Of a stretch of 44,496 bases of DNA, positions 1-44,496 are shown piece after piece. Within the stretch, counting starts at the first letter, position 1. Each line of letters opens with the position of its first letter. The notes under the pieces were generated by a model that made no database searches, had not been told where the DNA came from, and saw only the letters and a program-made list of their open reading frames with translations. A program made the translations under genes and the position numbers. The stretch lies in assembly GCA_002293275.1 (NCBI GenBank), contig DBCX01000037.1:5704-50199 (forward strand). Reading direction: 5' to 3'. Source of the stretch: Cyanobacteria bacterium UBA947. GTDB taxonomy: Bacteria > Cyanobacteriota > Vampirovibrionia > Gastranaerophilales > Gastranaerophilaceae.

Positions 1-3
1 ATT

Positions 4-2082
4 ATGATAAAAGAAAAATTTTTAGACTTCATACAAAGCTCCAAAGTCCAGACGGCGGCGTTCCACATAGGATTTGTTCTTGTGCTGACCGTTATTGTTT
101 CATCGCAAAACTTCTTTTTCCAAAATATTGTTGAAAACGGGATAAGCAAGCGCGATATTCTGGCGCACAAAACAATCAAGGTGGTTGATGTCAAGCGCAC
201 CGAGCAGCACCGCAAAGAAGCTGCCGGCCGCGTGGAAAATATTCTTGTGCCGGCAGAGGACGAGTTTGTCAAAACCAACCTGCAAACACTGCAAAACTCT
301 ATCGTGCAAATCCGCAAAAAAAACGCGGAAAACAATGTGAAGGAAGAAGAACTCGGTGTGCTGCTTGATATTTCAGACGCACAGCAAAAAAGTTTTACGA
401 TAAATTTTCTGCTAAAAACAGACGAGAACAGCCTGAAAGAAACTTTTGGCAAATCCGATATGACGCTGAACAACGTCCTAAGCGGCGGGATAACGGAAAA
501 TGATTATGAAAACAACAATATTGAACAGCTGATATTAGAAAGTCTTGTGCAAAATGTTTCCAAGCCGCAGATTACTGTGATTACGGCGCTTTTGGAGCAG
601 GTTATTGTGCCAAACCTTGTGGTTGACGATTTTGCAACAGAGGTTGCGCGCAAAAACGCCCAGAACTCCGTGCGCGAGTCCGAGGTGGTGTTCCAAGAAG
701 GCGACAAGATTTTGTTTGAGGGCGAACCTGTGACAAGGCTGAAACTTGATGCGCTGCGTCAGGCAGGGTACAACGTTTATGAGCTCAACTGGCAGGGATT
801 GTTTGCGATTACGTTCTTGATTTCAATTTACTGGGGAATGTTTTTGGTCTTTGTCAACCGGTTTTACAAAAAATATTTTGAGGTGAGTTATTTCGGGATT
901 TTTGCGCTTTTGTCAATAATCATGGCGGTTATCGCCGTGCTGCTGCCGACGGGGTTTTCGCCGTACGTGCTGCCGTTTCCGGCGTTTGTCATTATCGCCG
1001 CAATTTTCACCAACCCGCAGATTGCCCTGACGGCGTCTATTTTGCTGCTGCTCATTATGTCAGTCACGTTCCAGTACCAGATGCCGTTTGTGATAACTTT
1101 TGCGATGCTGAATTTTATGTGTGCTATTGCGATGGCGCGGCTGCGCTTTTCAACGCGGTTTGACCTGATTCGTATCGGGTTGTGGATTTCGGCGGCGGGT
1201 TTGGTATCGTACCTGGCCGTGTTCCTGCTGCAAAGATGTCTTATTGATGCCAGTCCTATTCTGCTCTTGCAAAACGGTACTTTCGTGTTCATCAACGGGC
1301 TGATTAGCTCTATTGTTGCGCTCGGTACGCTGCCGTTGATTGAGAGTGTTTTCAAGATAACAACGCCGTACGGGCTTGCAGAGCTTGCCGACCACAACCA
1401 GCCGCTGCTCAAACGGCTGCAGTTTGAAGCGCCGGGGACATACCACCACAGCTTAATGGTGTCTAATTTGGCCGAGGCCGCAGCGGAAGCCGTCGGTGCC
1501 GACCCGATTTTGGCGCGTGTCGGCGCATTCTACCACGATATCGGCAAGTTGAAACGGCCGCTGTTTTTTGTGGAAAACCAGGCGTATTTCGGGATAGAAA
1601 ACCCGCACCAAAAACTCAACCCTCGCGCAAGCAAAATGGTAATCGCCGCGCACCCGAAAGACGGTGCGGAAATCGCAGGTGAACACGGTGTTCCGGCGTT
1701 AATAAAAAACCTTATTTTGCAGCATCACGGCGACAGTCTGGCAGGGTATTTCTTCCATCAGGCGGTGCTTGATGAGGGCGCCGAAAACGTGAAAGAAGAA
1801 GAATTCCGCTACATGGGACCAAAACCGAACACAAAAGAGGCCGGCATTTTGATGATTGCAGATGCGGTTGAATCCGCTGTCCGTGCGGCAAAAAACCCGA
1901 CACCGGAGGAGATTGAGGATATTATTGAGAAGATTGTCTCCGAGCGGCTTGAAGACGGCCAGCTGTCAGACAGCCCGCTGACGCTCAAAGATTTAAAAAC
2001 TATCGGTGCGACTTTCTCACGGATTTTGCGCGGGATGCAGCACAAACGGATTGAATACCATGAAAATCTTGATATCCAATAG
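4..2082 (+). CDS. 7TM-HD membrane phosphohydrolase (HDIG domain; PgpH/YqfF family, candidate cyclic-dinucleotide phosphodiesterase)
   Basis: 692-aa ORF. A block of hydrophobic helices (aa ~265-450) is followed by HD-domain motifs (HHSLMVSNL, FYHDIGK, HHGD). It lies in the conserved yqfF-ybeY-dgkA gene order. Confidence 0.85.
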   Translation: MIKEKFLDFIQSSKVQTAAFHIGFVLVLTVIVSSQNFFFQNIVENGISKRDILAHKTIKVVDVKRTEQHRKEAAGRVENILVPAEDEFVKTNLQTLQNSIVQIRKKNAENNVKEEELGVLLDISDAQQKSFTINFLLKTDENSLKETFGKSDMTLNNVLSGGITENDYENNNIEQLILESLVQNVSKPQITVITALLEQVIVPNLVVDDFATEVARKNAQNSVRESEVVFQEGDKILFEGEPVTRLKLDALRQAGYNVYELNWQGLFAITFLISIYWGMFLVFVNRFYKKYFEVSYFGIFALLSIIMAVIAVLLPTGFSPYVLPFPAFVIIAAIFTNPQIALTASILLLLIMSVTFQYQMPFVITFAMLNFMCAIAMARLRFSTRFDLIRIGLWISAAGLVSYLAVFLLQRCLIDASPILLLQNGTFVFINGLISSIVALGTLPLIESVFKITTPYGLAELADHNQPLLKRLQFEAPGTYHHSLMVSNLAEAAAEAVGADPILARVGAFYHDIGKLKRPLFFVENQAYFGIENPHQKLNPRASKMVIAAHPKDGAEIAGEHGVPALIKNLILQHHGDSLAGYFFHQAVLDEGAENVKEEEFRYMGPKPNTKEAGILMIADAVESAVRAAKNPTPEEIEDIIEKIVSERLEDGQLSDSPLTLKDLKTIGATFSRILRGMQHKRIEYHENLDIQ

Positions 2083-2488
2083 TGGCGAATATAGCGACGA
2101 AGCTGAAAAAATCACGCGGTTTTACCTTGAAAAAATAATTGACACTTCCTGCCTTGCAGGACTGGATTTTGACACAATTGCGTTTGATATTTTTTATTGC
2201 GGCAGCGAACAAATCCGCAGCATCAACCGCGAGCACCGCGGCAAAGACGAGAGTACCGATGTGATTACGTTTGCGCTGTTTGCAGACAGCGAGCCAAAGC
2301 TTGTCACAGACGGCCAAATCAATCTGGGTGAGATTATTATTAACACCGATGAGGAAAACCCGCTGCTTTTGATAACCCATGGGATTTTGCATCTGCTCGG
2401 ATTTGACCACAACACAGATGCGCAGTATAATTTTGTTGTAGGGATGCAAGATGAGGCGATAAGGAAAATAAAAAATGACGAAATTTAA
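2060..2488 (+). CDS. ybeY: Endoribonuclease YbeY (rRNA maturation factor)
   Basis: Zinc-binding motif HGILHLLGFDH. The ATG at 2060 (MKILIS...) is preferred over the track start at 2006. It overlaps the upstream stop by 23 nt, which suggests an operon. Confidence 0.9.
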   Translation: MKILISNSGEYSDEAEKITRFYLEKIIDTSCLAGLDFDTIAFDIFYCGSEQIRSINREHRGKDESTDVITFALFADSEPKLVTDGQINLGEIIINTDEENPLLLITHGILHLLGFDHNTDAQYNFVVGMQDEAIRKIKNDEI

Positions 2489-2852
2489 ATGTCAGGGGTT
2501 TGGAAACACATTCAAGAACGCACGCAAGGGTTTGCGGCTGGCGTTCAAGGCGGAAGACTGCATCAAAATCCACTTTGTTGTCGCGATATTTGTCTTGATT
2601 GCGGCGGTTTGGCTGCAATTCAGCGCGGCAGAGTTTTGCATAATCTTTATGACCATCGCAATGGTCATAATAACGGAAATGGTCAATTCCGCGATAGAGT
2701 TTGCAACCGACGCGGTTTTCAAAAACAAGTATTCAAAGATGGTCGGGATGGCAAAAGATATCGCAGCAGGCGCCGTAATGGTAGCGACATTCACCTCGGT
2801 GGCTGTCGGAATCGCACTGTTTTTGCCAAAACTTTTATCAGTTATTGCTTAA
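2475..2852 (+). CDS. dgkA: Diacylglycerol/undecaprenol kinase (DgkA family)
   Basis: 125-aa protein with three hydrophobic helices and DgkA-like motifs (EMVNSAIE, AKDIAAGAV). Its start overlaps the ybeY 3' end. Confidence 0.85.
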   Translation: MTKFKCQGFGNTFKNARKGLRLAFKAEDCIKIHFVVAIFVLIAAVWLQFSAAEFCIIFMTIAMVIITEMVNSAIEFATDAVFKNKYSKMVGMAKDIAAGAVMVATFTSVAVGIALFLPKLLSVIA

Positions 2853-3041
2853 AACAAGCCTGAATGTGGCAAGATTTTTAATAGAAAGCAGAGCGTGCTT
2901 GTTGTCTTGCTCTTTTGAGATATTAAATATGCGAACAATACGCCGAATTTCTTCCAAATCCTTACGTGATTCAATTTTATAAACGTTGTTGATAGGGTCA
3001 GAAACCACGCCCATAAGCGTATTCAGTTCTTGTTCTTTCAT
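2838..3041 (-). CDS. Small hypothetical protein (67 aa)
   Basis: ORF with an AGAGGA Shine-Dalgarno about 9 nt upstream of the ATG, and a TTGAAA-17-TATAAA promoter-like sequence upstream. AT-rich. No recognisable domain. Confidence 0.4.
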   Translation of the reverse strand: MKEQELNTLMGVVSDPINNVYKIESRKDLEEIRRIVRIFNISKEQDNKHALLSIKNLATFRLVLSNN

Positions 3042-3147
3042 CTAAAATAATCCTCTTTTCTTTTATACTATTATAAAGAGTTTTTTTCAAAATTAATTGC
3101 CTTTTTGTAACATTACTTCACAATGATTAATGGCTGCGGGATTCGGT

Positions 3148-3774
3148 TTAGATTAGTTTCGCGCAGCGTTGATTAATTGGGCATCCGGCGCACAGGGGCT
3201 TAATAGGTTTGCATACATTTTGTCCGTGCGTGACAAGCAGTGTGTTAAAATCAATCCAGTATTTTTGCGGCAGTTTCTCGCGCAGCGCAAACTCGGTCTG
3301 CTCGGGCGTTTTGGTTTTAACGTAACCGAGCCGGTTACAGATACGGTGGACGTGGACATCAACACAAATCGCAGGTATGCCAAACCCGCGCGCCAGCACC
3401 AGATTTGCCGTCTTGCGGCCGACACCGTTGAACTTTATCAGCTCGTCAATCGTGTCCGGCACCGGCCGGGTTGTGAGCGATTTGGAAAGCTCAATAATTT
3501 GCCGCGCCTTGTTTTTGTAAAACCCGACCGGATAAATCGCCTTTGCCAGAACATCTTCACTGACGGCGGCAAGCTCTTTGGGCGTTGTGCCAAGCTCCAT
3601 CATCCGCAAAGCCGCGCCATAGGTGGTTTTGTCGTTTGTGCGCAAGCTCAAAATGCAGCAAACCAGCACCAGATAAGGGTCGTGGCAGTTTTCCATCAGC
3701 AAAACAAAATCGCTCATCGGCTGCTTTGCAGACTTTAAATCTTCAACAACTTTATCAATTGCACAGCCGCTCAA
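3148..3774 (-). CDS. nth: Endonuclease III (DNA glycosylase/AP lyase)
   Basis: HhH-GPD region (LIKFNGVGRKTANLVL) and a C-terminal 4Fe-4S motif Cx6Cx2Cx5C (CKPIKPLCAGCPINQRC). The start is TTG, 6 nt after the lpxK stop. Confidence 0.9.
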   Translation of the reverse strand: MSGCAIDKVVEDLKSAKQPMSDFVLLMENCHDPYLVLVCCILSLRTNDKTTYGAALRMMELGTTPKELAAVSEDVLAKAIYPVGFYKNKARQIIELSKSLTTRPVPDTIDELIKFNGVGRKTANLVLARGFGIPAICVDVHVHRICNRLGYVKTKTPEQTEFALREKLPQKYWIDFNTLLVTHGQNVCKPIKPLCAGCPINQRCAKLI

Positions 3775-3780
3775 TTATAT

Positions 3781-4707
3781 TTACCCCCCCAGCCATGACA
3801 AATCCATAACGGTTTTGAGTTTTAGCGCGTAAATGTTGTCCAAACCGAATTTTTGCAGTTTCACGGCGTCTTTTTCGGTCGTGACAATTGTGCCTTTGAT
3901 GTTTGAGACGTCTTTGAATTCGTAATTGTGGTGGTCGTCAAACGTTACTGTGTGCTTGATTTTAAAGTCTGTGAGCAAATCGTAGAACGAGCCGGGCTGG
4001 CCGATTGCGCAGATTGCGGTGACCGCGCTGCCGGATTTTAACGGAGTGCCGGTTTTGATATTGTAAACGCCGTCCGGCATCATCCGAACGTCCGCTGAGT
4101 CGCCTGTTTTACTGACTTTAAGCAGCTTATCCGCGCGCGCAAGGTTACGCAAATCCTCACGCAGCGGGCCTGCCGGGAGTAGTTTTGCGTTACCGAACAT
4201 CATCCGGCTGTCCGCAAGCACAATATCAACATCTCTGTGGAGCCTGCGGTGCTGAAACCCGTCATCAAGCACAATGTTTTTTACGCCAAGCTGCTCAACC
4301 GCATACCGCGCGGCTTTTACGCGGTCTTTGCAGGTGATAATGACTGCTGACGCAAGATTCTGCGCGAGCCAGAGCGGCTCGTCCGCTGCACCGATTGAGT
4401 CCGGAGTGACAATGTTCAACCCTTTTGCCCATTTGCCTTTGCCGCCGTAGCCTCGCGATATTATGGCGGTTTTTTCACCGAGGTGTTTTGCAATCTCTGC
4501 AACGACAGGCGTTTTGCCCACACCGCCCGTTGTGATATTGCCGACAGACACCACAAACGCATCGACCTTCGCGGGTTTTAAAACCCCGCTGTCGTAGAGC
4601 CAATTTTTGAACCCCGCACCAAAACCGTAAAAAATTGACGCAAAATCCAATATCGGATTGACATCTTTGCTGTAATGCAGTTCGGTGAATTTAGCAAGGC
4701 AGCCCAT
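3781..4707 (-). CDS. lpxK: Tetraacyldisaccharide 4'-kinase (lipid A biosynthesis)
   Basis: 308 aa with the LpxK-type P-loop GNITTGGVGKTP and a family-typical length. Implies an outer membrane/LPS. Confidence 0.85.
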   Translation of the reverse strand: MGCLAKFTELHYSKDVNPILDFASIFYGFGAGFKNWLYDSGVLKPAKVDAFVVSVGNITTGGVGKTPVVAEIAKHLGEKTAIISRGYGGKGKWAKGLNIVTPDSIGAADEPLWLAQNLASAVIITCKDRVKAARYAVEQLGVKNIVLDDGFQHRRLHRDVDIVLADSRMMFGNAKLLPAGPLREDLRNLARADKLLKVSKTGDSADVRMMPDGVYNIKTGTPLKSGSAVTAICAIGQPGSFYDLLTDFKIKHTVTFDDHHNYEFKDVSNIKGTIVTTEKDAVKLQKFGLDNIYALKLKTVMDLSWLGG

Positions 4708-4729
4708 TCATTTACCCCTTTACCCCTCG

Positions 4730-6091
4730 TTAAAACATCAATCTAAATAACAAGAACCGTTTGTTCAGTTTTTCGGAGAATTTGCGCAGGTTGCTTGTCG
4801 TTGCGGCGGTATCGTCCATGATTTTTTGCAGCTCGGTTTTGCACTCCGGTGTCATTTTGTTTACGGTATCAAGCGTTGTTGAAATATCGACCATCGCCGC
4901 GTTCACATTGTTGACCGTTCTTGTCAAATCGGTTTTCAGCTGGTCGTCTTTTGTCAGCGTGGTGACAAACCTGCTTATTTCGCCCATATTGTGCGTGATT
5001 GCGCGGATATCCTCGGCCATTTGCTTGGATTCTTTTTCGTCACCCATAATTTTGTTTATGTTGTTGGTCAATTGCGCAAACGAGTTTGCTGCGCTGCCGG
5101 CATCTTTTTTGAAGTCTTTGTCGGTTACAAGGTTGTTAATATTGGTTGAAAGCTTGTTGAAATCACCTGCGGCTTGCTCGGCTATCTTCATCAGCTGCGC
5201 CAAATCGCCTTTTGAGCTGTCAATAAGCTCGTTGAGCTTGGCCATGGTATCGTTTGTGGTTGTTGTCAGCTCGTTTATGTTGGTGACAGACATTTTTAGC
5301 TCCGCAATGACCTCATCGGAGAGCAGGTCGTTAATTTTGCGGTTGGTCTCGGTAAGGCCCTCGGCGGCTTTGTACTGCCAGTCCAAGAAGTCCGCAATCC
5401 GCATCGGATTAACGATTGTATAAGGCGACGTCTGCGGCGGGTACGGCGGCACAACATCATCAAGCGTTGAAATCTGCAGCTTTGACTTGCCGTTTGCCTT
5501 TACATCCGTGCCCTTCATAAACTCAGGCAGGATAAGCCCCGGCAGGTTAACAATGTAGTCAACCTTGTACGCGTAATTTGTTCCGATAGCATCGCGGATA
5601 TCGTAAGGCACCGCCTCACGCGCGATAACATTGATACTTTTAATCACGCCGACATCATAAAATTTATCATCAAGTTTCATCTGAACCGGGTCGTTTTCGT
5701 ACAGAATATCTTTTGAAACCATCGGCAGATAAAGCGTGCGCAGCTTTGGCGGTGTGATTTCAAGGAACAACTCGCCAATCAGCCCCGATTGCTGGATAGT
5801 AAACATAGATGCCGTCGGGATTTCAATATTGGGTTCTGTGATAACGAACTTGACGTTGACGTGGTTTTTTTCGGCTGAGATGACCGGTGTGATTTCCTCA
5901 ACCTGACCGACTTTAATCCCCATCATCTGAACACCCGCACCTGCGCGCATCCCGTTCACATCGCTAAATTGCACCTCAATCCGTTTGGCAGACGAGAATG
6001 TTCGGCCCTTGACCCGTACAACCACGCCCAGCAAGAGTATTAATGCCAAAAGCGTCAGCAGACCCACTTTAAATGATGGTGAAAATTTCAT
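4730..6091 (-). CDS. MlaD/MCE-domain protein with a long C-terminal helical extension
   Basis: N-terminal TM helix (VGLLTLLALILLLGVVV), an MCE core (VQFSDVNGMRAGAGVQMMGIKVGQVEEI), then about 200 aa of coiled-coil-like N/T/K-rich sequence. The ATG at 6091 (MKFSPS...) is preferred over the TTG at 6109. Confidence 0.75.
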   Translation of the reverse strand: MKFSPSFKVGLLTLLALILLLGVVVRVKGRTFSSAKRIEVQFSDVNGMRAGAGVQMMGIKVGQVEEITPVISAEKNHVNVKFVITEPNIEIPTASMFTIQQSGLIGELFLEITPPKLRTLYLPMVSKDILYENDPVQMKLDDKFYDVGVIKSINVIAREAVPYDIRDAIGTNYAYKVDYIVNLPGLILPEFMKGTDVKANGKSKLQISTLDDVVPPYPPQTSPYTIVNPMRIADFLDWQYKAAEGLTETNRKINDLLSDEVIAELKMSVTNINELTTTTNDTMAKLNELIDSSKGDLAQLMKIAEQAAGDFNKLSTNINNLVTDKDFKKDAGSAANSFAQLTNNINKIMGDEKESKQMAEDIRAITHNMGEISRFVTTLTKDDQLKTDLTRTVNNVNAAMVDISTTLDTVNKMTPECKTELQKIMDDTAATTSNLRKFSEKLNKRFLLFRLMF

Positions 6092-6225
6092 AGAATTATT
6101 GTACCACAAATATTAACGGCAGAACCTGCCTGCGGCGAATGTAACGATTTGTAACCAAACCGCCGGTTTTGTTAAAGTTCGGCAAAACCCATGCCGACAT
6201 GGCTTTCAGAAGGAAGAGGTGGTTT

Positions 6226-7767
6226 ATGGGCTTATCATCAACTCAGGCTCGTTTTTTGCAGTTAACGGGCAGAAAAAGTAATGTTGAATATCAAGGACAA
6301 CAGATTAACCAGTCGCGTGTTGCGCTGGGCAACCAATCGGCAAGCTACTATCAGCAGCTGTACAGTTCAACAGTACCAACCCCGCCATCGGTTGATGAGT
6401 ATACAAAAGTTGTTTACTCGTTCAATGACGGAAGGGTTGATAACGAGATTACGTTTATGCAGGCCAAGCAAAACGGCGAGTATATGGTCAGCTACAAAAC
6501 GTCCGCCAGAGATGATTTCGCTATCGTGAAGGATTCGTCAAACATTGCTACGCGTGTTATGGCGATGGATGAAAATAATGTAAGTTATTATGAAAAGGTT
6601 AACAAACAAAAGGATTACCAATATCTGGCAAACTCGGAGTATCATTCAACGGCATATATGACGCGGATGATGAACCACATTTTGCCGCCGGGTAACTACA
6701 CAACATCTGACGGTCAAAATCTTGTGATATACGCTGCGCTTGACCCGGCCGGCAGCGGAGATATTGATACTCAAGATTGGTCAAAGCATCAGGATTATAT
6801 CCCGCTGCGTGACGTTTATACCCAAATCGCGGCCGACCCGGATTCAACTATTATCCAGCAGCTTATAGATTTGCTCTATGACACGCGGCAGGCAAACCCC
6901 AACAACGTAGACAGAAAAAATACACCGGAAGACACCGAGCTTGTTGACAGGTTCCGCGATATTGTTGAAAACCAGATAGCGCAGTTTTTCACCGAACAGT
7001 TTATGATTGGCAGCAGGCAGCTGCGCACGATGGGCGAAATGCCCGAGGATGAGCTTAGAAACTCCGACCCGTATTTGCGCACCCTGTCAGACGACGAAAT
7101 CGTCGCTATGGTTGAGGAAGAACTTTTGTATCTGGAAAAACTTAACTCGGATGATTTAAAGAACAAATACAACGACGACCGCTACGCTGTGCCGATAGGC
7201 AACCCGGACTGGGACAAGCCGGGCGATGACGGCGGTGACTGGCTTATCCGTTATGTTCAAAACACAAGCACAGGCGCGTGGGAGCCGGAATTCTACAGAG
7301 AGGCCGAATTGCGCGGGATAAGAGATAATTACCGCACATTCTATGACGAAAACAACAACAGCGCCTCCGGGATCAATTTCTACAAAGTCTCCGGTGACAC
7401 AGAAGAAATCCAAGAGATAAAAGGCGTACCGGCACGGCTTGAACACGACGGCACCGGCAGGTACTCAAGCATTACGCTCAACCCCGGTACCGAGTTTGAG
7501 CAGTATTATTCACTCACGACCAACACGGTTAAAGATGAGCTGGCATACGAAAGCGCGATGAACCAGTACAACTTTGACAAGCACTGGTATGATGACATGA
7601 TATCAAGTGTGAACGCCAAGATTAAAAATATTCAGGCGCAGGACAGAAATTTAGAGATAAAACTAAAACAATGCGACACAGAACAACGTGCTATCCAAAC
7701 CGAAATGGAGGCAATAACCAAAATCGTTGAAAAGAACGTGGAATCAACGTTCAAAACATTCGGATAA
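6226..7767 (+). CDS. Hypothetical protein with helical N- and C-terminal segments and a D/N/Y-rich core
   Basis: The ATG at 6226 follows a GGAAGAGGTGG Shine-Dalgarno (the track start at 6169 is TTG). No signal peptide. N-terminus: LSSTQARFLQLTGRKSNVEYQGQQINQSRVAL. C-terminal heptad-like tail: NAKIKNIQAQDRNLEIKLKQCDTEQRAIQTEMEAITKIVEKNVE. Confidence 0.7.
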   Translation: MGLSSTQARFLQLTGRKSNVEYQGQQINQSRVALGNQSASYYQQLYSSTVPTPPSVDEYTKVVYSFNDGRVDNEITFMQAKQNGEYMVSYKTSARDDFAIVKDSSNIATRVMAMDENNVSYYEKVNKQKDYQYLANSEYHSTAYMTRMMNHILPPGNYTTSDGQNLVIYAALDPAGSGDIDTQDWSKHQDYIPLRDVYTQIAADPDSTIIQQLIDLLYDTRQANPNNVDRKNTPEDTELVDRFRDIVENQIAQFFTEQFMIGSRQLRTMGEMPEDELRNSDPYLRTLSDDEIVAMVEEELLYLEKLNSDDLKNKYNDDRYAVPIGNPDWDKPGDDGGDWLIRYVQNTSTGAWEPEFYREAELRGIRDNYRTFYDENNNSASGINFYKVSGDTEEIQEIKGVPARLEHDGTGRYSSITLNPGTEFEQYYSLTTNTVKDELAYESAMNQYNFDKHWYDDMISSVNAKIKNIQAQDRNLEIKLKQCDTEQRAIQTEMEAITKIVEKNVESTFKTFG

Positions 7768-7843
7768 GGAGGTGATAGTTTTTGATAGTTGATATTTTGT
7801 TATACACCTGTTTAGGGCTGGTTGTGTGTTCTATTGTTGAGGC

Positions 7844-10800
7844 CTAAACCTTCTCACCCAGTTTGTGGTAGAGAATCAGTGAGTGGTCAATCTCGATATT
7901 CCCGCCGTCTTGTCTGACGATTGTGTTGCCACGGGTTACGTACTTGACTTTGTGCTTCGGTTCTTGACCCGGCTTCAAGTCCATCAAATCGTTGGCATCG
8001 TAGAATACAAGTCCGTCTCTTACCCCGCCCGGCAGCCCGTTGCACATGTTGATACATCCAAGCGACTTATGACCTTGTTTTCTTATCATAGAAACAGTCA
8101 TCGCGCCGTCAGTGCTTTGACGCAGAACGCCTGCGTGGCCCTCTTTATCCCAATCTGCCCATTTTGTGCTGTCGTTTGGCGCAAGAGTAAATACTGCACC
8201 ATCGTTGAGCGGTCTGAGCTCAGGCCGCGAGCGCAGTGTCATTATTTTCTTCAACTCTTTGTCCAATTTCGTGATGAAATCTTTTTCATCCGCTCCGCCT
8301 TCTGTCCATTCTGTATGCAACCGGGCGCGGTTTTGAACAAAGATATTTTTTGAGTCTGCTTCAAAACCTGTTGCACCGTACTGGTCACCGTCAAACAATG
8401 TCGGGAAGCCCGGCAGCGCAACCAATACCTTCATCATTTGTTTCAATTTTTCTGTCGCAGGTTTCAGAACCGCTTCAAACACTGCGTCCGCGACTTTTTT
8501 GCGGTCGCCGGTCTCGAACTCGTAACCGTTGTGTTCCATCTGATCCAGCACCAAATCAATAGTTATATCGAAAGGTTTTACGCCAAATCCTGTCGCATCA
8601 AATTCGTCGCCTTTGTAAAATCCTTTTGCCAAATCCGCAACAGCTGCTCTTGCCGCAGATTTCAGGTACTCCGGCTGGCTGTTAAAGCCGTTGTTTATCG
8701 CTTCACCCACCGCGATTGCTTTGGTTGAATATTCGTTGAACGGATAGTCAGCAGGCGGCCAGTCCTTGCCTTCAAGAACTTTGTACGCGCGTTTACGCAT
8801 CTCTGTGTTGCCCCTGTCCATCAATTTTGCGAAGAACAAGTCCATATCAATTGCAAGGCAGTGCAAAGACCGCGCCTTGTCGTGGTTGCCGATAAATGTA
8901 TACGAGTTAACCAAACCATCGTACAGGTCAGCGTTTAACATCTCTGCTAACGACTTGAATATATTGTTGTCGTCTATTCCGCCTTTTTCAAAGTTGCTGC
9001 TGAAGATTTGTGATACTGCGTGGAATAAGAAATTGTAATTTGCCGTGGTTGTTACACCGGTTGATGCAAGGAATTCGTGTTCCAATATAGGCGATATTGC
9101 ATCGGGGTTTGTGACTTCGGCCGCGATATAGGCGTTAGGATTCTCGTTTTTAACACCATCGGCAAACTTTTTCCAGAAATCAATTACCTGATTTGCCATA
9201 TCGTCACCCTGATTGAAACCGTTGCGCATGCCTTCCACATCGGCGATATCTTTTGCCGCATCAAGCCGCCAGTCAAGCCCCGCACCTGCACGGTCAACCA
9301 TAACCTGCGCCAAATCAAAACTTTTCGTGTTTGTGTTCGCAAACATCGTTGTAATCGCATCGGCAATCGGTTTTTTGTGGTCATCTTTAATACTGTTTAT
9401 TCCGTTTTTGATTTTTTTAGCAAGTGCGACGGCCTCACTCTGCGGTGAAAATTCTTTGACCCCGATGTCGTACAGCGTGTGTTTTTTCAACTCTTTGTAA
9501 TTGTAGGATATTTCGCCTGTTTCTTTATCAATGTTTACGGCCGCATCTTTGTGAAGCCCTTTGATTAGAGCGAACCGTGCGACTTCCGCGCTGATTATCG
9601 GCAATACGTATTTGCCGTACTCGGTTACCTTTTCAATAGTTTTGCCGTCTGCAAGCTTTTCGGTGATTGTGATCGGCTCGTTGAACTCCGCTTTGTTCAA
9701 AATATCTTTTGTCAATTTGAGCATCGCATCGGTGTAGATTGCATCCGTTGCTTTGTAAGATTTTTTGTATTCTTGCGGCAGTCCGGGGTATTGTCTTGCT
9801 GCCGTAGGATCTGCGGGGTTGTCCGCAAGGTACATATCATAACGCGATTTGCCCAAATCACGTACGTGCTGCGCGCGTTTGCTCATCAAAGGTGATGACA
9901 GAACACCTGATATCTCGTCCCCAACCTCAACCGAGTCAAGCGGAACCTCCATAAGACCTTTCAGAATTTGCTGGTCAAAAGCCATGTCAGGCTGCTCTTT
10001 GAGCTTGTAGTTGCCTTTGAGAACATTGTCAATTACCTCAAGCCCCATGATATTACTTGGAAGATTAGGGCTGCCTTCAATCTCGTGCAGAATTTTATTG
10101 GCATCTTTGGCAGTGCCATCCTCGTTTTCAGGGATGCCGATTTGCTGCGCTGCGTGCAGGTTCAAAACCTGGTCGGCTTTTTTTGTCCAGTACCGGCCGG
10201 CTGTTATCGCAAGATCCTGCACCTCAAAGTTTGCTCTGGCAAGCTTTTGTTTGTCGGCCTCAACATTGTATGAATTAATCAGGTCAAGAGCATCGGTGTT
10301 TGACGTAGTGTAATTCAATTTGAGGATATCAGGGTTGGCCTCCCACGTTTCAAATCCGCCTTCAAACTTTTCTTCCGCTTCCCAGGTGGTTGATTTCAGA
10401 AGCGCACGGGTCTCCTCGTAGTTGTACGCATCTTTTTCTTTCAGACCGGCACGTTTCATGTTGGTTCTTAAAATATGGTCTTCAAGTTCAAGGGTATACA
10501 AAATAACCGTGTCGTGGTGCGATATGATATCGAGCGGATTGTCAGGGTCTTTGTTGTAAGCTTCAATCAACTCTTTCTTTTTCAAGTCTTTCACCAGCCT
10601 GTTGTCGTAAATCTGGATATAATTTTTGCCGTGCTCTTTGACAATACGCGAGTTAATATGTTCTTGGTTGTGCTTGCTGAAAATACCGAGTTTCACGGGG
10701 TTGTCCAAATCCATTCTGAACCAGCCCGGAATAGGCGTGCGGTTGCCCCATCTCAAATTGTATTTGAAGTGGATACCTTCAAGCCCTTCGTTTACAAACG

Positions 10801-11527
10801 CGCCGTCAGCCGCCCAGTTAATTCCTTTGGCAAACATTTTTTCCAACATTGTTGCAAACTGGTTGATGCTGCCCATTGACTGGGTCATTTGCATAATATT
10901 TCTGGTCCAATAACCGTGGTGGGTGACCGGATCATCACCAAAAACAGGCAGCCCGACCACGCGCGAATACCCGTTGAGCTTGCCGTCATCCAAATCTTTT
11001 ATAATCCCCGCAATGCTGCCGCCGGATTTCATGGCGTAGTTTTTGTCTTTCAAAATGTTTTCATTCGGGACAATTTCGCCTTCTGCATTAAATACATAGT
11101 CGTTGTTAAGATCCGGTGCGATGAGCTTTTGGGCGCCGGCCTTGCCGGTGTAACCGTCAGGTACATAGTTGAACAAGCCGTAATCTCCTTGAACGATTTT
11201 TCCGGCTTCTGTTATGGGCCCTATTACCTTGCCTTCGTGGTCATACACAGGGTTGCCGTTTTTGTAGGTTTGGAGGTATCTGTATGCAAACGGCCCTTTT
11301 ATGCTTCCGACATAATTATTTGTGGAGTTGTCCAGCGGTACGGTTTTAAGAAGCTCACGAACCTTATAGCCGTCCTTGGTCTTTTCGGCTTTGCAAATTT
11401 CGACCGCAAAGTTGTACTTTTCATCGTCAAACGGATGGTTAAAAGTATAGACCTTCTCGCCGGTCGACGTTTTAACCTGCTTATATCCGCTAAAAGCAAC
11501 ATTGCTATTTATAGAACCGATTTTCAC
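7844..11527 (-). CDS. Giant GH13 (alpha-amylase superfamily)-like enzyme with a large internal insertion and an N-terminal tag
   Basis: GH13 conserved regions are present. Pre-region: GGSIAGIIKDLDDG...HHGYW. Region I: AADGAFVNE (aa ~241). Region II: GLDWRLDAAKD (aa ~751). Region III: YIAAEVT (aa ~800). Region IV: FIGNHDKAR (aa ~878). Later motif: LPGFPTLFDGDQYG. GTG start preceded by AGGGG. No signal peptide. Confidence 0.8.
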   Translation of the reverse strand: MKIGSINSNVAFSGYKQVKTSTGEKVYTFNHPFDDEKYNFAVEICKAEKTKDGYKVRELLKTVPLDNSTNNYVGSIKGPFAYRYLQTYKNGNPVYDHEGKVIGPITEAGKIVQGDYGLFNYVPDGYTGKAGAQKLIAPDLNNDYVFNAEGEIVPNENILKDKNYAMKSGGSIAGIIKDLDDGKLNGYSRVVGLPVFGDDPVTHHGYWTRNIMQMTQSMGSINQFATMLEKMFAKGINWAADGAFVNEGLEGIHFKYNLRWGNRTPIPGWFRMDLDNPVKLGIFSKHNQEHINSRIVKEHGKNYIQIYDNRLVKDLKKKELIEAYNKDPDNPLDIISHHDTVILYTLELEDHILRTNMKRAGLKEKDAYNYEETRALLKSTTWEAEEKFEGGFETWEANPDILKLNYTTSNTDALDLINSYNVEADKQKLARANFEVQDLAITAGRYWTKKADQVLNLHAAQQIGIPENEDGTAKDANKILHEIEGSPNLPSNIMGLEVIDNVLKGNYKLKEQPDMAFDQQILKGLMEVPLDSVEVGDEISGVLSSPLMSKRAQHVRDLGKSRYDMYLADNPADPTAARQYPGLPQEYKKSYKATDAIYTDAMLKLTKDILNKAEFNEPITITEKLADGKTIEKVTEYGKYVLPIISAEVARFALIKGLHKDAAVNIDKETGEISYNYKELKKHTLYDIGVKEFSPQSEAVALAKKIKNGINSIKDDHKKPIADAITTMFANTNTKSFDLAQVMVDRAGAGLDWRLDAAKDIADVEGMRNGFNQGDDMANQVIDFWKKFADGVKNENPNAYIAAEVTNPDAISPILEHEFLASTGVTTTANYNFLFHAVSQIFSSNFEKGGIDDNNIFKSLAEMLNADLYDGLVNSYTFIGNHDKARSLHCLAIDMDLFFAKLMDRGNTEMRKRAYKVLEGKDWPPADYPFNEYSTKAIAVGEAINNGFNSQPEYLKSAARAAVADLAKGFYKGDEFDATGFGVKPFDITIDLVLDQMEHNGYEFETGDRKKVADAVFEAVLKPATEKLKQMMKVLVALPGFPTLFDGDQYGATGFEADSKNIFVQNRARLHTEWTEGGADEKDFITKLDKELKKIMTLRSRPELRPLNDGAVFTLAPNDSTKWADWDKEGHAGVLRQSTDGAMTVSMIRKQGHKSLGCINMCNGLPGGVRDGLVFYDANDLMDLKPGQEPKHKVKYVTRGNTIVRQDGGNIEIDHSLILYHKLGEKV

Positions 11528-11613
11528 TTACATTAACCCCTACTATATATACATGTTAAAACGCATAAATCTAAAAATTGACTGATTTTTAACAATTGTT
11601 TACAAAAAAACAA

Positions 11614-12399
11614 TCAATTACGAATCCAGATTGTAAACACGACATTATCTTGTTCGGGCAGGATTTCAATCTCTTTCCCTCGCAAAATAACACCTGCGCC
11701 GTTGAAAAATTGAGCTTTCCTGTGGGATTTTTGTTTCAATATGTCAAACCCGTTGATGCTAAGAGGATTATTGATTGTTTTGCCGTCAATCTTAAATGTT
11801 TTGAAATCAATCTGTGCGCTGTCAAACCACCAGCCGTTTGGCGCCACGTAATCAACAATCCCGATAACAGGTCTGCCGTCGGTGGTCTTGAACCTAATCG
11901 TATCACCGATTTGGATTTGGTTGTGCGTGGTAGAAATCTTTTGAGCGGGCGAAATTCGCAGCGGCAGTTTGTCCGGTCTGCCGCCGTATTGGGCGAAAAA
12001 TTGCAGCTCTTGCCCGGGCTCAATATTAATCTCGCCGCCGCGGATTAGCGACCAGTTCAGCTGGGCGTTTTCGGCAAACTCACCGACCTGTGCGTGCGAG
12101 TTACCGTTAAGATGCAGGCTGCCTTTGATATTGCGCGTGCCGTCCGTAAAGTTCCCGACAATAACGCGCGCCTCCTGCACGGAAAAATCGTTTGGCTCGT
12201 ACTCCATGACAGTACCGGTAATAATAGTGCCTTTTTTGAACTCGCCGGTATCGCCTGTTACCTTGAAATCAACATTATCGCCTTCTGACAATGGTTTTGA
12301 GGTGGAAAACTCTGCCACCGGCGTGATTTTAAGCAGAACCTCCTGCGCGCATGCCGGCATGCACAATAACATCAGTACTAAAAGAATTAACCGTCTCAT
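11614..12399 (-). CDS. Secreted hypothetical protein
   Basis: Signal peptide MRRLILLVLMLLCMPACAQE. Beta-rich sequence with internally similar halves. Its ATG overlaps the upstream M48 gene stop (ATGA). Confidence 0.7.
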   Translation of the reverse strand: MRRLILLVLMLLCMPACAQEVLLKITPVAEFSTSKPLSEGDNVDFKVTGDTGEFKKGTIITGTVMEYEPNDFSVQEARVIVGNFTDGTRNIKGSLHLNGNSHAQVGEFAENAQLNWSLIRGGEINIEPGQELQFFAQYGGRPDKLPLRISPAQKISTTHNQIQIGDTIRFKTTDGRPVIGIVDYVAPNGWWFDSAQIDFKTFKIDGKTINNPLSINGFDILKQKSHRKAQFFNGAGVILRGKEIEILPEQDNVVFTIWIRN

Positions 12400-13061
12400 A
12401 TCGCCTCGTGTCTGCGTTGCTTTTGCTGCTGCTTGAATTTTTGGATTTCTTTGCTTTGCGAGCTCAAAAAGTTTTGATAAATAATATTGTTTGTCATAGA
12501 CGAACTCAGGTATTGCGGGTATTTGACGTAGATATATTTATACATTTCAAGCATTCTTTTTGAGCCTTGCGGGTGGGTGCTGAGCCAGTCCATGCGCGGC
12601 TCGCCGTTAACCTTGTCCGCAGCGATTATTGCTGCAATCGGGTTGTAGCCCGCTTTTACCATATAATCTATTCCGTTAAGGTCGGCCTTGTATTCGTATT
12701 TTTTGCTGTTAAAGTTCATCGCCCAAACCTTCAAAGCTCCGCCGTAGGCCTCCATTGCGTGGGAAAGCTCGTGCGAAAGGACATAGGCATACTCGTCATC
12801 GTTATCAAGATAGGGCAAAATCCCCGTGTAAATGGTTACTTCTTTGCTGATAAACTGCGCGCTGGCGTTGACAACTTTGTTATTCGGGACAACAAAAATC
12901 GGTGCGCGTTTCAGGTTATTGGCCCGAATTATTTTGTAGCCGATTTCGTGCGCCTCTTTTACCTGTTTTGAAAGCTGGGTTGAGCTGACAAGCTCAATGT
13001 TGACCGCGAACGCGTCTGTCCCTGCAAACATCAAACATAATAATAAAACAATCTTTTTCAT
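12396..13061 (-). CDS. M48-family zinc metallopeptidase (secreted/periplasmic)
   Basis: Signal peptide MKKIVLLLCLMFAGTDAFA, HExxH motif (SHELSHAME), and a strong GGAGGAG Shine-Dalgarno. Confidence 0.8.
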   Translation of the reverse strand: MKKIVLLLCLMFAGTDAFAVNIELVSSTQLSKQVKEAHEIGYKIIRANNLKRAPIFVVPNNKVVNASAQFISKEVTIYTGILPYLDNDDEYAYVLSHELSHAMEAYGGALKVWAMNFNSKKYEYKADLNGIDYMVKAGYNPIAAIIAADKVNGEPRMDWLSTHPQGSKRMLEMYKYIYVKYPQYLSSSMTNNIIYQNFLSSQSKEIQKFKQQQKQRRHEAI

Positions 13062-13102
13062 AATCTCCTCCTTTTTAATAATATTTATGTTATACTAAAA
13101 AT

Positions 13103-13585
13103 ATGAAAATTGCAATTTACCCGGGAAGTTTTGACCCGATTACAAAAGGACACCTTGATGTGCTGCACACCGCGGCACAAATCTTTGATAAAGTTATTAT
13201 CGCGGTTGCAAAAAACAGTGCAAAAAACGGGTTTTTAACAATTGACGAGCGTTTGGAGCTTATCAAGGCGAGCATCGGCGATTTGCAAAACGTTGAGGCC
13301 GACGCGTTTGAGGGTTTGACAATCAATTATGCAAAGCAAAAGGGCGCGCATGTTCTGATTCGCGGGCTGCGAGCGGTTTCGGATTTTGAGTACGAGATGC
13401 AGCTGTCCCAGACAAATTCGGCGCTGTCTGATGAGATTAAGACAATATTTTTGATTACAAAGCCCGAATACAACTTCATTTCATCCGGCACTGTTCAAGA
13501 GGTTATGCGCAACGGCGGCAAGATTGCGAAGTTTGTACCTGCGGCCGTTGATAATTATTTGACACAAAAATATAAGCATGTATAA
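13103..13585 (+). CDS. coaD: Phosphopantetheine adenylyltransferase
   Basis: 160 aa with the N-terminal motif YPGSFDPITKGHLDV. Confidence 0.95.
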   Translation: MKIAIYPGSFDPITKGHLDVLHTAAQIFDKVIIAVAKNSAKNGFLTIDERLELIKASIGDLQNVEADAFEGLTINYAKQKGAHVLIRGLRAVSDFEYEMQLSQTNSALSDEIKTIFLITKPEYNFISSGTVQEVMRNGGKIAKFVPAAVDNYLTQKYKHV

Positions 13586-13609
13586 TGTTGGTAAAAGGAC
13601 TTTTAAAAT

Positions 13610-14197
13610 ATGCAGCAAAACGGAGTTTTTGATTTACTAAGATTACTGGAAATGACGCTTGAAGAAAGCTTCCCGCTCATTCCGGGCAGGTTTGCCGTGG
13701 TAAAACCGAAGGAAATTGAATTGTTGATTGACAGAATTTACGGTGCGCTGCCAATGGAAGTCCAGGAGGCCAAAGCGTTGCTGTTACGGCGTGACGAGCT
13801 GCAGGCTGAGGCACAATACAAGGCTGAAAAAATTGTCATGGACGCGCAGGCCGAGGCCGAGCGCAAACTGTCCGAGGCGGATTTTATCAAGGCATTAGAG
13901 CGCGAAGGCGCGCGGATTCGGGTTCAGGTTCAGGAAGAATGCGAAGAAATCAAACGCACGGCGATGGAAGAGGCGAACATGATTCGCAGCGGCGCAGCTG
14001 ACGAGGCTGTGAAAATCCGTCAGGGTGCAGAGGTTTATGCGCAGCAGGTGCTTGATAATTTGGAGCGCGACTTGACACAATTGCAGCAGATTGTCAAGAA
14101 CGGTCAGGCTTATATGGAAAAACTCCGCGGGGAGAGCCAGCCGCAGGCCGCGTTGAACGAAAAGGCCGCAAAAGCCGCCGATTTTGTTATTAAATAA
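13610..14197 (+). CDS. Coiled-coil hypothetical protein (ATPase b/G-subunit-like charged helix)
   Basis: 195-aa E/A/Q/K/R-rich ORF (EAQYKAEKIVMDAQAEAERKL...) starting 24 nt after coaD. Confidence 0.65.
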   Translation: MQQNGVFDLLRLLEMTLEESFPLIPGRFAVVKPKEIELLIDRIYGALPMEVQEAKALLLRRDELQAEAQYKAEKIVMDAQAEAERKLSEADFIKALEREGARIRVQVQEECEEIKRTAMEEANMIRSGAADEAVKIRQGAEVYAQQVLDNLERDLTQLQQIVKNGQAYMEKLRGESQPQAALNEKAAKAADFVIK

Positions 14198-14255
14198 CGG
14201 TTGACAATTGATTTTTTTTGATTATTATAATTATTATAAAAACCGAAGAAAATAT

Positions 14256-14278
14256 GCGCCTTGTAAGGGCGCTTTTTT
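14256..14278 (+). terminator. Rho-independent terminator-like hairpin
   Basis: GCGCCTT-GTA-AGGGCGC stem-loop followed by TTTTTT. It lies between the coiled-coil gene and rpmG. Confidence 0.5.
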
Positions 14279-14296
14279 AAAGAAAAGGAAAACAAC

Positions 14297-14464
14297 ATGG
14301 GTATCAAAGGCCGAGTAGACAAAATGGTAGTTCTTGCATGCGAAGAATGCAAGGAGCGCAATTACACCACAATCAAGAACAAAAAGAACCACAAAGACAG
14401 AATGGAGCTTAAAAAATACTGCCCGAGCTGTCAAAAACACATGCCGCACAAAGAGACGAAATAG
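14297..14464 (+). CDS. rpmG: 50S ribosomal protein L33
   Basis: 55-aa ORF absent from the track because it is under 60 aa: [55 protein letters not shown]. It has CxxC...CxxC zinc knuckles and the canonical position upstream of tRNA-Trp and secE. Confidence 0.9.
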
Positions 14465-14470
14465 ACTTTT

Positions 14471-14543
14471 GCGTCCTTAGTTCAGTTGGTAGAACGGTGG
14501 TCTCCAAAGCCGCATGTCGGAGGTTCGAGTCCTTCAGGGCGCG
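14471..14543 (+). tRNA. trnW: tRNA-Trp (anticodon CCA)
   Basis: Hand-folded cloverleaf. Acceptor stem GCGTCCT/AGGGCGC, D arm GTTC..GAAC, anticodon loop CTCCAAA, T arm GGAGG-TTCGAGT-CCTTC. No encoded CCA. Confidence 0.9.
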
Positions 14544-14609
14544 ATTTAGAAAAGGGGCCCGGGTTGGGTAAAAGTCAAGACCCGCCGGCATTCCCCCCGA
14601 AAGGAAAAA

Positions 14610-14795
14610 ATGAACACAGAAGCAATCAAAACATATTTTAAAGGTATAAGGGCCGAATGGGGCAAAATTACCTGGCCGCAAAGACGGCAAGTTGTCGGCG
14701 AAACGATTTTTGTTGTCGGGATTGTGTTTGTGTTTACGGTAGCGATTTATTTGATAGATGTAGTGTTCAAGGGCGTATTTGGACTTATAAAATAA
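14610..14795 (+). CDS. secE: Preprotein translocase subunit SecE
   Basis: 61 aa with a single C-terminal TM helix and the KxEWxKITWP motif. Lies upstream of nusG. Confidence 0.9.
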   Translation: MNTEAIKTYFKGIRAEWGKITWPQRRQVVGETIFVVGIVFVFTVAIYLIDVVFKGVFGLIK

Positions 14796-14805
14796 GGAAA
14801 AGATA

Positions 14806-15429
14806 ATGGTAAAAAAAGAAAAATCAATGGAAGAAATTTTGGACGAGCAAAAAGAGGTTGAGGTTGTAGAGAAAAAGTCGGCTCCTGCCGCGTCCGAGAA
14901 AAAAGACCAGAAACGCTGGTATATCGTCCACACGTACTCCGGGCACGAGAACAAGGTTAAGGTCAACCTGGAAAAACGTATTGAGTATATGAATATGGGC
15001 GAGAAGATTTTCCGCGTGGAAGTGCCGCAAAAAACGATTACCCAGCTGAAAGCCGGCAAAAAACAGGAAAAAGAAGAAAAGATTTTCCCCGGGTATGTGC
15101 TTGTTGAGATGATTATGGACGAGGACAGCTGGTATGTTGTGCGCCACACAGCGGGTGTTACAAAATTCGTCGGTTCGGCGAAAAAACCCATCCCTGCGCG
15201 CGACAGCGAGATTAAAAAGATTATCAACCGCTCCACATCAACCGTCACAAAAGTTGAGCTTGATGTTAAGGCGGGCGATAAAGTGCGGATTATTTCCGGG
15301 CCGTTTGCAGACTTTATCGGCGATATTGTTGAGGTTTATCCTGACAAATCCAAGCTGCGCGCGAACGTTTCAATCTTTGGCCGTGAAACGCCGGTTGAGT
15401 TAGAATACAAACAAATTAACAAATTATAA
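14806..15429 (+). CDS. nusG: Transcription termination/antitermination factor NusG
   Basis: NGN motif [15 protein letters not shown] and a C-terminal KOW ([21 protein letters not shown]). Has an acidic/lysine-rich N-terminal extension. Confidence 0.95.
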
Positions 15430-15434
15430 TAAAT

Positions 15435-15472
15435 GGGAGAGCGAAAGCTCGTTAGCACCAAGAAAGGACAAG
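15435..15472 (+). promoter_or_regulatory. Candidate ribosomal-protein L1 leader-like hairpin upstream of rplK
   Basis: Sequence GGGAGAGCGAAAGCTCGTTAGCACCAAGAAAGGA, with a GAGC-GAAA-GCTC hairpin. It parallels the element upstream of rplA. Confidence 0.4.
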
Positions 15473-15475
15473 ACA

Positions 15476-15904
15476 ATGGCACCAAAAAAAGTAGTAGGAA
15501 AAATTAAGCTCCAAATCGAGGCGGGTAAAGCAAACCCGTCACCGCCGGTTGGTCCCGCGCTGGGTCAGCACGGTGTGAACATTATGGATTTTTGCAAACA
15601 GTTCAACGCAAAAACCGAAAGCCAGCCGGGGTATATTATCCCTGTTGTGATTGACGTTTACGAGGACAGAAGTTTTGATTTCGTGACAAAATCACCGCCG
15701 GCACCGGTTTTGATTAAAAAAGCTATCGGGATTGAAAAGGGTTCTGCCGTACCGAACAAAGACAAGGTTGGCACAATCACGCAAGCCCAGCTTGAAGAAA
15801 TCGCAAAAACAAAAATGGATGACTTGAACGCGACAACCACAGAGGCTGCGGTGAAAATGATAGCCGGATCCGCGCGTGCGATGGGCGTCACAGTCGAAGG
15901 TTAG
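15476..15904 (+). CDS. rplK: 50S ribosomal protein L11
   Basis: 142 aa with [22 protein letters not shown]. Confidence 0.97.
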
Positions 15905-15912
15905 TAATTATT

Positions 15913-15950
15913 GGGAGGGCGTCGAGCCCGCTGGTACCAAGAAAGGATAA
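15913..15950 (+). promoter_or_regulatory. Candidate ribosomal-protein L1 leader-like hairpin upstream of rplA
   Basis: Sequence GGGAGGGCGTCGAGCCCGCTGGTACCAAGAAAGGA, with a GGGC-GTCGA-GCCC hairpin. It has the same flanks as the rplK copy and base-pair covariation in the stem. Confidence 0.4.
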
Positions 15951-15953
15951 AAA

Positions 15954-16676
15954 ATGAAATTAACTAAAAAACAAAAGAAAACGGCCGAGATGTTGGAGGG
16001 GTTTGTTCAACCGGCAACGGCTGCGGATGCGATTAAAAAATTGCAGGAAATCGCGAAAGAAACATCTAAATTCAACGAAACGGTTGAATTCCATGCACGG
16101 CTGGGGATTGACGTTCGTCAGGCTGATCAGCAAATCCGTTCAACCACGGTATTGCCGGCAGGTTTGGGTAAAACAATCCGCGTAGCGGTTGTGGCAAAAG
16201 GCGCCAAAGCGACCGAGGCAAAAGATGCGGGTGCGGATTTTTACGGCGAGGACGATTTGATTGATAAAATCGCGGGCGGCTGGTTTGAGTTTGATACGCT
16301 TATCGCAACGCCCGATATGATGGGCGCGCTGGGTAAAATAGGCCGCGTGCTTGGTCCAAAAGGCTTGATGCCGAACCCGAAAACAGGTACGGTGACGCTT
16401 GATATCGCGCGTGCCGTAAAAGATGCCAAAGCCGGTAAAGTTGAGTTCCGTGCGGATAAGCAAGGTATGATTCACGTTCCGATTGGCAAGGTTCAGTTTG
16501 CCGAAAAAGACCTGATGGTGAACTTTTCCACTCTGGCGGATGCGATTTTGAAAGCGAAACCGTCTGCTGCGAAAGGTACTTACGTCAAATCAGCTTATAT
16601 TGCGACAACGATGGGACCGGGGATTAAACTTGACCCAAAAAACATCGCGGCGGAAATTAAAGAGTTCGTATCATAG
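15954..16676 (+). CDS. rplA: 50S ribosomal protein L1
   Basis: 240 aa with typical L1 sequence ([14 protein letters not shown]..., [16 protein letters not shown]). Confidence 0.97.
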
Positions 16677-16686
16677 AGCACACATC

Positions 16687-16714
16687 ACCGCACACCTGAT
16701 GCGCGGTCTTTGTT
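16687..16714 (+). terminator. Possible terminator after rplA
   Basis: ACCGCACA-CCTGA-TGCGCGGT hairpin with one mismatch, followed by CTTTGTT. The T-tract is weak. Confidence 0.35.
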
Positions 16715-16734
16715 AAAATTTATGAGGATTAAAA

Positions 16735-17337
16735 ATGTTCATCACGTTTGAAGGTGCGGACGGCTGCGGGAAAACCACGCAGTTGAAGCTGGCCGCGCAA
16801 TATCTGGAAAGTCAAGGCAAACAGGTCGTTGTGACGCGCGAGCCCGGGTCAACGGGTTTGGGGGTGCAGCTGCGCGAGATTTTGCTCGGGTACGATGGCG
16901 AAGTTTCATCACGTGCGGAGCAGTTCTTGTTTTTGGCTGACCGTGCGCAGCATGTTGATATGGTGATAAAACCGGCGCTTGCCGCGGGCAAAATCGTGTT
17001 GTGCGACAGGCATACCGACTCAACCACCGCGTACCAAGGGTACGGTCGCGGACTTAATTTGGAGCGGATTGATTATTTGAACAATATCACAACGGACGGG
17101 TTAAAACCGGATTTGACGATTGTTTTTGACGTGGATATTGAGACCTCGGCTGCACGTGTCGGCGCGCAAAAAGATCGGATGGAATCCGCCGGTACCGGGT
17201 TTTTCAACCGCGTGCGCCAAGGATATTTGGAGATTGCAAAACGCGAGCCGAGCCGCGTGAAAGTCGTTGATGCGGCGCGTTCAATCGAGCAAGTTCACTC
17301 TGATATTACGTCTATTATAGGCAAATCCTTGAACTGA
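16735..17337 (+). CDS. tmk: Thymidylate kinase
   Basis: P-loop FEGADGCGKTTQ and a DRHTDST motif. Confidence 0.93.
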   Translation: MFITFEGADGCGKTTQLKLAAQYLESQGKQVVVTREPGSTGLGVQLREILLGYDGEVSSRAEQFLFLADRAQHVDMVIKPALAAGKIVLCDRHTDSTTAYQGYGRGLNLERIDYLNNITTDGLKPDLTIVFDVDIETSAARVGAQKDRMESAGTGFFNRVRQGYLEIAKREPSRVKVVDAARSIEQVHSDITSIIGKSLN

Positions 17338-17978
17338 CCGATTATGCGGGTTTTTCCGCGTGCGTTTTCGCGTGCAAGGAGCGCGCCGACCATAGCTTCC
17401 AGCTGGGACATCGGCATCATATTTGTCGGCAAATCCAGTCCGTGCTCAATTTTCAATGTTTGCTGCAAAAATTTGCAATCCGCTGGTGAGCGTTCCTTGA
17501 ACCCGGAACTCAATCTCATACTCTGGCGCGTCAGGTACAGCTCAAACCGGTTGACGGTGCAGCCTTCCCCGCCGCCTTCGGCCGACTGTCCGGAACATTT
17601 ACCCTTGAAATAATCCGCGCCGCGCGCCGCGTAGCGCTGCGTCCAGTTGTTGCGATTCGGGATTTTTTCGTTGGACATAACAAGCTGGTATGGTTTGCCC
17701 AAAATCCGCCATTTGCCGTCCAGCATTGTTTTATCCCACGGCAGCGAGATGCAAAGGTGCGAGTTTTGCAAGTGCTCAAATTTATTAAAAAACACCGTAA
17801 TCTCGTCCATTTTGTACAATTTTTCAACCGCGACGAGGTTGTTTTCTTCATCTATGACAACAATCCCGGAGTCGGTGCTGGAATTTGATGCCAAAGACAA
17901 CCCGATGTAGTATTTTGCAGTGCCGGCCGGGTTCACGGCGTCATTTGCGACAGTTCCTTTTTTCTTTTTCTTTCTCAT
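17295..17978 (-). CDS. Hypothetical protein (possibly RNase H-like fold, DUF429-like)
   Basis: 227-aa ORF with a GGAGG Shine-Dalgarno and a lysine-rich N-terminus. The YYIGLSLAS...GIVVIDEENN pattern resembles the first strands of RNase H-fold proteins. Its 3' end overlaps the tmk 3' end by 43 nt (convergent). Confidence 0.55.
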   Translation of the reverse strand: MRKKKKKGTVANDAVNPAGTAKYYIGLSLASNSSTDSGIVVIDEENNLVAVEKLYKMDEITVFFNKFEHLQNSHLCISLPWDKTMLDGKWRILGKPYQLVMSNEKIPNRNNWTQRYAARGADYFKGKCSGQSAEGGGEGCTVNRFELYLTRQSMRLSSGFKERSPADCKFLQQTLKIEHGLDLPTNMMPMSQLEAMVGALLARENARGKTRIIGQFKDLPIIDVISE

Positions 17979-18021
17979 TTAACCTCCAAAATTCGGGTTG
18001 AAATCCGGCCAACCCGATTAT

Positions 18022-18780
18022 TTACCCCTTAACCTCCAATTGCGTAAGTATGAGCGGTTCGCCATCTGTTACAAGCACGGTGTGTTCAAAATGCGCGGAC
18101 GCTTTTTGGTCAACGGTGCAGACGGTCCATTTGTCCGGCATTACTTCCACATCGTCGCCGCCAAGGTTCAGCATCGGCTCAATTGCTATGGTGTAGCCCG
18201 CTTTGAGCTGTGTTTTGTCGCCGACCTTGTAGTTGAACAAAAACGGGTCCTCGTGCATGCGCCGGCCGACCCCGTGACCGCCGTATTGGCGCACGATACC
18301 TAGTTTTTCGCGCTTTGCGACTATTTCCACCGCGCTTGAAACATCATCCAAAACGTTGCCGGCGCGCATTTGTTTTATCGCACAGAAAAGCGCCTCTTCC
18401 GTGACACACAAAAGGCGTTGTAGCTCAGGCGTAACCTTGCCAACCGGGTATGTCCAGGCAGAATCGCCGATGAACCCGCCGTATGTGGCGCCGACATCAA
18501 CGCTTATTATATCGCCTTTGTCCAAAATCACGTCCTCGCGCGGGATACCGTGGACAACCTCGTGGTTTACCGATGCGCAAATACTCGCCGGAAACCCGTT
18601 GTAACCCAAAAACGACGGTGTGGCTTTGTTTTCGCGGATTATGTTATAGGCGATGGAATCGAGCTCTTTTGTGCTGATGCCGGGCTCAATCACCTGCGCC
18701 ATTTTTTGGTGCACGAGCGCAACGATATGGCCGGCGTGGCGCATGCGTTTTATATCTTCGCGTGACTTTTTGTGTATCAC
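18022..18780 (-). CDS. map: Type I methionine aminopeptidase
   Basis: 252 aa with typical MetAP sequence (GDIISVDVGATYGGFIGDSAWTY, HGVGRRMHE, IEPML). GTG start 5 nt after the adk stop. Confidence 0.95.
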   Translation of the reverse strand: MIHKKSREDIKRMRHAGHIVALVHQKMAQVIEPGISTKELDSIAYNIIRENKATPSFLGYNGFPASICASVNHEVVHGIPREDVILDKGDIISVDVGATYGGFIGDSAWTYPVGKVTPELQRLLCVTEEALFCAIKQMRAGNVLDDVSSAVEIVAKREKLGIVRQYGGHGVGRRMHEDPFLFNYKVGDKTQLKAGYTIAIEPMLNLGGDDVEVMPDKWTVCTVDQKASAHFEHTVLVTDGEPLILTQLEVKG

Positions 18781-18785
18781 GCCGC

Positions 18786-19439
18786 CTACCCAATCGCCTC
18801 TTGTAATCTGTTCCAGATTTCTTCCACACTGCCTTGCGCATCAAGGTTTTTAAGCACGCCCTTTTGCTTGTAGTATTCAACCAGCGGTGCGGTTTCGTTG
18901 AAATATGTTTCAAAGCGCGCGCGTGCGGTTTCTTCGTTATCGTCTTTACGCTGGGTGAGTTCGCCGCCGCAATCGCAGATGCCGTCTTGTTTAGGTTTGA
19001 GCGTTTTCAGGTTGTAGATTTTACCGCAAGCCGCGCACGAACGGCGATAAATTATGCGCTCTAACAGAACATCTTGCGGGATGTCAAAGTAGATTACCTT
19101 GAAGTCAACCGGGTTTGCGCCGTCAATTTCGGTACGAATTGTTTCAAGGATGTTTGCCTGTTCAACGCTGCGCGGGAACCCGTCAAGGATAAACCCGTTT
19201 GCGCAATCGGCTTGGAGCAGGCGGTTTTTAATAATTGCGGCAACGATTTCCACGGGCACAAGCGCGCCTTTTTCGATGTAAGATTTTGCCTCAATGCCTT
19301 CGGGTGTTCCGCCCTGGATAGCTGCGCGCAAAAGCGAGCCGGTATCAACGTGCGGCAGGCCCATTTCCTGCGACAGTCTTGATGTTTGTGTGCCTTTGCC
19401 GCTTGCCGGCGGCCCTAAAAATACTAATTCTTTTTTCAT
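18786..19439 (-). CDS. adk: Adenylate kinase (zinc-lid type)
   Basis: P-loop GPPASGKGTQ and a lid with CAACGKIYN...CDCGG. Confidence 0.95.
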   Translation of the reverse strand: MKKELVFLGPPASGKGTQTSRLSQEMGLPHVDTGSLLRAAIQGGTPEGIEAKSYIEKGALVPVEIVAAIIKNRLLQADCANGFILDGFPRSVEQANILETIRTEIDGANPVDFKVIYFDIPQDVLLERIIYRRSCAACGKIYNLKTLKPKQDGICDCGGELTQRKDDNEETARARFETYFNETAPLVEYYKQKGVLKNLDAQGSVEEIWNRLQEAIG

Positions 19440-19496
19440 TTTTCTCTCCTTTTATATACTATTGTAAAATTCAGGTGAAACCCCCTTCATTTACCC

Positions 19497-21959
<2,463 letters not shown>

Positions 21960-22023
21960 TTATTGTTAATTATTATTGTACCACAAAAAAATTTGTGGTA
22001 TACTATCTTTAAGAGAGGTTAAT

Positions 22024-24540
22024 ATGTTCGAACGGTTCACGGAAAAGGCAATCAAGGTAATAATGCTGGCGCAGGAGGAAGCAAGACGGCTGGGACACAA
22101 CTTTGTCGGCACAGAGCAGGTTTTGCTCGGTTTAATCGGCGAGGGCACCGGCGCTGCGGCAAAAACGCTTAAATCAATGGGTGTTACACTGAAAGACGCG
22201 CGCGCAGAGGTTGAAAAGATTATCGGGCGCGGCTCGGGCTTTGTTGCCGTGGAAATTCCGTTCACACCGCGCGCAAAACGCGTGCTGGAACTGTCATGGG
22301 ATGAGGCGCGTCAGCTCGGACACAATTATATCGGCACAGAACACCTTTTGCTTGGCCTAATCCGTGAGGGTGAAGGCGTTGCGGCACGTGTTTTGGAGAA
22401 TTTGGGCGTTGATTTGAACAAAATCAGGAGCAATGTTGTCAAAATGCTCGGCGAGAGTAAACCGACAGCTACCGCAGGCAGTACCTCAAGCAGCAGTTCG
22501 TCGTCTTCGTCAAGCAGCGGCGGCAAAACAAAAACCCCGAGTCTTGATGAGTTTGGGCGCGATTTGACACTCGCTGCAGCAGAGCTCCGGCTTGACCCTG
22601 TTGTCGGCCGCGAAAAAGAAATTGAGCGCGTTATCCAAATCCTTGCGCGCCGTACAAAAAACAACCCCGTCCTCATTGGCGAGCCGGGCGTTGGTAAAAC
22701 AGCTGTTGCCGAAGGGCTTGCACTTCGGATTGTGAACGCGGAGGTTCCGGATATCCTTGACGGTAAAAAGGTTATCCAGCTTGATATGGGATTGCTTGTT
22801 GCGGGTACAAAATACCGCGGCGAGTTTGAAGAACGGCTTAAAAAAATCATGGACGAAATCCGTCAGGCCGGCAACATAATTCTTGTAATTGACGAAATGC
22901 ACACGCTGATTGGCGCGGGCGCCGCAGAAGGTGCAATTGACGCGGCAAATATTTTGAAACCTGCGCTGTCGCGTGGTGAGATTCAGGTAATCGGTGCCAC
23001 AACGCTTGATGAATACAGAAAATACGTTGAAAAAGACTCTGCGCTTGAACGTCGGTTCCAGTCGGTAATCATTGATCAACCAACCGTTGACGAGAGTATT
23101 GAAATCATAAGAGGCCTTAAACCGCGCTACGAAGACCACCACAAGCTGATAATTTCGGACGAATCAATCATCGCGGCGGTCAAATTGTCTGACAAATACA
23201 TCACAGACCGGTTTTTGCCGGATAAAGCAATTGATGTAATTGACGAGGCCAGCTCAAAAGTGCGTTTGAAAGTCGCATCAACCTCACCCGAGGGCAAAGA
23301 GCTTGAAAAAGACCTGCGCGCGCTTATCAAAGAAAAAGAGGACGCGATTCGCAACCAGGAGTTTGAGCTTGCATCGCAGTTGCGCGACGACGAGGCGGAT
23401 ATGAAAGACAAAATCCGCGAGGTTGCGGCAAAATACCGCGAGGAGCACGAGGCGAACAAGCCGACCGTGACGGAAGAAGACGTCGCAGGCGTAATCTCAA
23501 TCATGACGGGCGTTCCGGTGACAAAACTCACCGAAGGCGAGAGCGACAGGCTGCTTAACCTTGAAAAAGTGCTGCACGAGCGCGTAATCGGACAAAACGA
23601 TGCGGTAACCGCGATTTCCAAAGCAATACGCCGTGCGCGTGTGGGCTTAAAATCACCGAACCGCCCAATCGGAAGCTTTATTTTCTCAGGTCCCACAGGT
23701 GTCGGTAAAACCGAGCTTGCAAAAGCGCTGGCTGAAGCGATGTTCGGCTCGGAAGATAACATGATTCGCGTTGATATGTCAGAGTTTATGGAAAAACATT
23801 CAACCGCGAAGCTTATCGGCTCGCCTCCGGGGTATGTCGGTTACGACGACGGCGGCCATATGACAGAGACCGTGCGCAAAAAGCCGTATTCTGTTATACT
23901 TTTTGACGAGATTGAAAAAGCGCACCCCGATGTGTTCAACATTATGCTCCAAATCCTTGATGACGGGCGCCTGACGGACGCAAAAGGCCGCCATATTAAC
24001 TTTAAAAACACGGTCATTATTATGACCTCAAACGTCGGTGCAAGCCAGATTGCAAACACCGGCCGGCTCGGGTTCGGCACGGGCTCGGATGAGAGCAAAG
24101 ACAAATACGACCGGCTCAAAGACACTGTTGGCGAGGAGATGAAAAAGGCGTTCAGACCGGAGTTTTTAAACCGGATTGACGAAACAATCGTGTTTGCGCA
24201 CTTGAACAAGGAAGAAATCCGTCAAATCGTTGATTTGATGATGAAGGATTTGCTCAAACGCCTGTCCGAGCGCGGGTTGTCGCTTGAAGTTACCGATGAG
24301 GTCAAAGACCATCTGGCAGACGCCGGATACTCAGAGGCTTACGGTGCGAGGCCGCTGCGGCGCCTTATCCAGCGCAAGATTGAGGACGAACTGGCGGAAG
24401 AAATTTTGTCCGGCAAATACACCGAGGGCGACACCATCAAGTTGACGCTTATGGATGACAAGATTACGTTTGAAAAAGCCAAAGGCGGCAAAAAGGCTAA
24501 AAAGGAAGGCGAAGCTGCGGGAGAAACTATTTCTGGTTAA
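22024..24540 (+). CDS. clpC: ATP-dependent Clp protease ATP-binding subunit ClpC
   Basis: The ATG at 22024 ([12 protein letters not shown]...) is preferred over the track start. Contains double Clp_N repeats, Walker A motifs GEPGVGKT and GPTGVGKT, and a UVR-like motif between D1 and D2. Confidence 0.95.
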
Positions 24541-24733
24541 GTTCTAATTTGTAGTCAACAATTTTGGCTATGAGTTTAAGGTCTTTATACGAGATTGATT
24601 CGCGTCGAATTTTGTTTGAAAGGTTTGCCAGGGAGTATTTCTTTTCAAGCTTGATACTCAGCTGCTCGGCCAGCCATGTCATGGTTTTGCCTTTCTTATA
24701 TAAAATCTCTTTTAATTCTGAAATAAGTCTCAT
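24527..24733 (-). CDS. Small HTH DNA-binding protein (Xre-like, 68 aa)
   Basis: [30 protein letters not shown] resembles an HTH_3 core. AT-rich. Divergent from the LuxR-like gene. Confidence 0.6.
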
Positions 24734-24773
24734 TACTATATAATGACAATTTTTGATTTTAAATTCAATCCTA

Positions 24774-24801
24774 TTGACAACTTTAAATAGTATTGTATAA
24801 T
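24774..24801 (+). promoter_or_regulatory. Sigma-70-type promoter for the LuxR-like gene
   Basis: TTGACA (24774-24779), a 16-nt spacer, then TATAAT (24796-24801). The AAGGAG Shine-Dalgarno and the ATG at 24838 follow. Confidence 0.5.
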
Positions 24802-24837
24802 ATAAACGTATAAGTTTAATAAAAATAAGGAGTCAAA

Positions 24838-25038
24838 ATGCAAAACGAACTAACAGAAGAAGAAAAAATAATATTGAAGGCACTCGGCCAAGGGTTTACG
24901 TGCAAAGAAATCGCAAAAAAGTTTGCAATTCCACTAAAAAAAATAACGCAGGCAAGAAAAGATATCCCGGTAAAACTTGGCGCAGCCGGCATGGCGCACG
25001 CAGCCTACATCGCCTTTCGCAACGGCTTGATAGATTAA
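24838..25038 (+). CDS. Stand-alone LuxR/GerE-type HTH protein (66 aa)
   Basis: LTEEEKIILKALGQGFTCKEIAKKFAIPLKKITQARKDIPVKLGA fits the GerE HTH pattern. Paralogous to 30732-30938. Confidence 0.7.
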   Translation: MQNELTEEEKIILKALGQGFTCKEIAKKFAIPLKKITQARKDIPVKLGAAGMAHAAYIAFRNGLID

Positions 25039-25086
25039 AATTCCAAACCTACAGCTTACCCCCCCCTTTTTTTTACCCGATTATTC

Positions 25087-26094
25087 TTATATAATATGAT
25101 AAATCGCGTAATAAATTCCGGCCGAAAGTATCATTGTTGCCGGTATTGTAAGCACCCACGCGGTGACGATGTTACCAACGATGCCCCATTTGACGGCGTT
25201 TGCGTTCATTGTTGTACCAACACCCATAATTGAGGTTGAAATTACGTGTGTTGTTGAAAGCGGGATACCAAGGTGGGATGCGGTCAGGATTATGGTAGCG
25301 GCTGAGGTTTCTGCGGCAAACCCGTGGATTGGTTTCAGCTTAATAATTTTATGCCCCATGGTTTTAATGATTTTCCAGCCGCCTTTCATAACGCCCGCGG
25401 CCATTGTGAACGCGCAGATTACTATGACAAAAAGCGGGATTTCAAAGTTGCCGCCGTTTGGATGCAAAACACCGCCCGCAACAAGCGCCAATGTGATTAT
25501 CCCCATGGTTTTTTGTGCATCGTTTGAGCCGTGTGACAGCGCCATTAGACCCGACGATACCAGCTGCAGCTTGCGAAAACTCTTATTTACAACCTGCGGA
25601 TTGGCCCGGTAGCACAGGTGAACCAAAAACAGCATCAGCAAGAACCCGCAGCAGAACCCGAGCGCAGGTGAGGTGAACATAGGGATGATGACTTTTTGCA
25701 TGACACCTTGCAGGTTGACCGATTCCACACCGGCCTTGACAATTGCCGCGCCCAAAAGCCCCCCGATTAGCGCGTGCGATGAGCTTGACGGCAAACCCCG
25801 CCACCACGTGAACAGGTTCCAGACAACCGCTGCGCTCAACGCGCAGAAAATCAGCGTCAACGTGACCATCTCAGAGTTTACAATGCCCGACCCTATTGTC
25901 TTTGCAACGTGTGTACCTGTGAGCGCACCGATAAATTCCAGCACCGCACCGAACAGAACGGCCTGTTTCGGGGACAGGATTTTTGTTGCAACGACCGTTG
26001 CAATCGCGTTTGCGGCATCGTGAAACCCGTTTATGTACTCAAACGCGAGCGCGATGAGGATTACTGCTATTAAAATTATTAGTGTAAGTGTCAT
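25087..26094 (-). CDS. Inorganic phosphate transporter, PiT family
   Basis: 335-aa polytopic membrane protein with the PHO4 signature FEYINGFHDAANAIAT and an internal repeat (SHGSNDAQK). Confidence 0.9.
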   Translation of the reverse strand: MTLTLIILIAVILIALAFEYINGFHDAANAIATVVATKILSPKQAVLFGAVLEFIGALTGTHVAKTIGSGIVNSEMVTLTLIFCALSAAVVWNLFTWWRGLPSSSSHALIGGLLGAAIVKAGVESVNLQGVMQKVIIPMFTSPALGFCCGFLLMLFLVHLCYRANPQVVNKSFRKLQLVSSGLMALSHGSNDAQKTMGIITLALVAGGVLHPNGGNFEIPLFVIVICAFTMAAGVMKGGWKIIKTMGHKIIKLKPIHGFAAETSAATIILTASHLGIPLSTTHVISTSIMGVGTTMNANAVKWGIVGNIVTAWVLTIPATMILSAGIYYAIYHII

Positions 26095-26144
26095 TATTTA
26101 CCTTTTTAATAAATATCGCGCAGTAAATGCGCGATGACATGTGT

Positions 26145-26786
26145 TCAGCATTGTTTCAAGACGATGTTCAAGATTGTGTCCGCAACGTTAAAGCAGGCGT
26201 CAAGTGCGTTTTCAATATCTCTGTAAATATCGCGCAGCTTGATAACATCAAGCGCATCGTATTTTCCGGAGAAAAGTTCGCGCAGTGCGTGGCGGTGGAC
26301 ATCGTCCCCCTGCGTTTCAAGCGCCTTCATCTCAATATTGATTTGGGTTATGTGTTCAACGTCGCTGACTTTTTTGAACTCTTTCATAACCTTTTCCAAA
26401 TCCTCAGCTGCTTTTGCCAAAATAGTAGCCTGCTCTTTCATATCTTGTGTGTAGTCTGTAAGGTTGTAGACATCAAGGTTTAGGCAGGCTTTAATAATTC
26501 TTTTATTAATTTTAAACAGTTGTAGCGCGAGGTATTGGATATCTTCTTTTTCAAGCGGTGTGATAAAGCTTTTGTTAAGTTGTTTGAGTGTGAGCTTAAA
26601 TGTGCGCTTCCCTTTTTTCTTGTACTTAACGGCTTTCTCGCGAAACTCCTCGGTCAATGTAGATTCTGTAATCTCGTCGTACAGTCGGGCGGATTTTTTA
26701 CAAATCTCGGCCGCATCCTGAAACAAGCTGAAAAACATCTTGTCCTCCGGCGGCATAATGTACGATAATAAATTAAATTTGGCCAT
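26145..26786 (-). CDS. DUF47/PhoU-like Pit accessory protein
   Basis: 213-aa helical protein immediately upstream of the PiT gene, the usual pairing for this family. Confidence 0.8.
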   Translation of the reverse strand: MAKFNLLSYIMPPEDKMFFSLFQDAAEICKKSARLYDEITESTLTEEFREKAVKYKKKGKRTFKLTLKQLNKSFITPLEKEDIQYLALQLFKINKRIIKACLNLDVYNLTDYTQDMKEQATILAKAAEDLEKVMKEFKKVSDVEHITQINIEMKALETQGDDVHRHALRELFSGKYDALDVIKLRDIYRDIENALDACFNVADTILNIVLKQC

Positions 26787-26842
26787 GCTGTTCTCCTTCC
26801 AAGCATGCCCATTATATCATGAAAGAGTGAACAAGTTAATTT

Positions 26843-27205
26843 CTATTTAACCAGTCCCTCGGTCTCGTTGAACATAACCATATAAAAATCCGGATGCGTC
26901 ATATTCGGGTTGCGTTTCATAAACTTTTGCAAATCAAAATTCGCCAGATATTTGTCCAGCTTTTGCACAACCTTTTCGCGCTCGGCGTGCTCAACTTTTA
27001 GCTTTTCAATATAATTGTTCACAAGATACCAGACATCATCATCGGTCAAAATCGGCTGGCCGCCTAACCGCACCTCATCTTGCTCCTCCTCATCAATCAG
27101 CCGGCGCTTTTCCTCCTTTTTCTCCTCTTTTTTCTGCTGTTTGTTTTTATCCGAGGATGTTGACGAGGAAACTTTTTGGAACGGATTGTTTATATTATTA
27201 AACAT
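26843..27205 (-). CDS. Hypothetical protein with a K/E-rich N-terminal region
   Basis: 120-aa ORF with no recognised domain. Confidence 0.55.
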   Translation of the reverse strand: MFNNINNPFQKVSSSTSSDKNKQQKKEEKKEEKRRLIDEEEQDEVRLGGQPILTDDDVWYLVNNYIEKLKVEHAEREKVVQKLDKYLANFDLQKFMKRNPNMTHPDFYMVMFNETEGLVK

Positions 27206-27251
27206 GCCCTCTTTTTAACACAAAAACTGTAACATTAAATCATACAAACGG

Positions 27252-27280
27252 TTGAAATCTTCCAAAATATATGCTATAAT
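27252..27280 (+). promoter_or_regulatory. Extended -10 sigma-70 promoter upstream of the GGDEF/HD-GYP gene
   Basis: TTGAAA (27252-27257), a 17-nt spacer containing TGc, then TATAAT (27275-27280). This leaves a leader of about 100 nt before the TTG start. Confidence 0.5.
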
Positions 27281-27382
27281 GGAAAAGCGGGGCAAGAGGA
27301 TTTTCATATTTTTAAAGTATTTACGAAGGCAATTTTTCGTGGTCTCATGTTTTTATAATACTATACGTGTAGGTAGTGGAAT

Positions 27383-29218
27383 TTGGAAAAACAAAAAACG
27401 TTAACTCGTGCGACAAGCACTATATCAGGCAAACTGGCGTCCAACCCGATTTTGCGGGAGGCGGCAGAGGTCATCACGTGCATAAACGAACTGAACACCC
27501 ACAAGACCTCAAACAAGCTTTATGCCGGATACTTGGGCCAAGCGCTCAAGACAAAAAAAGAGATTAACTACCCGGACTTGATTAAGAAGATGAACGATGC
27601 GTTCCAAAATTGTTCCAATGTCCAAAAATTAACCGCTTCCATCCACAAAGTTCTCTCGGAAAATGTTACAGCGAGTTTCAGCGCAACAGGACTCTACCAC
27701 GAAAGCTCAAGATGCCTGAACCTGACGCTGCACAGCACATCCGGCAGCACGTATACGTCAAAAATTTTCACCTCCGACGAGGAAAACCCTATCGTGCAGT
27801 GCTTCACCACCGGCGAGCCTGTATTCAAAACGGACAACAGGTTTTTGAACATCCCGTACCTTCAAACATCACCGGCGCTTTTGCTGCCGCTGCGCACGTT
27901 TGGCAAGGTTATTGGTGTTGCAATACTTGATGCCGCAGAAACTGATTTGGACCTGTTTTCGTTCATCGCGAACCACTTTGCTATGTTCATCGCAAATATT
28001 GAGCTTACCGAGAAGGCCGCTCAATACGAAAACACCGATATTTTGACCGGATTGTTGAACCACCGCGGGTTCCAGGAGGTTTTGAGCCGAGAAATTTTCA
28101 CCGCGCAGGAAAATAAGACCAACCTGTCCGTTGTCATGTTTGATATTAACAACATTTCCAAAATCAACCGGGAGCTCTCGCACGCGAAAGGTGACGAGGT
28201 TATCAAACTTGTTGCGCAAAAGATTAAACAAAACATCCGCAGCGGTGATTCTGCCGGGCGTTACGGCGGTGACGAGATTGCCGTGATTTTGCCCGATACA
28301 AGCACTGCCGATGCAAAATATCTTGCTGAAACCATCAACTACACGTTATCTTGCTGTTTTGTGGATGATGTGGGGCCCGTGAAGATGTCTGTGGGGATTG
28401 CGACATATCCTGAGTGCACAAGCGATCAGGAAAAGCTGCTTATCCTTGCGGAACAAGCGACACACATCTCGCAGGCAAAGGGTTACCAAAACGGGATGTC
28501 AGCGATTGTAAGCTCATCTGATTTTAATTTCTGGGATAACGATGCTTTGAAATCATTCGCGCAGGTGCTGTCAAAACGGCACTCGCAGCTTGGTGTTAAC
28601 TACGAAACCGAGCTTTTGAACCAGTTTGCGACCGAGCAGGGGCCGGTGAACATTCTTGATATGGCAACATCGCTTGCGGGTGCGATTGACGCAAAAGATC
28701 CGTATACCAAAGACCACTCCACGGCGGTTTCGCGCTACTCAGAGGCGCTTGCGCACGCGGTTAATCTGCCGGAGATTGAGGTTCAACGTATAAAACTTGG
28801 TGCGCTGCTGCACGATGTCGGCAAAATCGGCGTTCCTGAGTCGGTGTTAAACAAAACCGACAAGTTGACCGACGAAGAATTTGAAATTATCAAGCGTCAC
28901 CCGGAAATCGGTGCTATGAAGGTGCTTGAACCGAACGAGTCGCTGCGTGATTTGATTCCTATTGTAAAATATCACCACGAACGTGTTGACGGCAAGGGTT
29001 ATCCAGAGCAGCTGACAGGGGAGCACATCCCGCTGGGTGCACGTATTGTGGCGGTTGCGGACTCGTTCCACGCGCTAATCAGCGACCGGCCGTACCGTAA
29101 GGGTATGCCCGTTGAAAAAGCCTGCGAAATCCTGCGCATGGGCGCAGGCACGCAATGGGACAGCGATTTGGTCCGTCATTTTATCAGCATCGCATCGTCT
29201 TTGGCTACAACGGTATGA
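27383..29218 (+). CDS. GAF-like sensor / GGDEF diguanylate cyclase / HD-GYP phosphodiesterase composite protein
   Basis: RSGD-SAGRY-GGDEI provides an I-site RxxD plus the A-site. The HD-GYP module has HDVGKIGVP and HHERVDGKGYP. TTG start. Confidence 0.85.
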   Translation: MEKQKTLTRATSTISGKLASNPILREAAEVITCINELNTHKTSNKLYAGYLGQALKTKKEINYPDLIKKMNDAFQNCSNVQKLTASIHKVLSENVTASFSATGLYHESSRCLNLTLHSTSGSTYTSKIFTSDEENPIVQCFTTGEPVFKTDNRFLNIPYLQTSPALLLPLRTFGKVIGVAILDAAETDLDLFSFIANHFAMFIANIELTEKAAQYENTDILTGLLNHRGFQEVLSREIFTAQENKTNLSVVMFDINNISKINRELSHAKGDEVIKLVAQKIKQNIRSGDSAGRYGGDEIAVILPDTSTADAKYLAETINYTLSCCFVDDVGPVKMSVGIATYPECTSDQEKLLILAEQATHISQAKGYQNGMSAIVSSSDFNFWDNDALKSFAQVLSKRHSQLGVNYETELLNQFATEQGPVNILDMATSLAGAIDAKDPYTKDHSTAVSRYSEALAHAVNLPEIEVQRIKLGALLHDVGKIGVPESVLNKTDKLTDEEFEIIKRHPEIGAMKVLEPNESLRDLIPIVKYHHERVDGKGYPEQLTGEHIPLGARIVAVADSFHALISDRPYRKGMPVEKACEILRMGAGTQWDSDLVRHFISIASSLATTV

Positions 29219-29290
29219 TTTAGCATCACCTATTGCAGTTTTCAAAAAGTGTGGTACAATTGAATGGTTACTAATTTAGGAGAAAAAACC

Positions 29291-29560
29291 ATGTACCAAG
29301 ACGAAAAACTTGTTTGTGAAGATTGCAGTGCAGAGTTCATTTTCACAGCAGGTGAGCAGGAATTCTACGCAGAAAAGGGTTTAACAAACAAACCAAAAAG
29401 ATGCCCTGATTGCAGAAAAAATCGCAGACAAAGCAGCAGAAGAGCGCCAAGAAAACTGTATGATGCAGTATGTTCAAAATGCGGCGCACAAACGCAGGTA
29501 CCTTTCAAGCCGATGCCGGACAAAGAGGTCTACTGCCGTGATTGCTTCACGAAAGGATAA
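29291..29560 (+). CDS. Small double zinc-ribbon protein
   Basis: 89 aa with CEDC...CPDC and CSKC...CRDC. The ATG at 29291 follows an AGGAGA Shine-Dalgarno. A TTGCAG-16-TACAAT promoter with TGn lies upstream. Confidence 0.75.
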   Translation: MYQDEKLVCEDCSAEFIFTAGEQEFYAEKGLTNKPKRCPDCRKNRRQSSRRAPRKLYDAVCSKCGAQTQVPFKPMPDKEVYCRDCFTKG

Positions 29561-29569
29561 TAATCTTTT

Positions 29570-29598
29570 AAAAAAAGCGGCCCGGTTGGGCCGCTTTT
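29570..29598. terminator. Bidirectional rho-independent terminator
   Basis: A7-GCGGCCC-GGTT-GGGCCGC-T4, between convergent genes. Confidence 0.75.
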
Positions 29599-29603
29599 AG
29601 TTT

Positions 29604-29909
29604 TCAGACTATACAACTGTTCAAATAATCTATCATATGCAATTTTTCTTCATAAAGATATTTAATAAAGTGCAGGTATGATTCATCAAACGAGGTGACC
29701 GTAAGGTTTATCTCAAACCCGTCGGTGCAGAAGGGCTCGTAATCGTATACCACATAGCTGTTGTACTTGCTTTTCCATTCTTTGCGTTCAATGCGCGCGT
29801 TATTTTCGTCAACTATGTTTTCAAGCCAATCCATAATATCTTTATTAACGTTTTTCATTTCCATGCGGCTGTATCTGCCGCAATCAGGACAATCGTTTCC
29901 TAATAACAT
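29604..29909 (-). CDS. Hypothetical protein (101 aa, N-terminal CPDC knuckle)
   Basis: AT-rich ORF with no recognised domain. Confidence 0.5.
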   Translation of the reverse strand: MLLGNDCPDCGRYSRMEMKNVNKDIMDWLENIVDENNARIERKEWKSKYNSYVVYDYEPFCTDGFEINLTVTSFDESYLHFIKYLYEEKLHMIDYLNSCIV

Positions 29910-30000
29910 TTTTCCCCCTTGTTTATTATTGTACGCAAGTTAAGACTGAAAAAAATTACACTTAAAGGTAATTCTTCGGGCTATTTAGCTGTGGGCAGCC

Positions 30001-30315
30001 TTATCCTGCGGGGAACGGGCATCCGTTACGTTTGACATCATCGTGGTGGGTTTCTTCTTGTTCCCAGTCCAATTTGTCGTATTTTTCCTGATTTTTGTCG
30101 TGGTAAAGTTTTGAGGTTCTGCGTTCAACGTTGTCAATATCGCGGTTCAGTGATTTAATAAGCTTACGCAGCCAGGTTTGCGAGTTGTCGCGCTCTTTGT
30201 TGTCATCAAGTTCTTCGCGTTCAAAAGCGCCTTCTTTCACAGCTGCTATTATCGCGGCGGCTGTAACGCCGACCAGTGCGGCCGCAGCCAAAATTATCGT
30301 TGCAGTTTTATTCAT
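30001..30315 (-). CDS. Small membrane-anchored hypothetical protein
   Basis: N-terminal TM helix (TATIILAAAALVGVTAAAIIAAV) followed by a charged helical tail. Confidence 0.55.
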   Translation of the reverse strand: MNKTATIILAAAALVGVTAAAIIAAVKEGAFEREELDDNKERDNSQTWLRKLIKSLNRDIDNVERRTSKLYHDKNQEKYDKLDWEQEETHHDDVKRNGCPFPAG

Positions 30316-30331
30316 ATTTCACTTCCTTTTC

Positions 30332-30355
30332 GTTAAATTACATGCTTAATTTAAC
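30332..30355. promoter_or_regulatory. 9-bp inverted repeat (operator or terminator candidate)
   Basis: GTTAAATTA-catgct-TAATTTAAC, between the Xre gene stop (30416) and the start of the 104-aa gene (30315). Confidence 0.3.
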
Positions 30356-30415
30356 AAATTTTACGTGAAAAATCATTCCCGAAAAGTAGGGGGTTTGGAT
30401 TTTTGCTACCTCTTA

Positions 30416-30631
30416 TTAAAACCCTTTAAATAATTCATTAATATCAATTTCAAGCGTTTTTGCAATATCATAGACGATAAAAACAGACGGAGTTTGGTGA
30501 CCATTTTCAATCACACTCATTGTACGGATTGCAATGTCAGCTTTCTCACTCAAAACCTCCTGAGTCAGACCTTTACGGTGTCGTTCCGCTCTGATATTAG
30601 CTGCCAGTTTTGATAATCTTTTATCTCTCAT
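30416..30631 (-). CDS. Xre-family HTH transcriptional regulator (71 aa)
   Basis: Classic HTH_3 sequence: IRAERHRKGLTQEVLSEKADIAIRTMSVIENGHQTPSVFIVYDIAKTLEIDINELF. Confidence 0.8.
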   Translation of the reverse strand: MRDKRLSKLAANIRAERHRKGLTQEVLSEKADIAIRTMSVIENGHQTPSVFIVYDIAKTLEIDINELFKGF

Positions 30632-30651
30632 AATAAATTAATTTTAACCTA

Positions 30652-30680
30652 TTGACAAATTTAATATAATAATCTATTAT
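30652..30680 (+). promoter_or_regulatory. Sigma-70-type promoter for the second LuxR-like gene
   Basis: TTGACA (30652-30657), a 17-nt spacer, then TATTAT (30675-30680). It shares the CTATTGACAA context with the promoter at 24771-24780. Confidence 0.45.
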
Positions 30681-30731
30681 GATAACCACATGAGCAATTC
30701 ATTATTAGACAAGAAAGAAAGGTCAAATTTT

Positions 30732-30938
30732 ATGAGCACAGTAAAAATAACATCCCAAGAAAAAGAATTAATGCTGATGATCTGCTTTGACTTTACAGAC
30801 GAAGAAATCTGCAACGGATTGAGGGTTACAGCAAAGCGGCTTTGCGAAATTAAAGAAAGCTGCAAAACAAAACTCCGCGCAAAGACCATAACCCAAGCCG
30901 TTAAAACAGCGCTGAACAAAGGGTTGCTAATAATATAA
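30732..30938 (+). CDS. Stand-alone LuxR/GerE-type HTH protein (68 aa)
   Basis: The ATG at 30732 (MSTVKITSQEKELM...) follows GAAAGG and is preferred over 30690. Alignable with the 24838 protein (LT..EK...GFT..EI...KL.A...A...GL). Confidence 0.65.
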   Translation: MSTVKITSQEKELMLMICFDFTDEEICNGLRVTAKRLCEIKESCKTKLRAKTITQAVKTALNKGLLII

Positions 30939-30941
30939 TAA

Positions 30942-31029
30942 GGTTTTTGGTCAAGTATTGCTTCGGAGCACCTTCGGGAGCGACGGAGGAGCGGTGCAGG
31001 TGTGACGGAGTAATGCTTGGACAAAAACC
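30942..31029. other. 88-nt long-stem structured element (unusual terminator, ncRNA or MITE-like)
   Basis: GGTTTTTGGTCAAGTATTGC pairs with GTAATGCTTGGACAAAAACC (about 19 bp with 2 bulges). The stem encloses a 48-nt G-rich core holding two CTTCGG motifs, a GCACC/GGTGC helix and a GACGGAG direct repeat. Confidence 0.4.
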
Positions 31030-31036
31030 GGGCAAA

Positions 31037-32059
31037 CTACCCAGCGGCAAGCTTTTCGCGCACGAGTTTTTCAACCTGCGCAAGCACATCAGGGTTTTCT
31101 GTCAGGTAATCACGCGCCTTGTCACGCCCCTGCCCGAGCTTTTCATCGTTAAAACTGAACCACGAACCCGCCTTGTTTACAATATCCAAATTCACCGCAA
31201 CGTCAAGTATATTACCGATTTTGCAAATACCCTTGCCGAACATTATATCAAATTCCGCGGTTCTAAACGGCGGCGCAACCTTGTTTTTCAAAACCCGAAC
31301 GCGAACGTGGTTACCGATGTCCTCACCGTCGCCTTTGACACCTTCGGTGCGGCGGATGTCCAACCGAACGCTTGCGTAGTATTTAAGCGCGTTCCCGCCG
31401 GTCGTTGTTTCAGGGTTGCCGTACATAACGCCGATTTTCATCCGCAACTGGTTGATAAATATAACAGTCGTGTTGGTTTTGCCGATAACACCGGTCAGTT
31501 TCCGCAGCGCCTTGCTCATAAGCCGCGCGTGCAAGCCCATCTGCTGATCTTCCATTGAGCCGTCAATCTCGGCTTTTGGCACAAGCGCCGCAACAGAGTC
31601 AACAACCACAAGGTCAACCGCGCCGGAGCGCACAAGTTCTTCCGTTATATCAACGGCCTGCTCGCCCGTGTCAGGCTGCGAAATGAGCAGCTCGTCAATA
31701 TTGACGCCCAAATTCTTTGCATACTCGGGGTCAAGCGCGTGCTCTGCGTCCACAAACGCACAAATCCCGCAGGTCTTTTGGCATTCGGCAACAATGTGCT
31801 GCGCAAGTGTCGTTTTACCGGAGGCCTCCGGCCCGTAAATCTCAATAATCCGGCCGCGCGGCACCCCGCCAATCCCCAGCGCCACATCCAGCGCCAACGA
31901 TCCTGTTGGTATTGCATCAACATTCATCGCGGTCTTGTCGCCAAGCTTCATAATCGAACCTTTGCCGAAATCTTTTTCTATTTTTTCAATCGCAAGTTTT
32001 AGTGCCTTGCTTCTATCGTCCGTGTTTACAGGCACTTCTGCTACTTTTTCCTTAACCAT
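31037..32059 (-). CDS. recA: Recombinase RecA
   Basis: 340 aa with Walker [10 protein letters not shown] and typical RecA sequence throughout. Confidence 0.98.
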
Positions 32060-32062
32060 AAA

Positions 32063-32530
32063 TTACTCCCAGTTGTATTTCTCTTTCTTCTTATAAAACC
32101 CCATTGCTACGGGCTTGTAGCTGCTCAAATCGTTTTTCAGCTCGTAAATCTCTTTGTTGAGGTTAACAATTTTCTGCCTTAGCGACTCGTTATCAGTTTT
32201 GCAGCGGATAAGCTCAACGACAACCTCGTCCATACCTTCAAGTTTTTCGTCAATAACCTTTGCAATCCGGTCTGACATGCTGGTTTCCATCTCTTTGAGC
32301 GAGTTGAGGATACTGACCATAACGGTTTGTTTTTGCGCCGGATAGGCTGTAACAGCGGTTGTTTTCTGCACGCGGCGAAGATTTTTTACCTCATCGTATG
32401 AAAAATACGTCTGACCGCTCTCGTTTTTTCGCGGAGCAATAGCTGCCTTGCGGCACAGCTCAACGATTTCTCTGTTATCCGCGTTCAAAATCTTTCTCAC
32501 TTCTTGCGGTGTTAAAATCTTCTCACTCAT
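32063..32530 (-). CDS. HTH (MerR/excisionase-like) plus coiled-coil protein, co-transcribed with recA
   Basis: The ATG at 32530 (MSEKILTPQEVRKIL...) is preferred. The N-terminal HTH-like segment is followed by a heptad-rich C-terminal half. Its stop lies 3 nt before the recA start. Confidence 0.7.
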   Translation of the reverse strand: MSEKILTPQEVRKILNADNREIVELCRKAAIAPRKNESGQTYFSYDEVKNLRRVQKTTAVTAYPAQKQTVMVSILNSLKEMETSMSDRIAKVIDEKLEGMDEVVVELIRCKTDNESLRQKIVNLNKEIYELKNDLSSYKPVAMGFYKKKEKYNWE

Positions 32531-32596
32531 TGCAATTCCTTTGACATACACTTACCACACAATATCATCTTACTTTACATCTGTCCAAAAGACAAT

Positions 32597-32617
32597 CTTG
32601 TAACAAAATGTTACAGG
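32597..32617. promoter_or_regulatory. Palindrome/hairpin between rpmB and the recA operon
   Basis: TGTAACA-AAA-TGTTACA is a perfect 7-3-7 repeat, extendable to 9 bp in RNA. It lies 8 nt after the rpmB stop and just upstream of promoter-like hexamers for the HTH-recA unit. Confidence 0.4.
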
Positions 32618-32624
32618 CAAAAAG

Positions 32625-32825
32625 TTATTTTTTTGCCGATGCTTTTTTCACCTTGCCGGCGCGGATGCACGATGTGCAGACACTAATGGTCTTAACCGTA
32701 CCGTTAACGTCAGCTTTGACGCTTTGCAGGTTTGGGGATTGGCGCTTAACGATTTGTTTGTGCGAGAAGGTCAGACTCGCTGCCTTAATCGGTTTTTTAC
32801 CGCATATTTCACATTGTTTTCCCAT
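32625..32825 (-). CDS. rpmB: 50S ribosomal protein L28
   Basis: MGKQCEICGKKPIKAASLTFSHKQIVKRQSPNLQSVK... The ATG at 32825 is preferred over the track start at 32861. Confidence 0.9.
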   Translation of the reverse strand: MGKQCEICGKKPIKAASLTFSHKQIVKRQSPNLQSVKADVNGTVKTISVCTSCIRAGKVKKASAKK

Positions 32826-32984
32826 AGCTATTTTCCTTTCGCTAAGATTATGATATTTCAAAAATAAAAAATTAGCAATAGGGATTTTTTTGTAAAGATT
32901 TGTAAATTGACTGGCAAAATAGTTTATTTAGATGATTTAAAGCATGGTAACACGAGCTACAATGAATCACGAGAGGTTAGTATC

Positions 32985-33428
32985 ATGGTAGATAACAGGT
33001 CAGCCGGATTTTTCGGAGTAGGCGGCGCTTTTAATTTCAAAAGCGGCAACATATCCGGTACTGCGGCTAATCTGAGTGATGACAAAATGGGTCAAGGCGG
33101 TGAGTATGCCAACCTTCGCGGCGAGCAAGAGGAAGAAAAAACCCACAGCTATCCGTATATGGACAGGAGCGCGGTTTTGCGCGCGACGCTAAACTCGCTT
33201 GCGATGATGAATGTAGCCGATGTTATAAACAACAAGCGCCCCGGCGTTGACGCAAGCCGGCCGGCCGAGGAAACACAGCGCGTTGAGGCGATTAGGGAAG
33301 AATTACAGCGCCGGCACAAGCAGGACGAGCAAGACGGGCAGACCGAACACAACGAATACACCGAAACCCACGACACCGAAGACACCGCAGACGATGAAGA
33401 TTTTGATTTTGCAGGGGAGTTAGATTAG
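32985..33428 (+). CDS. Hypothetical protein with a highly acidic C-terminal tail
   Basis: The ATG at 32985 follows a GAGAGG Shine-Dalgarno. Gly-rich N-terminus and a D/E/T/H-rich C-terminus (TETHDTEDTADDEDFDFAGELD). Confidence 0.55.
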   Translation: MVDNRSAGFFGVGGAFNFKSGNISGTAANLSDDKMGQGGEYANLRGEQEEEKTHSYPYMDRSAVLRATLNSLAMMNVADVINNKRPGVDASRPAEETQRVEAIREELQRRHKQDEQDGQTEHNEYTETHDTEDTADDEDFDFAGELD

Positions 33429-33793
33429 TAGTACAAAGCGCTCATGTAGGTCATGCCGGAATTTGTGGCGACTCTGTGTTCTATGTCTTCAATTTCTTCT
33501 GCCATCCCGTAAAACGTCCGGCCTACACTGTCGGCGCTTTCAACAGCGTCTACAAAGTTAAGATACTTAACCTCATTGCCTTCTTTATCTGCGAGTACCA
33601 GCCTTTGGCCGTGATATCCGGGCAGCACCTCTGTTTTGTCCACAAGGTCTAAAAACGTGCAATTTTTTACTGTCTCAAAAGAATTCTTTGACACTTTTGA
33701 CATGTCGTAAACCCCGGCGTCAAGTTTTGCCTGCGCTTTTTCCGAAATCCCGCGAAAACTTGTGTTGTACGCACCTATACTTGCTATTTTCAT
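33425..33793 (-). CDS. Hypothetical 122-aa protein carrying the N-terminal MKI..I...SFRG tag
   Basis: AAGGAAAAA Shine-Dalgarno. N-terminus MKIASIGAYNTSFRGISEKA. No recognised domain. Confidence 0.6.
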   Translation of the reverse strand: MKIASIGAYNTSFRGISEKAQAKLDAGVYDMSKVSKNSFETVKNCTFLDLVDKTEVLPGYHGQRLVLADKEGNEVKYLNFVDAVESADSVGRTFYGMAEEIEDIEHRVATNSGMTYMSALYY

Positions 33794-33883
33794 ACATTTT
33801 TCCTTTTTCTTAAAACCTAAAATTTTGCTGTATTCAATATAATGTTCGTAAAAATAAAATTTGCTAGCCGGACAAAATTATTG

Positions 33884-34054
33884 TTAAACTTCGTGAGATT
33901 TGTTTTCCGCCGGTTCTGCGGTTACAACCCAGTCAAGTTTTTCCAGCAGGACGGTCAGGTGCTTTGTCTGTTTTTTGGTTTGTTTTATCAGGTTTCTAAC
34001 CATCTCGCGGGCGTTACTCAGGTCTTTATTCAGCGCATCTGTCAAGTCGTACAT
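33884..34054 (-). CDS. Small hypothetical protein (56 aa, absent from the ORF track)
   Basis: MYDLTDALNKDLSNAREMVRNLIKQTKKQTKHLTVLLEKLDWVVTAEPAENKSHEV, preceded by a strong AAGGAGA Shine-Dalgarno. Divergent from the Xre gene at 34122. Confidence 0.4.
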   Translation of the reverse strand: MYDLTDALNKDLSNAREMVRNLIKQTKKQTKHLTVLLEKLDWVVTAEPAENKSHEV

Positions 34055-34121
34055 TTTTTAATCTCCTTACCATCCCGGTTTGGGAGTACTCCTAATCCGG
34101 CATACCATGTAAAATTAAACT

Positions 34122-34343
34122 ATGTCAAGCGCAGAAGAACAAATATACAAATTAATAGGCCAAAATATTCGCAAATACCGGATGGCAAAAGGGATTACAC
34201 AGGAAAAGTTGAGTGAAGTGATTGAGGTGAGCGATAAATTAATCGGACATATTGAGCGTTTTGAAAAGAATGTCAGCCTGAGAAAATTGATTAAAATTTC
34301 CCGTGCGCTTGACATTCAGTTAAAAGATTTGTTTGACTTTTAA
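34122..34343 (+). CDS. Xre-family HTH transcriptional regulator (73 aa)
   Basis: HTH_3 sequence: IGQNIRKYRMAKGITQEKLSEVIEVSDKLIGHIERFEKNVSLRKLIKISRALDIQLKDLF. Confidence 0.8.
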   Translation: MSSAEEQIYKLIGQNIRKYRMAKGITQEKLSEVIEVSDKLIGHIERFEKNVSLRKLIKISRALDIQLKDLFDF

Positions 34344-35191
34344 ACTTCGCGCGTCTTTTGCCAGACTATCGGCATGTCTTGCCCTTCTTTTAGCACAGGA
34401 CTAAAACCGTTGTCCTCCAACGCTTGGCTGATGAACAGTCCGGGACCCACATACTTGTCTGTATCTAAACGTCCGAGAACAAACAATCCGCCGGGTTTCA
34501 GCGCATAGTTAATGTTTTTACAAATATTGTCAAAAACCGCCATGGTCTTTTCTTTCTGCGGCATTGACAAATTAATCAACCCCGGAAGCAGATGATACAG
34601 GGCGTTTCTAAATGTCAACACGTCATAAGCGCCTTTTTCCACAGCCGGTTTTAGGTTAGTAATGTCCGCCTGAAAAAATTTAATCAAATCCTTTTTTTCC
34701 TCTTTAACCTTAAAAGTTTTGAAAAGTGTATTTACGCCGGTTTGTTTAAAATATTCTTTAAACATTTTCTTTTGAGTTTTTTGGTCCGGACTGTTCATCA
34801 GTCCGAATCCCAAATGCTTGTCGGCTTCTACCAGCGCGTGCGGATACGCACGATAAATCTCATACCTGCCGTAGTTTGCTTTCGCAACGGCTGCCCTTCC
34901 GATATCAAAGCCTTCAATCTGCGCCTTGTCACCGAGCATCATTTGCAGCGTCCACGCCTCCTCACCGGTTGAGCAGGCGCCAACCAGAATTTTGATTTTA
35001 TCTTTGTCTGCAAAATGTTTCCCGATAAACTGCAAACCCTCAACATCTCTGAAAAAATACGTTATTTGGGTAAGTTCTTTATTTTGTGTCGGCGCAAAAT
35101 TGCCGCTTTTGAGCTTTTCCTCGCTCCAATTCCCGCGAAAGGCGGGCTGTTTAGGGATAAATGCGGTTTGGCCGATTGCTGAAATTCTCAT
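34340..35191 (-). CDS. CheR-type SAM-dependent methyltransferase with N-terminal tag (paralog 1)
   Basis: CheR signatures TYFFRDVEGLQF, ILVGACSTGEEAWTL and YDVLTFRNALYHL. N-terminus MRISAIGQTAFIPKQPAFRGN. Confidence 0.8.
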   Translation of the reverse strand: MRISAIGQTAFIPKQPAFRGNWSEEKLKSGNFAPTQNKELTQITYFFRDVEGLQFIGKHFADKDKIKILVGACSTGEEAWTLQMMLGDKAQIEGFDIGRAAVAKANYGRYEIYRAYPHALVEADKHLGFGLMNSPDQKTQKKMFKEYFKQTGVNTLFKTFKVKEEKKDLIKFFQADITNLKPAVEKGAYDVLTFRNALYHLLPGLINLSMPQKEKTMAVFDNICKNINYALKPGGLFVLGRLDTDKYVGPGLFISQALEDNGFSPVLKEGQDMPIVWQKTREV

Positions 35192-35243
35192 AACTTTATA
35201 AACCGCGTAAAAAAATAATTTGTCATGTCATTGCGCACAGGGT

Positions 35244-36113
35244 TTAAATATTCATATCCCACTTCTTTTTCCAGACGGTCACTTTGTCATAATCTTGTGT
35301 GAACGCCAGCGCAAAACCGTTGCGTTTCAAAGCTCTGTAAACCATTTGACCGGATTCATTATCGTGGTCATGGCTTAATTCGCCGAGCACAAACAACCCG
35401 CCGGGTTTGAGCGCATAGTTGATGTTTTTACAAGCGTTATCCAAAACCAAAGCGACCTGCGGCGGCCGTGACACCCTCCCGCCAATAGGATGCCCCGAGA
35501 CCAAAAGATACAACGCGTTTCTGAACGTCAGCGCGTCATAAGCACCTTTTTCAACACACGGTTTCAAGTTAGTAATATCTGCCCGAAAAAACTTAATCAA
35601 ATCCTTTTTGTCCTCTTTCACCTTAAAAGTTGCGACCTCCGGCTTTGTGCGTACTTTTTCAAAATATTCGTTAAACATCGCTCTTTGCGGAGCTTTGTGC
35701 TGGTAAAAAAGTCCCTCATATCCCAGATAAGCGTCTGCATAACCCAAATTGAAATCATGACTTTTTTCCGGGTCTCTGATGTAAATTATCCCGGAATTTG
35801 CCTGATTAACAGCGCTTTTACCAAGATCAAATCCTTCAATCTTGGCCTTGCGGCCGAGCAGCATTTGCAGCGTCCATGCCTCCTCACCTGACGAGCATGC
35901 GCCGACCAAAACCTTTATTTTGTCTTTGTTTGCGAAATGTTTTCCGATAAACTCAAGACTCTCAACATCCCTGAAAAAATGCGTTGTTTGGGTAAGTTTG
36001 CTATTTTGCGTCTTTGCAAGATTATCTTCCGGAATGATTTCATACCCGCAGTTCCCGCGGAAGGCAGGCTGCCTCGGGATAAATGCTGTTTGACAAATTC
36101 CGGCAATTCTCAT
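35244..36113 (-). CDS. CheR-type SAM-dependent methyltransferase with N-terminal tag (paralog 2)
   Basis: THFFRDVESLEF, VLVGACSSGEEAWTL and YDALTFRNALYLL. N-terminus MRIAGICQTAFIPRQPAFRGN. Highly similar to paralog 1. Confidence 0.8.
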   Translation of the reverse strand: MRIAGICQTAFIPRQPAFRGNCGYEIIPEDNLAKTQNSKLTQTTHFFRDVESLEFIGKHFANKDKIKVLVGACSSGEEAWTLQMLLGRKAKIEGFDLGKSAVNQANSGIIYIRDPEKSHDFNLGYADAYLGYEGLFYQHKAPQRAMFNEYFEKVRTKPEVATFKVKEDKKDLIKFFRADITNLKPCVEKGAYDALTFRNALYLLVSGHPIGGRVSRPPQVALVLDNACKNINYALKPGGLFVLGELSHDHDNESGQMVYRALKRNGFALAFTQDYDKVTVWKKKWDMNI

Positions 36114-36211
36114 AATTTTTTATAAAACCCGTAAAAAAAATAATTTGCTCCCAAATTGTTTTTTTGTGCTAAAATATTTTTATAACATATTAGTTGGGAT
36201 TAGGTTATTTT

Positions 36212-36802
36212 ATGTCAGCAAAACAAAAGGTGAATTTAAGGGAGTATAAAGACTTGATTGAAACGATTGCCAAGGTTGAGTTTCAAAAGTTCTCAACCTC
36301 GCACCTGATTGATTTGCCGGAGATGATTAACATCGGCAACCACACGCTGTATGTGCTTTTCAGCAAACGACCGCCGTCAGAGTTTAATATAACCTATCTT
36401 TCAACCGCGATAAAATGGGCGATACGTAACGAGGTTCGCCGCCGCTACAAATGGTACTCGCTTAAAAACAAGTCCGAGGACGACGATGTCCGCACGGAGG
36501 TCTACAAAACAATCCTGTCAATTGACGAGATGCAAGATGCTGAAAATCCTACCCAAATCAAGGACGAGGAGCGGACACCCGATGAGCGCGCGGAAATCGG
36601 CGAGCTTAAAGTTGAAATCGTTAATGCCATGAAAAAGCTCTCCCCGCGTGAAAAAGAGATTATTGAGTGCAAATTTTTTCAGGACAAAAAACTAAAAGAT
36701 ATATCAGAAGAGTTCGGCATCTCGCAATCGCGCATCTCGCGCATAATCCAGTCCGGGCTGGACAAAATTAAAAAAGATTTGAAAAAACAGGGGATAATGT
36801 GA
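36212..36802 (+). CDS. Sigma-70 family alternative sigma factor (group 3/sigma-28-like size)
   Basis: Region 2-like (YLSTAIKWAIRNEVRRRYK) and region 4 HTH (LSPREKEIIECKFFQDKKLKDISEEFGISQSRISRIIQSGLDKIKK). The ATG at 36212 is preferred. A TGcTAAAAT extended -10 lies upstream. Confidence 0.8.
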   Translation: MSAKQKVNLREYKDLIETIAKVEFQKFSTSHLIDLPEMINIGNHTLYVLFSKRPPSEFNITYLSTAIKWAIRNEVRRRYKWYSLKNKSEDDDVRTEVYKTILSIDEMQDAENPTQIKDEERTPDERAEIGELKVEIVNAMKKLSPREKEIIECKFFQDKKLKDISEEFGISQSRISRIIQSGLDKIKKDLKKQGIM

Positions 36803-38148
36803 AACTGATTTTTGAAAAAACCACGCCCGCAGGCGGGATTAACCTTACAGATGAGGTTGTGCATGTTGATTTTATTGCGCCACAGCTGCTGCGCAAAGGC
36901 GAAATCGGTCTGCCGCGTGTGAGCGAGCTGGAAGTCATGCGCCACTACAAAGAGCTTTCCGACCGAAATTTCTGCATAGAAAAAGGGTTTTATCCGCTGG
37001 GTTCGTGCACGATGAAGTACAACCCAAAAGTCAACGAGCTGCTGGCGAATTTGGACGGGTTTGCGAATTTGCATCCGTTATCAAACGATTGTCAAGGCGC
37101 GCTGGAGTTGATGTTCAACCTGCAAGGGGCGCTGGAAGAAATAACGGGCATGGCCGCGGTGAGTTTGCAGCCGGCTGCCGGCGCACACGGCGAATTGACC
37201 GGCATGATGATTGTTAAAAAGTATTTTGAAAGCCGCGGTGAAACGCGCAAAAAAGTTTTGATACCTGACAGCGCGCACGGCACAAACCCTGCGACCGCAG
37301 CGCAATGCGGGTTTGAAACAATCTGCGTGCCGTCAAACGAAAAAGGTCAGGTTGATATTGATGCGCTAAAATCCGTACTGGACAAAGATGTTGCGGCGAT
37401 TATGATGACCAACCCCAACACCCTCGGGATTTTTGAGGAGAATGTTTTGGAGATTTCAAAGCTGATGCACGATAACGGGTCACTGCTTTACTATGACGGC
37501 GCGAATTTGAACGCGGTCATGGGTTATACAAACCCGGCGCTGATGGGGTTTGACATAGTCCACGTTAACCTGCACAAAACCTTTGCCACACCGCACGGCG
37601 GCGGCGGCCCGGGCGCGGGTCCGGTCGGGGTTGTTTCGCGTTTGGCAGAATTCTTACCACCGGTTGTTCAAGCGGAAAATGGAAAATGGAAAATTAAAAA
37701 TGGGGCCCAGTCAATCGGTTCAATGAAAGGTTTCTACGGCAATTTCGGGGTGTTGGTGCGCGCGTACGCGTATATTTTGATGATGGGCGCCAACCTGAAA
37801 ACCGCGAGCGCCGATGCGGTTTTGAATGCGAATTATTTGAAAGAAAAGCTCAAAGGCGCGTACCTGCTGCCTTATGACACAAAATGCATGCACGAGTTTG
37901 TGCTGTCAAGCGACAACACGATGAATATCGCAAAATCGCTGATGAAACACAACATCCACCCGCCGACGGTGTTTTTCCCGCTGATTGTGCCGGGCGCAAT
38001 GATGATTGAGCCGACCGAAACCGAGACCAAAGCGCGGCTGGACGAGTTTGTGCAGATTATGTTGAAGATAAAAGACGCGAGCGCACCGGAAAACAAAATT
38101 GATGAGGTTCGTGCGGTGCGGCAACCGGATTTACGTTATGCAGGTTAA
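36799..38148 (+). CDS. gcvPB: Glycine dehydrogenase (decarboxylating) subunit 2
   Basis: GcvPB sequence throughout (GFYPLGSCTMKYNPK, LQPAAGAHGE, PDSAHGTNPA, PLP-lysine motif NLHKTF, PHGGGGPG). The GTG start overlaps the sigma gene stop (GTGA). Confidence 0.92.
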   Translation: MKLIFEKTTPAGGINLTDEVVHVDFIAPQLLRKGEIGLPRVSELEVMRHYKELSDRNFCIEKGFYPLGSCTMKYNPKVNELLANLDGFANLHPLSNDCQGALELMFNLQGALEEITGMAAVSLQPAAGAHGELTGMMIVKKYFESRGETRKKVLIPDSAHGTNPATAAQCGFETICVPSNEKGQVDIDALKSVLDKDVAAIMMTNPNTLGIFEENVLEISKLMHDNGSLLYYDGANLNAVMGYTNPALMGFDIVHVNLHKTFATPHGGGGPGAGPVGVVSRLAEFLPPVVQAENGKWKIKNGAQSIGSMKGFYGNFGVLVRAYAYILMMGANLKTASADAVLNANYLKEKLKGAYLLPYDTKCMHEFVLSSDNTMNIAKSLMKHNIHPPTVFFPLIVPGAMMIEPTETETKARLDEFVQIMLKIKDASAPENKIDEVRAVRQPDLRYAG

Positions 38149-39241
38149 AACAAAGAAAAAAGTAACCTTCCCGCATATGGGAACAATAAGCATCGCGTGG
38201 GCGGCCGGGCTGGAAAAGTTCGGGGTGGAGCCGTTTGTGCCGCCATATACCAGCAAAAAAACGCTGTCGCTGGGCACAAAGCACTCACCCGAGGCTATTT
38301 GTCTGCCGTATAAACTGATTTTGGGAAACTTTATTGAGGCGATTGAAAAAGGAACAGACTACACCGCGATGATAAGTTCGCCCGGCATTTGCCGCCTGGG
38401 CGAGTACGGCAGCTGCATCCACAACGCGCTGAAAGATATGGGGTATGACGCAAATTATATTGAGCTGCAGCTTTATGACGGGATTGCGGGGATGTACCGG
38501 TTCGCAAAGGAAATCACCGGCAGCAAAAACCCGTTTATGCTGATAAACGGTGTTGTCCACACCTTGCGGATGATATTTTTGCTTGATGATTTGGAGGCGC
38601 GGCTGGCATATCTGCGCGCGCGTGAGATTAAAACGGGCGAGGCGCAAAAGAATTTTGACAAGGCGCTTGAACGCGTCAAGGCCGGCGGAAACCTGAAAAA
38701 AATGAAGCGCGAAGCGTTTGAGATTTTGAATAAGACCAAAATCGACCCGGAGCGCGAGGTGCTGCATGTTGATTTAACCGGTGAGATTTATCTGGTATGC
38801 GACAGTTTTTCCAACCAAAATATTATGGCAGAGCTTGGCAAGATGGGTGTTGAGGTTCGCCGGAGTCTGACGGTGAGCGGGTTTTTGAAGGATGCGATTA
38901 TCCCGAAGATTTTCCGCAAGGGCGAAACCCACTTGCAGCGGGCATTCAGGCTTGCAAAACCTTATTTGATGCGAGATATTGGCGGTGACGCGCTAGAATG
39001 CGTCTCGGATGTGGCCTACGCGCACCAACGCGGGGTTGACGGGTTGATCCATGTGAGCCCGTTCACGTGCATGCCTGAGATTATGTCGCAAAACATTTTC
39101 CCCGCGATGCGCGAGGACATGGATATCCCGATTTTGCCGTTGATTATGGACGAGCAGACGGGCAAAGCCGGGTATTTGACGCGGCTTGAGGCGTTCGTTG
39201 ATTTGATGCGCCGCAAGAAAAGAATCAGCGCGGCGGCGTAA
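38138..39241 (+). CDS. Acyl-CoA dehydratase activase-related protein (DUF2229-like)
   Basis: The N-terminal pattern FPHMGTISIAWAAGLEKFGVEPFVPPYTSKKTLSLGTKHSPEAICLPYKLILGNF matches the DUF2229 domain as I remember it. The ATG at 38138 overlaps the gcvPB 3' end by 11 nt. Confidence 0.65.
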   Translation: MQVKTKKKVTFPHMGTISIAWAAGLEKFGVEPFVPPYTSKKTLSLGTKHSPEAICLPYKLILGNFIEAIEKGTDYTAMISSPGICRLGEYGSCIHNALKDMGYDANYIELQLYDGIAGMYRFAKEITGSKNPFMLINGVVHTLRMIFLLDDLEARLAYLRAREIKTGEAQKNFDKALERVKAGGNLKKMKREAFEILNKTKIDPEREVLHVDLTGEIYLVCDSFSNQNIMAELGKMGVEVRRSLTVSGFLKDAIIPKIFRKGETHLQRAFRLAKPYLMRDIGGDALECVSDVAYAHQRGVDGLIHVSPFTCMPEIMSQNIFPAMREDMDIPILPLIMDEQTGKAGYLTRLEAFVDLMRRKKRISAAA

Positions 39242-39258
39242 CGGCCAAATAACGGATT

Positions 39259-39284
39259 AAAAAAGCCCCTTTCGGGGCTTTTTT
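39259..39284. terminator. Bidirectional rho-independent terminator
   Basis: A6-GCCCC-TTTC-GGGGC-T6, between convergent genes. Confidence 0.8.
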
Positions 39285-39294
39285 AATATAATAT

Positions 39295-40722
39295 TTACGG
39301 CAATTGATCTCCAAAGAACCAAACCGCTTTAAGATTATCTAATGTACCCTTATTATTATGTGAAGTTTTCAATATATTATCAATAATTTCAGGTGTCATT
39401 TTACCTCCATTTGCCATTATTGTTGGCTCGTGCCTGCTCATAGTTCTCACAATATAGTCAACTTGTCCCTTTGTAATATCATCTAAATTATGAAAATTAT
39501 CACATAATCCTATAAAATCATCTGCGTCATCCAATCTTGTGATAAGAAAATTTTCTCGATTTCCTGTTCCTAATTGTACACGGTGTGTAACTCCTCCAAT
39601 CTCGTCAACGATATCGCCGCTGAGCTGATCAAAGGTAACTTGTTTACGGTGTACAGGTTTATGGTAATCGCCAAAATCATCGTTTACTGTCACTTTGATT
39701 TGTTTATTGTTTGCATCTATGTGTGTTTTGTGTATATTATATACGCCGGCATCTTGTTCATTCGTTAAATATTCTACGACTCCGTCTTTTGCTTTAATTG
39801 ATGCATCAAAACCTTGTCCCAGGAGATAAGTTTCATACGTTGGCGCCAATTTTCCGGTCGCAACACCAATACTTTGCGGTGTTACTTGAATATTCTTAAT
39901 CATTGCTTGTGCCGTATTCAATCCTTCAGGGTTGGCTGCCGCAACCCCGGCTTTATGTGCCGCCTCAAGCGATGATTTCGCGGTTGCAGCCGACGCAGCA
40001 AGCATCATACCGCCGCTGAACAGCTCAGTACCGCCTTTTTGGGCTTCTTCTTCGGTATCGGCAGTCGCAATGTCATACACACCTTTTGTGGTTAAACCCG
40101 TACCGACAACTGTTCCTGCTGCGTTAGCCACAGGAGCCAAAGCACCGGCCACTTTAGCAGGTATAGCCGCAGCAGCAGCCCCGGCTGCCAAGACACCTGT
40201 TGAAAGGAAACCAAGCCCTTCAAGAGTTGTAGCCGTATCTACAATATCTGCGCCGCCTTTGACCGCATTCCAGAGCCTTTCTCCGAGCGAAAGCTTTTCG
40301 TCGTTGCCGTCGTCCACTTTGGCGTCAACCTTTTCAGACCAATTCTTAATCGGGTCCTTAATCTTGTTTAAAGGGTTTGCTTTTGCGTCAATTCTGACAA
40401 ATCTTTGATGGGTCGCATTCAAAAAACTGCCGATGCTGTCCACATCTTTGTAATCTTGTTTAAAACCTTCTTTGATACCTGATAAAAGTTCAGAAACAGC
40501 GTTTGGTTTGCTCTTGCTGATAATTGCTTCCGCTTCGTCAATTTCTTGCGTGGTCATTATGGACGGCTGCTTATCTGATTTTTTAACCAGTGATGTTTCA
40601 TCATAAAATGATGGCGACGGTGTTGTGCCCGGCTGCTTATTTAACCATTTAGTCCTAACTGATTCTTCATACAATGATGCCACGGTTGAAGATTGTGTGT
40701 TTACTTTACTAACGTCTGCCAT
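39295..40722 (-). CDS. Hypothetical 475-aa protein with a Gly/Ala-rich hydrophobic centre and an AT-rich C-terminal module
   Basis: Long ORF with no signal peptide. Central region: GLGFLSTGVLAAGAAAAAIPAKVAGALAPVANAAGTVVGTGL. No recognised domain. Confidence 0.7.
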   Translation of the reverse strand: MADVSKVNTQSSTVASLYEESVRTKWLNKQPGTTPSPSFYDETSLVKKSDKQPSIMTTQEIDEAEAIISKSKPNAVSELLSGIKEGFKQDYKDVDSIGSFLNATHQRFVRIDAKANPLNKIKDPIKNWSEKVDAKVDDGNDEKLSLGERLWNAVKGGADIVDTATTLEGLGFLSTGVLAAGAAAAAIPAKVAGALAPVANAAGTVVGTGLTTKGVYDIATADTEEEAQKGGTELFSGGMMLAASAATAKSSLEAAHKAGVAAANPEGLNTAQAMIKNIQVTPQSIGVATGKLAPTYETYLLGQGFDASIKAKDGVVEYLTNEQDAGVYNIHKTHIDANNKQIKVTVNDDFGDYHKPVHRKQVTFDQLSGDIVDEIGGVTHRVQLGTGNRENFLITRLDDADDFIGLCDNFHNLDDITKGQVDYIVRTMSRHEPTIMANGGKMTPEIIDNILKTSHNNKGTLDNLKAVWFFGDQLP

Positions 40723-40931
40723 TTTTTAATACTCCTCGTTTATTTCACTTATATATAAAGTATATACGCGCACAAAAATTACCTGAACAGGTATGGCTCT
40801 CTTCATATTATATCGGAAGCTACGACAGGGTTTTGGCCTGTTTGAAACTCATATTTACAATTTGTCACAATTGCAATATAACTTAATAATTCGGCTATTT
40901 AAAAAAATCTTCTTTGTTGTACAATTAAAAT

Positions 40932-41750
40932 ATGAGAGAACATTTTAAAGGTGCGTTGGAGATAACAAACAAAAACCTGTCGCTTGCCGCGGCGCTGGTG
41001 CTGGTTTTGCTTGTTTTGAGCGTTTATCTGGGTTTTGCATCTTTTACGGTTGACACGGCGCTTGAGGCGGGTTTGTCGTTTGTGACGCTGTTGTTTATCG
41101 TGAGCGCGTTTGCGTCCGGCTGGTTTTATATGGTGAAAACGGCGGTGCTGGACAACAATATCGGAAACTATATCTGGAAAAGCATCCCTGACGGGGTGGG
41201 TAAATATTTTGGCAGCTTTGTGGGTGCGGCGGTTATTTTTGCGGTGATGGCGGCGCTTTACGGTGCTGGCGTTGTGTGGCTCGGGACGACTCTTTTCGGG
41301 GTGCTTGATTTTGACCCGGAACTTCTGCGCAGCGCGATGATTTCGCCTGAGGGGATGAAGTTGTTTTTGAACTCTCTGACCGATGCGCAAATCCGGCAGC
41401 TCGGCAGCTGGAATCTGCTTTTGGTACTGGCGGTGTGGGTATCGTCGTTCGTTTTGATGTTTTGGGTGCCGCAAATGCTTTATTCAACAAAAAATCCGGC
41501 CGCCGCGCTGTGGAAATCCGTTAAAAAAATCTTCAAAAACCCGGTGCCGGCGCTGAAACTGTTCTTTTTCATAATCGTGTTGAACTTTGTGATGTCTTTG
41601 CTTAACGGGCTGGCGATGCGCAATCAGGCGGCGCATTTTCTCGCGAATCTGGTGTATTTCTATTTAACAACCTATGTTGTTGTGTTACTATTTAGTTATT
41701 ATGAAAAAAATTATAGCGGTTGTGGGTCCAACGGCGAGCGGCAAGAGTGA
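40932..41750 (+). CDS. Polytopic membrane protein, hypothetical
   Basis: 272 aa with about 6 hydrophobic segments. Its 3' end overlaps the miaA start by 50 nt. No clear Shine-Dalgarno. Confidence 0.6.
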   Translation: MREHFKGALEITNKNLSLAAALVLVLLVLSVYLGFASFTVDTALEAGLSFVTLLFIVSAFASGWFYMVKTAVLDNNIGNYIWKSIPDGVGKYFGSFVGAAVIFAVMAALYGAGVVWLGTTLFGVLDFDPELLRSAMISPEGMKLFLNSLTDAQIRQLGSWNLLLVLAVWVSSFVLMFWVPQMLYSTKNPAAALWKSVKKIFKNPVPALKLFFFIIVLNFVMSLLNGLAMRNQAAHFLANLVYFYLTTYVVVLLFSYYEKNYSGCGSNGERQE

Positions 41751-42555
41751 TTTTGCGGTTGATTTGGCGCTGCGCATTGGCGGCGCGGAGGTAATTTCCG
41801 CGGACTCACGGCTGGTTTACAAAGGTTTCAACATAGCGGCGGCAAAACCCGGGGTAAACGACATGAGAGGTGTCCGGCACCACCTGATTGACGTGACAGA
41901 GCCCGAAACCGACTTTTCCGCAGGGCTGTGGGAAAAGATGGCGCGCGCCGCAATTGATGATATAACCTCGCGCGGCAAAACACCCATTATCGCAGGCGGC
42001 ACGGGGTTGTATTTCAGGGTGCTGCTTGAAAACTGGCAGTTGGCGGATTTTGAACCCGACTTGGACGAACGCGCCCGGCTGCAAAAGTTGAGCAATTTGG
42101 AATTACACGACAAGCTGCGCAATTTGGACGAGGCCGCCGCGCTGAAAATCAACCCCGCGGACAAAAAAAAGCTCATCCGCGCCATAGAGATTGGGGGGGC
42201 ATCTAAAAAACCCACCGTAAAAGAACCTGAGTTTGACGTGGAATGGATTGGGTTGAATTTTGAGCGCGCAGAGCTTTATGAGCGTATTGACAGGCGCGTG
42301 GATTTGATGATTGAGCGCGGACTGGTTGACGAAACCCGTGCGCTGATTGCAAAACACGGACGGATAAAAAACATCACCGACACGATCGGCTACAAAGAAA
42401 TCCTGGCGCACCTTGACGGGGAGTTGAGTTTGGGGCAGGCCGCCGAACTGCTTAAAAAAAACACCCGCAACTACGCCAAACGCCAGCTGACGTGGTTCCG
42501 GCGCAACGAGTTGATTAACTGGAATATTTATCCCGAGCGCTCCGGGCGCTTATGA
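41701..42555 (+). CDS. miaA: tRNA dimethylallyltransferase
   Basis: The ATG at 41701 gives MKKIIAVVGPTASGKS (P-loop). Typical MiaA sequence follows (HHLIDV, GGTGLYF, YAKRQLTWFR). Confidence 0.92.
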   Translation: MKKIIAVVGPTASGKSDFAVDLALRIGGAEVISADSRLVYKGFNIAAAKPGVNDMRGVRHHLIDVTEPETDFSAGLWEKMARAAIDDITSRGKTPIIAGGTGLYFRVLLENWQLADFEPDLDERARLQKLSNLELHDKLRNLDEAAALKINPADKKKLIRAIEIGGASKKPTVKEPEFDVEWIGLNFERAELYERIDRRVDLMIERGLVDETRALIAKHGRIKNITDTIGYKEILAHLDGELSLGQAAELLKKNTRNYAKRQLTWFRRNELINWNIYPERSGRL

Positions 42556-42567
42556 TATAATAATCAA

Positions 42568-43095
42568 ATGAGCACGGTATTTGTGACAGGAACAGGCACG
42601 GATGTGGGCAAAACGCACGTTTGCGCGCATCTTTTGGAAAAAACGCCGGGTGCGGTGTACTACAAACCCGTTGCCTCAGGCGGCGGCGAGCGTATCAACG
42701 GTGTCAGATCCTACGTTTTTGAACCTGCCGTATCGCCGCATCTTGCCGCGCGCATGGCGGGCGTTAAAACCGCCAAAGAGAAAATCGCCGCGGATTTTGC
42801 CGCGATTGACGCGCCGCACGTAATCATTGAGGGAGCGGGCGGGATTTTCACACCGCTTGGCGACGACTTGAACCAAATTGACATTATCAAAATGCTCAAT
42901 CTGCCGCTGATTATCGTTGCAGATGCAGGGCTTGGCACAATCAACGCAACGGTTTTGACGCTAGATTATGCCAAAATCCGCGGTATCAAAGTAAAAGGCG
43001 TCATCTTGAACCGCTACGACGAAACCAACTTTGTCCACCGCGACAACAAGGCACAGATTGCAAAACACACCGAGGTGCTTGAATGTCTGGAATAA
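42568..43095 (+). CDS. bioD: Dethiobiotin synthetase (short form)
   Basis: P-loop VTGTGTDVGKT, KPVASG and EGAGG motifs. At 175 aa it is shorter than typical BioD. Confidence 0.85.
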   Translation: MSTVFVTGTGTDVGKTHVCAHLLEKTPGAVYYKPVASGGGERINGVRSYVFEPAVSPHLAARMAGVKTAKEKIAADFAAIDAPHVIIEGAGGIFTPLGDDLNQIDIIKMLNLPLIIVADAGLGTINATVLTLDYAKIRGIKVKGVILNRYDETNFVHRDNKAQIAKHTEVLECLE

Positions 43096-44312
43096 ATTCA
43101 TCGCAAATTTGGCACCCGTGCACGCAGATGAAGGGTTTTGAGCCGATTGTGGCGGAAAGCGCAAGCGGGCTTTATATTTACGACGCGCAGGGCAAAAAAT
43201 ATGCCGATATGATAAGCTCGTGGTGGTGCAACCTGCTCGGACACTGCCACCCGAGGGTAAATGCGGCTGTTAAGGCACAACTTGACAAATTAGAGCACGT
43301 TATTTTTGCAAACTTTACGCACGAAAAAGCGGCCGAGCTTTGCGAGCGGCTCACAAAAATCCTGCCCGCAGGGCTGGAAAAATTCTTCTTCACCGACAAC
43401 GGCTCATCGGCTGTTGAGGCGGCGATGAAGATGAGTTTTCAGTATTTCCGGCAAACAGGCGGCGGACAAAGAACAAAATTTATGGCGCTAAAAGGCGGCT
43501 ACCACGGCGAGACGCTCGGTGCGTTGAGCGCGGGCGCGCTGGACTTGTACGCGCAAAAGTTCAAACCGCTTTTGTTTGATGTAATAAGGCTTGACGAGCA
43601 AAACGCACAAGAGATGTTTGCTGCGCACGGGAGTGAGACCTGCGCGCTGATTGTTGAACCGATAATCCAGATGGCCGCCGGGATGCGGATTTATCCGCCG
43701 GAGTTTTTAAAAAAATTGCGCCAATTGTGCGACCAATACGGCGTGCACCTGATTGCAGACGAAATAGCGACAGGGTTCGGACGCACGGGTAAGATGTTTG
43801 CCTGCGGGGGTAAATGGGACGGGAAGCCCGAAAGCCGCAACAGGGCTGCTGATAGCGGCGTTTGTCCCGATATCATGTGCCTTTCAAAGGGTTTGACGGG
43901 CGGTTATATGCCGATGGCGCTGACTGTGACGACAAACGAGATTTATGAGGCGTTCTACGGCAAAGAACCGTTTTTACACAGCCACACATACAGCGGCAGC
44001 GCGCTTGCGTGCGCGGCGGCCGTGGAGGTGCTGAAAATCTTTGAGGAAGAACCCATTTTGCAAACCGCGCAGGACAACGCGCAGTATTTTGCGCAGCTTG
44101 TTAAGGAAATCTTCCCGAACGCGCGTCACATTGGATTAATCAACGCGTTTGAGCTGCCGAACGCAGCCGAATTCGCACGGCGCGCGACAGAAAAAGGTGT
44201 GCTGATGCGCCCGCTCGGTGACGTTTTATACTTCAACCCGCCGCTAAACATTGAACGATACCAGATGGAAGAAGTAATTGAAATCACCTCAAAACTTGTC
44301 GGAACAATTTAG
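43083..44312 (+). CDS. bioA: Adenosylmethionine-8-amino-7-oxononanoate aminotransferase
   Basis: Class III aminotransferase with IWHPCTQMK, LIADEIATGFGRTGKMFA, and a PLP lysine in CLSKGLTGGY. Overlaps bioD by 13 nt. Confidence 0.92.
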   Translation: MSGINSSQIWHPCTQMKGFEPIVAESASGLYIYDAQGKKYADMISSWWCNLLGHCHPRVNAAVKAQLDKLEHVIFANFTHEKAAELCERLTKILPAGLEKFFFTDNGSSAVEAAMKMSFQYFRQTGGGQRTKFMALKGGYHGETLGALSAGALDLYAQKFKPLLFDVIRLDEQNAQEMFAAHGSETCALIVEPIIQMAAGMRIYPPEFLKKLRQLCDQYGVHLIADEIATGFGRTGKMFACGGKWDGKPESRNRAADSGVCPDIMCLSKGLTGGYMPMALTVTTNEIYEAFYGKEPFLHSHTYSGSALACAAAVEVLKIFEEEPILQTAQDNAQYFAQLVKEIFPNARHIGLINAFELPNAAEFARRATEKGVLMRPLGDVLYFNPPLNIERYQMEEVIEITSKLVGTI

Positions 44313-44327
44313 CCCCGATTTCGTCTT

Positions 44328-44435
44328 TTAACTTGACTGACTATGGAGCGTTGTCAAATCCTCCCAAATTTCAGGCGCAACGAACAGCGCAGTGTAAGTA
44401 ACAAAACCAGCTAAAACAAAACCCATAGAGAACAT
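44328..44435 (-). CDS. Possible 35-aa hydrophobic micropeptide
   Basis: MFSMGFVLAGFVTYTALFVAPEIWEDLTTLHSQSS. On this strand it is preceded by TATAAT-like hexamers and a G10 tract 6 nt upstream of the ATG. Support is weak. Confidence 0.2.
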   Translation of the reverse strand: MFSMGFVLAGFVTYTALFVAPEIWEDLTTLHSQSS

Positions 44436-44496
44436 AGAATACCCCCCCCCCTATCATTTATTATTATAACATATTATAATGAGGAAAAGAGGAAAT

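Follow-up and report, generated by a model that had tools for sequence, protein, structure and literature searches.

Our analysis established that a genuine N-terminal extension, or tag, specific to Candidatus Gastranaerophilales (Melainabacteria), exists on several unrelated proteins, and showed its conservation, position and disorder. It has the general form M-[KR]-[IV]-x-hydrophobic, a polar spacer and hydrophobic-x-F-x-G, after which the folded domain begins directly. Tagged genes were seen in a termite-gut genome of this lineage, Cyanobacteria bacterium UBA947, within a stretch of 44,496 nt of contig DBCX01000037.1 (GCA_002293275.1) that is referred to here as the window. Four minus-strand genes of the window open with M[KR]I-x2-I...[AS]F[RS]G, and the open reading frames, coordinates and N-termini given for them in the original prediction were all correct. 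The genes and their tags are as follows.

33425..33793, minus strand: tagged 122-aa protein (open reading frame; function not assigned)
33749..33793, minus strand: tag of the 122-aa protein, MKIASIGAYNTSFRG (codons 1-15, translation)
34340..35191, minus strand: CheR-like SAM-dependent methyltransferase 1, 283 aa (Pfam PF01739, E = 6.5e-11)
35132..35191, minus strand: tag of CheR-like methyltransferase 1, MRISAIGQTAFIPKQPAFRG (codons 1-20, translation)
35244..36113, minus strand: CheR-like SAM-dependent methyltransferase 2, 289 aa (Pfam PF01739, E = 1.2e-9)
36054..36113, minus strand: tag of CheR-like methyltransferase 2, MRIAGICQTAFIPRQPAFRG (codons 1-20, translation)
7844..11527, minus strand: tagged 1227-aa GH13-like protein with the N-terminus VKIGSINSNVAFSG (Pfam alpha-amylase PF00128, E = 6.9e-13)
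11486..11527, minus strand: tag of the GH13-like protein, (V->fM)KIGSINSNVAFSG (codons 1-14, GTG start)

The proteins that carry the tag look cytoplasmic. The closest structures to the CheR-like carriers are those of CheR (1bc5 and 1af7, TM-score 0.55-0.58). Neither carrier has a Pfam match to the N-terminal helical domain CheR_N, the score with the NCBIfam CheR equivalog is 21.8 bits where the cutoff is 435, and 43-44 residues, including the tag, lie upstream of the Pfam match to the SAM-binding domain. The assignment of the 1227-aa protein to GH13 is a probable one made from sequence, with a PF00128 match that spans residues 738-895 only and weak PDB sequence matches, to neopullulanase and cyclomaltodextrinase, at residues 168-278. 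The 122-aa protein had no match in Pfam, NCBIfam or PADLOC, and an identical protein is encoded by two termite-gut metagenome contigs. Once the tags are stripped the carriers are mutually dissimilar, except for the CheR-like pair. The tag had been described as lying on four unrelated proteins; the lack of similarity beyond it holds across families, but the two CheR-like proteins are tandem paralogs and the four carriers therefore represent only three families.

The tag consists of two blocks. The N-block reads M-[KR]-[IV]-x-x-[IVL] and is followed by a polar spacer in which Asn, Lys, Gln, Ser and Thr are abundant and whose variable length places the Phe of the C-block anywhere between residues 9 and 39; longer spacers often contain a middle motif resembling I-Y-N-F. 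The C-block is hydrophobic-x-F-x-G, so that the [AS]F[RS]G originally proposed is real but is only the form that this broader motif takes in the window genome. AlphaFold models of CheR-like 1 and the GH13-like protein gave a pLDDT of about 32 for residues 1-20 and 1-16, respectively, with no secondary structure in the former, where the fold starts at residue 22. In both models order begins just past the Gly of the tag, which is thus predicted to be unstructured and to lie outside the fold.

Within both enzyme families the tag is retained throughout the order. The N-terminal extension is present in 15/15 CheR-like homologs with varying spacer length, and both the Phe and the Gly of the C-block are otherwise invariant, being kept in all of these homologs except P0009. 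Among the GH13-like proteins, 108 of 109 unique N-termini carry MK[VI]...F-x-G-[YF], and the Phe and Gly are present in all 103 tabulated tags. Only 11 columns are invariant in the first 170 residues of this family, and three of them are the start Met, the tag Phe and the tag Gly. Retention of the tag across these highly diverged orthologs supports the suggestion, made originally, that constraint acts on the peptide and not on the DNA, as does the comparison of the CheR-like paralogs, in which the tag has changed less than the remainder of the protein (16/20 identical positions inside the tag, 55% identity outside it). Several of the differences between these two tags are synonymous, and synonymous codons are indeed used among the tags for Ile (ata, att, atc) and Phe (ttt, ttc). 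No alternative translation start exists downstream of the tag in the tagged genes, and the tag fixes the true start codons of the genes that carry it. Several database entries for carrier genes have spurious upstream extensions.

A search for further tagged proteins in relatives, as had been proposed, was successful. Locus L003 encodes two, one an HD-domain protein of 1305 aa (MITPVDINKIYTKTEYTPAFRG) and the other only 94 aa long (MNVQKISMNNYNTPAFKG), and degenerate tags are possible in loci L089 and L092. All Gastranaerophilales loci were retrieved with tagged baits, and the unbiased sample is therefore limited to the neighbouring genes; these are mostly without a tag, with none tagged among about 35 genes in L085 and L087. 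The pattern M[KR]I[AGS][SAG]I fits all four tags of the window and is matched by no GH13 ortholog among the 103 from other genomes. Comparison of the sequences thus points to a possible co-variation of N-blocks within a genome, which is expected if the tags follow one partner, although part of the likeness could be due to the higher G+C content of the window genome, with Ala, Gly and Ser replacing Asn and Lys.

We asked how readily such a motif arises by chance. When the window is read in all six frames, [AST]F[RSK]G is found at 10 places, four of which lie at the starts of the four tagged long open reading frames. When left unanchored and applied to 59,321 six-frame ORF positions of the Gastranaerophilales loci, the strict pattern gave six distinct matches, all of them at gene N-termini, and none internal to an ORF. 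At candidate start codons it was found in 5/1856 cases in the Gastranaerophilales loci, as compared to 1/29,487 in loci of other phyla that served as controls (Fisher p = 4e-6; 8e-4 when the CheR-like baits are left out). In 483 kb of related phage-like contigs, a relaxed pattern matched none of 7476 starts. To rank 1163 start candidates of the window, we used two-block scoring matrices whose training data came from other genomes only. The GH13-trained matrix placed the 122-aa protein second and one CheR-like gene third, and the CheR-trained matrix placed the GH13-like protein first and the 122-aa protein third, so that the similarity of the two non-CheR members, for which a significance test had been called for, is significant across families. 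Two weaker look-alikes noted originally (26843-27205 and 32985-33428) do not fit the motif and received no score. Profile HMMs of the tag gave no significant match in any database searched, and the family-wide claim thus rests on these purpose-built pattern tests; neither Pfam nor NCBIfam holds a model for the tag, and no paper on it was found in the literature. The motif is short, and with the combined scoring matrix some control matches score near the 122-aa and 94-aa proteins. Nevertheless, chance likeness among low-complexity, A+T-rich N-termini that happen to share MKI and F-x-G is very improbable and largely excluded by the absence of internal and phage-contig matches, the Phe and Gly in every tabulated GH13 tag of diverged orthologs, and the placing of unrelated tagged genes within the top three.

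We then compared the tag with known leaders. Like Sec, Tat, lipoprotein, prepilin and double-glycine leaders it is N-terminal and has a basic residue after the Met, but the original exclusion of Sec, Tat and lipoprotein signals was confirmed. A Sec signal has a hydrophobic core of about 10-15 residues behind a basic n-region; the four tags have no such core, and their maximal 9-residue Kyte-Doolittle mean is 0.7-1.5, as against 3.5-3.7 in genuine Sec signal peptides of the window (11614-12399 and 12396-13061). No RR pair, as found in the Tat signal S/T-R-R-x-F-L-K, is present in the four tags, and the sole Cys, at position 7 of CheR-like 2, lies outside the context of a lipobox (L-x-x-C). Type IV prepilin (class III) leaders are short and basic, have G/A before F/M, and lead through T-L-x-E into a hydrophobic helix some 20 residues long. 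Genuine pilin-like genes of the same lineage read KKAFTLAEVLIVLGVIG, of the KKAFTLAEVLI type, whereas the tags read x-F-x-G and continue into polar sequence. The double-glycine leader cleaved after GG by C39 peptidases (PCAT), L-S-x-x-E-L-x-x-I-x-G-G, has an E-L element that the tags lack, and the residue preceding the invariant Gly in the tags is E, K, Q, G, R or S (Gly in 10 of 103 GH13 tags).

Cargo-targeting peptides, which include the phage T4 capsid targeting sequence, microcompartment encapsulation peptides and encapsulin targeting peptides, resemble the tag in being short terminal peptides that direct unrelated proteins to one structure, and some are later removed. Encapsulation peptides of microcompartments, however, are amphipathic alpha-helices of about 18 residues joined to a flexible linker, whereas neither model has a predicted helix within residues 1-20, and Gly, Asn, Ser, Thr and Pro are frequent in the tags. 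In addition, a tagged enzyme of 1200-1400 aa is an unlikely cargo, and none of the genes seen next to tagged ones encodes a shell, capsid or encapsulin protein.

The reading that we tentatively favour, by analogy and at a little below an even chance, is that the tag serves as a shared recognition peptide or pro-peptide, in logic similar to the substrates of the protease Prp. The tag would be a flexible peptide whose two short hydrophobic segments dock on one common cellular partner. This partner would most likely be a dedicated processing factor that cuts off the extension at the F-x-G junction, and the tag would then act as a pro-peptide or assembly tag, recognised before the protein matures. 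We infer both the shared partner and the cleavage, and place the latter after F-[RS]-G from the end of conservation and the start of the predicted fold. No partner, protease or transporter for the tag was found in this analysis, and neither the window nor any retrieved locus contains a gene for Prp or for ribosomal protein L27.

Prp provides a precedent for one protease cleaving an N-terminal, Phe-containing motif common to unrelated proteins: it removes the extension M-L-x-x-[DN]-L-Q-[FL]-F'A-[SH]-K-K from L27 and from the capsid and scaffold proteins of phage 80alpha, FlhB is a probable further carrier of the motif, and the protease is matched species by species to its L27 motif (PMC9405229). 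Both extensions are short (9-15 or more residues), N-terminal and common to unrelated proteins, with a leader that alternates hydrophobic and Asn-type residues and a near-invariant Phe just ahead of the mature protein. The start of B. subtilis FlhB, MKLRVDLQFF'A, shares the register of the GH13 tags beginning MKV[SA]LDLN. The Prp motif co-varies with its protease across species, while such co-variation is only possible for the tag. The tags do not contain the canonical substrate motif [DN]-[LI]-Q-[FL]-F'A-[SH]-K-K, and read [NK]-[VI]-[SNA] at P4-P2 and [EKQ]-G-[YFH] at P1'-P3'. They thus lack L-Q-[FL] before the Phe, have x-G-[YFH] in place of A-[SH]-K-K after it, and differ further in having a variable polar spacer between two blocks. 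Melainabacteria are also absent from the phyla reported to have Prp or a long L27.

The main rival reading, which we consider rather unlikely, is that the tag is a non-Sec export or secretion signal that would take the enzymes out of the cell or into a different one, with the flagellar type III export apparatus as the most obvious candidate pathway. As in type III signals, which are not cleaved by Sec machinery, the tag is N-terminal, disordered and rich in Ser, Thr, Asn and Ile; it also has few acidic residues, and N-blocks such as MKISAINN... and MKIASIG... are like the start of YopE, MKISSF.... Extracellular action is plausible for a glycoside hydrolase, and flhA lies 3-4 kb from the CheR-like tagged genes in L089 and L091; in the window a FliA/WhiG-like sigma factor gene, scoring under its family cutoff, adjoins. 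The flagellar linkage, however, is seen in only 2 of the 12 distinct Gastranaerophilales sequences (the window and 11 loci). Early flagellar substrates are also bipartite, with small hydrophobic residues at positions 3-7 and a downstream gate recognition motif containing Phe (PMC8983047). Nearly all tags have I/V at position 3 and I/L/V at 5-7. Nevertheless, about 19-24 residues are needed between the two elements in flagellar substrates, as in Salmonella FlgD (PMC8983047), while the spacing is often far shorter in the tags, at just 5-8 residues in many, including those of the 122-aa and GH13-like proteins of the window. F-x-G-[YH] also fits the gate motif F-x-x-x-hydrophobic only inconsistently: at +4 from the Phe, GH13 tags have K and CheR tags vary. 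Moreover, type III signals normally have no explicit conserved motif, unlike the tag with its invariant Phe and Gly. Ordinary Sec signals are used in the same genomes, and the carriers are not axial or effector proteins but cofactor-dependent enzymes, among which SAM-dependent methyltransferases and HD-domain enzymes require cytoplasmic cofactors.

The tag may alternatively act within or between its carriers, and need no dedicated partner, as an autoinhibitory or stabilising strand or hairpin, a zipper for oligomerisation or co-assembly, an N-terminal degradation signal, or through an effect on the translation initiation region. The two hydrophobic segments are strand-prone, with short strands at residues 9-12 and 16-19 of the GH13 model, the Asn/Gln/Tyr-rich spacers resemble zipper-forming segments, and starts with MK followed by a hydrophobic residue are frequent in A+T-rich genomes. 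However, the low confidence of the tag in both models indicates no reproducible packing on either fold. Packing specific to a fold is also hard to invoke when the same motif is found on a Rossmann methyltransferase, an enzyme with a beta-sandwich and TIM barrel, and proteins of 94 and 1305 aa. Conservation is at the amino-acid level with synonymous variation, and the position of the invariant Phe and Gly 9-39 residues from the start codon argues against an initiation-region effect. Taken together, we regard action without a dedicated partner as unlikely.

Short terminal tags on unrelated proteins have repeatedly been a route to new cellular machinery, as with LPXTG and sortase, PEP-CTERM and exosortase, the Prp motif, and the C-terminal domain of the T9SS. 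Gastranaerophilales are non-photosynthetic relatives of cyanobacteria that occur widely in the guts of humans, animals and insects, and we found no report of a cultured isolate in the literature. If the tag is a shared recognition peptide or pro-peptide, it is possible, though we put this forward with some doubt, that these bacteria have an unrecognised system of sorting or maturation in which a dedicated protease, chaperone or transporter reads the tag on a small regulon. Its members would be the CheR-like methyltransferases, the giant proteins of the GH13-like and HD-domain types, and several small proteins, and tag and receptor would co-evolve genome by genome. The tag offers a handle on such a partner, as a peptide for pull-down, a regular expression for genome mining, and a Phe and a Gly as targets for mutation. 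A lineage-wide tag on a core glycoside hydrolase of 1200-1460 aa and on CheR-like methyltransferases points to undescribed cell biology in the Gastranaerophilales.

Four genes of the window, all on the minus strand, encode proteins with the N-terminal peptides named in the original prediction, and the reading frames are present as it described them:

33425-33793 (-), 122-aa protein, function unassigned, N-terminus MKIASIGAYNTSFRG
34340-35191 (-), CheR-like protein, 283 aa, N-terminus MRISAIGQTAFIPKQPAFRG
35244-36113 (-), CheR-like protein, 289 aa, N-terminus MRIAGICQTAFIPRQPAFRG
7844-11527 (-), GH13-like protein, 1227 aa, GTG start, N-terminus VKIGSINSNVAFSG

Pfam placed a CheR SAM-binding domain in both methyltransferases and an alpha-amylase domain in the 1227-aa protein, and returned zero matches for the 122-aa protein, which was found in identical form on termite-gut metagenome contigs. 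The carriers had been described as four unrelated proteins. Pairwise comparison after removal of the tags bore this out beyond the CheR-like pair (E > 0.01 for every other combination), but the CheR-like paralogs are 55% identical to each other, so that the carriers represent three independent families and not four. Between these paralogs the tag is identical at 16 of 20 positions, and is conserved better than the remaining protein. Comparison of codons showed that the synonymous differences claimed among the tag copies are real. An internal repeat, TAFIPK / PAFRG, is seen in the CheR-like tags (35132-35191 and 36054-36113), as though the C-terminal block had been duplicated. A small HTH gene (restriction-modification control protein/Cro-like), divergent from an ORF of 56-71 aa, lies between or near the tagged genes, both in the window (33884-34054, -, and 34122-34343, +) and in the related locus L089 (2122-2337 and 2393-2608).

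In its general form the tag opens with an N-block, M-[KR]-[IV]-x-x-[IVL], and closes with a C-block of hydrophobic-x-F-x-G, after which comes Y, F or H. The spacer between the two blocks is rich in Asn, Lys, Gln, Ser and Thr, and an I-Y-N-F-like element is frequent in its longer versions. The [AS]F[RS]G motif first proposed is present in the window, and is this genome's version of that wider C-block.

Further tagged proteins were found in relatives. All 15 CheR-like homologs carry M-x-I-[SN], then a variable-length spacer and a C-block, mostly x-F-[KSR]-G-[HY]; the C-block reads F-V-G-H in homolog P0005, the Phe is lost in P0009, and the residue between Phe and Gly is lost in P0008. G20 is invariant in their alignment, and I3 and F18 are near-invariant. 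The nearest genomic relatives of the CheR-like genes come from Candidatus Gastranaerophilales MAGs, and the remaining matches are ordinary CheR proteins of other phyla. At least 267 homologs of the GH13-like protein exist, most being 1350-1400 aa long and most coming from gut metagenomes, with one cluster bearing the name Candidatus Scatousia. Their unique N-termini (108 of 109) read MK[VI]x[LF][ND][L]N, a polar stretch and then [VI]-x-F-[EKQG]-G-[YF]; Phe and Gly are present in 103/103 of the tags tabulated, with the Phe at residue 9-39, and M1, the tag Phe and the tag Gly account for 3 of the 11 invariant columns in the first 170 residues. The database homologs P0003, P0004, P0039, P0042, P0044, P0049 and P0136 carry spurious upstream extensions, and MK[IV] of the tag is their likely true start. 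Two more unrelated carriers lie near a CheR-like gene in the related locus L003:

L003, 1305-aa HD-domain protein, N-terminus MITPVDINKIYTKTEYTPAFRG
L003 11022-11306, 94-aa protein, N-terminus MNVQKISMNNYNTPAFKG

Candidate degenerate tags were seen on a 148-aa protein in L089 and a 340-aa protein in L092. The small tagged proteins showed no similarity when compared with each other. Most neighbouring genes are untagged, among them all ∼35 near the GH13-like genes of L085 and L087, so that only a small minority of genes bears the tag. Those that do tend to group around CheR-like genes. Tagged CheR-like genes recurrently form tandem pairs (window 34340-36113; L090 889-2925; L091 4748-6614), and other small tagged ORFs often adjoin them (the 122-aa protein of the window, the 94-aa protein of L003 and possibly L089 6685-7131).

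The AlphaFold model of the CheR-like protein (mean pLDDT 80.8) showed residues 1-20 at a pLDDT of ∼32, with no secondary structure, and a fold starting from residue 22. For the GH13 N-terminal region, modelled at a mean pLDDT of 59.7, residues 1-16 scored ∼32 and a beta-sandwich occupied residues 25-96. The tag is therefore predicted to lie outside either fold. CheR structures 1bc5 and 1af7 were the best structural matches of the CheR-like model, and the CheR-like proteins are without the helical CheR_N domain. Taken together, the tag is conserved, flexible and confined to the N-terminus, and it ends exactly where the folded domain starts; its carriers are unrelated, cytoplasmic-looking proteins (SAM-dependent, HD-domain and GH13 enzymes).

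[AST]F[RSK]G occurs 10 times in the six frames of the window, 4 of them at the starts of tagged long ORFs. A strict pattern, [KRNQIDL][IV]..[IVY], 3-35 residues, [ASTHN]F[KRS]G, gave six distinct matches when left unanchored across 59,321 ORF positions of five Gastranaerophilales sequences, and all were gene N-termini. Anchored at start codons, it matched 5/1856 candidates in Gastranaerophilales loci, all of which were fetched with tagged baits, compared to 1/29,487 in a control set of 1.18 Mb of loci from other phyla (Fisher p = 4e-6, rising to 8e-4 once the CheR-like baits are left out). A relaxed pattern identified 10 genes among 4256 starts and 5 among 39,073 in controls, those 5 all being internal TTG codons. 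We used anchored regular expressions and two-block matrices because the motif is too short, and the spacer too variable, for profile HMMs: a local hmmsearch with tag HMMs gave near-zero scores for everything, true tags included. A profile search of large protein databases with 17 tags yielded 7 candidates, none with E <= 10, the protein representatives returned just one training sequence and one repeat protein, and the PDB gave chance matches only (antibody heavy-chain 'YSPSFKGHVT'). The most independent test of similarity is the cross-family ranking of the 1163 candidate starts of the window by matrices trained on one tagged family from other genomes. The GH13-trained matrix ranked the 122-aa protein second and one CheR-like gene third, while the CheR-trained matrix ranked the GH13-like gene first and the 122-aa protein third. 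The similarity thus holds for the non-CheR members, and chance is largely excluded as its source.

The tag belongs to none of the known signal families tested. Its hydropathy falls far short of the values for genuine signal peptides of the window, and it has neither a twin arginine nor a lipobox, in agreement with the prediction that it is not a Sec, Tat or lipoprotein signal. It is unlike a prepilin leader, which in genuine Gastranaerophilales pilins reads KKAFTLAEVLI, and the double-glycine leader consensus is missing. No model in Pfam, NCBIfam or PADLOC covers the tag region; membership of a defence system was rejected as PADLOC was empty for the tagged proteins, and an RNA element in the tag DNA as tRNA-Trp was the sole Rfam match in the window. 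A phage feature was likewise rejected, with 0 tags at 7476 start candidates in 483 kb of the 55 IMG/VR contigs that share the prophage-like capsid of L087. The LFKGNY motif of a 1790-aa autotransporter-like ORF in L004 was discarded as a tag, since it falls within a Pmp-like repeat and the reading frame stays open upstream. The two weaker look-alikes of the original prediction did not survive: 26843-27205 has PFQK, without the Gly, FNFKSG is internal in 32907-33428, and neither scored in any test. We found no description of the tag in the literature on Melainabacteria/Gastranaerophilales N-terminal motifs, secretion or Prp.

Other features were noted in the window and related loci. At the prepilin cleavage site of pilin-like Gastranaerophilales proteins, KKAFTLAEVLI, the residue preceding Phe is Ala where Gly is usual (L003 18387-19001; L083 9506-10426 and 2923-3993; L085 4916-5662 and 14245-15048). 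A ∼530-aa protein (window 6169-7767, +; L083 4128-5750, there among pilin-like genes) has a conserved N-terminus, MGL[SA][SA]xQAR[FL]L.[IL]TGR[KQ]S, and no match in Pfam or NCBIfam; it represents an unassigned family that may have a part in envelope or pilus biology of the lineage. Downstream of the GH13-like gene, at a distance of ∼6 kb, is a prophage-like block with an amidase and a Phage_capsid_4 capsid (L087 20067-24179, L088 14443-18555), and its L087 capsid is 57-91% identical to capsids of 55 IMG/VR contigs (L096-L150). The GAF-GGDEF-HD-GYP signalling protein (27383-29218, +) and the tRNA-Trp directly upstream of the nusG-L11-L1 cluster (14470-14544, +) appear ordinary.

The tag may serve as a recognition peptide for one shared putative partner. 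A single partner is favoured because the tag is attached to folds with nothing in common, and because conservation is limited to two short hydrophobic blocks while the spacer varies freely. In addition, all four window tags match M[KR]I[AGS][SAG]I, which is found in 0/103 GH13 orthologs elsewhere; such a common N-block is the outcome expected from co-evolution with a common receptor, and part of the likeness could also stem from the genome's higher G+C. The main rival is an export signal, for instance for the flagellar type III apparatus, which the composition, disorder and bipartite layout of the tag all fit. Furthermore, flhA is found near tagged genes in two loci, L089 (1-1992) and L091 (2-937), 3-4 kb from the CheR-like genes, and a FliA/WhiG-like sigma factor, though under the family cutoff, adjoins the CheR-like pair of the window. 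However, the tag is an explicit motif, its spacing is short compared to the ∼19-24 residues required for flagellar export (PMC8983047), and the carriers are cofactor-dependent. The sigma-70-family factor (36194-36802, +, 202 aa) is divergent from the CheR-like pair and scores far below the cutoff of FliA/WhiG, its nearest subfamily; the stop that breaks the flhA frame of L089 (1-177 / 235-1992) could mark a pseudogene or result from misassembly. A self-contained structural or oligomerisation element is less likely.

By analogy, the nearest known precedent for a recognition peptide of this kind is the Prp system, in which an extension, M-L-x-x-[DN]-L-Q-[FL]-F'A, is common to L27, the capsid and scaffold of phage 80alpha and probably FlhB, and is cut off by one cysteine protease, with motif and protease matched species by species (PMC9405229). 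The B. subtilis FlhB N-terminus, MKLRVDLQFF, lines up in register with MKV[SA]LDLN of the GH13 tags. Around the Phe, however, the residues are not those of the Prp motif, so that the tag does not qualify as a canonical Prp substrate. We tentatively give slightly under even chances to a Prp-like role, in which the tag would be a pro-peptide or recognition tag with processing at the F-x-G junction. The shared peptide of the original prediction is confirmed and reaches considerably further than first described; its reading as a sorting, docking or cleavage peptide is plausible and only partly supported. A short N-terminal tag common to unrelated proteins is known from other systems; what is new here is this motif, its lineage and its putative partner.
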